Origin: Oikopleura dioica | Taxonomy: Eukaryota > Animalia > Chordata | DNA length: 64,000 bases | Direction of reading: 5' to 3' | Assembly (NCBI GenBank): GCA_907165135.1 | Contig: OU015568.1 | Location: 14,322,001 to 14,386,000, forward strand | In this document: piece by piece, positions 1 through 64,000 of the stretch | How positions within the stretch are numbered: the first letter of the stretch is position 1 | How the letters are laid out: every line of letters begins with the position of its first letter | Position numbers and translations under genes: made by a program | Notes under the pieces: generated by a model | The model's database searches: none | The model's input: the letters and a program-made list of their open reading frames with translations, nothing else | What the model was told of the DNA's origin: nothing

Positions 1-157
1 AAACCTGACTCAGATTTTCTGAATAGATTGCCAAGCTCGGCACGTTGCACTAAGATGAAAAAATGGCCATCGCAGAAAGTCTTGGACGAAAAATGGGCCC
101 CTAGTAACTAAGTTTACTATTATAAATAAACGTTTCTTATATTTGGAATCAATTCAG

Positions 158-2141
158 AGTTCTTCTTCAATGCCTTCCGTACAAGAGCATCAATTCGATG
201 TTGGGTTCCGTCAGTCTCTGCCAAGACAAAAAAGGCAGCGAGGAACATATGATCGAGGAGCAATCGTGCTGCTGCTCCTTCTGTCCCGAAAACTCAGAAT
301 TTGCTTGTTCAATTTGCCCCGCTGGAGGCTTCAACACTACGATCGCATTGCCCAATTCTGCTGACAGATCCTCAACGATCTCCTTTCTCAAAATCTCAAT
401 TATTTGCTTGGTGTTAGCTCTCTTAGCTAGTGTATGTTCTTATAAAAAGAAAAAATTATGTTTCAAAAGGTAATTATTAATGGAAAATTTCAAAAGAAGC
501 TACTTTTGATTTTCAGGTCCGATGGGCCCGATAATGATGAAATGGAGCTAGCCGAAACTGGCAATCTCATTCTACAAGGTGGCAACACCGAGTCTACTAT
601 GGTCAACCCAAATCCTGACGGGTCGAGTTCTGGTCAAGGTGAAGCAGAACTCGTCGTGTCAACCATCTCCCGCGAAATTCGTCTTGGCTCTCTCGTAGGA
701 AAAGGTAAGAGCGAGAAAATTTAAAAGGAAAACTGATCAATTGCTTCGAAAAGCGAAGTCCTTTTGGCCCCCTTTTGTAGAATTTGTCAAGTTTCCTGAA
801 TACTTTGAAAGGAAAATGCTCCGAAATAAATTTGTAGGTCGGTACGGGATCGTGTACAAAGGAACTTGGTCTGGAAAAGATGTTGCTGCGAAGATCTTCG
901 ACTCGCGCGATGCGGAGAGTTGGAAGCGCGAGACGGAGATTTATTCAACGACGCTTATCAATCATGCTAACATCCTGCACTACATTGCTCAGGACAACAA
1001 GGACGCTGGAATCGCGCTCGAACTCTGGTTAATCACGGACTATCACGAGCGCGGCTCCCTTTTCGACTATTTAAAGGTAGAATTGCTTTAGCGCTAGAAT
1101 CAAGCCGCAACGTTGAATTCTAGGGAAATACCGTTTCCATCGCTGACGCTTTGCTGCTTGCACACACCGCCTGCGCCGGAATCGAGCACCTTCACAAGGA
1201 AATCAACGGTACGCAGGGAAAGCCCCAGATCGCGCACCGCGACATCAAATCCAAAAACATCCTGGTCAAGAGCGACGGGGAATGCGCCGTCGCTGATTTT
1301 GGCCTCGCCGTCGTCTTCGACTCGCAGAAGCAACTCATCGATCTCCCGAGTAAGTGGCCTTAATTGCCGTCAAATTGACTCTTCCCTGGTCCTTTTCTCT
1401 GAACGGGGCTCGGCAACCTGTCTCAAGAATTAAAAAGTTTAGGAAAGTTTAAGGACTAAGAGGGTTAAAAAAGGAATGGACTCCGACCATAGGTATCGGC
1501 TTCGCAAAATACCATTTCAATCTATACGGCTTCCTTGAAAAAATAAACTAATTTAATAAAACTCCTCTCAGATCCTGACTCAGGTTTTCTACTCAGGGTG
1601 CCGAGCCCAGCCACTACACCAGCCCTCCCCCATCCTCATAATAATATTTTAGAGGGCACATCAGAGAAGTTCCTGGTGGGCACAAAGCGCTACATGCCGC
1701 CAGAGTTGCTCTCTAACAATTTCCGGGACGAGGACTTCATGAGTTTCCGCCGCGCCGATATATATTCGCTTTCGCTCGTGCTTTGGGAGATCGCCTCGCG
1801 CACGCAGCTCTACGAGGGGCACATCCCGGCTGCTTACAAGCTGCCTTACGAAGACGACGTTTCAGCCGAACCCACGCTGCAAGCTATGGAGCTCATCGTC
1901 TGCCAGCAAAAGATGAGACCTGCCTTCCCCTCTACCGATGGTACCGCATTACAACTTTATTCTTGATTGCTAAATCTTCGCTTCAGAGATTGCTGCTTCT
2001 CCGGGACTGAAATCGTGGGAGCGGCTTTGCAAAGTGATCGCCGAGTGCTGGACGGAAGAGCCGACTTGGCGACTCAGTGCGTTGAAAATGAAGAAGGGCT
2101 TGAGCCACGAATACAATGAAGTGCGACCCCAGCCGCAGTAG
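158..2141 (+). CDS. TGF-beta/activin type I receptor Ser/Thr kinase (ALK4/5/7-like L45 loop); multi-exon, 5' end probably upstream of the window
   Basis: Exons encode a Cys-rich ectodomain end and TM (ISIICLVLALLASVC), a GS-box-like segment (GSSSGQG..TISREI), GKGRYG, VAAK, HRDIKSKN, DFG, GTKRYMPPE and ECW..RLSA. GT-AG introns such as 1350-1652; stop TAG at 2139-2141. Confidence 0.93.
1404..1610. mobile_element. Small hAT-like MITE in a receptor intron
   Basis: Ends CGGGGCTCGGCAACCTG and CAGGGTGCCGAGCCCAG are inverted repeats. Related to the copies at 1-40 and 2778-2911. No clear TSD. Confidence 0.55.
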
Positions 2142-2777
2142 CGGCGTCTACTTTTCAAAATAAGCATTCTTTTTCAGTTCCATTCATTTGTTTTTGCCCT
2201 CCTTTCGATGCCAAGTTCAGCTCTCGCCTCTCTTCCGTCATTTTCCCGCGGCGACTCCCTCCCTTTCCGCGCCGCTGCGATTTTTTTCTTTTCATATTTT
2301 TAAATCACCAGCGGGCCACAGATTCAACGTGGAAAGGCCCATTCGCAATGAGGGAGCGACGGGAAAAACGACACAAACCTTGATTCTTTCGGCTGGTTCA
2401 AACTTTGACGAGATTTTTTTGCGCGAGTGATCATTTTCATGACAGTTTTCTTCGACTAATGAAACTGGCAGACTGTCTTGCATCAAGCATATAAATCTTC
2501 CAATTTTTGAACAAAGCCTGATTTACGAGACTCGGCGATACCCCGTCGCCGATCACATTTCTTATCGTTGACCTATTCCTCAATCCATTCTAACGTTTTC
2601 CTCAAGCTGGAGCGTTACTCTGCTCCCGTCTTTTTATCTTATTTTCTCCGTTATTGCGTCTTTCCTTTTTTTCGCATTTCTCCGCTTTTAACCACCATTC
2701 TTCGAGAGTGTGAAACTATGATTTTTCATCATAGAAACAAGTTCATATTATTTTATAATTTCGGCCTCAATTTGCTC

Positions 2778-2911
2778 CTGGGGTCGGCAACCTGTGTATA
2801 CACCTGAGTCAGGGCAAAAAGGCTACGTTTTTGAAAAGGCACATACGTGGCTTTTTATGTGGGATCTTTCTGACCCTGACTCGGGTTTTCCACACAGATT
2901 GGCAAGCCCAG
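2778..2911. mobile_element. Small hAT-like MITE
   Basis: Imperfect TIR CTGGGGTCGGCAACCTGTGT / CACACAGATTGGCAAGCCCAG. Flanks ATTTGCTC and ATTAGCCC are a 6/8 match to an 8-bp TSD. Confidence 0.6.
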
Positions 2912-3352
2912 ATTAGCCCCTCACAACTTTGTTTTGAGTTTTATTCGGCTAGTTCAATCTCTTCATACAGTTATTTATTTTGTATGCCGATATTTGGCCG
3001 TCCTTGTGTTCATCTTTGCAACTGGTTAAAAAATAAAACCTTTTTATTCGAAAATATGAACAATAAGTTATCTTCAAAAGAAAGCTTTTTCTAAGATGGG
3101 AACTTTTCTCTACGGCTTTTTTAGCTCATGTAATTGGGTGTTGCCAAAGTTTCTAATCTGGATCAGACAACCTCTGTATAAAACCTTAGAGTTTTTTAAG
3201 TTCTTGCAGGTCGTATTAAGAAGGAAAAGGGCGTGAAAATAACATAAGGGCATCCAATCAAACAAACTCTTTCAAGTTGCAATTTTTGAAGCTCCAAAAT
3301 GATTTGTTTTCATGTTTATCTTTGTGATTCTTCAATTGTTCACCCCAAAATT

Positions 3353-3376
3353 TGCCTTGACTGTGGATCGAACACA

Positions 3377-3420
<44 letters not shown>

Positions 3421-3425
3421 AAGGC
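3353..3425 (-). tRNA. tRNA-Phe: tRNA-Phe (GAA)
   Basis: Reverse complement GCCTTGATAGCTCAGTTGGGAGAGCGTCAGACTGAAGATCTGAAGGTCCTGTGTTCGATCCACAGTCAAGGCA: 73 nt, perfect 7-bp acceptor stem, anticodon arm TCAGA-CTGAAGA-TCTGA, TTCGA T-loop. Confidence 0.97.
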
Positions 3426-3959
3426 ATGTTTTCTTCTCTCATTTGATCATAAAAATACTCTACTTCCTGAAATTGCATTTGTGAAAAAAGTAAACGAAGA
3501 ACTTTCCTCTCAAGCAATCAACAAGGATTGAAAAGCTTGAGCGTTTTGGGTAGAGAATAGACTGTATTGAACAGCAGAACATGAAGTAGTTGATAAATAA
3601 ATAGAGAGAGAATATATGTTTCGCATATGATATACGAAGAAAAAGTAGTAAAGATAAATTAAGGGCAGTGATAAATGAGAAAAGAAACACGAAGAAATCA
3701 GTGGCGCGGCTTATTGAAACACTGATGAGATGATTTTTAGAGAAATATTGAAACTTGAAAGATTTTGAATAGGTTGCATAGGACAGCACAGGACTGACAG
3801 TACAGCAGACGAAGAAAAAATCTACTTGTGAATCTGTCAGAGGAAGAAAGAACAATTATCAAAATCAATTGAAACGAAAAAGGACAAATTGAACGTAAGA
3901 ACCGTTTGAAATAAAGAAATTTTGAACATAAAAGTTGAATTGCCTAAAAGTAGCTTACG

Positions 3960-6907
3960 GTAAGCTGAAGATGTGGAGAATTTAATAGGACGGAGGACGG
4001 GCGTTTCAGAGAACTTGTTAGCCGGAAAAACCAGTGTGAAGGGCTGGTGATCTGAACGAGTGGTTATTCGAGGCATGTTTTAAAAGAAATATTACCCGGA
4101 GTTGAATGCGTGGTCATACTTGATAGATGCAGTAGAATTTGGTTGAAACTATGAATGCGTGAATAAATTTTGAATTACTAGAAAATATACCGAAAGAGGG
4201 TTCTTTTCTGGGCTGACGAGATCCAAGCTTTTCATGAGTTTGTCGCCAAGATAGTTGCTCGACTTTGGCGAATCCTTTATTACAAAATTATATTCTATTG
4301 TGTTGGGCCTTATGAAGTTACCTGTACTGATTCGGTTGCGAATGACACACACGAGGCAGTTTCAACTTGATGAAAATCGTAATAAGAGGGAGCCGAGTTG
4401 CTTTGAAAAAGATTGGAATAGGGGCGATTGAGTTGCATCGATGCCTTCTTGGCGTAAATTTGTTGTTCGGCGCGGCGGAATGCTTGCTGCATTCTGCAAC
4501 GCTCTCTCATTCTTATCGCCTTCTCTTCCTCCATTTTACGGCTTCTTTCTTGAGCCAGTCGCTAAATGTTGGTCAGAGAGATTGAGTTGAGTTTTACTTA
4601 CATGATTAGTGACAGGATCAGTGGTGCCAACGTTGAAGAGATCCTGACAAAGGCTTCTGTCTTTTACTGGATATTGGGATTGTCGAGCGTATGAAACGGC
4701 ATTGTGATAAGAAATGGGCATGTTCTGCACGGCAGAATTTCGTGAATAGTTATGCGCGGGCTTGAATTGTGGGGCAGAAGCAGTGGTACCTCCAGCAGCA
4801 TGAATGAAGTGGGCATTGACGGCTTGAAATTGGGCGGTTTGGTAGTTTGATCGGTGTTCGGCTGAAAATGTAGGCTGGCAGCTTTGAGTGTTCATTGCAG
4901 GTGTAATCATATTTGGATTTGGACAGACAGTTTGGTAGGCATAGTATGTTTGAGTTCGACTAAGAAAAAGGGTGGTATGATGAAAAATAAGAGAGAACTC
5001 GTACCTCGAAAAACCATCTTTTTGAGACGAAAATCGGCTATTAGAGTTGGTTATATTTGCATGATAAAAGCCATTTTGGATGACTACTGGAGTGCTACAG
5101 CTAATTGGAGCTGATGCCATCGTTGTTTTTTCACTTCTGGGAGCTAAGATTTCTCTAGGTAGGCTTCTTCTGGGCGGAGTCTTTAAAAGACTGAAGGAGG
5201 CATCATTTTTGGTAAAATCGTTGAACTGATAGAAGAGGTTATTTGGCGGTCTCTCAATACTGCTCGACTACCGTTAAGATTGTATCATAAAAACAATTTT
5301 GAATATTAAAAACATGGAGATATCTATCTCGGATTCCACAAAAAACAAGTGGGGAATGAAGTCTGGTCTAACTTACTTTATCGTAGACAGTTTCAAATGA
5401 CTTCTGAATAACAATAGCGGAATAGTGAGGAACACAAAAGGAGACTTGGTTAAAATCATCAGATTCTTGAATAAAACGATGGGCACGGGCAGCTTTCTCG
5501 GGCGTATCTACGAGAAAATGAGAACTGTGATTGATCAGTAGCGCTTACTGTATTCGGTAATCAAATACTTGTTCTTTGGATCTTCAATGTTAACTCTGGC
5601 AATGTAGATTGGTCTTTCATGATTCCTTATTGTTCCTATGAGATCCTAAAACAATTTTCAAGCCATCAAAATTTTTTTAAGGCTTACCCATAACTTGAAG
5701 TTATCAACAGTCGGCAGTGAAATAAACAAAACTTTACTATAGACGTTTTCATAACTCTTGAACACATCATGAACACGATCGACCCAGTGCACTTGTATCC
5801 TATGGATCGCTCCTTCAACCGGAGAGTTATGAAGCTCGTTTCTTATCTATAAAAGAGTATTACACTATTTACTTCACAGTTTGTTTGTATACCCGAATCG
5901 CAGATGATTTGCAAGTGAATTCAAGAAAGGCGTAACCCATTGACTGACCATCAAGATATTTAGACTTGACCATGAAACACTTTTCTGTTCCACCAAATGG
6001 ATAAACAAGTTTGTTCAGCTCCTCTTCCGTCCAGTGAAGGGGTAAATGGGACACACTTATTCTACGTTACAAAATAATAATTCAAGATAACCAACCAAAT
6101 CATAAAATTAGACTCAGTATTCCTCCAAACAAGATCCCAATTCCAATCTTTTCCAAGCTCACTTGCTAAAAGCTTGCATTTTCTTGCCTCTTCCTCGTTT
6201 TTGAATAAGACCTAGTTAAAATGGGTTAATTAGTCCGTCTCTTTAGTAAAGAGTCTTTACCTTACACGAGGCGCCATTTTTATCCATATGAACAGTATCG
6301 AATTCCAAGTCGTTTTTTGCCAACAAGCACATAATATCATCCCGATTAGTCTTTTCTGGAAATCCTCTAAGAGCGACCCGGCGATTTGTTCTCGTAAAAG
6401 CCTAAAACGGAGATTTTAGGGATCAGGAAATGCTCAAAAGCTGACCTTGTTAAATTCCTCTTCGGTCAACATTTCATCCAAATAATTCGATGCATCGATG
6501 ATCAATGGATCGAGCTCGTACTCGGAATCAGGCGAGCTGATCATGGAGTCGGTTGACTCCGAGTGTCTGTAGCACATTCTCTTCGCATCTGAAGCATCTT
6601 CCAGCGAGTCCTGCTTGCTTACTTCCGGCACAATCTTGGCCTCTTCGACTGAATTGCTTGACTCTTTCTTTTTGCTGACTATATTGCGATCTGTTGGGCG
6701 CAAATGATTCAGAATGATTTTCTTGAGTCCTGCTATGTCACAATGGTTGCGTTTTCGGACATTTTCAGTCGACTCGCCCTCCGAAGAATCACGGGAGGAG
6801 TCCGAAGATGTCAAGAAAACTTTGTCCTCCTTGATTTCAGAAAGATCGGTGCTTGCTTCACTTCCGGAAAGAGAAATGTCCGAAAAGTCCGAGTTCGCTT
6901 CGGGCAT
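3960..6907 (-). CDS. Multi-exon RRM-containing RNA-binding protein with an acidic Ser-rich N-terminus and a low-complexity C-terminus (3' end approximate)
   Basis: Exon 6054-5869 encodes SHLP..WTEEELNKL..GQSMGYAFLEF (RNP2/RNP1). A second RRM-like exon lies at about 6400-6130 (RVALRGFPEK..VLFKNEEEA). ORFs 6907-6434, 5120-4536 and 4534-4310 join through GT-AG introns. Confidence 0.65.
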
Positions 6908-7119
6908 TTATTTTCGATCTCTGAAGATCAAAATTAATAATTAAAAGAAAAAAGAGCATTCAACTTCCAGTAGGAGGTTTATTTCTGAACAGTTGAAGTG
7001 GGAGTGAAAATGCAGAGGTGAGACAGGTCAATACAGATAAAAAATGTCAAAAAATGGGAGATTATAGTACAGTTTATTTGGAACGGGTGAAGTGTGTCTT
7101 TTTGTGAAGCGGTTTTTCT

Positions 7120-10100
7120 TTACTTGCGACGGAACCTGAAGTTATTCGTTAATTATCTTGGCTTTTCTTTTCATTCAATTTCGATCAATAATTGATGAAG
7201 GACTCACTTATTATTGGAGTTAGTAATATGGGCAGATGAGGCGCCTTTCTCGTGAACGACTGCGAGATCGCAACGCGCTGCGATATCCGTAAAGGCGGAT
7301 GATGCCGATTCTAGAGATTCGGGCTCCTCATTCGATCGCCTCTTTACTCCTCGCTTGCTAAACACCAACAATTACCGATCAATTCACACCGTTTTAACTT
7401 ACTCGCTGGATGTGCCAGATGTCAGCTTTTCTTTGCCAGTGAATCTGACTTGAGTTCCGCCGGTGCGGGTGCCGTAGACTTCGCCTTTCACAAGCGTCGT
7501 TTTGACTTGATTGCCGGTACCGAGCTCCTGATGCGTCAGGAGATACTGGTCGACGGTCTTTAGGTCACCCACGGAAGGAATGTGAACATTTTTCTTCGCG
7601 ATGACTTTTGGCTAAACATTGGAATTAGAAATTTGGGCTAACAACCTGATTCTACCTGAAGAACAGTGCCAGGGTCAATAGTTTCCTTGGGCGTGTGAGC
7701 AAGCCATTTGTCGGCCGACTTGGATCGTCTCTTGTGCGCGAGATGATCGGTTGTCTGAAAGTAGGAGTTAATTAAAGATGACGAAATTAGTACACTTACC
7801 GGTCCACGACCGCGTTCTTGAGATCGTCCAGGGCGTGGGGGTCGATTTTCCTTGATGTTCGAAGCAGAAGGAGTCTTCACAGACATACCAGGTGTTATGC
7901 CTGCTTCTTCCTTCATTCTAGTCTCGGAGACAGATCGTTTGCGAAGGTTACGCTGAAAGAAATGATTAGTAAATGTCTATGGACTTTTGACGGGGTATTT
8001 AGTGAGTTAGTTTTTGATCGTTTGCGTGTTTAGTAAGCTTTGCGTGAATTTAGTCGCAAAAAAGCTCAACCTGTGGGTCAAATTTGGGCTTAGGCGCGAT
8101 CGCTGGTTTCTTGAAATCCTTGAAATGATGGAAATTCTCCAATACAATGAATACTTACAGTGCGTGCAGAAGATACAGGAGTTCGCTCAACGCGCTCAAC
8201 TTCGCGGTTGACACGGGAGACGGGCGTTCGGGGAGAGTTCTTCGAGAGGATATTCTAAAAGAAGAAGTTAGAATTGATTTCGATCGCTTTTCTTACTCTA
8301 AGCTGATCCATCTTGGCTTCGTTCAGGTTGAGCCTGTTCTTGGAGTTCTCTTCAGCTTCACGAAGCTTTCTAGAGGTCTCCATGTTCAACTTTCGTCGCT
8401 CATCCTCCATCTTTCGCTTTGCAGCGGCTTCGATCTGCCGCTTCGATTTGCTCTCATTCTCGAGCTTGTTGTTCATCGCCTAAAAGAATAAATAAGCTTC
8501 TAAGTCTAGCATATTCGATTTTTACCTGTAGCTCTGCTTCAGCTTCCTTCTTATCGAGCTCGTAAACCCGTTGGGCTTCCATAAGCGCTCTGTTCTTTTT
8601 CTCCAATCGTCTGTTGTCCTTCAAGAGCCGATCATTCTCGCCCTCGATTTTCTCAACCTGAGGCTCGAGAATGCGCAGTTTGCCAAGAGCATCGACATTC
8701 TCCCTCTCAAAGTGGTTGAGTTTCTTGCGGAAAGTTGTCGTCAGCCGATCGGTCTCTTCCCCGATGATTTCGCGACGCTCTACTCGCTGCCGGATGATGT
8801 CGATCAGCTGAGGTATCATCTCGGCGTCGTCACAACTGAAGAGTTCAACGCATGGCAGAGGTGGTCCGTGAGCGAGAGCCTGAATCAATTTTAAAAGATT
8901 AACTTAATCTAAAGGAAAATTTGGAATTCTTATAAGTGAATAAGGGAATAACTGTTCTACCTAATCTTTTAACTTTCATCCCTAAAAATTAAAGACCTTA
9001 TTTTCATAAAAATCATTCAAAATTACCGTGGCCGCTTCTTTGAGCCTATTTCTATCGGCCTCCTTTCTTTCCCCACTCATCCCATTTCCTTTCTCTTTCT
9101 TGTTCCCTCCCCTTTTGGCCGTATTCACCCAAGAAAACAGACTTTCCGGCTTTTCCATTTCCAAGATTTCGTGCTTCTCTTATTTTCTCTTTCGCAAAAA
9201 TGAAGAAAAAGTGAAAAAAGAGCGAGAGCAGGGCAACCGGTTTGGCTCGAAAACAGTGTCTAGAAGAGCGCAAGGGCGGATTTCACAAGAAATGGCAGAA
9301 AATGATGCCGATAGAAATTTTTGTTCAGAATAAAGATAACTTATTTATAAATAAAAAAAGGGATTAAAAAAAATTTTAATATTTCAATAATTATGAAAAA
9401 AATTCTTAGGAATATCGATTAAAATTTCTTGCAAATTTAAAACACTATAATTTCTTCTATGATTTACCTCTTCATTGACCATCCAAGGCTGAAAGATCGT
9501 CCTCCTCTTATTCTTCTTCGCTCTGGCCATCGCGGCCTGTTCCTCCCGAGCTGTGAAGTCTTCCTCGATGTCTTCCTTGATTTCACGCTTGCAGACGATC
9601 GCTTGCGCCGCTTCGGCGAAATTGAGAACGTCGAGGTTTTCATTGAATTCCGAGGCCGCCGGGTTCAGGCAAATGACGAGTTTCACGCCGCCGAGAATTT
9701 CGAAAAAGTTTCGGAACATGTGGGTGATCTTTGACGAGCGATAGGGGACGTTTCCTCTTGCTCCAGTGCGCTAGAAACAAGCTTAAGGATCGTTCTTGAA
9801 AGAATTTTGTTTTACCTGATTTTGTCGGAGAATATCAATGCATCTTCTGAGCGTCATCAGCGAGTTATTGATATTTCCCGCTTCTCTGAGTCGATCGCCA
9901 GCCGCATTCGTCCTCGACTGCCTTTCCGAGCCTGCCAAATCAACCAAATGCAGACTCGACGCAAAACTGGTGACATCTTCGACCTGGTCTTCAAAAACGT
10001 CGCCAGTGTTCCTGTCGTACGGTATCCTCACGACGTGCAAGCTCATGATCGCGTGCGAGCGTGAGGAGGTTCTGTTCAGAGAAGTTTCTGCCATTCTTCG

Positions 10101-11297
10101 CTGCTTCAGGCCGCGCTCGTATTCTCGCAGCGCATCTTCTAGCGAGCGAACTTCTTTGACAGTTATATTGTGCCCGTATACTCCGCGCTCAGGGTCATCC
10201 CTTTTTCGAGTTCAAATTTGTTTCGATTTAGAAACTAGAATTTTATCATAGAAATTAGTGACTCGTCCCTGATTCTCAATTTCTCTTGTTTCCTGGTCTT
10301 GCTCTGTGGTGCCAGTAAATCATACAGCGACTCGTTGTAGATATCGCAGTATGTCATGAAAACCGCATATTGAAAGCCCTCAGAAAGGCTCTCCATGTAG
10401 TGCTCATCAATGTTGTAGTTTGGCACGGTGTTGGTTGAGCCTCTCGACGCAATTCGACTGTGGACCAGTTCGTTTCGCTTCTCCAGTCTGTGGGTCATCA
10501 TGTCAGTCTCACTCAGAAGCTTGAAGCCGTTGCGATCGTCTGATGTCACGCGGAACTCTTTCGTCTGGTGACCATCAATCGACGAGAAGATCATCTCCAT
10601 GGCGCGGGGGAGGAAGCCGGGCTGATTGGGACTACCAGTCATGGTGTAAGTCTTGCCAGAGGAAGTCACACCATAGTTGAACAGCAGTCCCGATTTGCCC
10701 TTCAAGAGCCGTTTGACCATCGGCCTACAGATCTCATCGTAGACCGCGCTCTGGGCAGCGCCTTGGTTGAACACCTTCGTGAAAGTAGCTCGCGAGCCCT
10801 TGTCGCTAACCACATCTGGCGGTGGCTTGCAATCGACCGTTCGCTCGTCCACGAAATCGACGCATGTGTCCTAAATAGAACACTCAGAATGATATTGGTA
10901 TAAGAGGCCTTTTGTTTATCATTTTGTTGGGAAAACAATATCCAAAAGAGCGGGCTGCTCTCAGAACGAAACAAGTCAGCCATTGAAAACGATGTCATAA
11001 AGTTGTTGAGGAAGTGTATTATTACAACTAGAATCGTTAAATGTTATGAATCAAATATCCGTTTTAGAAACAGTAACTACTGTATATTTGGGCCAGAATT
11101 CACTGTGCTAGAATGTCTTTGATTAAGTTTGCTTAGGTCAAAATTTACTTGAGCGAATAATTGGTAAAGACAAATATTTGAAGAAAATAAAGAAAATTTA
11201 CCTCAGTTGGAGAAACCGTCTTTATCCTCGCAAAGACTTCTACTGGTTCCATCTCCACATCTGATGAAGATGGAGTCTTCACCCGCTTTGGTCGCAT
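7120..11297 (-). CDS. KIF23: Kinesin-6 family motor KIF23/MKLP1 (centralspindlin)
   Basis: MRPKRVKTP N-terminus; P-loop YGVTSSGKT; SSRSH; DLAGSER; PPLPCVEL..PQLID neck/coil; C-terminal RRSKSADKWLAH..LTHQE Arf6-binding tail and FTDIAARCDLAV. Confidence 0.93.
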
Positions 11298-11366
11298 TCT
11301 TCTACTTTCTTAATTCTTTCTTCAATTACAGGTTTTCTTTTAGATCTCTTTAATAAAAAATCTATT

Positions 11367-11475
11367 TTTTGAATTTGCCGCGAGCTCAGCTCACTTTGCG
11401 TTTTGTGGACGCGCACAATCGTGTCCTCCAATCAGTGGCGCGCAACGGCTTCCCGCGCGATTTGAATTCCCGCCG
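11367..11475 (-). promoter_or_regulatory. Cell-cycle promoter of KIF23: CHR (TTTGAA), E2F-like TTCCCGCC and a CCAAT box
   Basis: TTTGAATTCCCGCC at 11461-11474, TTTGAATTTGCCGCG at about 11368-11382 and CCAATCAG at 11428-11435, all within 200 bp of the ATG. Confidence 0.6.
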
Positions 11476-13262
11476 CGCCCGTGAACTCCACACATTGCGC
11501 TCAAGCGGGTGATTTTACGGATTGAGCGTGTCACACAAAAGCAAATATGTGAAATCATTAGCCGGATTTATTGATAATGAATTTCTATCAGCTTCCGAGA
11601 AGGACCAGTAAATAATTGGAAATTATAATTTTTATTAAGAGATGTTAAATTTACTTATGATTTGATTCTAATTCATCAAATATCACTGATTGTATATTAG
11701 TGTTTATTAAAAACGCATGTTTTCAAAAATCTTGCTCAGTAAATTTTACGATCAAATAAAACAAAAACTCACCGTCAAGCACCATCTCTCGTTATAACTG
11801 CAAATGCGGACAAGTTTCACCAACTCGTTCATTTTATCAGATTTTGAGGCAGATGTAAATGTCCTTTAGCGCCAAGATTTTTCACCGATTTGACAATCGG
11901 TTCGGCTATTTTTGCAAACTGAAATGAACTCTGACGACCACGTCTATTTTTCTTCAGCAATCTTCAGTGATTATCGCAGAACAGGTAGCGCTTGACTGCT
12001 GGTGAAAGTGAGCAGACAAAGATTCAGGCGTGATACCTGCGACTGCCAAGAAAATTGCTTGTGAAAGGATAATCTTTCTTCTTTTCTTTGGATTTTAGAG
12101 CTCAATCATAAAGCCTTTATCCACTTATGATGGAAAATAAAAGCTTTAGGATAGCGAAGAAGAATCAGTCGTGGATGGTCAGTAAATTAATTAATAATTA
12201 TGGTCTTAATAATTGAAAATATTCAAGTCTGAAAAGAATCTCGTCATGGACATTGGATTTTGGATCACTCGAAACAATAGAATTTCGGTCGACGAAGACG
12301 ATTCTAAATTTATGAAGACAAGACTTGAAGTCAAACTGGACACTGGACACCGGAAACTGGACAAATATTTGATGCGTTCATTGTCTGAAAATTTCGACTC
12401 TGCGATGTAATTATCGCTGGAATTTCGCGAGACGTTCTTTGTTTGCCTCTAGCCCACATTGAAATGCACAGTACTCGTCACTAGTCGACGTATTCAACAA
12501 ATGTCAGCGCGGAGATTGTTAGCGCAAATTTGCTCTTTCGACAAGCTCAGGAGCTTCTCCAGTTGGGCTAGAACGCAATCGCCAAGGTCTTTTTTTCCCA
12601 AGCTCTTGAAAGAAAAGTGCTTGAATAATTTACAAGCTTCTTTGAACATTTCTCCTGAAACTGACTGGAATCTGTAAGTTCAAAGTTTGAAGTGTACGTG
12701 ATTGGAAATGGAAGTTGCTGGTAGTTGATTGCTTATTATCTATTCTACGAAAATAGAGTCAGTAATCGCCGAAATGAGCAGTGCTCCAAGTTCAAGGACA
12801 ATTTTCGGTTGCTAGGGTGTCCGTTTTTGCGACCGGGATAGGTTTGATTTCAATGCTTTTTTGGTGAAAATCAAGTTTTACTGAGGTAATTCAGACGCTT
12901 TTCGAGGTAAAAATTCACTGCCAGTAATTTTCTGGCCATCGACAGTGTCCTTCTTTCGCTAGAAAAAATTCTATTGAAATAATAAGTAATATAATGACAT
13001 TTTACCGATTTTACTCGACGAAATTGCGATTTTTACCGCCATTTTCGCAGTATAAGAAATCTAAGTGCTAGAATTTTCATGGAGAAGTGTTAAAATTCAC
13101 AAAAAGAATGATTTCATGGCTAAATCCGCGGATTTTGATGAAAATCCGATTTTTTTGAAAAAAATTCGCGATTTTTGCAAATGAACAACTTTTTCGCGAA
13201 AAAGGCAATCTAGAAACGAATTTCGTGCTTTCGCGGACTCCCTAGCTCGACGTCGTCGCGAG

Positions 13263-13350
13263 GTTGCCATGGCAACATGGGATCTCAGATCTAGCCAGTT
13301 GGGCTCGGCCAATCAGCGCGCGCGCTCAGATCTAGCCACTCACTATATAA
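13263..13350 (+). promoter_or_regulatory. DYNLL promoter: perfect RFX X-box, CCAAT box and TATA box
   Basis: GTTGCCATGGCAAC (13263-13276), CCAATCAG (13309-13316) and TATATAA (about 13345-13351), followed by a non-coding exon ending at CAG|GTAAGC at about 13400. Confidence 0.75.
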
Positions 13351-13652
13351 CTCGACCAGCGCGCCCCTTGCAGTTCCATTCACCAAGAATCACTCATCAG
13401 GTAAGCAACGATTTTCGCATTTTTTCGCTGAAAATTGCAAAATAGCCAACAGCGGAGCTCTCGCACCCAGAGACAAAATACAGTAACTTATACAGAGAAA
13501 TTTACAGTAACGCTTCTTTTTTGACTCAAAATTTATCGATTTTCTTGTCTAATTCAAACACAAACGCACAATTCTCATTCTTATTCGTCATTTTTAGTTT
13601 AAAAGAAAGTATTTACGAAGATAACAGTTTGTATTTTTCAGAACAAAGCAAG

Positions 13653-14240
13653 ATGACTGAGCGAAAGGCCGTGATCAAGAATGCCGATATGTCGGAAGAC
13701 ATGCAGACCGACGCCGTCGAATGCGCCACCCAGGCCCTCGAAAAGTACAATATCGAAAAGGACATTGCTGCTTTCATCAAAAAAGAATTCGACAAGAAAT
13801 ATGGGTAAGCCTTCTTTTCAAACCCTCCAGATAAGGAACAAACAATTTTATAAATTCGCGTTCTAGAATCCAAAGACACTTTTTAAAAAAATCGATTGAG
13901 ATCATTTCTCTTGGTCCAAGAGTCTTGGAGATGAATTGATTTAGGTTTTTGGCGTTGAAAATACACTGGAAAATAGACTGATAATTAGGATGCATTTCCG
14001 CTCATATAATTTCCTTACATACAGTAAATTAATCTCCCAATTGACCCTCTTTGAATTAACACTTTCTTCTTCAGCCCCACCTGGCACTGCATCGTCGGCC
14101 GAAACTTCGGCTCCTACGTCACCCACGAGACGAAGCACTTTATTTACTTCTACCTTGGCCAGGTAACCACTCCTTTAATCCGTTCAAGCTCTAACAATTC
14201 TCCCGTTTAGGTCGCCATCTTGCTTTTCAAGTCTGGATAA
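13653..14240 (+). CDS. DYNLL1: Dynein light chain LC8; exons 13653-13804, 14075-14162, 14211-14240
   Basis: The joined protein [60 protein letters not shown] is a near-canonical 89-aa LC8. Confidence 0.97.
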
Positions 14241-14617
14241 GCATTGGTCGCGTACAAACAGTGTCACCAATTTGTACCACAATGCCTCCCTATCCGACTT
14301 CCTGTAACGCTCATGTATCATCGAGATTTCGAATTTTAGCCAACGAACACCATCCCTGGAATATATAAATAAAAATATATATCATCTCTAATCGAATCAA
14401 AAGAAACTGATCAACGAAACAAATCAATTATTGACAGCTTCATTTTTCGTGGTTTTTCTCTCTTCTTTCTTTTGCAGGACTGTAGACTAGGTTTACGTCT
14501 AAAGCAAGACATACAGATAGTCGCCGGAAGACAGGAAAGAACGAAGCGGCTTCGCCAAATTAACTTAATCTAACAAGATATTTTCAAATATTGGCGAAGC
14601 CGCCTCGCGGCTCCGTT

Positions 14618-16520
14618 GGGGTTTCCTTACATGGTACAAATCCTTACATGGTACATTTCCTTACATGGTACAAAATCCTTACATGGTACAAAAATCAAAT
14701 TGTACCATGTAAGGAATTGTACCAGGTAAGGAAATGTACCAGGTAAGGATTTTTGTACCATGTAAGGAAATTCAAAATAAAAAATTTTTAAAAACAAAAA
14801 TCGACACATTCAGCCAAAACATAATTCTACTTTACACCCCTGTTGAGCATATTTTTTACTTCAAAAAAAATAATTTTATTATATTTTCATATTTGTTCTC
14901 AATTTTTAGACACACTTATAAGTTGTCGGGTCCAGTGTCGGTGCCGATTACCCTTTTTCAAAGTCGGGTCGGGTCGAGTTATTTTAAAATGGCCAGAATC
15001 ATGGTCGGGTTCGGTCGGGACGGGTCGGCCTTTTGGATTTGAAACTTAGGCTCAGAGTTTGAAATGCTCGCAAATGCTCGCGAGCGAAAAGAGCGAGAGC
15101 GAAAATTTATCGTTGCTCTCAGAGCAGGGGAGCGGGAGCATGAAATGAAGTTGGCTCGAGAGCCAAAAGAGCGCGAGCCCAGACTTGAAACCGCTCGCGA
15201 GCGCAGAGAGCACGAGCGCATATGTTGGCAATGCTCGGGAGCTAGACGAGCGGGAGCGGCTGCTCTCGTGCTCGCCATGAAATTGACTCACGAGCGGCTC
15301 GCGAGCAAAATTAAAAGAAAAATTTTTCGCATAATTATTCACTTTCATAAATATATTTCTTCTTGGGTCAATTTCTCGTGTTTTCCGTTTTGTGAAAGCT
15401 TCATTAGGTACGTTATCTCGGCAGTAGAACGCGTAAAGCCGAGATTAAACAGATAAAACATGCCCACCGCGAGGTGCTAACTCCTGGGAGAGGGACTCAT
15501 TTGGAATTAGTCACGGGGCCTTCGAATCATTTTAGGCTCTGGAAGGCTGCTCGCGAGTCAATTTTTTTAGCTCGAGAGCCGATCGAGCGAGAGCACAATT
15601 CGACCAGTGCTCGGGAGCCAAGAGAGCGAGAGCGCAAAATGAAATGCGCTCGCGAGCGCAAAGAGCGCGAGCGCAGAAATCAATATGCTCGGGAGCGCAA
15701 AGAGCATCATGCTCGTGCTCGCTCGCTCTCAAGTGAGCCGCTCGCGAGTCACGAAAATTTCAAACTCTGCTTAGGCTTTATAAAATTCCCTTTTTTTTTT
15801 AGGTATGGATGATTTTAACCCCCATCGGCCAAAATATCCATTTTGAACATGAAGCACCTTCCGACGCCTGTAACTCCCTGCAATCATGGTCAGATCGTAA
15901 CAAGACCCCGTCGTTATGAAGAAATTTTTAGAGTAACGACTGAAAATGGACATGTCGATTTAGAAACAATTTTTTCGAAGTTTTTCGATATATAATTTAT
16001 TAATCAAGAAGTGGGGTGCAAATTTATCGTTCTAACGCACATCCGCGAAGTCACTATTTTGATTGTAAAATTTTCAGAATTTGTGCGCAATGAAAAACCG
16101 ACCGATAATCGGACCCGACCGACCCAACCGACCGCGGATTTTGCCAATTTGAGTTAGTGCTACACATTAAAACATCGACTTACTATCGACCAACCGACTA
16201 AAACGAGTGTCGGAGAGTTCAATTCTGAGTAAATTTAACTACGAAAATTAACTTTTCGTATCAAATACGAAAATATAATGAAAATAAAATTTTTGAAATA
16301 AAAATTTTTGCTCGATAGGGGGTCGAGTAGAATAATGTTTTGAGTAAATGTGTCAATTTTTGTTTTCGAAAACATTTATTTCGAATTTCCTTACATGGTA
16401 CAAAGATCCTTACATAGTACAAAATCCTTACATGGTACAATTTTATTTTTGTACCGTGTAAGGAAATGTACCATGTAAGGATTTGTACCATGTAAGGATC
16501 TGTACCATGTAATAAACCCC
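14618..16520. mobile_element. Non-autonomous Mutator/foldback-like TIR element with a 9-bp TSD
   Basis: Perfect TSD GGCTCCGTT at 14609-14617 and 16521-16529; termini GGGGTTT..AAACCCC; imperfect TIRs of about 280 bp containing arrays of CCTTACATGGTACA. Confidence 0.88.
15053..15769. mobile_element. hAT-type MITE nested inside the Mutator-like element
   Basis: TIR CAGAGTTTGAAAT / ATTTCAAACTCTG; perfect 8-bp TSD CTTAGGCT at 15045-15052 and 15770-15777; subterminal GCTCGCGAGC arrays at both ends. Confidence 0.9.
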
Positions 16521-19500
16521 GGCTCCGTTATTGAAAAAGCCGCTACGCGGCTTTCCATCGAAGATCTTCCAGAATCTGAATCAGCCTTCCGGGCACAGTG
16601 CGGCTATCATATGCCATCGGAATATCCTTTTCGTTGGACTTTTTCTCCAGGAAAAAGCTTCTGGTTAATGACGGGCATGCGTAGAGAAGACTTTATTTTG
16701 AGACCGAGTTGGTGGCTTTTGAGAAGGGGATCGTCTGGTAGACAAAAGATGTCACTTTTGTTGGGCTCGAAATTGAGCTGGTTGGCTTTTAATATCTATC
16801 TGAATGTGGATTTCAGGCTCTCCATCGATGATCTACTGGAAGACATCAACAGTGTCCGAGAAAGAAAAGCTTTTAGATGGGTAATTCAGAATTACTAATT
16901 CTATTACCACTGCCCAATTCGAAATGCCTTCTCAGATACAGATCTTTTCTGGCGTCTATTTCAGGCCTCTCATCTTTTTTTGATCGCAGCGCAACGCGCC
17001 CGGCGTCTATTTTTAATTTTCTGAAACTTATCCTGGAAGCGATTTCACCAGCATAAATACCCAGCGAATTTTACTCCCGCTCTTCATTATTCCCATCCTC
17101 ATAAATGACCTAAACGGCTGACCACTGGGGGAATTTCGTAGAACGCTTTTTGCAAAACAGAAATTGAAAGCGAAGCAGCTGCCGTTTTGCAAAGCGTTTG
17201 CGGAATTTCGCCGAGGGAGAAAACTCGACGGGAAAAGTTGTTTTTCAAAATTTTGAAATCATAGACGACTCAAATGGGTGCCAATAAAATAAAACTCAGA
17301 GGCCAGAGCGGGCATTTTCCAAACTCTAAGAGATAGGATCAGAGTTCAAAATTTAAAAACTAATATTATTTTTGGATTAAAAATATTGTAGATAAGAATA
17401 TTGCTAAATGAACTTTGTGCAGTACCCGTCCCGAATAGGGTAATTTTCTCATCATGAAGGTAAGAATCGTTGATTTATTCAAGCTTTTTTTTCGATCCTC
17501 CATCATTTCCGGTTACTCGGATCGTCATAATTATTTGAATTAGTCATTTTGAAACGTCGTTCTGTCTGAAAACGCTGAAATCTGTCGGCTCGTCATTTCT
17601 ATTTTCGGCAATCTTTCGCATAAATACGGAATAGGGGTATTTTGACGTTCATGCGATGCCTTACTGAGGCTTAATTTATTCTGATGGCCAAAACAATCAT
17701 CTGAAACTGGCGCTGATTCAAGGCCACAGCTTTGAATTTTGAATTGCAAATGAAAATTGAGCAGTCTCAATATGCTATTGGCAATATCGTTTTGCCAAAA
17801 AAGGCCCTCATGACATCTTTATTAGAAAAGAAAACTAATAATAATGAAGAGTGAGAATCTGCACAGTAGACTTTAAAAAAGAGAATCGAGGATAGACAAG
17901 ACCCCGGCGGAATTTCCATCAGTTTTTAGCCGCAAATGAATTGTTGATAAAGTTTGCTTTCCGCCAGATAGAGATAGACTAGATTCTCAGATATTAACTA
18001 CTGTGACTCACAGTCTGTGAGCTTGAATATTTTAGCGTTCACTACAGTACTGGCTCAGATTTTAAGTCTCGGACCTTGAACTTTAATCTCCAGCTTCTAT
18101 AAATAAGGTGCTGTTTGAGAACCTCCCCGAATAATTGATAGTCATCTCTTTTTAGTTCTTTCTTGCCTTCAAAAGTATCCTTCGCAGAGTATGGAAACGC
18201 AAAGAGAGCAGCAAAAGTCACCGTAGCACCAGTTCGCAAAAACTACCAGGTAAAAATTACCGTATTGATTGATGTCACATAATTTATGCATTTTTATCGC
18301 GACGGTGGGATTTTAGCGCCGCCATTTCTTTCCATAAATTGAAAATAATAAGAGTGGTTGAAATTATTTATTGAGAAAAATCAAAAAAGAGAATCAGTTC
18401 ATTTTTCACCTGAAAAAAAAAGATGATACTTATTTGTGAAGGTAAATGTTTTTTTAATAAAAAAAAATGAGTAAATTCTCCAGATGATTCTTACCCCCAA
18501 TAAAAACTCTTCCCCGCTTCAAATAAAAAATTCACACAAAAGTGCAAATAAAGCTAAAACTTTTTTTGAAATCAGCGATGACTCTCTTCTCAGAGACTAG
18601 CGGATATTTTATATTCGAAAAACTTTGATTGAATCATTTTAAGAGGCGCTCGTAAATGCATCCGCGGTTGATATTTGCATTTGATCGGGTTTAAACTACT
18701 CAGGTGGTTTCTTTTCTCGAAAAGATCGAGAGAATCTATTTTTGAAATTTGAAGAGAACATCGTTATCACAGTAAGTTTTTCACTGTAAAAGAGGATTTC
18801 TAGTTTTGGAAATGCGGCTTTATGGAAATGACAATTTATTTTTGGACACAAGTCATTTTGAATTAGTAAAGAGCCTTGACATCAGACGCGGGAGTATTAA
18901 GTTTTCCGCGATTGATTTTCCACTGAGCCCAAGGGTTAGCACAGATGTGCCAACACTACTGTAGTTTCGTGACGCCGATAACTCGCCCGTCTGGCTCAGG
19001 ATCATCCAGGGGCCTTTCCAAATAATCTTTTTGGTTGAAATGGCCATCATCTTACTGTTTCGTAAAGCCAAGCGCAGTCCCATCACTCTCCGGTTCCATT
19101 AATTAGTGTGCCTCACTCTGTGGTTCTTGGATAATGGATCCCGTCAGATATGAACATGCTCATCTGCGCTAATCAATCATTTTGAAGATGTTCCTTTTTG
19201 CGAATCCTTTTCTTCGATTTTCCTTGTCTAAATAAGGCCTTCTTTTCTCTGAATGTAAACCTGTCATCTTTCAAAAAGGTCATTTCAATCAGTCTCCCCT
19301 TGGAGAAACTAGACCATTTAAAATTGTTCATTTCTTAGATTTTTTAGCCTTTCTTTTGACCAATTTCAGGGTAAACTTGAATCTTTGTAGATTTGAGTTA
19401 AATTTGAAAATTCTTATTTCTTGGGACTAAGGTTTCTCCACATTCGTAGCGAACTCCCCCCTCCTGGTATCAGACAAATTTTTATCATTGATTTTCCGAC

Positions 19501-19964
19501 GGGAGTCTTGATTTTTGAATTTTATAAGTTTCATTTTTTCTTGCCGCAAGTCACCGGTATTTCAAGGAACTACGCCGCATCGTCTGTGTGACAATAATTT
19601 TTTCAAACTCATTTGACTCATTAGAAAGGTCCCGCGAAATCTCCCATCCCCGAAGACAAAGGGAGTCCATCTGTTTACCCTGCTAGAGGTCAGTGATGAC
19701 TAAAGTATGGCACTGCCCTTTGAGCGAGGTTCGCTAGTATAGATCTGTTTTCACCCGTCTTTTGCAAGTCTTTTTTATTTTATTTTTTTGGCCTGAGGAC
19801 GGCGCAAGACAGCGCGGGACAGCGACTGTCAGCGCGAACAACCAACACAGTCCCACTTTTGCCGCACACAGAATATCCCTTACACGCAGCGGAAAAAAAA
19901 TAAAAACGAAAAAAAATTTTTTCAGTTTTGGACAGTACCAACAACAAGAGAACAGCGCAAGAAG

Positions 19965-20340
19965 AGATGAGTAGCACCGCCTCGTCAGTAACAGGACCGA
20001 ACGCGCAGAAGATAAGACCACAGCCGAAAAGAGAGCTTAGCAAGGAGAGCACAGATATCGACGACGACTTGATTTGGGCAAGAGGTTGCTAATTTTTGAG
20101 CAAATTTTGAATAGTTATTTCCGGTCCATTCTCAATTCATTTCCTTTTTATAACAATCAGCTTTCATTATTTTCTTGGGTCTCTTTTTTCGTTATAAGAA
20201 AGACTACTGTATATTCAGTTAATATACAGGGGGATACCTTGTTATCCCGAGGAACCCAGCCCAGACAAATTTTGATCTCAATTCGCCTAGATTATCCTCA
20301 TTTTATCCTCTGAATATTACCCCTGGGGACCGAAACTAAG
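19965..20340 (+). CDS. Possible small two-exon protein of unknown function
   Basis: An acceptor TTTTCAG precedes the ATG. MSSTASSVTGP..DIDDDLIWAR|GGYLVIPRNP.. joins in frame across GT-AG sites. No recognisable domain. Confidence 0.25.
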
Positions 20341-21263
20341 ACTCGCTTGTCTCAGAAAATGGGTTTGACCTTGTCATTTCTGTTCACAGAAACCGAAGTA
20401 GGTTCATTATCATCATTACGCACTACATTTTTGCTGAACAAAAATAGATTGCCAATTTGTACATAGAAAGCGTTTTATATGGTGTTAAATTTGCGTAAAG
20501 CTCGGAATAGATTTATAATTGCAATAATTATTTTTTATTGATTACAAAAGAGCGTCGTTAAAGCGAAATGCTTTTGCTGATGAAAGGTTATTGCTAAGAA
20601 TAGAACGGATGATTTATTCTTGTCGCACGCTAATGGGCGAGAAATATACGATAAAGTGCTCAAATCAAATTGACCTCTGAAAAAGACTCCCATCGGCTTT
20701 TTCTCAAAATCCGAACATCTCAAACGGCGCAGCTCAATCGCAACAACTTCCACTTCTCCTCCACTCTGTAGTCAGCAGAGGGCCTCCGTTTGCCAAGGCT
20801 TTTTAGGTATCGAAAAGAGAATAGAGTAGAAACGGCAACAGTTTCGTCAAAGGAGACATAAAAGTGTGACGCTACTAAATTATTAATAATTGATGCTTTC
20901 AAAGCTGCTAAAACATTCTTCATAGACCAGATCATCGGTAGTAACAGTCCTTTAGCGAAATTGAAAGCATCAATAAATAATCTTTTATATATCGACAGTT
21001 CAATATTTTTTTTAGATACTGACTCGATAAAAGCATTGGAAGCGCTGCGATCAAAATCGCTCGAAGAAAAAAGTTAGAAAATGAAACTTGTGCTACCTAT
21101 TTTTAATTCTTCTATTAAAAGTATTTTCACTGGCTTAATATTTGTTTCGCAGATTTCTTTTGAATCCTACAAATTGCATCAATCAGTAAGCTTCAACGGA
21201 TTTTGAAAATGTGATTTGTATTCGTATTGTACAGAAAAATGCATAAAAATCAAAAGAAACGAG

Positions 21264-23028
21264 TCAATAATTGGCATTTGGCTGGGCTTCCATAGCTATT
21301 GTTTGCCTCCTTTCCATTTCAGAAGCTCTTTGACTTGCTCGGGCGATGGTATTTCTCGCTGTCGATCTTCTTGGACATTCGTCTTCGTTTGTCTTCATGA
21401 TTTCATCGACCAGCCTCGAGAAGAGATCCTCGTCGAGCTCCATCAACGAGCGAAGAATGTTGCAGACAAGATGAACTATCGATGAGTTCCAGTGGCCTTC
21501 TGCGGCGACAATAAGCTCTGGCAAGATTTGTGGCATGATTCGATTCAAATTGCTTTCGATCAATTCGATGATATACGGTTTGTTTAGGAAATATAGACTT
21601 CTTTCAGCAACCTGAAAATATGTTATTAAAATTTTTAATCCTACAAATCAAGGAATTTCTTTGGCAATAATTTATTTTTGATGATGTCAATGAATCTTTT
21701 TCCATGACGAAGTCAACTGAGCTAGGAATTATGGAACTAGCAAAGCTTTCAATCAAAGATCAGAGTTTGACATTCACTGAATTACCTGATAATGCGAGCT
21801 TGACATGCATTTCGACAAACATCTAAACAAGCTTGCGCAGCACATTTCGAACTCGTCTGGCTCAATACAGGATAGAATTTCTTCTATTTCGTCGAGCAGT
21901 TCGATTTCTACTTAAAAAATATGAACGGTAAAATTGAGAGACTTGCCTTTAGTTGCACTTTGAACAGGCCAAACTCGTATTATTCCGTCGACGATCGTAT
22001 TTGTTAGTGATGGTTCCTTCCGCATAAACTGAATCATTATAAATGAAAGGCCAGCTGAAAACGCCATGTATTTTCTTTCGTTGAGTTCGATATCCGCACA
22101 TTTACAAATTGAGCTTTCAAGAATAACGAACTCTTCCTTGAGCAATGAAGAGGCAGCAAAATTTTGACGAGAACAACTTTGTGTTCCGACTTGATTGGCG
22201 TGCTCAGTCCACTGATTATGCTCCCCTGAATCTGGAGTATCTGCGGGACCCCTCTATACGAGTCGTCTTCGTATATAAATTCCAAGAGTAAATTGTTCAT
22301 TTCTCGTCGGATAAATGTTCGTTGCGCGATGAAATTCGTGTAAAGCTGGTGGATAACTGTTTTTAGGCTTTCGCGGATTCGCTCGTCTGGATGGCTCATT
22401 TGCTGGAATAAATCTGATATAAGACTCTGGGTGATTATGTTCTTCATTTTCGACGCTTTGAAATGACGGTTGTTCAGGATCAGCGCGAATATGTTTAGGG
22501 CGAAGCCGATGTGCTCAAATTGTGGATCCTAGAAAGAAATAATAAACGAAAATGAAATGGAACGTACCTTAAACTCTTCTTCTGATAACTCATCGTCATA
22601 GTCTGGAATCGGCGGAACAATATTTTTATGCAGCATTGTGACAAAATCCTCTCGTATGGACTCGTTCATAATAAGTTGTGAAGATTTCGCCTGCTCGGCG
22701 AACTCGATGAAGGTTTGCGATTTATGTTCTCGGTATCGTCTCACCGTCTCGTCCTTGCTCGTGAATGAGTAGAATTCGGAGCAATACTTAATTTTTGCAC
22801 GGAATAAACTGATCTGCTCCATCGGGTGAACATGGCTAAATCGTTTGTTAATAGCAGAAAAGAATCCGAATCTTACGTTAATTTTGGAAGTCTTGCAAGT
22901 ATATCTGGCTCGAATTCTGTGCGTATTGGAGCATCAAGCACTGATATCTTCGTATTTCTAGCGACTGCCGAAACTCTTTGTTTTATTTGTTTCCCGGAAA
23001 AGCTCTCTCGTATCTTTTGCCAGCCCAT
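21264..23028 (-). CDS. Divergent PP2A regulatory subunit B'/B56 (PPP2R5 family)
   Basis: Segments EQISLFRAKIKYC, DERIRESLKTVIHQLY..RREMNN..GSII.G..P.K.EHK..LLPLH and IMPQILPEL..HWNSSI..NILRSLMELDEDLF align with the B56 HEAT repeats. Confidence 0.85.
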
Positions 23029-23771
23029 TTTGTGATTTTCTTTCGCTGAAACCGGATCTGCAGGTTATCTGACTGCGAAACCGTCGGTCAACAAAGGGGA
23101 CTTGAACATTCTAGAGACGATTACAGAAGAGACTTTCGAAATTGGAACGGGCGCCGAGCAAGAGTATCTGCAGATGTTCAAACGTCAGAGCAGCTCTGAT
23201 TCGGGACATTTACCGATAAATAAAATCCTCAACAAACAACCATCCATCTCTTAAACGAAGAGATTTGGGGTAAAGAAAGGCGTATGTTTTGGCCGATCTG
23301 TTGGCAAATGTCAAAATCTGCCAAGCCGCGTCGATAGCATGCCGAGCAATGGTCAATGTATACTTACTCGTTGGAATCATTTCCGGGCGAGCTAGCGCAT
23401 CTGAAGATAGGAGATGAAATTTTGATCGAAATCTGAAATTTGAACATGCAAGATTTGATCTCAAGAATAAATCGTGATTTAGTAGATCAAAACTTATTGA
23501 CTTCTTTCAGCATGAAAAATGCCTTCTGAAATCGTATATGCAAATATAACTTTCACAGTGACGTTCCGTCGGCCTGGCTTTACTTTGAACTCAATGTCAA
23601 TGAATGCATCTTTGATGTAGCCAAAACGCGTGCTGTTCCTTTATGTCCAGTATCATGTTCGCTCTTCTGAAAGAAAATTTTTCTTTCTATTTACCGCAGC
23701 TTTTGAACGCTATTTGTGTCCGCATCAGAAATGACAAGCAAAATCTGCTAGAAATCCGCTGATAGCTTTAA

Positions 23772-24518
23772 GGGACCCGGGCGAGTAACGCGAAGTCCAA
23801 CTTCACGCGCTCGCCATTGATCTTTTAAAGAAGTTTTTCTGAAATTTCTTTTTGCTAAACATATCTTCATTCCCTCAGCTTTCACGTCCCATTTTCAGAT
23901 ATTTTATATCATAATTAGTTCTTGAGCTAGAGTAAATTAAAGAAGTCCAACTTCAAAAGGATTCAACTCCTGCAAACTTCATTTTATTTTCATGAAACCA
24001 GCACCATTGAAAAGCCCATTAAATTCTGAACAGATTCCACTTAATGCGCTAAGCTGAAACTGTACTTATTGCCCTTCACGCGCTGATAAACAAAAGAAGT
24101 TAGCGCTCGAAGCTCGGCAGGACGCTCCGATCGGGCTATTTTGAGTTATTTTGGGCTCCCGGGACATGATTCCCGCTGGGCGCGCGCTAAGTTATCTTGT
24201 TTTTCTAACCTTTATCGCAAATAAGTACAGTTTCAGCTTTGCGCATTAAGTGGAATCTGTTCAGAATTTAATGGGCTTTTCAATGGTGCTGGTTTCATGA
24301 AAATAAAATGAAGTTTGCAGGAGCTGAATCCTTTTGAAGTTGCGCTTCTTTTATTCATCCTAGCTCAAGAAATAATAATGATATAAAAAATCTGAAAATT
24401 GGAGGTGAAAGCTGAGGGAATGAAGATATGTTTAACAAAAAGAAATTTCAAAAAAGCTTTTCAAAAAGATTAATGGCGAGCGCGTGAAATTGGACTTCGC
24501 GTTACTCGCCCGGGTCCC
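23772..24518. mobile_element. Kolobok-like non-autonomous MITE (TTAA TSD, GG..CC termini)
   Basis: TTAA at 23768-23771 and 24519-24522; TIRs of about 300 bp, the first 29 bp identical (GGGACCCGGGCGAGTAACGCGAAGTCCAA). Confidence 0.9.
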
Positions 24519-24966
24519 TTAAGCTGAACACTGCATGTTTTACGTCTTATCGATGATAGGCTTAATTCCCTAAGAGCTTTACGACAGGTTTTGAACGCAT
24601 GTGAAACTTTAATGACAGTTTTGATGGCTGATAGGAGCAGCATCTGCGTTTTCTAGGAGTTTTCTTGTTTTGGACAACATTTCCAAAATAGAAATAAATC
24701 TTGAAATTGTAATAAAATACAAAATTTATTTAAAAATTTAGCTCAGATTTTCGATTTTCAGTCAGTATAGGAAAATCAAAGTGATCAGCATTTCGAGCTC
24801 TAGCTTGGACTTATCGGAACATGCAATATGAAATCAACAAGCAATCATTTTGTAGTCGATAGATTTATTGACAGTAGACTCTCTTGAGAAGAGATAGGCA
24901 AGTCAACGAACTGGGGGTCCACTTCCTGCTAGTTTTATTTTCTGTTGATATTTATGGAAGCTGCTG

Positions 24967-24981
24967 GTAACCAGCAGTAAC
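24967..24981 (+). promoter_or_regulatory. RFX X-box upstream of FAM166/CIMIP2
   Basis: GTAACC-AGC-AGTAAC matches GTNRCC(N0-3)RGYAAC and lies about 205 bp before the ATG of a ciliary gene. Confidence 0.5.
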
Positions 24982-25185
24982 GGGAAATCAAGTCGCAAGC
25001 AAGCTGGTGGCACTTTGAACAACTACGCCCGGGCGACCCCAAATTCATGATGTTTTGAAAGCGCAAGAGTTGAGAGTTCCCCGCGTAAAAAGTCTTTTTC
25101 TCACGTTCTTCAAACGTCATTTCTTTCATTGAAAAAACACAACTGAAGACATAGAAGAGATTTCCTTTTAGAGAGAAGGCGAAAG

Positions 25186-27014
25186 ATGACAGTCGAAACT
25201 CTTATGGCTCCGGAGCCGCATTTCAAGCCAGGGTAATTTAAATTTTTACACAGCAAAGAATCGGAAGAATTAATCAAATATAGATACACTGGCTACCTGG
25301 AAAAGAGAAATTATTACATTGGCGGCTCGCTTGGCAAGAGATCCCATACATCTCTTGAATCCCGTAGAAAAGAAGTGAGTGACCGGAAGATGTTCTTGAG
25401 AATAGTAATTTTAGTCGCCGAAAATGGAGCTTTTTGTTCATGGCAGAGCAGTTTCAAATCCGAAAATGGACGACCGCAAAGCTCGATTATCCCGAATACG
25501 CCCCCAGCCGGATATACAGGTACACTTTGCTTTATTGACCTCTTCCTGTCATAAATCTCCAGTCAAAAAATTTTGACATCGATATTTATCATCAAACACA
25601 GCTATGTCCTTCTGAGCAGTTCCTGTTCGTCTGCATTATCTTGATAAGAAAGGATGTCCGCCCGGTTTTTTATTATTCGTTTTCTGATTTTTTCCTCGAA
25701 ATTGGATTTTTAGCGATCAAACTTTCAATTGTATTTGACACTTCTCACCCTCAGCTCTGATAAATACTGTAATCTGATTATTTCTTGACTGATTATTAAG
25801 GATATGTGCCGAAGAGTCATGGAAACGAAGGTATTGGTGAGCGATACGCTGTCCGTGCGCTCAACGGTTTTCGTAGTCAAGGACAAGTTCTATCCCGTGT
25901 TTTCTCCCCATTTTTCTCTCCTTATTTAATCAAATACAAGCTTCCTATGGGGAGTTTCCTGTGCCGCAGAATCTTCAGTTGGGTAACCACTATTCCTCGG
26001 CCAGTTTTACTTTTAACTTGCTTTTGAACTCTGCCGAAAGACACGCACAATAAGAGGACTGCCCACAAAATGACGAACATCCGAGCGGCCGAAATTCAAC
26101 AACTTCAGCAGGTAAGACTTTAAAAGGTCAAACAGGAGGACCGCGCCGGATATTGACAAGTCTTACTAAACATCTGATCGACATTTACTGTCAAATATCA
26201 AAATCGGTGATTGAAGGATCGCTTCCTCGAGAACGTCATTTGTTCAGGAAACTCTTACCATCATTCCTTTATTTAGCGACTGACAAATGAGCCGAATAAA
26301 ATATCAAGGTCAAGGTTAAAAAGTTTCCTTTAGGAATATTAAACAATCAATTACTGACCCTTATATTAACCACGGAAAGATCTTCTTCCGCCCATCCAAT
26401 GTCACATCCTCATCTAAATGCTCCTCAGCCACCTTCAAATCCTCCAAAAAGCTACTTTATGAACCAAGATAATCCCGAGCGATATCATAAATCTGGCTAT
26501 ACAGGATATCTGCCGAGATCACGAGATTTCTACGCCGCCGGTCTATCAACCGTCAGCACATCAGGTACAGTAGTTGAATAAATACTCAGCTGCTAAGTGT
26601 TTGGCCGAATCGCAGCTCCATAAATAGCTTCGGAAGTTGAGGAAATTGACTCTTAAATTGAGCTTATTGGATTTAAATGTCGATGATCTTGATTTTGTCT
26701 TTCAGCTCTTTCGCGAATGGACTCCGAACTACAGACAGGACGGTATTGTCCCTTCCCTCGACAAGGATTGAAACCACATGAGCGGCCACAAACTGACTCG
26801 CGTCTCACGCGAGGAATGGGAATGAAGCCAGGCTATACCGGTTATATTCCAGGTTAGAATCAAAGAATCTCTGTCGTATTCTGTCAAGATATGGATGATC
26901 CAACCAAGATCAAGAAAAATAACCCTTCACAAATAAATGCATTAAGGATCGCGATACGAGTTTGCAAAGACTTACGGTAAAATCACCTTCCACACGTTCA
27001 ACAAAGACCTCTAA
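25186..27014 (+). CDS. FAM166/CIMIP2-family ciliary microtubule inner protein (many small exons)
   Basis: N-terminus MTVETLMAPEPHFKPG|YTGY resembles FAM166A (PEPHYVPGY). Repeated GYTGY(L/I/V)P motifs at about 25800, 26495 and 26835; stop TAA at 27012-27014. Confidence 0.75.
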
Positions 27015-27401
27015 TATCCGGGTTTTAATACTGTGTACAAATCTGCAGATTTTGTTTTTGGATCTTGTCTTTTATATTGTCTGGTCGCCCGTCGTTTTAT
27101 TTTTATTTCAATAAAATCAGAAAAGAAGCTCTTTTCTAGAACACGTGTTATTTCAAGCTGAGCAATAACAAATCCTTCTTACAGTAATCCTCGTTAACGT
27201 AAAAGTCTATATTTTAATACGATTCGATAGAAAACTCACTCAAAATCTACAGTAAAAACTCCTCAATAACCGCAAATAAAAACGAAGGTAAATTTTATAA
27301 AAAAGGTTTGCTTTATTAAATATATACAATATTTACAAGAAAATGCGCACACTTATGAATAATCTGAAGCTTTAACTGATCTTGATCGTTTCGTACAGTA
27401 T

Positions 27402-28091
27402 TTAATGAGCCCGAATAGCGTCGCCAGAACTTCCCGAAGTGCGGAGAGAGTTAAACTTGTTAGTTGATTTTATCTCATCTTCCATGCCCAAGATGGTTTC
27501 CTTCAAGACGTTCTTTAGTGAGTTCAGTTGTTCTTTATGGCTAAATAAAGGGTGAATTTAAAGCGTGTTCTCAAGAACTTACTTGTCAGCTTCATGTTTG
27601 TATTCTTCCTGCTTTTTGAGCTGCTTTCTTTCGAAGTTCTTTCGGCAGATGACTTCGGAGTCGAGCTTCTTCTGAAGTCCCTTGACGCAATCAAGGAGGA
27701 GTTCAGATGATCGCTGGAGCATCTTTCGCTCTTTCTTCTCCTCTTTCAGTTTCTCCTCGAGCTCTGTAATTTTGACTTCTGAAAAGGAAGTTAAAATATT
27801 TGTAAAGTTACTGTTTTATTTACCTTTCTTTTTCGCCAAAGAATGCGTCCAAGACTGGTAAAGCATAGTAAGTACTGTAATTGCGACCATAAACAAGCTT
27901 GGAAGGAATGCAATGATTTGCTTAGCATAGATCACTGCGGTTCGCCTAAAATATGTAAATAATCGAAAAAGCAGAAACAAAGCTTACCCAGCAGTTACAG
28001 GGATCATAGTGACAAGAGCAGCAGTCGTCTTCAAAATCCAAAGATACACGACATTATTCTTCAGCTGAGACAATTGGACTGGATTGATCAT
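27402..28091 (-). CDS. Small membrane-anchored coiled-coil protein of unknown function
   Basis: Four or five short exons joined by GT-AG introns: hydrophobic segment (IIAFLPSLFMVAITVLTML) followed by a heptad-rich region (KITELEEKLKEEKKERK). Confidence 0.45.
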
Positions 28092-28638
28092 CTCGCGGAG
28101 GTGCAAATTTTAAACTGATTTGGTGTTTTCAAAACTTTTTCTGTTGGAGCAATGTTCTAGAGAATCTTCGCTATTTGTCGATTTTTCTTCGAAAACAAAG
28201 AAGAGAAATTCTGGGATGCAAACGAATTTTGTAGACAGTTGAAAGAGCGTGCTGTCCAGTATTTTGACATGGACAACTGCAAAACGTCGAAAATTGTTCG
28301 AGCCTTGTTTATATGCTTGAAAGTTTCAAGGTCTTCAGATTCTGCAAAGAAAATTAACATGCAAGCGCAGCTTTTTGACCTTCAATGACAGTAGTTTGGG
28401 AATCTCTGACGAAATTTCGGAGGCAAAGCAAATCTAGCTATCAAAAAATAGAATGCTGAGCGGCGTTTGAGTTAGGATTAAAATTGACAGGTTCTATCTC
28501 TCTAGGACCATAACTGCTGCCAAGAATAATGCTACCATTGTGAGTTACTGTCAAATTTTGTCATAACAATGATTCTGATTGAGGGAGAAAATTTCTGTTC
28601 TTCAGATTCATATATTTACAGTTCTTTTTGTACAGTTA

Positions 28639-29256
28639 CTAGCAGGCGTTGAGAAAATGTATAATGAATCCAACGATAACGCCAGCGTAAATATTATTCA
28701 CCAGCATCACTAGAATTAAATAAGTAAAAACGCGAAAGCAAACGAAATCCTTACATAAAATCTGGACAATGTAGAAGGTTTGAAGACGCTCCTCGCTTGA
28801 TTTTACTTGATTTTCCGGACTGATTGGTTTTGATTTTTCCAAATCATTTTCTTGGATTTCGATCCTCACTGTGCATATTCTGCAAACAGTTTTGAGAATA
28901 ATGAGAGTTGAAACACCAATGGCTAGGAAGTTTGATGAAAACGGGCGAAGATAGAAACGAGGTGTACCTATTGAAGATAGGCCGATGCAAGCATCAAGGA
29001 CTTTTAAATTCGGATCTTCTTTTGAATAGATGTTCATGAGAAGCGCTGCGGATGTGAAGTTGAGGACGAAAAGAAACCAGAGAAAGTAGTAATCACCAGA
29101 CAAGCTTCTATGCGTAACACTGCTTCCGTAGTACGAAGAAACTCCCATTATGACGACATTGTAGCTGATCCAAAAGCAGGCAGTGATGAAGGCAACATGA
29201 ATGTCGTAGTCTTGGCAGAAGTTGAAAGAGCTGTATGCGGGTAGAATGTCTTGCAT
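28639..29256 (-). CDS. Multi-pass membrane protein exon, family not identified
   Basis: 205-aa ORF with at least four hydrophobic segments. Confidence 0.4.
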   Translation of the reverse strand: MQDILPAYSSFNFCQDYDIHVAFITACFWISYNVVIMGVSSYYGSSVTHRSLSGDYYFLWFLFVLNFTSAALLMNIYSKEDPNLKVLDACIGLSSIGTPRFYLRPFSSNFLAIGVSTLIILKTVCRICTVRIEIQENDLEKSKPISPENQVKSSEERLQTFYIVQILCKDFVCFRVFTYLILVMLVNNIYAGVIVGFIIHFLNAC

Positions 29257-29662
29257 CTCTTAGTTTTTTGATACTGGTAATGAGGTGCTTTTCTCAGCAT
29301 GTATTTTATAAAGAGCGGCTAATTTCATGCTGTATTTGCAGAACATTAAATAGAAGCGATTTCCTATACTTTTCCTTTGCGATTTCAAATGCATCAGAAG
29401 AGTCTCTAACCGCTGCAAGAAAACAAGAATACTTAGTCATTTCTTATATCATAGAAACTTTACGTACAGCATGCAGCCTACTGCATTTGATTATAGCGTG
29501 CTTGTTTCGATGAGTCAATAAGAAGCCTAGGGGCGTCATCTTTTCAAAAAAGCTTTTCAAATTCGGAGCAAAATTAATTTTGCTTGGTTCTATTGTCCAC
29601 GACCATAAAAATTTTGAAGAAGCACACCAAGTCTTTTTAACAAGAAAAATACGAAAACTCAA

Positions 29663-31425
29663 ATGGAGAACGGAAGATTCAAGAGTAAATTTGGCTACGA
29701 ACTAGAAACTTACAAATGGAAGCCCGAAGGAACGCCAAAAGTATGTTTATTGAGAATTTACGTGTTTAAAAATATTCAGTTCGTTTTCTACCTCTGTCAT
29801 GGCTATGGCGAATGGGCTGGAAACCACGGTTATACGCGGGAATTTCTGCCTAAGCTTCTTGAACTTGGCGCCGTTGTCTTCAGTCATGATCACTATGCTC
29901 ACGGAAAATCTGGTCCTTTTGAAAGAACCCACCGCGATCGATGTCAAATTAAGGATATACCCGATAAAATTGAACTTTCATAGCGCCTAAATACGAGGTC
30001 GGATCATTTTTATTTCAAAAGCAATCCTACTTAAAATTGTGCTTTAAATTAAATTCTGGTACTTTTTTAGAAATTTTCATAAGAATTTTCCTCTCTCGAG
30101 CGATTTGAAAACGAACTCTCTCGATTTCTCGAAATTTTTCCACTAAATCGCTAAAACTGAACCGTATTCTGTATTGCAATGATGCTAAGCTACAAAATTG
30201 ATGGGATCAAATTCTTAAACTCGATCGAATTTTTCATTCTAGTGTTCTCTTCTTTTCTACCCTTGTTTTCTTCTCTACGCGTTTTTTCGCGTGCTACCAA
30301 TCAGAGCGGTGCGCTCAACCACGCACTTTCTCTCGGAAAAGAGGACTCGAGTGAGCGAGCTCCCAGCGCGCCGCTTTGTAGAGCTTTCACGCGCTGAGTA
30401 GCCCTCAATGAAATGGCTCTAGAATCGGTTTCCTTCGGAATTAACGAAAAGTAAACCATCAAAATTGTAGATAAAGGTCTAAAGAACTTATCTATCGAAA
30501 AATCTCGACCGATTTAGTCCAAAAATTTCGAGTAATCGAGAGAGTAAGATTTGAAATCGCTCTAAAGAGAAAAATTCAAATGAGAAAATATAAATAAGTA
30601 CCAAATATGAGTTCTACGTGCATTTTAACGTAGAATTGCTTTTGAAATATAAATGATCCTACGTCGCATTTCGACGCTATGAAAGTTCAATTTTATCGGG
30701 TATATCCTTAAGAGTTTCGATGAAACTGCGAGCGATCTCTGCGCTAGAATCAAAATCGCAAGAGAAGAATACCCAGCCCTTCCATGTCTTCTGCTCGGTT
30801 GTTCTATGGGCGGCTTGATAAGTTTTGTAGCAGTGATGAACGAAAAACCAGATATTGATGGGCTCATGCTTTTAGCTCCAGCAATCCAGGTAAAATCTAA
30901 AAAAAAATTTTGCTTACGATTCAACGTAGATTGACAAAAAATCAGCACCAGCTTGGCTTCGAGCTCTTGGTCGAGTTATTGGTTTCATTTACCCGAGCAT
31001 GAAGAGCCCTCTTCCATTGGATCTCGATTTGATTACCAGAAATAAGGTTAGACTTTTTTTTGTGCATAAATGCCAATGTTTACAAGGAACACGCTGAGTG
31101 GATAAAAAAAGATATCGAAGAATACGGAGACAATGGAGGCTACGACTGCGGATTCGCTCTTCGAATGCTCAAAGCCCAAGAAAAGATTCAAGCTTGGATT
31201 GAAGCGAGAAATTTCCCAAAAGAACTTCCAGTTGTTCTTTTTACCGGAACGAAGGACGAAATTTGCACACCTGAAGGGTGTTACTTCGCTGAGAAGAACA
31301 TCGAAGGTTCGAAATTATATACCTACGAAGGTGCAGCTCATGCACTTACAAACGAACTCCCGGAAACGGCTGAAAAGTTTTATGAAGACTTGTCTTCCTG
31401 GATTACTTCTGTGATTTCTAAATAA
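29663..31425 (+). CDS. MGLL: Monoglyceride lipase-like alpha/beta hydrolase; exon 2 interrupted by a MITE or MITE-derived intron
   Basis: HGYGEW, DH..HGKS, nucleophile GCSMGG, catalytic Asp (GTKDEI) and His (AAHAL). The frame is restored exactly by removing 29954-30712. Confidence 0.88.
29953..30707. mobile_element. Kolobok-like MITE inside MGLL coding sequence; candidate GA-AG intron 29954-30712
   Basis: TTAA TSD at 29949-29952 and 30708-30711; TIR GGATATACCCGATAAAATTGAACTTTCATAGCG (33 bp identical, about 250 bp imperfect). Confidence 0.92.
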
Positions 31426-31536
31426 AGTCTTATTGGCAATGCACTGTGAGAAATTAGCTGATCTTCTTCTGTCCCATAATTCTAGAATAACAAACGGGTT
31501 GATGCCTTACGATTATTTAAATAAACAGTTGTAAAA

Positions 31537-32447
31537 ATGTCGTACGGATCAAATGTTCCAAGTTATTGTTTTCCAGCTCAATCAACTCCATATCCTCAAG
31601 CGTCCCAATTTCCTCTAACGAACCAAGCTCCATATCCACCATCACCTCGTCAATCGCAAACTTCGCCTCTGCCATCTCCAGTCGCAGTTACTGTAGATCA
31701 GCAGATTATCCCGGGTCCCGTTAATAATACGCCCAAGAGACGGTGTTCCCAACAGATGATCTATCGAAAAGTTATAGTGAACTGATATAACAAATTCATA
31801 TTGAACACTGTTTGAAGGCGGTAATAAATAAATTATTTATTATAGAGAAGAAAAAGAAAATAATAGATTGAAAGGATTGATCGTCTTTATCGTGATTATC
31901 CTTGTCCTTTACATAGCACTGGATCCAAAGTCAATGATGGCAACTGACAAAGCTTGGTGTGGCACGACAACGGAAGAAAATCAAGCCCCGCTTGACGAAT
32001 TGGTACTTCTTCCAGGAGGTAACGATGTTACTTTCTTTGGCGGCAGATATTATGCTGAGTTCAACCCCCAAGTGTCGAACGAGCTTGAATGTTCAATTGA
32101 TGTGATGTTTCGTACTCATGGTCAAATTACAGGAATAGATCAAGCTGTTTTTACTATACCTTCGATAAATCCAAACAAAAACATAATTTGATCGTGTAAA
32201 AAGTCAAGGGAAGTGTAGACTTTGCAGGATACGATTGCGAGGAAGTTTATGCGAAAATTCAAGGTTCAATTTATCTTTTATCGATCTTTATTATCCCATT
32301 AAACTTTCAGGACAAAAAATTTGCGGGCAACAAGAAATAAACCGCGGGTTTTACGACCAGAATATCGAGATTGTCTTCGTTGGTAATGTCTCTGATAACG
32401 ATGCTTCGACTATTGGAATTTTCGACCTCATTATCAGCAACCCATAA
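31537..32447 (+). CDS. Type II membrane protein with a Pro/Gln-rich cytoplasmic N-terminus, function unknown
   Basis: P/Q-rich ORF 31537-31785, TM segment (GLIVFIVIILVLYIAL) and Cys-containing ectodomain exons up to the stop at 32447. Confidence 0.55.
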
Positions 32448-32778
32448 CTGATGGACTATAACTGTTTTTCTTAACGTTCTCAATAAATAAACTAATTATT
32501 CGTTAATCAATAAAGATTCCGTAGTTTTTAATTTCAGAATCTTAGACGATAAAATAGAAATTTCTTCAGCGTTAAATATTCCATAAATATGACGTCAGTA
32601 AAAGAACGTCGATCATTCAGAATGATGATTCATTCTTCTGAGAACAGAATTCCAGGTCAGACTTTCCTCTGAGTCCTACGCAGTAAATTTTAATTACCGA
32701 ACAAATGATCCGCGCCGTATATAATCGTATGTCTTTCTCTATTTGAAACACAGAAAAAGCTCACTAAAACCGACGAAA

Positions 32779-33510
32779 ATGTATAATTTTTTGAACACCC
32801 AAATCGACAAAATCAGCAAGCTCCTCTTTTCATGCTCATGTCTTCTCCTTGTCACGCAGATTTTCTCCATCAGCGTCGGCGTCAAGTACGGAGTTTACTT
32901 TGCATTGGAAGTGTTTCTCAGTGGAATAGCGATTTCGATAGTGCCTGGCATAGCTGGATGGCTGGGAATAACGCAGGCTAAAAAAGAGCAAGGGCCTGAT
33001 TTCTACATCAGCTTCAAAACGGTTGCCTGCGTGGTAAGTTGATCACTGTGTATGTTCATTTATGTTCATTTTTCAGGGAAATTTTGCTGGATCTGTCGCG
33101 GTTGTTGGCTTTTTGCTTTTCGCGACATATTTGGGAGCTGTCGCTTATAGTCTGTCAACCTGGGGTGGATCTAGATATTGGTTTGGAATGTCACATCGTA
33201 AGTTTAAAAGAAAATTTCAGATTATAAGAAAATTCAGCTATGAAATGGGCTTATCTCTCTATGCTGGTTATTGAATGGTTCCTTATGACGATTATTATGT
33301 CTGTCTCCTTCGTCCTTGCAAATTACTTTGGATGCACATGCTGTTGCCAGGTACAGAAATGAAATTTTATCATAAATAAGATCTCATCACAAGGATCCAT
33401 CGAACTCTGTGGCAATCGCTCCGGTTGTCGTTCAGGATGCGCCTCTTACCGTTGTCACTGTTCGTGAGGAGCCCTCATCCGAAAAGGCAGAAGAGATTCA
33501 GGGTTTCTGA
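32779..33510 (+). CDS. Four-TM MS4A/CD20-like membrane protein
   Basis: Four hydrophobic helices over four exons; the last TM ends in CTCCCQ followed by a short acidic tail. Confidence 0.55.
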
Positions 33511-33804
33511 TCAACTTCGTTTCTTTGAACAGCTATTAACTCTGACAGTGATTCTGACATAATTATCCATTGAATAAATAAAGTGACGCTGCATAAAATA
33601 AAAACGATGTAAACAAAATTATGTTATCATATTAATTGTATTGGACCTTTTAATAGAATTGCACTTGAGTCATTTGGACAGTTAATAATTTTGTCTAATA
33701 GTAGGTTTGCGGTTGCGTTTTCATCGACTGGAGAAAACTGGCGAATTTGAAGTTGGGGGCACTTTTTTCTATCAGTTTTGGCAGGGCACTGGAGAAGGGG
33801 GAGT

Positions 33805-34729
33805 TTATTCTTTGACGGGCTCCTTGGAGACGGCGAAGGGCTCGGCGACAGCTTCGTGTCGGGAGGCCTTGATGACGCAGTCCTTGACGGGTCGGTCCTG
33901 CGCGCCGGTCTTGGTTCCTTCGATCTTTCGGACAACATCCTAGAGTTTTTTGTTAGTAAGGGAAATTGAGAATGCTGGCTTACCATTCCACTAAGGATCT
34001 TGCCAAAGACAACGTGTCGTCCATCGAGCCATGGGGTCTTGACGGTGGTGAGGAAGAACTGGGAGCCGTTGGTGTCCTTTCCAGCGTTGGCCATTGAGAG
34101 CCAGCCAGCGCCGTAGTGCTTGAGCTTGAAGTTCTCGTCAGCGAATTTTTCTCCATAAATAGATTTGCCGCCTGTTCCATCTCCTCGAGTGAAATCACCA
34201 CCTTGAAAACATGAGTTAACGCAAGACAAATAATCAAGTTCACATTTTGAACGCAAGTGACCTAAATCTCAAATATCAATAAGATCGAAAAATCAAATAA
34301 CGTATTCAGAATACGGTATTCGTATTGAACTGAATTGTAATATCTTTACGAGTTTGTCAATCCATTCAAAATCAGTTTCATAAAAGTCTTTACCTTGGAT
34401 CATAAAGTCTTTGATAACTCGGTGGAACTTGGAGCCAGCGTAGCCAAATCCCTTGGTGCCAGCGGCGAGGGTGTAGAAATTCTCGACGGTCTTGGGGACG
34501 GTCTTGCCGAAGAGGCCGATCTCGATGGTACCGATGTCTTCGCCTCCCATGGTCATTTCGAAGAAGACCTACGGTGGAATTGAATAAAAAGTTCTCGGTT
34601 AGCATTGAACCATTTTTTTTTTGAGAATTCGCTCTAAAAAAAGCTCACCTTATCAGTAACAAGTGGTCCCTTCTTCTCTTCAGCATGGGCAAGACCCAAA
34701 AGGGCAAGTAGTCCAAGAAAAACCTTCAT
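33805..34729 (-). CDS. PPIB: Peptidyl-prolyl isomerase cyclophilin B (ER), four exons
   Basis: Signal peptide [82 protein letters not shown]. Confidence 0.96.
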
Positions 34730-34805
34730 GAGTCGTTCAGTAGTCGGGGCTGAATCTCTTGACTAAACGAGCAAAGCCAGTAGGAACGCGGACTGGGGTA
34801 AATCG

Positions 34806-34880
34806 CCACGTCAGTGGCACCGGCGACGCGCTATTCGCCGCGACTCAGGGCAAATCTAGATTGCTACTACGACACGTGGC
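34806..34880 (-). promoter_or_regulatory. UPRE/XBP1-ATF6-like elements upstream of PPIB
   Basis: TGACGTGG (reverse complement of 34806-34813) and GACACGTGGC (34871-34880), within 150 bp of the ATG. Confidence 0.45.
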
Positions 34881-35519
34881 CTAACGTTCGAATCGTTCAA
34901 GGCGGAAGAGGAGCGCTGGAAAACCTTCTTTTGATCTCTTGATGGGCTACTTCACATTTCAAAAGCATAATTCCCGAATAAATCTTATAGAAATTTAAAT
35001 ATGAATTGTAAACTCGATCAATTTATAGCGCATAAGTTTTCGAAACTCGACAAGGTTTCATAAGAAAATTAGAAAACTTGATATTCGGCACTTGAGAGTT
35101 CTTATTGGAAACAAGCTTAGCCGATTAGAATCTCAGAACTCTAAAATTTGATCTCTTGTAAACGTGTATATAAGCCTCCCAAAACCTGCATCATATCAAA
35201 CTTAAGGAGAAATACTCTTCTAACAGTCTTATTTGAAATGAAACCTATTTTTGTTTTGAGCAGTGTTGCTCAAACAGGTCAAGCTAGAGTAGAGGAAGTG
35301 AAAGGCTATATTCGAAAGGTAAAAGTGTTTTTTCGATGATATTTCTAAAAGACGCTACTTGCTTTAAAATATAAAGAGATAGCTTCTATCGTAGGGATAT
35401 GCACTCGATAAGATATCGGCGATAAATGCATCGGAGATTCTCCGACTGCTTCTAAATCAGTTCGAAAAGGCATAAATTAACGCTGCAGACACTCCATTTC
35501 TCATTCTGCATAAAGAGAG

Positions 35520-37824
35520 ATGAAGCTTTTTGCAGTCACAGCATCGACGGTAATAAAAAGAGATTTTTTTGATTGCTTTATATAAAATTAACATAGGTGC
35601 TCGCTGGGACTCCTTACCAGCTTCACCCAGAGGTCGCTGACTGGCATAACGGAGAGTATGGTGATCTTCGTGTCCAGCCATGGCAGGTGCCAAGCTTGGT
35701 AGCTCTTGGCTATCTTGAAGAGAAGTTGAACATCGACTACGATGCTCCAAGCGTGAGTCCAACCGGAAGAGGCCTTGTTACCTGGGCTAATCTCTGGCAA
35801 GGTCAGATTGATCCCGCCGACGGAACATACCTCGTACCCTATGCCATTGGCGACACGGTCCCTGCTGAACATCATCAACAGATTCACGACGAGCTTGTTG
35901 ATTTCTCAAAGGCCATGAGCTGTCTGAAGTTCATTCATGATCAGGATGCGACCTATGCTAACGGTGTTTGGATCGAAGGAGAAACATCATTAGGTGATGG
36001 ATGCTGGTCTTATGTTGGCCAATGCTCCAACTGTGGTCGAGGTGAACGACCGCATATTCCAGAAGGTTGGCAAGCACTTCGTCTTCCAAACTGGTGCGTC
36101 ACCATCGGTGGAGTTCATCACGAGTTCCTTCATGCGGTTGGATACCTTCACGAACAGGATCGACCTGATTATGCTGATTGGATCGAGCCTCGCGATGATG
36201 CAGGAGACATCGACCCTGCTCAATGGATCGATACTGGTCATCCCTTCGAGCCTGCCTCGAACGTCATGTACAGTGGGTTTACTCTTCTCTCAGGAAAAAG
36301 CTACGCCTCTCACCCACTTTTGACAACAACCGACGCGGAACAAGGTTGGGATCTCTACTGCAAAGACTCGAAAGCTACAACTCATCCAATGGAGCCCAAG
36401 TCAAAATGTCTCTTCGGAGATGAAGTTGGAGTCATCCGACCCGTTTTTGAACACAAATTCTGCAATGGCTTCAACGATTGCTTGGATGGCGAGGACGAAG
36501 ATGGCCGCCTCGCGACCTGTGATGAAGGCCCCAAAACTGACCTCGGCTGTTGCACACACATCAACGTGAATTGGAGCGGTGCTGTTTGCACTCCTAATGG
36601 TGTCCATAATGACAGAGACAAGTACCTTTGTCAGCCCGACAATCGAGAGCTCAGATGGGAACCAGGGAGCGGTTGGTATTATGCTGGTTCACCTGGCGCA
36701 TGGGGATATTTTGCTACCGGAAACCCCGATCATGATGCTACATGCATAGGTGGACATGGCGAATTCTCGGCTGACTATCCATGGAATGGATACAATTTGC
36801 TCCTTTCTTGCCAGCCAGGTGATGGTCCAGCTACTCCTATGCCTTGCGCAAGCCATAACTGTCCCGATGATCGATACTGCTCCAACGATGCAGCTTCGGA
36901 AATGGGCTACGAATGCATCTGTCGAGATGCTAGTAACTGTGAATCAACAACAACTGAGGAACCACCAACCGAGCCCCCAACTGAACCACCAACCGAGCCA
37001 CCAACTGAACCTCCATCGGTTTGCAGCTGTGAGCCAGCATGTGAATCTGGATTCGTCTGTGACAATGGAGAATGTGTCGATCACGATGAGTGCCTCACTG
37101 GAGCGCATCACTGTCATGAATTCGAGCAGTGTGTCAACACAAATGGGAACTTCCGATGTGAACCTGGAGAAGATGTTTGCGATGATTCGTGGACACCACA
37201 GTGGAAGGGGGTAAGTTCATTTTTTTATTTGAGCATGAAATGAAAGCAAAAAATTCAGCGCAAAACAGCCAAATACATTTACAAAAACGAGAAGTCGGCT
37301 CTTATTTCTGCCAAATTCCGCGTGAAGAACGCCCCAGTCAACCCTCGAACAGATCTTTACCAAGGATTCATCGTTTGGACCAAGGATGTCTGCGGTAACG
37401 ATTTCTTGAAGAAAATGCGATCTGGAGAGGTTGGAGTCGAGCTTGTCGATACCGAGGATGTTTACGATTTGAACTACGTCTACTTCAAAAACGACGGAAA
37501 GTACTCGTTGGGAGGCTTTTCGTTTGAGTCTACTCAGGTTGTCACTAAGGATACTCCCTGGGCTTTCAAATCAGGTACTGTTCTTTCGATCTTCTATTTC
37601 AAACATATTCAGGTGTTCCAACCAAAAACATGGGCTCTGACGATGTTCAAATCTTCCTCACCGGACTCGATAAGGTTAACTTCCTCGACGCCTTCGGAAT
37701 GGACTGGTGCCTCCTCACCCTCGCGAACGCCCTTATGCCAGCTGGAGACTACCCAGGACACATGACCCAGTGTGTCTTCGAAAATAAGAAATTCTGGAAA
37801 ACTCCTACAGATCCAAATGCATAG
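35520..37824 (+). CDS. Secreted astacin (M12A) metalloprotease with LDLa-like, EPPT-repeat, EGF-like and unknown C-terminal domains
   Basis: Signal MKLFAVTAST|VLAG; HEFLHAVGYLHEQDRPD zinc motif; CNGFNDCLDGEDE; (EPPT)n; EGF-Ca DHDECLTGAHHC..CVNTNGNFRC. Confidence 0.88.
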
Positions 37825-38130
37825 ATAGAATATCTATCGGATAGAATCTATCCTTTTCAATAAGTCTGCAAATTTCACTAGTAGGAGAATGTTTGCTGCA
37901 ACTTTAGAGGCATAGAAAACAATGAATAAAATATCCGTCAGCAAGAATACTTTTTTCATTTCATTCTTTCCGAGTAGTAGCTTAGTTTTTAATTTACAAA
38001 TAAATAATTGAAGAACTTTCAAGATTGTTATGACAAGTTTAAGCTGGACAAGTGTTGAAGGTAGTAACAGGTACAGTACTTTTGTGAGTAAAAATACGGA
38101 AAGAAATAAAAATAGAAGTGAGTAGTTTGG

Positions 38131-40774
38131 CTAAATGTCAAGTTTCTGCGAGGACAAACGAGAGGGTAGCTTGGGAATGAAGTCGTTTCGATAATTGCGT
38201 AGCTCGATTTCTAACCAGTCGAATTTGTTTTTCCACTTTTTCGCCATCTCCGCGATACCGTCATAGGTTTGGGATTTTTCTTAAATCGATTTTAGAGCCG
38301 ATCATAATTTTTGATTTCAATACCTTCCAAGAGATTAATTTCATCCGTGAGATCGTTGGTGACTTCTTTGGCGGTCATTTCTAACCGAGTAAATGTCTCC
38401 TTCAGCTCAGATTCAACCTGATAAGATGTTAATAACAGTGTTAATAACTTTCTCTTATAAAAACCTGATTGGAACACTTCGAAGCGGTGTATTCAACAGA
38501 ATGGCGCAATTTCTCTGATGCATGATCAGCAAACTGCTTTCTAAACTCTTGTCCTTGTCTCGCAGGCGTCCATCGAATCCTTTCAAAAGCGTAGTATCCT
38601 GCATAAGCAAAGATTCCCCCGATTATTATTCGATTTCCAATAGTTGAGAGTCCAGATTTATTCCAGAATTTCCAAGCTGCTGTAGCAACAACACCAGAGG
38701 GAAGGAATCGCTCTGCAGTTTCGACATCTTGAGCTCGAATTGTTCCGTCTAATTTCAACTATGAAAGGGGAATTTTTGAATGGGGGCTTACTTGTGATGC
38801 TCTCTATCTGCGATGGCAAATTAGAACAGGCTCCGACAGTCATATTTTGAATGAAGGATAAGACACTGTAAGAAGTAACGGCTTTTCCGAGATAAGGAAC
38901 TTTTTCCAGAAGGCTTGATAATGATTTGATTAATGGGAAGAGCTAGAATTGTCTTACCGCGTGGGAGAAGCGGAGAACTTGAAGCTCAGGTCTTCTTTGA
39001 AATCATTCAGAGCAAAGAAATTGATCTCGTATTGCAGTGAAAATGGTCGGTTAGCTTCGGTTTTGCACTTTTCTTTATCCTGAAATACCGATAGAATGAG
39101 ATAATTTTCTTCCATTTACCTTGATGACATTTGTTAGTCCTTCGATCATTTCCATCTTTGCCCGACTGACTTCTTCAGTAAGAGATGCTGAACAAAGGGA
39201 GACGAGGTTTTGGCGTACTCCATTTTCGACATGTTCAATGAGCTTTTTTCGATAAGCGTCAATGACAAATTTTGAGGGGTGGAATTTTTCGAACTCGAAA
39301 TTTTCAACCAACTCAGAAACTTTTCCAAGCTCGATGTCTAGTGCCGCAGCTACTTGGTTTGATACATTGTCCTATCGAATCTTTTAGGTTAGATTGGAGT
39401 GACTTTACTTACTGTTATGTGGCTAATCTGGTCATGTACTTTCTTCGTGACTTTCTCCATTTGATCCTTGTTGAAGTTTTTCCTCATCTTTTGTGTATCC
39501 GCTTCGTCGTTAGAGATATTTCTTACGACAAGTGCGGCAGCATTCAAATCGGCCAGGATTTTTGACAAGTGTTTGACGATATTCTCTCCACCAGATACAT
39601 GCTGAGAAAACTTCGTTGCGATCGCTGAACGAGTGATGCACTCTTCAAACTTCTTCTCAAACTCTTCGAACTCGAGCTGACGACTTTTGAAGCCATCTGG
39701 GAAGTTGTTTGGGTTCTCCGGAATGCCTTAAAATCCATCGTTAATTATCTCAAGCGAATAGTCTTCTTACCTTTAGTCCTTGAGATTCTTGTATTGAGCA
39801 TTTCCCGAGCTGAGATAAAGAACACACGGTTTTGGGCTTCAGAGGAGTTGTAAATTTTCAACTCGTCGGTGAGAAAAGCTTCTGCTCGTTCAAGATGCTG
39901 AGCTCGAACTAATAAATATTAAGATTAATAAAAACGAAGAAAATCTAACCTTCATCCATCATATCAGGCTCCTGAGCAGAAGCATCCCATCGATTGTGCA
40001 AAATGAAGATATTCGGCTTTGAGAAGCACTCAGAAACTTTGTGGAAAAAGTTTTTCTCCGCCTGCATCATTGTCGATTCTGCATTCGCCACGAGAATGAA
40101 TACATCCGCGTCCAAGCAGTGCTTATCAATCCACAGGTCCAAATCGGGCGTCACATCCACGCCAGGGCTGTCTACAATGCACACTTCAGCGTTGAGAAGT
40201 CTACATTTGTTTTTCGGCCAGCAAATCTTGATCAAACTGTCTTCTGTCAATTTTTCCGCGGCGCCAGAAAGTGCATGAGCTAGCTTTTGAACTTTTTCTA
40301 CCGCCTGTTCTTCTCCATCTTCAGTAATGATATACGGATTGGGCTTTCCCGATCCCTCAACAGCCAGGAAGCAGGAAGTTGTGTGGCCGATCCCGGAAGG
40401 TAGAACTTTGTCCCATAACATGGCGTTGATGCATGTTGATTTTCCATTTGAGGTGCGCCCGAAGAAGGCAACCTTCATCTGATCTCGAGAAAGGATCTCG
40501 TGGACGCCTGTTACTTTGACGACAAGCTCATTGAGCTCTGCAATCGTGTCTGATGAAAGAACATGGTCGGTGTCAGTCGTAACCACTGTCTCAATGAATG
40601 TCTATAATGATGGCTAAAATTTGCTGAAATAATTTATAGAGACGTAAAAATTTGAGCCATTTCCTGTACTGCTTCTATTTGCTCTTTAATCTGCTCGAAG
40701 ACCTCCTGAATCTTCCGCTTGGCGTCGGAGAACTCCTCAAATACAGATTCCGTTCTTGGCATGACCGCACTCAT
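38131..40774 (-). CDS. MFN: Mitofusin (dynamin-like GTPase)
   Basis: KVAFFGRTSNGKSTCINAMLWDKVLPSGIGHTTSCF, DSPG.D, DADVFILVANAES, KPNIFILHNRWDASA, ERIRWT..EFRKQF, C-terminal KNKFDWLEIEL. Confidence 0.95.
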
Positions 40775-41163
40775 TTTCTCGTCGCTCCAATGTCTGAAAA
40801 AGCCATTCTGAATTCAAGCCGTCTGTTAGTCACTCAACCTCATCTCTGAACCCTCTTTGACCCTTACACAAACTAACACACAGTCATCACAAAAAAGAAA
40901 ACTCACGCAATGATTTAAATCAAGCGATATTTATTTGCAGGTATCAGCAAGATTGAAGGGGTTTAATAATTGGTCTATAAAGGTTGTCTTGTTTTGGGCA
41001 GTCAATTTATTTATCTAGAAATCTTTGTACAGTTGTGGTTTGTAGACCTTATTTTCCAATTGGACGTTTGTATTTTTTGCATTTTTGAACAAAGCGGAGT
41101 GGTAGTTTGAACTTATTACCAGCCTAGAAGTATTTATGATTAATTTCATTCATTAAAAGTTTT

Positions 41164-44100
41164 CTAACCGGTGTTTCCATCGGGTGATCGATTGCCCATC
41201 GTAGCGGCATCACTCCACGCGTCGGAATTCTTTTTCTTTGGGCTTTTGGTGCCCCATCCACCAGAGCTTCGAGCTGGACTCTTATTTCCCCAGCTACTTC
41301 CACCGCCATCTCGAGCGGGGCTCTTTCCACCCCATGCGTTTCCACCACCGCTGCTGCTCTTGTTGCCCCACGGGCTCGAAGGCGTTCTCGAGCCGCTCTT
41401 CGTTCCCCAGCCGCTGGAGTTCGACTGTGAATTTGGATTGCTACCCCAAGAGTGGTTTGGAGTTCGATCGCCCCGTGGAGTCATATCGCCGCGTGGAGTT
41501 TTACCGCCCCTTGGAGTGCGGCTTCCAGCCCAAGAACCTTCGTCAGCTCTTGGCGTTCTTGGGGCTCCCCAGCTGCTAGATCCTTCTCGTCGAGCATCAC
41601 CACCGGCCCATGGTGACTTACCACCGCCAGCAGCGTCCCTTGCAGCCCATGGTGATTTTCCACCGTCATCTCGGTCTCTACCACTTGTATCGCTGCCTCC
41701 CCATGGACTTCTCTCGGCTGATGGACCTCCTTTTCCGCCCCATGGTGATGGCTCTCTACTATACAAATTGTGAGATGCAGACAAAATGCACGATTCTTAC
41801 CTGTCTCTATCATTTGAACTATTCCAGGATGGCTGTCGATCATCTCTGCTGAAAGAAGAGCCACGATCTCCTCTGTCTCTTCCCCTATAGCTACCGCCAT
41901 CTCGATCTCGTCTATCTCCTCCGTCTCTTCGTCCACCAAAGTCGCCACGACCACGTCCTCGGCCGCGTCCACCGCCTCGGCCTCCGCGTCTATCTCCTCC
42001 ACGGTCCCATCCTCTGTCGCCACCTCTATCGCCGCCTCGGCCACCGCCCCAAGAATTTCTATCGTCTCTTCCTGGACGGTCACCACCGGATCTACCAGAT
42101 GATCTGCCCCAGCCGCCGTCATCATCATCGACTCTTCTAAGAAGAGAAGGCTTCTTGAATCCATCATCATCAACTCTTTGGAGTGTTGGTTTGCGCGGTG
42201 ATTCTTCGAATGGATCCGAAGGAGTGTAAGCACCACCTTTGAGCTCCTTGAGTTGTTGTCGATTGAGAGAATTCACGATTTCTGCCAGGCCTTGTTTTGG
42301 ATCGCGACGGACAGGAGCTGGAGGACGCTCGAGGTAATGCTCTTTGAAGTACTGGAAGAGAGTCGCTGTAGTTGAGTGAACAATTTGACGGTAGCGGAAT
42401 CCGTCTGGCAGTGCTGTTATGTATTCGTGCTTCACAGAGCTGTTCGATGAAGGGAGGAAGGAGAGCATAAATTTCCCTGAAAATAAAGTTTATCAAACAA
42501 TTGAAGAGAAATTAGATCACCTTCAACTTCGGCTGGGCCGCAAGTGTCCTTGCGGCAGCAGGAGATAAAGTAGGGAATCTTCTTCGCATCAGCTCTTTTA
42601 GCTTCCTTACAAAGAGCCTCTGCTTCCTTACGAGCACCCCCGATATCTCTGAAGTACTTGTGCTCGATCAAATCGCGTGCATTCGAAGCCATCGGCTGAA
42701 CGTATCGTGCGATAACCTCATCGAGATCTTCATACTCTTCGCCGTTGATGATGAGCTTTTCACCAAGTGTGTAGCTGTTGATTTTGTTTCTTTCGTGAAT
42801 CGTGATTTGCGAGTAAATGTTGTCGTGGACTTTCCAAGTGGCGCTGATGAAATCAGATCCTTTTGAACTTGGTCGGATGATGCACTCGCCTTGATCCATG
42901 GACTGCAGTCTGAGGATCGCATCGCCGTAGGAGATGTTCATGAAATTATCATGAGCAATGACGCGCTAGAAAACTTATGAAAATACCGAATTATTTCATA
43001 GGGTACCTTGGTGTATTGAGACTGATTTTGAGCCTTTTTCTTCTTATTCTGAAATTGAGCGAGGACCATGTCCATCTTGGTCTTATCCAGATGCCTGTCT
43101 TGCTCTTTGTGATTGGCTCCGAAATTATCGTTCTGTAGATCGGTACTCTTCGTAGTCAATCGCAACTGGAACTTTTCGAAGTTGATGGACTTGATGCGTC
43201 CTCGAACGACCTGATCGAGCTTCATTCTTGTCGTTGGATCCTCGACGTACCCATCGTCTCGACTGGAGATGCTATTTCTATCAACAAGGGCCGAAAGGCC
43301 GTTGTCGAGCTTGATGGAAACCGCCCAAAGTTCTCCTGGACACTTATCATCTAAATCATTGATTTAACAAGATGATCATTTTTAAAAATCCTACAATTGT
43401 CAAGGGTGTCAAAGTGAGTCCAGACTTGACTGAGTTCCGTGAAATCTTTTCGTTTGCACCAGGGGCACATCCAGCAGTCTGTTCCTTCCACTCGCTTGGG
43501 ATCTTTTAGATTTTCCTCGCTCATTTGTCCGTTTTCATCCTTCTTAGTCGCCGAGTACATGAACCTAAGATTTGATAAACATCATAAACACTTATTTGTG
43601 TACCTTTGAACGGTTCCAGTTACCATCTTTTGCGGATAAATAGTGTCCGCTGTTTCACCAGTAAGGAGATAGAAGAGCTCGTCAGAATGAATTTGTCTGG
43701 GAGGCTTGCGGTTGTCTCTAAATGGAGAACCGATCTCTTTTTTCAACTGATAGAGCGTGCAGATCTTGTTGAAGATGTTGAAATTGCCCTCATTGTGATT
43801 GAGTGTAATCAGATCAGCATTGAATGCTTCGAGATCCAGGCCTTGCAGGTACTCCGGCTTTCCCATGACCTAAGATTCGATGACAAACAGTTTTAACGTC
43901 ATAAATTACCTTGTTGACAGCTCGATACTCCTCATTTTCGTACTCGTCCTCCTCCATTTCATCTGGAGCGACTTGACAAGCCAAATCCTTGCACATTTTT
44001 CGTCCATATTCGAAACTTTCTGGATGAATACGAGTACTGTCGAAAACATCGACGTATTCTTCAGCGTCGCCGAGTTCGGAAGTGTTCAACCGGATGAAAC

Positions 44101-47100
44101 CGACACAATTGACGAAGACGGTTGGACCAATCGAACGGACTTGATCATCGTTGACGCCAAGGATCTTTTGTCGATGCTCGATTCGGATATTTTGGCGACG
44201 ATAATCCTTCAGGAAAGCATCGGCTTTTCTTCTTCCAAGACCTGTAAATATAAGAAGAGGTTCAGTCAATTGTAAATACCTGGTAAGAATTGAAGAAGTT
44301 GACTGTGATGATCAAGAGCGATAGCCTGATTAATGTCGACTCCGATGTCGCAAACTATTTTCTGCATTTCTTCCTCAAGTGCTTTGCGAAGGAGATCTTT
44401 AGTTCGACGATCTTTGAGAAGATACTGATTTGGCGAAAGATTGAGGCAAAGAATGTCATCATCTGGGTTGAAGAGCTGGGAGATTTCGATTGCAGGGTCA
44501 AGAGCAAATCGTCCTAGAAAAGCATTAGCTTTAGTGATAGAGAAATATTTTACCTAATGAAATGGCGAGACGAAGTTCTTCTGGATAATCAGGATAAGCT
44601 TCTTGGGCGAATTTGGCGACAGAGTAGACACGAGAGACCATTGGATCTCTGAATTCAACTACAGGCTTGGGATAGCCGTCTTCGATGTGGAGTTCCTCGA
44701 TTACTCGATTGACCATGGTCATAAGGTTTCGAGATTTCATCGAAGTGGCAGCCAAAATGATAGCGTAGGGTCGGTATCGAGAAAGAATCTGCTTCAGCTG
44801 GTCAATGTCGCGTTTCATCGACTGATGATGAGGGTGACTTTCTCTCATTGCAGGAGCCATGATTCGGTTAAATTTTCGATACATGTGGATTTCACCGTCT
44901 TGCTTGAGCATGACTCCAAAGGTTGGCACTTCAATTCGGTCACTGGCGTGGAGACAGAGAAGCAAATCTTCTTGCTCGTAGTCTTCATCTTCGAGGGGAT
45001 TATTGATCGGAATGCACGGACCGGCAGAGGCGATGGCACGGAACTTTCGCCGAGCAAACTCGTATATTCCTTCTTCTGCTTCTTCAATCAACTTGAGCTT
45101 GAGTTTTTGGATAAAGGCGGGATAGAGCATTTGATTGAGCATCTCCTGAATTAGCATCTGACGCTGCGTGTTCCACTTGACAGTGAGATCATCATTGAGA
45201 TCCTTGTTGTAAAGATCAAAGAGGTCTTCTTCGATGTCGTCAAGAATCATGCCATTTCCGTCTGGGTCAGTGAATCGGTGACTAGGTCGTTTTTCAAGGC
45301 CGATTTCCATCTCAATGAGCTTATCATCGGCTCCATTTTTCAAGTGAATAAATTCGGCGCCTTTTAGATCCTTTATGGGCTTGTTGCTCAAAAATCGAAG
45401 TCGATAAAGGGGGTGGTCCTCGTCAATAGCACGCTCGCCCTTTTTCGTCAGCGTGGTGGAAATGCATGCCTTTTCGAAGAATTGCTTTCGAACAACCTTT
45501 CGAACTTCGGGTTCAACAGCCATTTGCTGAGCGGCGACAAAACGGGCACCGCGGAGAACTTTCTCGGCGGAATCGAACTGATCTGTCACATACAATGATG
45601 CGAATTCCTCTGGCTGCTCGTCGCATTGATTGACTTCGTGGTTCTGGAAGTCGCATTTGACGTGATCAGCGAATTCTTCCGGTGTCAGACCGAATTTCTT
45701 AGCAACTTCGCCAAGGTTGTTTTTCAGGCATAAGTTGTAGTTCGAGTTTCGCTGGGCCTGCTTCATGTTCTTTGTGTCTCCAGAATTGTATTCTTCGTCC
45801 TCATTTCGATTTTTCTGATTCATTTTTTGGACATCCCGGCCAAAATGAAGCTGGAAGAACTGAAAGTAATCATCGAGTTCGTTTTGAGTGTTGCATTCTT
45901 CGACTTTACTGACGTATGAAGGCTCAAGGGATCGGTAAACTTTGAAGTCTTCAGATTGACTTTCGTCGTACTGGAAATTAAGCATGTTCTGGAAGAGCTT
46001 GTGGAGCTTGATCTTCTTTTGAGAGAATTTCATGTAGTGCTCATCATATCGAAGGATTCGGTGGAGATCGAAAAAGTCAAGACTTTGCTCAGTATCGATG
46101 TAGTTGAGTCGCGACTCGTTGACATTAGGCAAGTCGGTTTCGAAAATTTCATTCGGGAACTCGCACTCTGGAATTCGCTCTCGGTCATCTCCCTCTTCGC
46201 CTTTCTTCTCTTTTCGATACCAAAGGAGCTCGTCGAAGGTGATATCGGCATCACCAAGTTCGCGACGTTCCTTGTTCACTCTCTGAAGCTCCTCTTCGTT
46301 TAGAAACTGAGTTCTGCCTTCATGATCACCGATTTTCATTTTGCGGTTGATACGACCAAGACGCGGCCCATTCATGCTCATTGAAGTATCCATAGGTTGG
46401 CCCGTGCTACCGGCGCCGCCCCAGCTGCTGCTTGCTGTGTTTGCCCATGGGCTCTCACCAATATTTTCCTTGTTTGACTCGGAAGCAGTCCATGGAGATG
46501 CAGATGACTTTTCTGAGGTATCATTATTTTCCCAACCAGAGTTTGGTTTGTCAGCATCATTAGATGTGTTGCCCCAACCGCCACCGACGGGACTCGCGGG
46601 TGCGTCGCCCCATCCGCCGGGTTTTCGAGCCATCTCGGGGTTACCCCAATCGCCATCACCGGTGCTACTACCCCAGCCGTCATTGCCAGCCATAGAGCCA
46701 TTTTCTCTTGGAAAATCACTTTCTCGTTCGCTCATGAAATCTTTAAGTGGCACACCGAATTCATCCTTGATGTATTTTCCGATCAGATCCCAGTGGAGAA
46801 TTTGCTCTTGCCTATATTTGTAAATAAACGCCGGTTCAAGTACAGTAAGACCGTTTGAAATGCCTTCTCCGACTCGGAAGTTGTAAAGCGCCTTGTAAAT
46901 CTTGAAGAGGAATGTGTTGTGTTTTCTGCCGTATTCCATGATGTACTTTAGTCTTTGTTCGCGGTCTTCGTGATTTCGCAACGGCTCATAGTCTTTGTAT
47001 TTCAAAAACACTTTAGCAGCGTCGTCGATTCTCTTCTTGGGATAAGGGCTTGCATAAACAGTCGGCATCTTTTCTGGCTCTGGTTCAGGCTCTTCACCCT

Positions 47101-48940
47101 CTCTTGGCCTCTTCTTGAATTCAGGCAATTGCTTGACTTCCTGGCGAAACATTGGATCTTCAAATTCTTGATTGGAAATGGAAGAGTTGAAAGCGTTCTC
47201 CAAGATCCATCGAGCTTCCAGCTCAAGTTCGTTCTCGATCGCATCTGCGTCTGTTTGAACGTCTGAAATCTCGATATACTTGACCGGGCATTGACCATCT
47301 CCTCGAGTTTGAAAGCGCTCAGGACGATCTTCGTCGATGATCGCGGTGGCTTCGTCATTGTAGCCTCGTCGCTCAAGTTCGTCCGGTTCATAAAGATCTG
47401 TAAGCGCTTTCTTCGATTTCTTCTGCTTCACAGGCCGCGGCTCGTCTTCGTCGTATTCTCCATATTCGTTTTCGAAATCTTCAAACATTTCCCCAAGCTG
47501 AGTCGGATCAATGTCGAAGATATTCGCTGCTTCGCGAAGATTCTCGTCGACGTAAACATTTCCGCCTTTGGACTTCTTGTTCGTATAAATAGGATTGCCC
47601 TGATCATCGACGATGAAGTTGTTCTCGTCGTCGGAACCGGAGTCAGAGTCAAAGTTGTCCTTTTCTCGTCGAGCACGGCGCGGTTCCATAGGCTGGTCGT
47701 CATCGGAGCCGAGTGTTTCGTCGAAAATGTCACGCTGGATTCGATCTCGATCGTCTAGATCTTCATTCGCGTCTTCTTCATCGTCGGAGTCCATCACAAC
47801 TCGGTTGAGCTTTTGACGCCTAGGGATGAAAAGTTACAACTTTGTGAAAAAATTTTCTCTATTTACCTGTTGACATTGATGCCCAAGTTCTCATTGATCA
47901 AATCAAAATCGTCATCGTCGAGCTTGTCATCTCGCAGCGCATCATCGCCATCTCTTCGCTTCTTTTTCTTCTTTTTTCGACGTCTCTCGCCAGAAGCTTC
48001 TTCCTCGACCTCTCCGTCGTCGATCAGATCCTCGAGATCTCCATCTTCTTCCGAATCGTCCTCGTCATCGTCAGAGTCCTCGAGAACTTTCATCTTCTTA
48101 TATTTCTTCGACTTTTTGGGGTTTCTCAAAAGCTCCTCATCTTCATTCTCACTTTCTTCCGCCATTTTGTCTTCAAAATCAGCCGGATTCCACTTTTTCT
48201 TTTTCTTCGGTTTCTCGTCGGCGGAATCGTCGCTATCTCCGTCATCGCTGTCTGCTGGTCGTTTATGACCCTTTCGAGAGTTTCAATTAAGTAAAAGGGG
48301 AATTCATTAGTTGAGAAAACTACGAAAATTTCAAAGAATAATGAGTTGAGAAAAACTCTTTCCTTTGGATTCTCATCATCGGAGCCGGACATTGCATCAT
48401 CCGACTGCTCTTTCGTGGACTTTTCTCCGTCAGAATCATCAGAAGCCGAATCAGCTTGTCTTGGTTTTCGACTCACTGGCTCGTCGTCACTGTCATCAGA
48501 CGAATCGAGGTTATTGCGCGCTCGGGGTGCTTCATCCTCGTCGCTAGAAAATAGAATTTCGGTTTCCGAACAGCTGCAAACAAGTTCTTCGATAATGTAA
48601 ATAGCAAACAAAGAAGTTGAAAAAGGTTCTCGTTCCAACTTTATAAAAGCTGATAAGTGACAATGTAAGTACACCCAGCAAATAAAGTCCTTCAGTATAA
48701 TTCTTCGACTCGAAAACACGAAGCTTGAAAGGCAAAAATGAAAGAAATTTAAAACTAGCATAAGTTTTCGACTCGAAAACACTAAATTCGATTAAAAACG
48801 CTATCAACTCTCGTCTACCTCGATGCAGAGTCGTTGATCCTGGCTTGAGGTCGTCCCGTATCCTGATCCGAATCTGAAGCGGAATCCTCCGCCTGAAGGT
48901 TCCGTCGTGGCTCATCATCTGACTCGTCCGAGGAGCTCAT
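41164..48940 (-). CDS. SUPT6H: Transcription elongation factor/histone chaperone SPT6 with WG/GW-rich additions
   Basis: Acidic N-terminus with DDDDFDLINENLG; HtH, YqgF and HhH core (DSTRIHPE); S1; tandem SH2 (QGECIIRPSSKG..TWKV, KKIPYF); long Gly/Trp-rich tail. Confidence 0.95.
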
Positions 48941-49206
48941 CTCACGCAAATTTCTGCCAGAATAACGCTATTTTCCGGTGCAAAAACGCACTTTTTCGAC
49001 TATCTGGCCCGTTTTCAGAGTTTTTTTCGAGTAATTTTGGAGTTTTTTGAGGTTTTTCGGGGCGTTCTGAACGCTCCTGGGCCTTATTTTGAACTGGAAA
49101 GCTCAAATTCGGCCGTTTTCAAACTCAAACTGGGCAAATGAGACTCCAGTTTGAGAAGAAATGCCGCTCACGCGAGCAATGAGCGAGAAAGGGCCAGAAG
49201 AAGAGG

Positions 49207-49224
49207 CCAATCAGGGCGCGCGCC
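49207..49224. promoter_or_regulatory. NF-Y CCAAT box plus GC palindrome upstream of SPT6
   Basis: CCAATCAG-GGCGCGCGCC; the same composite occurs upstream of KIF23 and DYNLL. Confidence 0.45.
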
Positions 49225-50127
49225 AGCTGACTCATCGATGAGCCATTTTGGCTGCGCTGCTGGGAATTATTGGCGATTCAGGGAGGTGTGGTAGCTTGGT
49301 GTAGTGGACCTTGAAAATGCTTTTTCACGAGATCATGAGACTGAGGCAGCTCGCGTGAGCCTTCAGCGGAGAAGAAAAAAAAAAAGAAAAATAACCAAAA
49401 AAAGTAAAACCTTGTTTTTTCCTTTGTTGAAAAGAGATTTTACAGAAGAAAACGTTTCCTGGAGGGCTTCTGGGGTAACAAGGTACAGTTTTACGTTCAA
49501 ATTTCGTTTTTTTCTTTTTGAATAATGCACATTTTGAGTCGTGTAGTTTCTTTGATGATGGAGATATTCAGAGTCACATGATAATTTGTTGAGTCTATAA
49601 TGAGTAGATTTTGTATTTGCAGAGTTGAGCATTCTTTTACGTCTTCCCGTATTTACTTAGAGCCGTTACAAAATTACCGGGGCAATCTTACTTTTGCTCT
49701 AGCTCCGAGGGGTTACATGGTAGCCCCAGACATCTATATATGAATCGGCGTAGAATTTGAAGCTCTATGCCTGTATCATATCAGATTTCCGATATCTCCG
49801 AAATCGCCGGTTTTTTTATCGGTTTTTCATTGAAATTATCGGTTTTATATGTTATTCTGATTCATTTTCGACGAAGAATCTATCTGTAAAAAAATAACGC
49901 CGATATAACAAGAAAAAACCGGTAAAAATATCGGTTTTCCTAGTAAATTATCGGCGTTATATGATATTCTGATTCATTTTTGACGAAGAATCTATCTGTA
50001 AACAAATTACGCCGATATAACAAGAAAAACCGGTAAAAATATCGGTTTTCCTTTTAACTCTTTATAAAAAAGTCGGTTCTCAAAGCTTTTCGGATGCATT
50101 TTCCTTCTTAATTCAATTTTTGCTTAA

Positions 50128-50723
50128 GATGAAATTAAAAAACTTCGTTTGACGCAAAATTTTTCAAAAAAATTTTTTGGCCTCATATGAAAGAATGGAA
50201 AATTCTGAGTCGATTGGTCTACTTCCGGCTCTATAATTTTTTGGAATGACGTCATAATGACTCATTTTCCCCAAAAAACTTTGGGGCCGATTTTGAAAGG
50301 ATTTTCGATTGAATTTTTCGGCGTTCTTAGGTTCATAAGAATCGTCATCAAAAATTGAAGGGGGGTTTTCGCGGATTTTGAGAAATTCTAAGAGAAACAC
50401 CTTCAAACCGACCGGTCGAAAAATGGTCAAAAATTTTTTCTTGAGTTTTTTCAAAACCCTTAAAAACCCCCCCTCGGTTTTCGACGGCGATTCTTTTGAG
50501 CTATAGAACGTCGAATAAATCCAACAGAAACCCCCTTAAAAGTGGCCCCAAAATTTAACTAAAATGCCCAAATTTTGACTTTATTTCGTAATTTTTGACG
50601 TCATAAATTCAAAATTTTTTGGTCAAATCTAGCCAATTCGACTCAGAATTTTCTGCTCTTTCTTCTGAGCACGAAAAAAATTTTTACGAAAATTTGCCTC
50701 AAGTGAAGTTATTTAATTTCATC
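50128..50723. mobile_element. Older Kolobok-like MITE nested in the Harbinger-like element
   Basis: TTAA (50124-50127) + GATGAAATTAAA ... TTTAATTTCATC + TTAT (mutated TSD); decayed inverted arms (TTCTGAGTCGA / TCGACTCAGAA). Confidence 0.7.
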
Positions 50724-51129
50724 TTATACAAAATATGTAACTTTAATTATAATCGGTTTTTGGGCTTTTCGGTCAAAGTATCGGTCAAGATCATTAAAAA
50801 AATAGGTCAATTCTGGCTTCAAGGCCCTCAATCCTGCCTTCATAGCCGCAAAATTTTTTTCTGCTTTCCGCCGCTTAATTTTTTAAACTCTCCTATGCAC
50901 CTGTAAAGATAGATGAAAATGACTTTTGCGGAGAAAAATCGGGACCTCAATATTTTTTGTGCTCAGCTTGTAGCGCAGGTTCTGTTTCCAACATTGTTGA
51001 CAATTGGTATCACCAAAGAATTCGAGTTTGCCCAAGTCGCCGTTTCCCGAAATTGCCGTTTGCCCAACTTGGAGAAACGGTAATCTTGGGCAAACAGCGA
51101 TGTTAATAAATCTATATTGGTAGATCATT

Positions 51130-51910
51130 AAACATTCTTTGGCTTCTCAAACATCAATCCTGGCTTCTTCAAAGCCAATCCTGACGTTACCAACTTCAAT
51201 CATGCCTTCTCCAATATCATTTATATTATATCAATCATGGCTTCTCCAACGACAATTCTGATTTCTATATCTTCAATCCTGGCGTCACCGATTTCAATAT
51301 GCCTTCTTCAATGTCAATTCCGGGTTCTTCGACGTCAATCTCGACTTCTCGAACATCAATCCCGGCTTCATCAATTTCATCAATTTCAACCAAATCTTGG
51401 GACATTTGAGAAACCAGAATTGACAACTGAGATGCCGTGGCTGACGTCTGAGAAGCAAGGATTGGAGTTAGTGACGTCCTGATCGGCGTAAAGAAGTCGG
51501 AATTGACGATCGATATGTCGGGATTGACGTCTTAAAAGCCAGGATCGAAGTTGTTGAACCCGTGATTGAAGTTGGTAAAGTAGGGAGAGACCAATGTTTG
51601 AAAAAATGATGACCGCGAGCGGCGAGCGAGGGCTCATTCTCACTCACTCAGGTGAAACTTCAAGGCCACTGCTCGCGCTCACTCACCCACCTTAAAAATG
51701 CGAGATCTCTGCTCGCGCTCGCTCACAGCCTATTATTATGCCAATCTCTTGCTCGCTCACTCATGAAAAAATTTTGGAGCCTTTTCTCGCGCTCGCTCAC
51801 TCACGGAAAAATTTTGGGAGGCTCTGCTCGCGTTCACTCGCTCATCTTAGTTTTGACCATTTTTTCGAAACTGGGAGGGATAAGAAGCGAGGATTGACTG
51901 TGGAAAGTCC
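51130..51910. repeat. Degenerate ~12/24-bp minisatellite in two oppositely oriented arrays
   Basis: Units like TTCTTCAA..TCAATCCYGGC at 51130-51390 and reverse-complement-like units (GAAGYCGGRATTGA) at 51400-51580 and 51880-51910. Confidence 0.55.
51592..51873. mobile_element. Older hAT-type MITE related to 15053-15769
   Basis: Ends CAATGTTTGAAAAAATG and (reverse complement) CAGTTTCGAAAAAATG; flanks GGAGAGAC and GGAGGGAT (6/8); internal GCTCGCGCTCACTCA arrays. Confidence 0.65.
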
Positions 51911-54731
51911 CCGTTTCCTCAAGTTTGGCAAACGGCGATGTTGGGTAAACGGTGACTCGGGCAAAAATGGCGGAAATCCCCATTCTCGTCGCGAACCCTG
52001 TCCCCACGATCCTAGTCCCCGGTTGGTTTGTAAATCACCCTACTTCCTAGGTTTCACCCTTCAAAACCCGACGTAGGATCGGGTTTTGTCGGATTTTGTC
52101 GGAATTTCGTCAGGTTTTTCTTGCCTTTTCGGCCAATAACCGTCGGTCTAAAAAGCCTCCCTTGCCTTTTTTTACTCAAAATGCACTCGAAATAGATGAA
52201 AATTGCCTCTAGAACCGGGGAAAGGCAGAGAACGAGCTCTAGAGGACATTCACACCAACCTTACCAAAGATAATCTCCTGGCAATCGGCGATTTATTGAA
52301 AATAGACAAATATGGGGTCTTTCGAAAGCTTAGAATATACTTCAGTATAAGTGTAAGTGAGAAAATCATGACCGCACTAGAATTAAAGCCGGAAAACCGA
52401 TTTTTAGATCATATTATAGCTTTGAAACCGGTAATTATCCGATATATTTATTCTTGAGGATAAACAGGTAAGCTTGCAGAAGAAAACGCATCGAAATTAC
52501 ATGAAAAACCGATAATTTACTAGGAAAACCGATATTTTTACCGGTTTTTTCTTGTTATATCGGCGTTATTTTTTTACAGATAGATTCTTCGTCGAAAATG
52601 AATCAGAATAACATATAAAACCGATAATTTCAATGAAAAACCGATAAAAAAACCGGCAATTTCGGAGATATCGGAAATCTGATATGATACAGGCATAGAG
52701 CTTCAAATTCTACGCCGATTCATATATAGATGTCTGGGGCTACCATGTAACCCCTCGGAGCTAGAGCAAAAGTAAGATTGCCCCGGTAATTTTGTAACGG
52801 CTCTTATCGAACTTTATGTGCTTCTTTGGATCCAAATCTTACTGTAACTTCTTCGAAGCTAATCTTATGAGAACTGGGAAACTTTCAATCACTAGAATCG
52901 AGGAGCCCTTCCTCTCTCTCTAAAGGAATGAATCATCCAGTGCAGCGCCCTCATCCCTTTCTTCGTCACCTTGTCTTTCAAGCTTACTCATTTCTAAACA
53001 TTTGACATCTGCGGCGATGTCACTTATGTTGTTGTCTTCGCACATATTTTCCTTGGGCACGGTGCCATTGGTGCAAATTTGCTACAATAATTACGATTTT
53101 TGATGAATTATTCACCAAGGTTTACAAGGGCATAAATGTCATTAACGAGTACAATGTAGAAAATCAGCTTTTCCCTAACTTATTCATATCCTGATTCTTT
53201 TCTTTACTACTGCTTGTTCAAACAGGACTTTTGTACTTTGAGGGTACAAGCTCCAACTTTGTTGAGTTCAAATTCTCGACTGTGGGATTTCTCAATCTGT
53301 CTTCTTTGTGATGTCAATTCTAGAGCAAATTTGAATTGAGTACGTTGAACTTCAACTTGTGTACTTCTTCAGAATCTCATTCAAAAATGACGTAGGAGCT
53401 GTATCGTTAAATGTCTTGGAATGCAGACGTATTCTGTAAAAATGTTTCCATCGATGAATATCCTCGCTCGTTAAATTTTAACAAGCTTAATATTCTTAGG
53501 TTCTATTCATGTTTTTGATGATTAACGTCCAATTGTCTTTATGGCTACTGAAAAGATCGCATTATGCGTTATTAGCAGTTAAAGTAAACGAAAATTTGAC
53601 TTCTAGCCCTTCAATTTTGAAGGCCATCAAACAAACAAAACGGAATTGCCAAAGAAAAATTCTGAAATCAACAAAGAGTGTTGACTTGCGCCTTAAATTT
53701 AAGGTCTCGTGATGGGGATATTTTGATCTTAGTAAACCGCTTTTACGACTCTTTACGGATGCCATTTTATTGAATCTTCCCATCGTTTTTTAACTGCTTA
53801 GATTGGAGCTTTTTCCATTGAAGGCTTTATTAGCTCTCAATCAAATTTGCACTCCTCTTTGTCTCCAGGACGACCTTGTTCACTTTGTGACTAGTCTATT
53901 CTGTGATTTCTTTGCACATTTTTCAATCTTGATGGATAGACGAATGACTTGAATTATGATTTTTGACACCTTCCAAGAAATTCTTTACCAACCGAGAGGT
54001 ACGTTCTTTTTTTCTATTTCACCTTGAGAACGAATTCATCGTACCCAATCTGCCAAGGATACATCTGTCTTGTTTGAATTTACGAAATTTGTTTGCCCTC
54101 ATGTGAGAATGAAATTTCACAGCAATTAGATTCATAAGAGGCCAATTTCAACCACGAAATTTTCAAACAACATTCTGGCTGAGTGTTGGTTTTTGACATT
54201 TTTTTTTGTATTTTCAACATCTGCCATTCATCAAGGTAATGCGCGGGATTTAGCGACGCGCCATTTAAAAGGGCCATGTTCTCAGAGAAACTAAAAGAAG
54301 TCAGGCATAAAGACGAAAATGGTAAATCAGAGGCTTTTTTTTACGAGAGTTTAATTTTGGATAATAAGAAACTATTCGCCATGAAAATTAATGAGATCAA
54401 CTTTCTGAGTCATTGCTAACCAGCCATCTGAATCCTCTTGAACCTCTCAAGCGAAAAGAGGGCTTTCCAGAGTCTTGAATTTGAATTGCGAATCAAACAT
54501 TTTGCTTCCCTTTCACATTTTTCGCACATCAAGACTTCATTTTGTTGCCTCAGTGACTTTACTGCCAGACCTTGAATTGTAAGGACGAAAATAGATAGTA
54601 AAGAAAGTGCCTTACAATGCGATTTTTACGACTTTGTCTGGAAGATATCACCAGACTCAACATTTTTACCTTTTACTCGGGAATAATCACGTGAGCTCAA
54701 TAATTATTTAAGGTTTTCCCAAAGGGAAAAA

Positions 54732-55852
54732 ATGATTGCGCCACAGTTTAACGAAGACAATTCTCCTCATCGACTTATGAATCCACATCAGAACAGCAAC
54801 GCACAGAGATACTCTCAGAATAACCAATTAATCAACCGCTCGGACAGTGAGAGTTCGAGCTCTAGCTCCGGATCAGAGACAAGCTCTAGCTCCGACTCAT
54901 CGAGTGATGAAAGTGGCATAGAAACGGAATCTTCCAATTTGGAATCCAACCTTGTTTCTTTGCCTTCGTCTAACAGAAGTTATAATTCCAACGCTGACGT
55001 CGCCAACGACGTGTTTAACAGCCACGCCAATTCAATCGATCCGGATATGGCGATGCTCCACAGCACCCAATCAAATACAGTTGGAAACGATCAAGATCCA
55101 ACCATCCCTCCTCCAAATCTCCCTGTACAACCAGCAACATCATCTTCAACCATTTCCTCTTCCTCCTCATCAAATCGATCTCAATCCGACGGCTTCAAAA
55201 GAACACTCGGCGAAATTTGCCACCGCATGGTCTTTCAGTCTCCATCAACTCACGCAGTAACCGGCAGAGAAAAAGAAATTTCAGATATCGGTAAGTCAAA
55301 AAACAACCTTTTCAGTAGCATAACTGATCTTTTTAGCCTCTCAATTAGTAGAAATCATGAGAAACGAGAACCCGACGCACTTCAAAAACTTCAGTGAAAA
55401 ACTGAAAAGAGCGTTCAAAGATCGCGGCTCAAACAATCTTAGCAACATCGATTGGTTTCAACTTACATTCGAGGACTTAATCGACAAAGTCGTCGACAAT
55501 CCAACCTGGCGATCACTTTTGAACACATTGAACTGCTCATACATCGTTTTACAAGCGTGTAAAGATGATTTATCCGTCCAACAGACAAATGAACTCAAAT
55601 CGAGACTGAAGAATGTCTCGGAAAAATTTATTGAAAGGCGTTTTCGGTAAGTTTTCACTGTCAAAAACTCAATTAAAATATTTTTTTAGCCGTTATATTG
55701 AAAGTAATGGCGATTGGGAAGGACTCAGAAAGTACCGCGATCACGTGGTCAACTATCAACAGCCAGACCCGAATGATCCTGGAGTCATCGTCAGCGCCCT
55801 TGGAGTCATCGCTGGAGTCGTCGGCGCGCTCGCCTTTTTTCGTCGCAGTTAA
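54732..55852 (+). CDS. Divergent Bcl-2-family-like tail-anchored protein; exons 54732-55290, 55337-55646, 55690-55852
   Basis: BH2-like RRYIESNGDWEGL, BH1-like FEDLIDKVVDNPTWRSLL, C-terminal TM VIVSALGVIAGVVGALAFF+RRS, Ser-rich N-terminus. Confidence 0.62.
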
Positions 55853-56263
55853 TTTAACAGTTAATCTATTCGCTCTGTTTATATGTCCTGTTACATCGTT
55901 CGTAAAAAAAGTTACTCTTCTGCAGGCTAAAGCCCTCTTTCGCTCAATACAAAACACGCCTGTTCTGAAGAAAAGTGTTAATCCCTCGATTAAGGCGTGT
56001 CTGTTTGTCCTAAGTTGGAGAGTTGAAAAGTTCCGTAGTAGAGTTAGAGAAACAATCACTCTTCTGTACAATTGTCCATGTAAGTTCCAATCCTTTACGT
56101 CTAACCGAAAGATAACTAACCTTGCTTTGCTGATCATTTTTACCCCACATTCCAAAAATAAATTAACCAAATATAAACCAAGCTTTGTTTTACGCAGGAA
56201 TCGTTGAACGAAAAAGGTTTTTTTCCGACTAGAATTTACGAATAAATGACGAATGATTATAGA

Positions 56264-57462
56264 ATGCTTTCAAAAGGTGTTCGCCTCGTCTGCGTCCGAA
56301 ATGCGTCTTCTTTGGGATTTATCGGTCTCGGAAACATGGGTGGTCCCATGGCCATGAATCTCCTCAACAAGGCAAAGGGAGATCTCTGGGTCTACGATGT
56401 CAAGTACGATTCTCGATTTCAACGAAATAAATGAACGCATCAACCATTTTAGCGCAGACTCAGTCGACAAAGCCGTCAAGGCCGGCGCCAAAGCGGCATC
56501 GGCTCCAGCTGAAATTGCGGAAAATTGCGACAGAATTGTCACCATGCTTCCCAACTCTCCTCACGTTATGTCCACTTTTGGTGGGGAGCAAGGCTTGCTC
56601 TCCACAGCCAAAGCTGGCACTCTCTTTCTCGATTGTTCGACCATTGACCCCGCCGCCGCACAGACAGTAAGCGTTTGCCATTTCAACTAAATCAGCTATT
56701 TGTTTAAAAAAACATGCATTCATTTCCATTCAGGTCGCCAAAATGTGTCTTGAGAAGGAAACAGGTCTGTCAAGGCAAATGCTCTCCGCAAATATTTAAC
56801 GCTTGTGATTATTCTAGTCTTCATGGATGCACCTGTCTCTGGTGGTGTCGGAGCTGCTGCTGCTGGCACTTTGACCTTCATGGTTGGAGGACCCGCCGCC
56901 GAGTTTGAAGCTGGACAGTCCATCTTGCAGCACATGGGGGCAAAAATCGTCGCGTGTGGAGATGTTGGAACTGGCCAGGGTTCGATCACCGACAAAACCG
57001 ACAACTATTTTATGCTTCTTTTCAGCTGCAAAAATTTGCAACAATATGATGCTTGGAATCTCGATGGTCGGCGTTTCCGAAACTTACAATCTTGGCAAGC
57101 GACTCGGCCTTGATCCCAAGATTCTCGCATCTATCGTCAACGCCGCTTCTGGACGATGCTGGGCGTCGGACACTTACAATCCCGTCCCAGGCGTTATTGA
57201 AGGCGTCCCTAGCTCAAATGGATACGCCGGTGGTTTTGGTACTACTCTTATGGCCAAGGTAGATCCTCCGATGATCTTTCGACTCTCATCTGTTTCTTAG
57301 GATCTTGGCCTCGCTCAAGACGCTGCCACAAACACCCAATCACCAATCCCACTTGGATCCCTTGCTCACCAAATCTACCGAGTCATGTCCTCTGATCCTC
57401 GCTTCGCCGACAAGGACTTTTCTTCTGTCTACGCCCTTCTTTCCGAAGAAAAGCTTCTCTAA
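56264..57462 (+). CDS. HIBADH: 3-hydroxyisobutyrate dehydrogenase
   Basis: [81 protein letters not shown]. Confidence 0.97.
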
Positions 57463-57669
57463 CTTGCCAAGCCATAGAAAATTTATAAAGCAACATACAA
57501 AGTAAAAGCTACCCTGACCTTAAATTGTCAACTTCTGTTGTTTTTTTTTGTTATTTCAAAGTTCCGAGACATATATTCATTTACCTAAAAACTGCTTTCA
57601 GCCCTTTTTTCAACCAATAAACGTTCAGAAAAAAAAATAAAAAATGAAAAAACTTCTTGTCCGTCCGAA

Positions 57670-57960
57670 TTGTTTTCAAATGCAAAACTCGATCAGAAGA
57701 TCAAAAATGAGCCGCTTACGCAGATCGGCGTCAAGTGGCAGAATATGAAAGAAAGTGTCCATTATCAGAAGAATTTGCTCAAATATGGAGTCATTGCCGG
57801 CTTGATTTCAACTATCGTAATTACAATTTACACCACTGCTTCAATCAGGCTGCAGCTTTTGGAAATGGAAAAGGCGCAGCTCGATATTCTGATTAAAAAG
57901 CACAAGGTTTGTTCTTTCCCATAATTACAGGAGTACTCCATTATGTTAATTTCTAAATTA
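57670..57960 (+). CDS. Possible small single-TM protein
   Basis: ORF with a hydrophobic segment (YGVIAGLISTIVITIY) lying between two same-strand genes. Confidence 0.3.
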
Positions 57961-58271
57961 TTTCAACGAGCGCTTGAGTAAAAAGCATCGTAGTAAAAAG
58001 CCGTAAATGATCAAAAAGGAAATCAAGAGATGACTATTTTTATTAGCTTGAGAGTCTGCGTCGCGAGCTGTATCCAGAGTCTTCTAAGAAGTCGGAAGCA
58101 GACCTCTCCAAAAGACAAAGAAGCTGGACAAACTGGGCACTTTCATTCCTAAACTCTTCAACAAGCAAATAATTTTCTCTCTTTCCCTCTTCGCCGTTTT
58201 TTTCCTTTATTCATTCTTCAATTTATTCAGTCTTCAGTATAAAAGAGAGAAGTGAATTTCTGGTTTAGATA

Positions 58272-60064
58272 ATGTCAGAACTGGCAGCAGTCGAAATCGT
58301 CATCATATGTACGATTCTAGCGATAACCGTGATCATCGGCATCGCAAACAGAGCCAGCGGCGAAAATGCAGGAAAAGCGAAAGCGTCTTTATTGACAATC
58401 ACTGTTTCAATCGTCGTTACCTTCAGTAGTTCTATCGCGATGATGGGCGTCCCATCCGAATACTGGAAATTTGGTCCCCGTTATTGCATTATTGGGCTGA
58501 CATATTTACCCGTTGCGCTCGTTGTTTGTAAATATTTTATCCCGCGTTTTTGCGGACATAATTTTGAATCTTCATTTGAGGCATGGTTTTCAAAAGAGAT
58601 TCTTCTTTATCAAAAAGTAATTTTCTTACATCCCTGAAAACCTGGGAAAAGGTTTTAACGAAGCGTTTCAACAAATCTACATCAAAACTCGCCATCAGTA
58701 TTTATCTTTTTCAATGCACCATTTACCTTGGCGTCACGCTTTTTACTCCTGCCCAGGCCCTCGCTGTCATTTTCCCCTCTGCCGGTCTGAAGACAATCCT
58801 TTCCGTTTTATTTCTCGTATGCATCGTCACCACTGCTCTTGGGGGGATGAAAGCGGTGCTCCTTAGTGATCTTTTCTTTGGCTTTGTGATGATTTTTGGA
58901 CAGTCGTGGATTCTTCTTTCTGGATTTCAAGAAGCGTTTTCAAATGGAACTGTTTTTAAATTTCCGGAGTACGAATACGATGTCCACAAATTCAAGCTTT
59001 ATTCTATTTGGGATTCTGGAATTGGCGGTTTCTTTATGTGCTTGTATCTGTACGGCGTCAATCAAGCTTCCATCCAAAGATATTTGAGTGCTTCTTCTGT
59101 TTCTGATGCCAAGGAATGGGTCTGTAACCGTTGTTTTTCGCCAATAAAGAAACATTTTGTTGATGCAAATTGACCGAATGGCGCAGTCATTGAATATTCT
59201 ATGAGTTTAAATTAATTCGCAGTGGATATCAGATGACCCTCTACTAGAGGTGATTCTCATTTCGAAAAATAGACAATTCTACAATTCTATTAGATAATTT
59301 TCTGCTAGTTAGAGACCCTCTGCAAAGAAATCAATCATATTTACGATGTTGGCCTTGCTTCTTGTTCTGCTAATTGGTGTCGGCTTCGGAGCATTGATTG
59401 AGATAAAATACCCTAATTTTTCCGGTCTGCCAGCAGCTATCACGCGACGGGACCAGTTGATGATTTTTTACATTTTCGAAAACTACGGGAATGGACTCTT
59501 CCGGGGCCTTTTTGTCGGCTGTATGATTTCTGCTGCTTTGTCGACTGCTTCTTCGATAATCGCTGTTATTTCATCGACCATCCATGTAGATCTGTTAGAG
59601 AGAAAGTCGCGAAAAATCGCACTGGATTTTGAAATTGGAGGAAGGGGGATATCAGTGATAACTGGCCTCGTCTGTTATCTGATAGGTAAGCCTTACATTT
59701 TTTCCAATTTTCTAAAATTTTATGAGCATTGGGAATCGCACACAGCGGGGATTCTGTCATCAAACTAGCAATGACCAATTTTGGCGTTTGTGGCGGCCCC
59801 ATTCTCGGCCTTTATACCGTCGCTTTCTTCAGCAAACACCGGAAGGTTTCTGCTCAGATCGGCACAATATTCAGTCTTTTGCTCACTGCTACTCTCGGAT
59901 ACTTGCCTGTTTTTGGAGTGAAGACGGGGATACCTTTCCTGTTCTTGAGCTTTGTTGGATTTATTTCTGTATTATTGATATCCGTTACTGTTGATTCTCT
60001 CTTCTTTCATGTTTTGAAGAATGAAGAATTGGATGAAAGCAAAGCGCTGAGAATTGAAGAATAG
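58272..60064 (+). CDS. SLC5 sodium:solute symporter (SMVT/SMCT/NIS subgroup)
   Basis: SS.AMMGVPSE, GGMKAV..SD, YGVNQASIQRYLS, DQLM, GLFVGCMISAALSTASS, GPILGLY; many TM helices. Confidence 0.9.
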
Positions 60065-60192
60065 GATTTTTGAAGAATTATAGAATTTTAAAATGACGAC
60101 TTCCTAAAAAACTACCTCAACTTCATCGTATTTATTTAAAATATATATTTACAACGACGGTTGTTTTCTAACGCTCGCGTCTTTAGAATGTT

Positions 60193-62800
60193 ATGAGGTG
60201 TCATTTGATGTCTGCCGTCTACCTCGTGGTCGGCGCAGTCGCCATTCTTGGCGCTGTACACTTGTTCCACGCAAATGACGAGCTTGGGCTGACCAAGAGG
60301 TCTTCATCGTCGTATGATGATACTCTCGTGCGTCTCGGCCACAGAAGCGAGGAAACTTCTGACTTCGACGATCGAATTGAAAAGGAGCACGATCTCAGCT
60401 TCAGGATCAATGAAATGTTAGACCAGGTCATCGAACTCGGTAAGACAAGCTGTTGTATTAACACTTTACTTGCACTAACGAAGCTTTATCTGAATCCGAA
60501 TCGTTTCAAATGCTGAAATTCAGAGGCACTCAAAACGCACCACTTTGATGCTATGCTAAAACTGATAAGTAACGCTCAAGAACAGCACAAGATTGACCCA
60601 CATAGAGCAGAAGCGATTAAATCAAAAGTGAGAACGAGTAAACTTTTGTGGTCAAAAACATCGACGACAACTACCACTACTACTACCACGAAAAGCACGA
60701 AAGCACCTACTATCAATTCACCTGTTGATAAAGCCGGTAAATTTCGCTAATACCCTACTACTAATAGCCTATTAGTAAACCATCATTTGTTGAAAAACCC
60801 TGAAAATCTTGTATAGGATTTCCTCCTATAGGAGCTGCCGTTGCCCAAGTCCCTGCTGTGCCCGCCGTTCCCGCTGTCGCTCAAAGAGGACCTCCCCAGA
60901 AAACAACACCATCACCTGAACAGCTCAAAATGCGCGAAGAAGCGGAGAAACTTGTCCCGAAGCCTTCCATGAACCCATTCCGGCCTGTCACATCGTCGAT
61001 CGAGGATGACGCCAAGTTCATGAAGCTATTCAATGACAAGAGACGTTTCATGTACGCCGAGCGAGAAAAGATTGAGGAAAAGAATTTCCAGGGTATGAAA
61101 AACAAAGCCAGGGTCGCTGCTGATCAGAGATACAAGGTCTTGCTCGAAAATAGAAAAGTAGATGAAAGCTACAAACCGGCGAAGGTACTTTTAAATAAAA
61201 GGCTCCTTCTTCAACAGAAAATTTAAGCCACCAGCAGCTGGGGCGAAATTCGATCCCCAAAAGCGTGAATGGACGATCACCGACCGACCCACTCCAACTC
61301 CTGGGCCTCCAACGACGACGACGCAGAACCCCCTGACTGATGATGATTTAACAAAAGTAAGAGAACAAATCCAACTGATAAACGATCAGGCAGCTCATGG
61401 GCCGTACTCAAAGGCAAGTTGACTTCTTGATGTCTTTTGCTAATCAGTTTTAGGACGCTGGGGAATACTATGATAACATATTCCTGATTCAAGTGCATTC
61501 TCGTACTGATTTCACTAAATTCTTTTTGGAAACTGTTTCGAAGCAGCCGAATCTTTCAAAATCCAAGAATCTCATCGGTAAAGCCCCGAATATCTTCAAT
61601 TTTTAAGCCCCTTTCAGTGATTTCCCATGATATCTGGCGCGAGGACATGAACTTCCTGACCCAAAACATCGCTGACTCTGGACTGGACATTCCATTTGTA
61701 AACATCTTCTTTCCTAAATCCGTTCTCTTCTACAAAAATGAATTCCCTGCCTCTTCACCTGAGGATTGTCCAGTAAAAATCGGCTACGATGGAGCGCAAG
61801 AGGCAAAATGCCAAAATCGAGAGTGGTTTGACACTTTCGATAACTACAGGTAGTAGTATTTTTACGACGCTAAAACCAAATAGAATATAGAGAGCCTCAT
61901 ATTGTTAATATCAAACATCATTGGTGGTGGAAATTGAATTTCGTGAACCAATACTTTAAATTTGGTTATTTGATCCTTGTCGAAGAAGATCATGCGTTAT
62001 CTGAAGATGCTCTTCACGTTCTCGATCTCATGAAAGACATCAGAGTTGAGAAGGGTAATTCACTGTTTTAAATTATGCCGACGTTTATCTGATTTGTAGG
62101 AGCTGACTTGATCGCCCTTGGACACTACACGAACAATTTAAAACTTGGGACGAAGGTAACTACCTATCAAATTCATCATATACATATTTCATTGCGTTAG
62201 CTATCAAAAACACCTCCAGAGCAAGTTAAAGTGGAAGAGTGGTTCTCTGGCGCTTACAACATGGCGATGGCAGTTTCAAAACGATGGGTTGATGATGTCA
62301 TCGCCATGGCCTACGACTTCTGGTGAGATTTGTCTACAGATACAGAGTTAATATTTTTGAAAGTGCCTATGATGACTATAACTGGGACTGGACGCTTCTT
62401 CACCTGTCAAGAGAGATTCTAACACAACAACCAGGAAAACAGCCTTGGAAAGTCATGGTTCCTATTTTGCCTAGGTCACAGCATCTGGGAATTACTGGCT
62501 GTGGAGTTCACTTTACAAAAGGTAGAGGAGCCCTTGTTAATTATCTAAATCAAAATTGCCAAAGGTGGCTGCAACTTCGAAAACATCAAATCCATGTTCG
62601 AAAAAGACCAAGCCGTCCTGATGAATTCTGGGAAAATGTTTCCCCAAAGTCTCACTGTAGCCAGTCTGGCGAAGAAAAAATCAAGTTCCATCACCAGAAA
62701 TGGAGGATGGGGCGACCTTCGAGATATTCTTATGTGCCTTGAGTACCCGAAAAATGCCCTTGATATTGATATGTCTTTTCTTGAAAAGATTAAGATATAA
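60193..62800 (+). CDS. MGAT2: N-acetylglucosaminyltransferase II (GT16) with a long stem region
   Basis: Type II TM; ISHD, FFPKS..Y.NEFP..P.DCP, KHHWWWKLNFV, EEDH, NMAMA, C.YDDYNWDWTL, GGWGD.RD..C. Confidence 0.92.
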
Positions 62801-63356
62801 ACCAAACTAATTTAATTAGTTTATGTAGCTAGATACATATTTTGTTACATTTTATTTATAATATATTTGCTAAATATATTTGTACAACTCGCAACAAAAA
62901 ATACTTAAAAATGAAGCCCGCTAAATTGTTTCGTTTTATTCGAATTTGTACGTTTTTAATGTTTACTCAAAGCCACACGAAATTGAAATTTTACCTCATT
63001 TTCTGTATAAATCCGAATAAATTATTGGCCTTTGCTTTTAGCTTTCTTTCCTGGTGAAAAGTTCAGTCTTTCTAGTTCTAAAATAACCAAAATAAAGAAT
63101 TTATAACAAGGTTATTTTCTTAGTTTCAAGCTCTAGTTGCTTCTATGTGTATATCTGTTTTTCAACCTTATTAAATACGCTTCTCTTCATCTTTTTCTGT
63201 AATTCATATTTTCAAAAATCCCGTATCCGCAATTCCGAATATATTTTGCCCCTTTTTCCTTCTGCAGTCCCCTGTTATCGAGTTCATTATGATGCCAAAA
63301 ATACAGTAAATCGCAAGAACACTAAATTCCTCTTCAAACTGAAAATCTAAGACAAG

Positions 63357-63745
63357 ATGTCGGACAGTGATAATGAAGTTGTCGCCGAAATCGATATCGG
63401 ACACGATGGTATTTGAATCTATAAGAATCAGTCACTAATTTTTCTTCCAGCACAATGGCTTGAGCAGCCTATTGACCCTGGCCTGACCCACCGATGGACC
63501 ATCTATCTCCGAGGCAAAGAAGGCGGCAAGATCGAAAAGTACATCAAGAGCGTCACATTCAAACTCCACGAGACCTTTCCTAATCCCCATCGCTTGTTAG
63601 AGAGCGTTCCGTTTCAAATCACCGAGAATGGCTATGCCGGCTTCTTGGTCCCAATCGAGATAGTCTTTCGCAACGGACTGACTACTGAGTTGAAATACGA
63701 GCTTCAGTTGTTAACTGGACGCGATTGTGCTGCTAAAAGGACTGG
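63357..63745 (+). CDS. YEATS-domain protein (AF9/ENL-like), continuing 3' of the recognisable exons
   Basis: THRWTIYLRG..IEKYIKSVTFKLHETFPNPHR..PFQITENGYAGF.VPIEIVF. Confidence 0.88.
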
Positions 63746-64000
63746 CAAAGCAACATTCTATAATTGAAAGAGTCTATTTGCTATTTTTTGAAAAAATCAC
63801 GTGCTTGCAATCACTTTATCATGATCGATTTACGTAGCAAATCCTTTGTTCTATTATTAAAGTTTAAAAAAGAAAACTTTATATTTACTTCTATAGCGTA
63901 AATATTATTGTCACGGCAAAGATATCAAATTCGATAGCTACGGTTTCTGATTCTCAGATTTAGCCAATAGATCAAAATCTGTAGCTAGAATTTTTCTCGC

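Follow-up and report, generated by a model that had tools for sequence, protein, structure and literature searches.

The stretch of Oikopleura dioica DNA analyzed here, which we call the window, is 64 kb long and contains a gene predicted to encode an MGLL-like serine hydrolase. The database entry of the corresponding public protein assigns it to OKI2018_I69, chromosome PAR. The gene is divided into five exons, two of which are the halves of a single ancestral exon separated by a transposable element (Table 1). When positions 29954-30712 are removed, the gene reads into a stop-free product of 294 amino acids with the junction ...RDRCQIK/SFDETASDL.... This product matches the Pfam family Hydrolase_4 (PF12146) with an E-value of 7e-39 and human MGLL structures with an E-value of 2e-26, in an alignment that is continuous across the junction. 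Its GCSMGG, GTKDEIC, and GAAHAL segments align with the catalytic Ser, Asp, and His motifs of MGLL, and the gene carries the GxSxG nucleophile, Asp, and His that characterize α/β-hydrolases. Judged from these matches, the host gene encodes an MGLL-like serine hydrolase and is intact apart from the insertion. A previous reading of the same DNA, made from the sequence alone, had stated that removal of the element is in frame and collinear with MGLL and keeps the Ser-Asp-His triad, and the 294-residue product agrees with it in each respect.

Retention of the element would truncate the protein. The first in-frame stop codon is the TAG at 29981-29983 of the forward strand, nine codons into the element, and the resulting product of 93 amino acids ends in ...CQIKDIPDKIELS and contains none of the catalytic Ser, Asp, and His. 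The coding sequence of the host gene holds only one TTAA, which is the insertion target.

Table 1. Positions of the MGLL-like gene, the inserted element, and the candidate intron within the window.
Feature	Positions	Strand	Basis and remarks
MGLL-like gene, exon 1	29663..29740	+	gene model
Exon 2, upstream half of ancestral exon	29780..29953	+	gene model
Left TTAA TSD	29949..29952	+	with G29953 makes exonic ...TTAAG; single TTAAG in the empty-allele X2 contig
Non-autonomous DNA transposon (MITE), 755 bp	29953..30707	.	sequence, ORFs, word depth in DNA runs
Left perfect TIR, 33 nt	29953..29985	+	inverted-repeat search
Left long imperfect arm	29953..30150	+	82% complementary to 30510-30707; RNA fold
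Candidate GA-AG intron, 759 nt	29954..30712	+	element minus its first G, plus TTAA and a host G; annotated in g12522.t1; absent from the empty DNA allele
Right long imperfect arm	30510..30707	+	complementarity, RNA fold
Right perfect TIR, 33 nt	30675..30707	-	inverted-repeat search
Right TTAA TSD	30708..30711	+	sequence; flanks of other copies in DNA contigs
Exon 3, downstream half of ancestral exon, with GCSMG	30713..30889	+	gene model, MGLL alignment
Exon 4	30930..31046	+	gene model
Exon 5, catalytic Asp and His, stop codon	31087..31425	+	present model; public model leaves the exon at 31306

The present gene model differs from the public one at its 3' end. Over 31306-31916, the public model g12522.t1 (392 amino acids) exits the lipase gene at ...AEKNIE and splices into the next gene (ALDPKSMM...), and it continues to 32444, so that the last 39 lipase codons, including the catalytic His (GAAHAL), are dropped. 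The stand-alone reading of 294 residues stops at 31425, and its alignment with human MGLL extends to the end of the reading. Therefore, g12522.t1 looks like a chimera of two neighboring genes, possibly belonging to an operon. Intron 1 of the host gene (29741-29779) is 39 nt long, in frame, and free of stop codons, which is why ORF callers join exon 1, intron 1, and exon 2 into one frame (29663..29983).

Anatomy and family of the inserted element

The element, delimited by reading the sequence between 29700 and 30960, is framed by two direct copies of TTAA in the context ...TGTCAAATTAAG/GATATACCCG...CGGGTATATCC TTAAG/AGTTTC.... The terminal 33 nt on its two sides form a perfect inverted repeat (two matches, with none expected from 100 shuffles), and the first mismatch in the pairing of the ends occurs at position 34. 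The inverted repeats are the outermost parts of arms that are each about 200 nt long. The GC content of the element is 37%, its longest open reading frame encodes at most 72 amino acids, and its termini are 5'-GG...CC-3' (5'-GGATAT...ATATCC-3'). The central part, at 30290-30400, is GC-richer than the AT-rich arms and contains a CCAATCAG motif and the short palindromes CGCGTTTTTTCGCG and GTGCGCTCAACCACGCAC. The coordinates of the element, the 33-bp perfect TIR, and the TTAA TSDs given by the sequence-only reading were recovered by reading the sequence and by the inverted-repeat search. The predicted RNA fold of the element region is a hairpin of about 200 bp, with an energy of -293.8 kcal/mol and a z-score of -18, the basal 37 bp of which are perfectly paired. 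A structured RNA gene within the element was rejected, as a search of the element against Rfam returned no match.

MITEs of the piggyBac type have a TTAA TSD and CCC...GGG-type termini. The TSD of the present element agrees with this assignment, but its GG...CC termini do not, and a piggyBac-type MITE was rejected. Kolobok elements are told apart from piggyBac by a TTAA TSD in combination with 5'-RR...YY-3' termini (PMC9587614), and the element displays both characters. It fits a Kolobok-type (TTAA-targeting) non-autonomous MITE, as the sequence-only reading had suggested, with the superfamily assigned from end signatures only, since no transposase is linked to the element. The element shares with Kolobok MITEs the TTAA TSD, the RR...YY (GG...CC) termini, the TIRs, the multicopy state, and the lack of coding capacity; it differs from them in the arms of about 200 nt, which make it nearly a foldback element.

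The element belongs to a mobile multicopy family. In Logan contigs of two DNA sequencing runs (X2 and X5), the summed word depth on the element is 17-100 times that of the flanks, and contigs at least 99% alike over the element number 133 of 355 in X2 and 236 of 725 in X5. At loose contig ends in both runs, other copies of the element pass into unrelated sequence directly after TTAA. Within the 64-kb window, no second copy was found. Two scans of JGI metagenome contigs for the TIR gave no match in the first and two chance matches, lacking TTAA and further similarity, in the second. At positions 30277 and 30607 of the element, the base present in the window occurs in none of the X2 and X5 contigs, all of which have G and T, respectively. 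These mismatches could represent private substitutions, errors in polishing of a repeat, or an exact copy that is absent from X2.

Empty and filled alleles

The insertion is segregating in the population, and only some chromosomes carry the filled site. A contig of DNA run X2 connects 29948 directly to 30708, with exactly 759 nt missing; the position of the joint can be shifted by up to five places because of the TTAAG ambiguity. The depth of this contig is 5.7, compared with about 10-12 in the flanks. The coverage of X2 is even over exons, introns, and intergenic DNA, and the run therefore represents genomic DNA and not cDNA. In run X5, a contig continues directly after 29953 with AGTTTCGATGAAACTGC, the sequence of the empty site, and unitigs stop exactly at 29953, as expected of a branch point. 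The X5 sample is more diverged from the window, with differences of 5-9% in the exon. The empty allele CAAATTAAGAGTTTC, which the sequence-only reading had predicted and proposed as a check for presence/absence polymorphism, thus exists as DNA, and an empty site is seen in both runs. Over about 1 kb, the X2 flank contigs listed agree with the window at every position. The filled and empty alleles therefore seem to lie on a single haplotype background, which points to a young insertion.

We considered whether the filled site could be an artefact, with a repeat misplaced in the Nanopore assembly. The two positions at which the letter of the window is found in no X2 or X5 contig, and the lack of a contig bridging exon and element among those listed, are in line with such an error, yet a hole in the contigs proves nothing. 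The perfect duplication of TTAA, the intact ends of the element, and an empty form with exactly one TTAA speak against misassembly. So do the X5 unitigs that end exactly at 29953, and DNA run X1 contains 81% of the sampled words. A misplaced repeat is therefore very unlikely.

The polymorphism could also reflect a loss, if this haplotype had first carried the element and the empty allele had arisen later by precise excision of a TTAA element, in the germline or in the soma. Footprint-free excision is a property of some TTAA-specific transposases (piggyBac) and is not known for Kolobok. The empty and filled alleles appear to have identical flanks in X2, the empty site is a clean single TTAAG, and the many contigs that are at least 99% alike make the family look recently active, all of which is in line with such an excision. 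However, the site is also empty in the more diverged X5 sample and in three relatives described below, and the empty state is thus ancestral. Excision would have to be assumed in addition, an autonomous element was not observed, and we consider this course of events quite improbable.

The homologous site lies inside one exon in all three relatives compared: the Bergen homolog (L001), the OKI paralog (L002), and a Tara Oceans contig (L003). The Tara Oceans sequence (996 bp) encodes a relative with 77% identity and keeps the TTAA (CAGATTAAAAAC). Since the three relatives are uninterrupted at this position, there was no older intron there, and the location of the element in an exon, as described in the sequence-only reading, is correct. 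The insertion of the element into a pre-existing intron, which would mean that no new intron was formed, has a negligible probability. The segment that can be removed consists exactly of the element and one TSD and includes no further intronic sequence. In the DNA of the empty allele the exon runs on without a break, the reading frames of the Bergen, OKI-paralog, and Tara relatives pass through the site, and the alignment with human MGLL is continuous there. An older intron was rejected on the basis of the empty allele and the three continuous relatives.

Intron positions vary elsewhere in the gene family. Wild relatives of about 64-77% identity (L003, P0007, P0008) and the Okinawan paralog P0002 show read-through of an intron just before SHDHYAHG, and the gene in the window has no intron at this point. 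Copies or lineages of the family thus differ in their intron positions.

The annotated intron and its splice signals

The public model Oidioi.mRNA.OKI2018_I69.PAR.g12522.t1 reads ...CQIKSFDET..., and its second intron maps exactly to 29954-30712 with GA..AG ends. The annotation of OKI2018_I69 was produced by AUGUSTUS with RNA hints (PMC11067885; PMC8008620), and GAAG, GCAG, GGAG, and similar splice pairs were permitted only where hinted (PMC11067885). Therefore, some RNA read or Trinity transcript almost certainly skipped the 759 nt. The hints were derived from RNA of embryos and adults that had been pooled from the laboratory culture, and the reference was built from one male with a heterozygosity of about 3.6%, with its haplotypes merged (PMC8008620). 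Transcripts of the empty allele aligned to the filled reference would give the same apparent intron. The joint can be placed in six equivalent registers (TT..CC, TA..CT, AA..TT, AG..TA, GG..AA, and GA..AG), of which GA..AG alone counts as a permitted splice pair and would therefore be chosen automatically. The GA-AG register proposed by the sequence-only reading is the only one with an AG acceptor, and it is the one used by the public annotation. Pooled transcripts of the empty allele, if they were the source of the hints, would be sufficient to explain the annotated intron, for which the polymorphism accounts as well as splicing does.

As the joined form occurs in DNA, splicing is proven neither by the annotated intron nor by junction reads from pooled RNA, and a cDNA with ATTAAG^AGTTTC, which the sequence-only reading had named as a check, need not stem from a spliced transcript. 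A preference of HaploMerger2 for the longer allele would make insertions overrepresented in the reference. We found no support for such a bias in the literature covered and did not use it as evidence.

The splice sites of the candidate intron are AAG/GATATA...CCTTAAG/. The exon ends in AG, the intron has G at position +1 and A at +4, and the acceptor is AAG, so the candidate has the exonic AG and the GA...AG ends of the GA-AG class. GA-AG introns are more frequent than GC-AG introns in O. dioica and form its commonest non-canonical class (PMC7072748). Its GA donors are preceded by a conserved exonic AG and followed by a highly conserved A (PMC7072748), and in a copepod with the same GA logo, nearly all GA donors have A at +3 (PMC5714493). 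The candidate donor has T at +3 in place of the conserved A and is probably weak. The exonic AG, the GA, and the A at +4 named in the sequence-only reading are thus present, and the donor departs from the class at position +3. An annotated GA-AG intron of 71 nt in the downstream gene (32133-32203) has the donor CAG/GAATAG, with A at +3, and the acceptor AAAAG/. Acceptors with AAG occur in neighboring annotated introns (31084-31086 and 32201-32203), which had likewise been noticed in the sequence-only reading.

The length and folding of the candidate intron are also unusual. About 11% of OKI introns are non-canonical (non-GT-AG), and the median intron length is 49 nt (PMC8008620); at 759 nt, the candidate is about 15 times longer. 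Both its donor and its acceptor are located within the perfect 37-bp duplex at the base of the stem of about 200 bp. According to the predicted fold, the terminal stem could bring the splice sites together, and it could also hide the donor. Many alternative in-frame G[N]..AG pairs are available, but only the pair at 29954/30712 has an exonic AG. The GG-AG register (29953/30714) was rejected, as it would delete one codon and lacks an exonic AG.

That the candidate intron is in frame and collinear with MGLL, which the sequence-only reading had brought forward in favor of splicing, carries no weight, because removal of an element together with one TSD restores the sequence after every insertion. 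The one non-trivial coincidence of the case is the G that follows TTAA, which is found at 67 of the 544 TTAA sites in the window (about 12%); this is unremarkable, since the case had been flagged for its spliceability.

In two oligo-dT RNA runs from 2026 (X12 and X13), no reads matched even the multicopy element, and the animals were probably of another lineage or did not express the gene. The older RNA runs listed contain almost none of the words of the host gene. Comparison of the 294-residue product and an 89-residue junction piece with Logan/ENA protein fragments gave no near-identical match, and retrieved only the NCBI model and diverged relatives.

Fate of the filled allele and routes of intron gain

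Our preferred reading, which we hold with moderate confidence, is that the filled allele is mainly gene-breaking and is carried at intermediate frequency as a recent, segregating insertion of a Kolobok-type element. In this reading, a non-autonomous transposon of this type inserted recently into the single TTAA that the coding sequence contains, on the haplotype later represented by the OKI2018_I69 reference; the ancestral uninterrupted allele is still found as DNA in the population. The filled allele would mainly cause a loss of function, because translation would end nine codons into the element, ahead of the catalytic Ser. We hypothesize that it is tolerated in heterozygotes and buffered by a paralog, and that splicing at AAG/GATATA...TTAAG/ rescues at most a minor share of its transcripts.

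It is also possible, albeit less probable, that the filled allele is spliced efficiently at AAG/GA...AAG/, in the manner of an introner. In that event the insertion would be close to neutral, and its polymorphism would mark an intron that is still being gained. The exact GA-AG register with its exonic AG and A at +4, the lack of a competing in-frame donor with an exonic AG, the AAG acceptors of neighboring introns, and the absence of lesions from the rest of the host gene are consistent with a newborn intron. The spliceosome of O. dioica is unusually permissive, with GA-AG as the commonest non-canonical class (PMC7072748). The stem of the TIRs could juxtapose the splice sites, as proposed for MITE-derived introns elsewhere, and g12522.t1 contains the intron 29954-30712. 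However, the joined form present as DNA makes both the annotation and pooled RNA uninformative on this point. At +3 the donor has T and not the A that is conserved among GA donors, both splice sites are enclosed in the perfect 37-bp helix, and the length is about 15 times the median. Restoration of the frame is automatic, and the TTAAG is a coincidence of about 12%.

There are precedents for introns of this origin. Introns derived from MITEs have been documented in the larvacean Fritillaria borealis, and some known introners draw their splice sites from TSDs (Henriet et al. 2019, as summarized in PMC11282704; PMC9860276). According to that summary, in Fritillaria, as in the present case, MITE TIRs and a TSD lie at the exon-intron borders, the intron position is species-specific, and a non-GT donor is proposed. 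The Fritillaria introns described there have mostly AG-AC or AG-AT sites, number in the thousands, are spliced as shown by RNA, and are associated with a modified spliceosome, whereas the present case is a single GA-AG candidate that is known from DNA and is still polymorphic as an insertion.

Introners of Micromonas, Aureococcus, dinoflagellates, and others (Huff 2016, Gozashti 2022/2025) are DNA transposons of which one end, with a TSD and an adjoining exon base, provides the splice sites and leaves the mRNA unchanged, as would be the case for the present element if spliced. The element shares with them a multicopy family of near-identical copies and a position without an intron in relatives, in the empty allele of X2 and X5, and in the MGLL alignment. 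GA donors make up 0-40% in some introner families (PMC9860276). What defines an introner family is the large number of its genic copies that are spliced; here one copy was seen in a gene, as a candidate intron. In the introner literature covered, O. dioica is not named, and a TTAA/Kolobok route to GA-AG introns in O. dioica was not found in the literature covered.

Ordinary GA-AG introns of O. dioica share with the candidate the exonic AG, the GA..AG ends, and the tolerance of AAG acceptors. The candidate differs from them by T at +3, a length of 759 nt compared with a median of 49, and a strongly folding transposon. By analogy, the present case corresponds conceptually to the known introner or MITE-to-intron route, as far as it is described in PMC11282704 and PMC9860276. 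New here are the empty site present as DNA, the explicability of the GA-AG intron of the public model by polymorphism, and the lack of an older intron at the position.

The sequence-only reading had gone further and proposed a route of intron gain open to insertions at any sense-strand TTAAG. A wider generalization, tentative and in our view rather unlikely, is that the relaxed GN-AG donors of O. dioica would allow every Kolobok-type MITE at such a site to be spliced immediately, whatever its orientation; the MGLL-like allele would be a still polymorphic intron gain in a chordate that can be cultured, and some of the many non-canonical introns of the species would have arisen in this way.

The meaning of the locus depends on the fate of the filled transcripts. 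If they are not spliced, the locus is a warning for annotation, as models built on one haplotype with hints from pooled RNA can turn heterozygous insertions into apparent non-canonical introns, and such artefacts would push up the numbers of non-canonical and "new" introns counted in O. dioica. Should the filled allele be spliced, a rare birth of an animal intron would be seen as a segregating polymorphism in a chordate that can be cultured in the laboratory, and the excess of GA-AG introns in O. dioica would be linked to transposon insertions, as has been shown for Fritillaria.

What the first reader, a model, noticed from the sequence alone, without database searches (positions are those of the whole stretch)
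41164..42200. Animal SPT6 with a C-terminal WG/GW (Argonaute-hook-like), RGG and S/T-P repeat tail
Seen: after the tandem SH2 comes a tail of about 330 aa with 17 Trp, 12 of them next to Gly (GWG, SWG, SPWGG, NAWGG and similar), an RGG/RG block (GGRGGGRGRGRGRG) and many CDK-type sites (RTPR, KTPR, MTPR, KSPAR, KSPKK). Known: WG/GW repeats bind Argonaute (GW182, plant NRPE1, SPT5L/KTF1 and plant SPT6L), and the canonical yeast and human SPT6 proteins lack such a tail. Inference: convergent recruitment of an AGO/PIWI-binding, phospho-regulated platform onto Pol II elongation machinery, possibly for co-transcriptional TE silencing in a TE-rich genome.
Basis: partly seen in the sequence, partly recalled or inferred. 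Interest (0 to 1): 0.75.

Follow-up and report, generated by a model that had tools for sequence, protein, structure and literature searches.

The report
Trp-repeat tail on tunicate SPT6
The transcription elongation factor SPT6 of the tunicate Oikopleura dioica ends in an expressed, conserved, disordered tail of evenly spaced tryptophan-glycine motifs that looks like the Argonaute-binding 'hook' of plant SPT6L, so far unreported in any named animal; whether it binds an Argonaute is untested.

Summary
The minus-strand SPT6 gene (window 48940 to 41116) is 100% identical in its exons to Oikopleura dioica CAG5090253.1. It continues past the tandem SH2 into a tail of about 371 residues.

- **Transcribed.** Spliced poly-A metatranscriptome contigs show the tail in mRNA. 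They also reveal a 45-nt terminal intron, so the protein ends ...NTGW. That makes 18 Trp.
- **Not chance.** 10 of 12 Trp gaps in the last large exon are 12-14 residues. 122 non-plant SPT6 tails have at most 5 Trp.
- **Under selection.** dN/dS is about 0.07-0.2 across three O. dioica lineages, and the tail is predicted disordered.
- **Plant-like.** Composition scores fall in the range of plant SPT6L hooks.

An Argonaute-hook function is the best reading (about 0.4) but is unproven. Three points count against details of it:
- O. dioica is TE-poor, not TE-rich.
- PIWI-clade Trp pockets are poorly conserved.
- Trp-rich, RGG-containing SPT6 tails also occur in Amoebozoa, in several unnamed protists, and in an unnamed metazoan or choanoflagellate clade.

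The scan also noted the second, internal GW cluster of this gene.

The parts
41116..48940 (-). SPT6 gene of Oikopleura dioica, from the start codon to the RNA-supported stop codon
   Evidence: A tblastn of the public model P0298 (CAG5090253.1) on the window is 100% identical in most exon-level matches and 92-99.5% in the others. The best hits are ascidian SPT6.
42319..42476 (-). C-terminal part of the tandem SH2, in the same exon as the first part of the tail
   Evidence: Pfam SH2_2 positions 168-211, E 3.7e-6. Human SPT6 residues 1482-1520 match in PDB chains. The upstream 44-nt intron is 42477-42520.
42118..42318 (-). Conserved linker after the SH2 (APVRRD...LLRRVDDDD), with no Trp
   Evidence: It is almost invariant in three lineages. 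With the SH2 end, dN is 0.004-0.02 at dS 0.35-1.3.
41815..42117 (-). First Trp/RG-rich part of the tail, with 4 Trp (GWG, SWG, GWD, SWN) in an Arg/Gly/Asp-rich stretch
   Evidence: The Trp number (4) is kept in sibling lineages through turnover of positions.
41944..41985 (-). RGG/RG block GGRGGGRGRGRGRG
   Evidence: It is invariant in L002 and L003 apart from a one-residue gap in L002.
41759..41800 (-). 42-nt GT..AG intron inside the tail
   Evidence: Sequence. It is removed in a poly-A metatranscriptome contig (X2 record 11). An intron sits at the same position in L002 (45 nt) and L003 (43 nt).
41169..41758 (-). Main Trp array: 13 Trp at a period of about 13 residues, 15 S/T-P sites, units of the type KSPW[AG] and SWGxKSPAR
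   Evidence: Ten of 13 Trp are invariant in three lineages and dN/dS is 0.10-0.16. AlphaFold2 gives mean pLDDT 45 and no secondary structure.
41458..41517 (-). 18-nt tandem repeat that encodes the TPRGD/TPRGG repeats
   Evidence: Tandem Repeats Finder: period 18, 3.3 copies.
41124..41168 (-).
   Evidence: It is removed in an oligo-dT metatranscriptome contig (X1 record 1). A second contig (X2 record 9) has loose letters that match the downstream exon. GT..AG and the downstream GCTGGTAA are kept in L002 and L003 although the intron sequence differs.
41116..41123 (-). Last coding letters: G|GC TGG TAA, which read Gly-Trp-stop
46358..46732 (-). Second, internal Trp cluster in the large SPT6 exon: 8 Trp, 6 beside Gly, gaps of 8-15 residues
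   Evidence: In sibling lineages it is expanded to 15 GW motifs at a period of 12 (P0001) and to tandem SGWDKEAPAAS units (L002:2-430).

Best explanation
The tail is a lineage-specific, intrinsically disordered, multivalent tryptophan platform added to the C-terminus of Oikopleura dioica SPT6. A second, smaller platform sits inside the core of the same protein.

Shown here:
- The tail is translated in frame with the tandem SH2.
- It is present in spliced mRNA.
- It is kept under purifying selection.
- It has no predicted fold.
- It carries 18 Trp, mostly as [S/G/P]-W-G, about 13 residues apart.
- It also carries an RGG block and many S/T-P sites.

Inferred: each exposed Trp acts as a ligand for a hydrophobic Trp pocket, as in the WG/GW Argonaute hooks of plant SPT6L, NRPE1 and SPT5L and of animal GW182. 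The tandem SH2 holds SPT6 on the phosphorylated Rpb1 linker. The tail would then tether one or more guide-loaded AGO-clade Argonautes next to the nascent transcript of elongating Pol II. Phosphorylation of Ser/Thr-Pro sites could switch the Trp motifs on or off. These sites lie directly before Trp (SPW) or four residues after it (WGxKSP). The RGG block could add RNA binding or methyl-arginine docking.
For: - Trp count and context.
- Regular 12-14 residue spacing, essentially never reached by random placement. The literature describes three evenly spaced Trp pockets in the human AGO2 PIWI domain (PMC12477606).
- A home-made composition score of the Karlowski type, trained on plant SPT6L hooks. 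It gives 142 and 200 for the two tail exons. Plants score 228-499. The 122 non-plant tails have a maximum of 81 and a median of 26.
- Low content of C, F, H, M, Y, I, L and V: 1.5% in the main array. This fits the published hook composition (PMC2910046).
- Predicted disorder.
- Spliced RNA.
- dN/dS of 0.07-0.2 at dS up to more than 1.3.
- The Trp number is maintained through turnover in the first tail part.
- An independent second GW array in the same protein behaves like a classical hook in sibling lineages. Its repeats expand and only GW is kept.
- The terminal Gly-Trp is encoded across a conserved tiny intron.
- The Arabidopsis SPT6L hook is reported to bind AGO4 and AGO9 (bioRxiv 10.64898/2026.03.25.714125).
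- O. dioica is reported to have several Ago-subfamily proteins and one Piwi (PMC4402516).
Against: - No binding data exist, and the O. dioica Argonaute pockets could not be inspected here.
- In the tail, flanking residues are as conserved as Trp: 12 of 17 Trp columns are invariant against 188 of 289 other columns. The selected unit is therefore larger than W(G), unlike classical hooks.
- Arg, Lys and Pro are much more abundant than in plant hooks.
- Only 13 of 18 Trp are beside Gly.
- Trp motifs in disordered regions also bind other partners, such as the CNOT9 pockets (PMC4615383, reference list).
- Trp-rich, RGG-containing SPT6 tails recur in many eukaryotes, often as acidic [DEN]-W-[DN] motifs. 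An older partner that is not an Argonaute is therefore possible.
- The composition score was built here from six plant sequences and is not the published predictor.
Confidence: 0.4

Rival explanations
1. The tail is a generic multivalent disordered region. Trp and Arg act as sticker residues, and the RGG/RG and SPKK-like S/T-P-basic motifs bind nascent RNA or DNA. It concentrates SPT6 in Pol II condensates or helps nucleosome reassembly, with no specific Argonaute partner. CDK-type phosphorylation tunes it.
For: - An RGG block and a net basic charge with many KSPxR, SPKK and TPR motifs.
- All 22 Trp-rich SPT6 tails in the survey also carry RGG-type triplets.
- Ascidian SPT6 tails already carry TPR/TPK repeats without Trp arrays.
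- Predicted disorder.
- Flanking residues are as conserved as Trp.
Against: - Sticker-type regions rarely keep so strict a 12-14 residue Trp spacing.
- Trp is an unusual choice of aromatic sticker.
- The internal array in sibling lineages keeps only GW while everything else changes. This points to Trp as a specific ligand.
Confidence: 0.3
2. The Trp motifs are short linear motifs for a Trp-pocket partner other than an Argonaute. Candidates are CCR4-NOT (CNOT9), PAN3, or an unknown ancestral partner of the SPT6 C-terminus. O. dioica has multiplied a motif that most animals keep in one to three copies.
For: - Canonical animal tails keep about 3 Trp, including a conserved D-W-G...A..W motif.
- A C-terminal Trp is widespread: bees end ...DENW, an ichthyosporean ...NWD, a chytrid ...GQW, plants and Pelomyxa ...GGGW.
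- The O. dioica end G-N-R-S-P-D-G-N-T-G-W has the same G-x-x-[ST]-P-x5-W layout as bee G-D-A-T-P-L-Y-D-E-N-W. This comparison was made by eye.
- An unnamed clade with the S1 zinc-finger insert has 5-11 acidic Trp motifs plus RGG.
- GW182 Trp motifs are known to bind CNOT9 pockets (cited in PMC4615383).
Against: - The O. dioica motifs are Gly/Ser-flanked and basic. They are not acidic like the widespread [DEN]-W-[DN][DE] type.
- No partner of the metazoan SPT6 C-terminal region is known to me.
- Composition matches plant hooks much better than it matches other animal tails.
Confidence: 0.2
3. The tail is a functionally neutral low-complexity expansion, produced by replication slippage in a GC-rich terminal exon and tolerated at the end of an essential protein.
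For: - The region is of low complexity, with open frames on several strands and frames and short tandem DNA repeats.
- The internal array changes copy number between lineages.
Against: - dN/dS is 0.07-0.2 with saturated synonymous divergence.
- Ten of 13 Trp and whole repeat units are invariant across three lineages.
- The terminal Gly-Trp is conserved behind a diverged intron.
- The Trp period is regular.
Confidence: 0.05

Closest known systems
Plant SPT6L (Arabidopsis At1g65440, also called GTB1) C-terminal AGO-hook
   Same: - Same host protein, and the same position directly after the tandem SH2.
- Disordered and rich in Gly, Ser and Trp, at 4-7% Trp.
- 10-20 Trp, mostly as WG or GW.
- RGG-type triplets are present.
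- The protein ends in Gly-Trp.
   Different: - Independent origin. O. dioica SPT6 has the metazoan S1 zinc-finger insert and falls within the clade of SPT6 proteins that carry it, and ascidian and vertebrate SPT6 lack the hook.
- Much more Arg, Lys and Pro, with S/T-P sites beside nearly every Trp.
- A stricter period of about 13 residues.
- Flanking residues are conserved.
- O. dioica has no Pol V and lacks DNMT1 and DNMT3 (PMC5240408).
- AGO binding is shown for the plant protein only.
Physarum polycephalum SPT6 WG/GW domain (PMC9864664), and the Pelomyxa schiedti SPT6 tail found here (P0290)
   Same: These are non-plant SPT6 proteins with WG/GW repeats after the SH2. Pelomyxa has 13 Trp (9 beside Gly), an RGG block and a C-terminal GGGW.
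   Different: They are Amoebozoa, not animals. Pelomyxa also carries CCHC zinc knuckles in the tail. Function is untested in both.
GW182/TNRC6 Argonaute-binding domain
   Same: It is an animal disordered region with many Gly/Ser-flanked Trp that insert into pockets of the AGO PIWI domain. Multivalency and spacing matter for binding (PMC12477606).
   Different: - GW182 is a cytoplasmic scaffold with a silencing domain, and none of its domains are present here.
- Pfam finds nothing in the main Trp array.
- The host protein and cell compartment differ, and there is no sequence homology.
NRPE1 and SPT5L/KTF1 hooks of the plant Pol V machinery
   Same: They have the same logic: an Argonaute hook attached to the transcribing polymerase or to its elongation factor. 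SPT5L, like the internal array of O. dioica sibling lineages, has many near-identical tandem units (PMC2910046).
   Different: They are plant-specific paralogues dedicated to Pol V and DNA methylation. In O. dioica the single essential Pol II factor carries the arrays.

Membership tests
SPT6 (Tex-like Pol II elongation factor and histone chaperone) | Core domains in order (HtH, YqgF, HhH, S1) followed by a tandem SH2 | tested here: met
   Pfam finds HTH_44, Tex_central_region, YqgF, HHH_7, HHH_9 and SH2_2 on successive exons. Full-length ascidian SPT6 proteins are the best hits.
SPT6 (metazoan type) | C2HC zinc-finger insert in the S1 domain (SID), reported as metazoan and choanoflagellate (PMC13289920) | tested here: met
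   The motif CWMCPWCKRKDF...WTHFD...C is present in the O. dioica protein and in Hydra. It is absent from plant, Pelomyxa, chytrid and ichthyosporean SPT6.
WG/GW Argonaute hook | Reiterated WG/GW motifs in an intrinsically disordered region | tested here: met
   18 Trp, 13 of them beside Gly. AlphaFold2 gives pLDDT 45 and no secondary structure.
WG/GW Argonaute hook | Biased composition: rich in Gly, Ser and Trp (plus Asp, Glu, Asn) and poor in Cys, Phe, His, Met and Tyr (PMC2910046) | tested here: met
   The main array has G 21%, S 18%, W 7% and only 1.5% C/F/H/M/Y/I/L/V. The home-made score falls in the plant range. Caveats: there is an excess of Arg, Lys and Pro, and the published predictor was not available.
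WG/GW Argonaute hook | Only W(G) is conserved between relatives, while the flanks drift | tested here: inconclusive
   In the tail the flanks are as conserved as Trp (12 of 17 against 188 of 289 invariant columns). In the internal array only GW is kept and copy number changes. Only three closely related lineages were available.
WG/GW Argonaute hook | Trp-dependent binding to the PIWI-domain pockets of an Argonaute | not testable with these tools
   This needs pull-downs with Trp-to-Ala mutants or a complex structure.
WG/GW Argonaute hook | A cognate Argonaute with intact Trp pockets in the same organism | not tested
   The literature reports several Ago-subfamily proteins and one Piwi in O. 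dioica (PMC4402516), and says the pockets are conserved in metazoan AGO-clade proteins in general (PMC12477606).
Plant SPT6L lineage (Streptophyta) | Common descent of the hook with the streptophyte SPT6L hook | tested here: not met
   O. dioica SPT6 falls in the clade of SID-bearing SPT6 proteins, apart from plants. Its closest named relatives, four ascidians and the vertebrates, have 1-5 Trp and no RGG block.
GW182/TNRC6 | Argonaute-binding domain together with a silencing domain (UBA, PAM2, RRM) | tested here: not met
   Pfam finds no domain in the tail beyond the end of the SH2. The host protein is SPT6.

The most novel reading that the evidence does not exclude
A chordate has independently rebuilt the plant solution. 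Its only SPT6 carries two Argonaute hooks. These tether guide-loaded AGO-clade proteins to elongating Pol II for co-transcriptional, small-RNA-guided surveillance of nascent RNA, in a genome that has lost DNMT1 and DNMT3 and most TE families.

A broader version is that a Trp-motif, RGG and C-terminal-Trp module is an ancient, recurrently expanded part of eukaryotic SPT6 tails, and the plant AGO hook is only its best-known form.
Probability: 0.2. Interest if true: 0.85.

Novelty: new variant of a known kind. Interest (0 to 1): 0.62.

Why it matters
The literature treats SPT6 with an Argonaute hook as a plant trait. PMC10991848 states that animals have only the canonical SPT6 without a hook.

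A conserved, expressed, plant-like Trp platform on the single SPT6 of a chordate gives a concrete and cheap hypothesis: peptide pull-downs with Trp-to-Ala controls could test whether an animal couples Argonautes directly to elongating Pol II.

It would also offer a natural case of convergent evolution of this coupling. The host genome is ultra-compact, TE-poor and lacks DNMT1 and DNMT3, and H3K36me3 has been seen together with H3K9me3 on its transposons (PMC5240408).

The side survey suggests that Trp-rich, RGG-containing tails that end in Trp are much more widespread among eukaryotic SPT6 proteins than published. If so, the origin of the plant hook would need to be reconsidered.

If the tail does not bind an Argonaute, it is still a clear example of a periodic, phosphorylatable Trp motif array whose partner is unknown.

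Tried and rejected
- **PDB sequence search with the main Trp array:** no hit even at E 10.
- **ESM Atlas feature search with the same exon:** no usable hit.
- **Pfam on the main array:** nothing.
- **Raw RNA-seq reads of the same species label (X15, X16):** they come from a divergent lineage (90-95% alike, mostly partial fits), so they gave no clean coverage or junctions. The metatranscriptome contigs carried the RNA evidence instead. The 211-fold depth in one bin over the RGG-coding stretch reflects low-complexity matches and was ignored.
- **Search for other larvacean species:**
  - The SH2 exon found only the O. dioica complex (93%) and then proteins of about 54% identity.
  - One of these, L004, is another animal with a canonical tail.
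  - The other, L005, reads like mammalian or human SUPT6H without introns. I took it for human and dropped it.
- **Test for Trp being more conserved than its neighbours:** not significant.
- **Tandem Repeats Finder:** it did not detect the 39-nt period of the Trp array at the DNA level, only the 18-nt TPRGD and 12-nt RGG repeats. The array is therefore old, not a recent amplification.
- **Identity of the Trp-rich unnamed SPT6 proteins:** they could not be named from cluster look-ups.
- **Rejected readings:**
  - A separate gene for the tail, because the tail shares an exon with the SH2 end.
  - A wrong reading frame, because of splicing, dN/dS and the conserved terminal GCTGGTAA.
  - A TE-rich genome context, from the literature.
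- Exons were searched separately by reference. The public protein P0298 stood in for the whole protein in the trees.
Full report
**What is there.** The finding lies on the minus strand in the last exons of an SPT6 gene that runs from window 48940 to 41116.
- Pfam finds HTH_44, Tex central region and YqgF on the 1088-aa exon. It finds HHH_7 and HHH_9 on the next exon and SH2_2 on two further exons.
- The exon at 41801-42476 holds the last 44 positions of the SH2_2 model. It aligns with human SPT6 residues 1482-1520 in PDB chains. The tail is therefore in the same exon as the end of the tandem SH2 and cannot be a separate gene.
- The string GGRGGGRGRGRGRG is present. So are RTPR, KTPR, MTPR, KSPAR and KSPKK, among 15 S/T-P sites in the second exon.

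**Organism.**
- The window's exons are 100% identical in most exon-level matches to NCBI CAG5090253.1 of Oikopleura dioica, assembly OKI2018_I69.
- The 42-47 nt introns fit the published intron peak of 47 bp for this species (PMC5240408).
- That public model is 3007 aa long because it fuses SPT6 (residues 1-2304) to the downstream mitofusin-like GTPase.

**Corrected gene end and RNA evidence.** The tail starts at 42318, after ...HYLERPP.
- A 42-nt GT..AG intron (41759-41800) interrupts it.
- Contigs of two marine poly-A or oligo-dT metatranscriptomes from different studies cover the tail at 95-100% identity.
- One contig (X2 record 11) spans the junction of the two tail exons with the intron removed.
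- Another (X1 record 1) shows that a further 45-nt intron (41124-41168) is removed. A second contig (X2 record 9) carries loose letters that match the downstream exon.
After splicing the protein ends ...N-T-G-W, with TAA at 41116-41118.
- The donor, the acceptor and the letters GCTGGTAA are kept in two sibling-lineage contigs although the intron sequence differs.
- The tail is therefore about 371 aa long with 18 Trp, 13 of them beside Gly.
- The raw-read runs carrying the same species label belong to a divergent lineage and added little.

**More than chance.**
- Trp is 4.9% of the tail, against 0.41% in the rest of the large exon.
- In the second tail exon the gaps between successive Trp are 13, 18, 13, 13, 13, 28, 13, 13, 12, 14, 12 and 13 residues. 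Ten of 12 gaps in the 12-14 class were reached by 0 of 200,000 random placements. Allowing any three-wide class, 1 of 200,000 reached it.
- The repeat units read [KR]SPW[GA]G... and SWG[GNT]KSPAR... Almost every Trp thus has a Ser-Pro directly before it or four residues after it.

**Selection and disorder.** A scan of JGI metagenomes with the SH2 exon gave two contigs, L002 and L003. They are 93-94% identical in the SH2 and have the same downstream gene.
- Both carry the whole tail with introns at the same positions.
- Against the window, synonymous divergence is saturated (dS above 1.3) while dN in the tail is 0.19-0.30.
- In the unsaturated pair L002 against L003, dN/dS is about 0.07-0.16.
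- Ten of 13 Trp in the main array are invariant. In the first tail part the positions turn over but the number stays at 4.
- Trp is not more conserved than its neighbours: 12 of 17 Trp columns are invariant against 188 of 289 other columns.
- AlphaFold2 on the three-lineage alignment gives mean pLDDT 45 and no secondary structure. This fits the 1.5% bulky or hydrophobic residue content.

**Other animals.** Two word searches returned full-length SPT6 proteins.
- They cover four ascidians, many vertebrates including human, arthropods, molluscs, an annelid, a brachiopod, an echinoderm, a hemichordate, cnidarians and nematodes.
- Among 122 non-plant tails of at least 100 aa the maximum is 5 Trp, the median is 3, and at most 2 are beside Gly.
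- Ascidian tails share TPR/TPK repeats and a short helix-like motif with O. dioica, and a D-W-G...A..W motif with vertebrates. They have no RGG block and no Trp array.
- The O. dioica tail therefore looks like the ordinary tunicate tail into which Trp units and an RGG block were added.

**Plant hooks.** Six plant SPT6L proteins from the same search have 10-20 Trp after the SH2, nearly all as WG or GW.
- I built a composition table in the manner of Karlowski et al. (PMC2910046) from five of these six plant hooks.
- The best-scoring segments are 142 and 200 for the two O. dioica tail exons and 91 for the internal cluster.
- Plants score 228-499. The 122 non-plant tails have a maximum of 81 and a median of 26.
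- This is my own approximation, not the published predictor.

**A second array.** The large exon holds an internal cluster of 8 Trp at about 46358-46732. The scan had noted it separately.
- In a sibling lineage (P0001, locus L001) it is expanded to 15 Trp, all beside Gly, at a period of 12.
- In L002 it consists of near-identical tandem SGWDKEAPAAS units.
- This array behaves like a classical hook: only GW is kept while copy number and flanks change.

**Wider survey.** An exhaustive search with the SH2 exon returned 150 representatives.
- Some have Trp-rich tails. Pelomyxa schiedti has 13 Trp (9 beside Gly), an RGG block and ends GGGW.
- Several are unnamed protists, including one with 23 Trp.
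- An unnamed clade has 5-11 acidic [DEN]-W-[DN][DE] motifs plus RGG and ends ...WD.
- That clade carries the S1 zinc-finger insert reported as metazoan and choanoflagellate (PMC13289920). In a core tree it sits beside the named animals. That tree used the quick method, and O. dioica is a long branch in it.
- All 22 tails with at least 6 Trp contain RGG-type triplets, and 15 of them end in Trp.
- A C-terminal Trp also occurs in bees (...DENW), an ichthyosporean and a chytrid.
- A WG/GW domain in Physarum SPT6 is published (PMC9864664).
- Trp motifs are therefore a recurrent, perhaps ancient, feature of SPT6 tails. The O. dioica terminal Trp may be ancestral, while the array itself is new within chordates.

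**Mechanism.** The best-supported reading is a multivalent Trp-ligand platform of the Argonaute-hook type, held at elongating Pol II by the SH2 domains of SPT6.
- Shown: frame, expression, selection, disorder, composition and periodicity.
- Inferred: the partner.
- The literature reports AGO4 and AGO9 binding by the Arabidopsis SPT6L hook (bioRxiv 10.64898/2026.03.25.714125).
- It reports three evenly spaced Trp pockets that are fully conserved only in metazoan AGO-clade proteins (PMC12477606).
- It reports several Ago-subfamily proteins and one Piwi in O. dioica (PMC4402516).
- An AGO-clade partner is therefore more likely than Piwi.
- The S/T-P sites beside each Trp make a phospho-switch plausible, but this is inference only.

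**Rivals.** There are three:
- a sticker or RNA-binding disordered region;
- a Trp-pocket partner other than an Argonaute, including an unknown ancestral partner of the SPT6 C-terminus;
- neutral low-complexity growth, which dN/dS disfavours.

O. dioica is not TE-rich. Its TE density is low and DNMT1 and DNMT3 are absent (PMC5240408; PMC4402516).

**Limits.**
- Only three closely related lineages carry comparable tails, and no other larvacean was found in the collections.
- One contig fetched on the way (L005) reads like mammalian or human SUPT6H and was set aside unused.
- The spliced tail was never submitted as one joined protein. Exons were searched by reference.

Noticed in passing
window 38134-48940 (-): The public O. 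dioica protein CAG5090253.1 (3007 aa) fuses SPT6 (residues 1-2304) to the downstream mitofusin-like GTPase by skipping the true end of SPT6. RNA contigs instead support a 45-nt terminal intron and the ending ...NTGW followed by a stop.
   Followed up: yes
window 41755-41760 (-): There is a tandem acceptor (TATAG|TAG) at the junction of the two tail exons. The public model uses the downstream AG (reading ...DRDREPS...). The metatranscriptome contig uses the upstream one (...DRDSREPS...), with a synonymous difference at the first exon base.
   Followed up: partly
window 46358-46732 (-); L001/P0001 residues 355-590; L002:2-430: A second, internal GW cluster sits in the SPT6 core with 8 Trp. Sibling lineages have expanded it to 15 GW motifs at a period of 12, and to near-identical SGWDKEAPAAS tandem units.
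   Followed up: partly
proteins P0290, P0294, P0211, P0209, P0199, P0202, P0234: Trp-rich SPT6 tails with RGG blocks occur in Pelomyxa schiedti and several unnamed eukaryotes. All 22 tails with at least 6 Trp have RGG-type triplets and 15 of them end in Trp. This is wider than the published view that the hook is confined to streptophytes (plus Physarum).
   Followed up: partly
proteins P0311, P0170, P0206, P0155, P0162, P0173: An unnamed environmental clade has SPT6 with the metazoan and choanoflagellate S1 zinc-finger insert. Its tails carry 5-11 acidic [DEN]-W-[DN][DE] motifs and RGG blocks and end ...WD. The organism was not identified.
   Followed up: partly
proteins P0040, P0064, P0065, P0071, P0166, P0025: A C-terminal Trp is found in bee SPT6 (...GDATPLYDENW), an ichthyosporean (...NWD) and a chytrid (...GQW). 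Human SPT6 ends ...DEMDR. The O. dioica end has the same G-x-x-[ST]-P-x5-W layout as the bee end, so the terminal Trp may be ancestral.
   Followed up: no
L005 (ENA contig k141_929780): This intron-less, frameshifted SPT6 SH2-plus-tail stretch reads almost like mammalian or human SUPT6H inside a metagenome assembly. I took it for human or mammalian and did not save, compare or search it further.
   Followed up: no
window 43351-43560 (-): [quoted passage not shown] It is retained in this fast-evolving tunicate.
   Followed up: partly
window 41943-42069: One metatranscriptome run shows a summed contig depth of 211 over the RGG-coding stretch only. This is most likely low-complexity GC-rich contigs of other organisms, not expression.
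   Followed up: no
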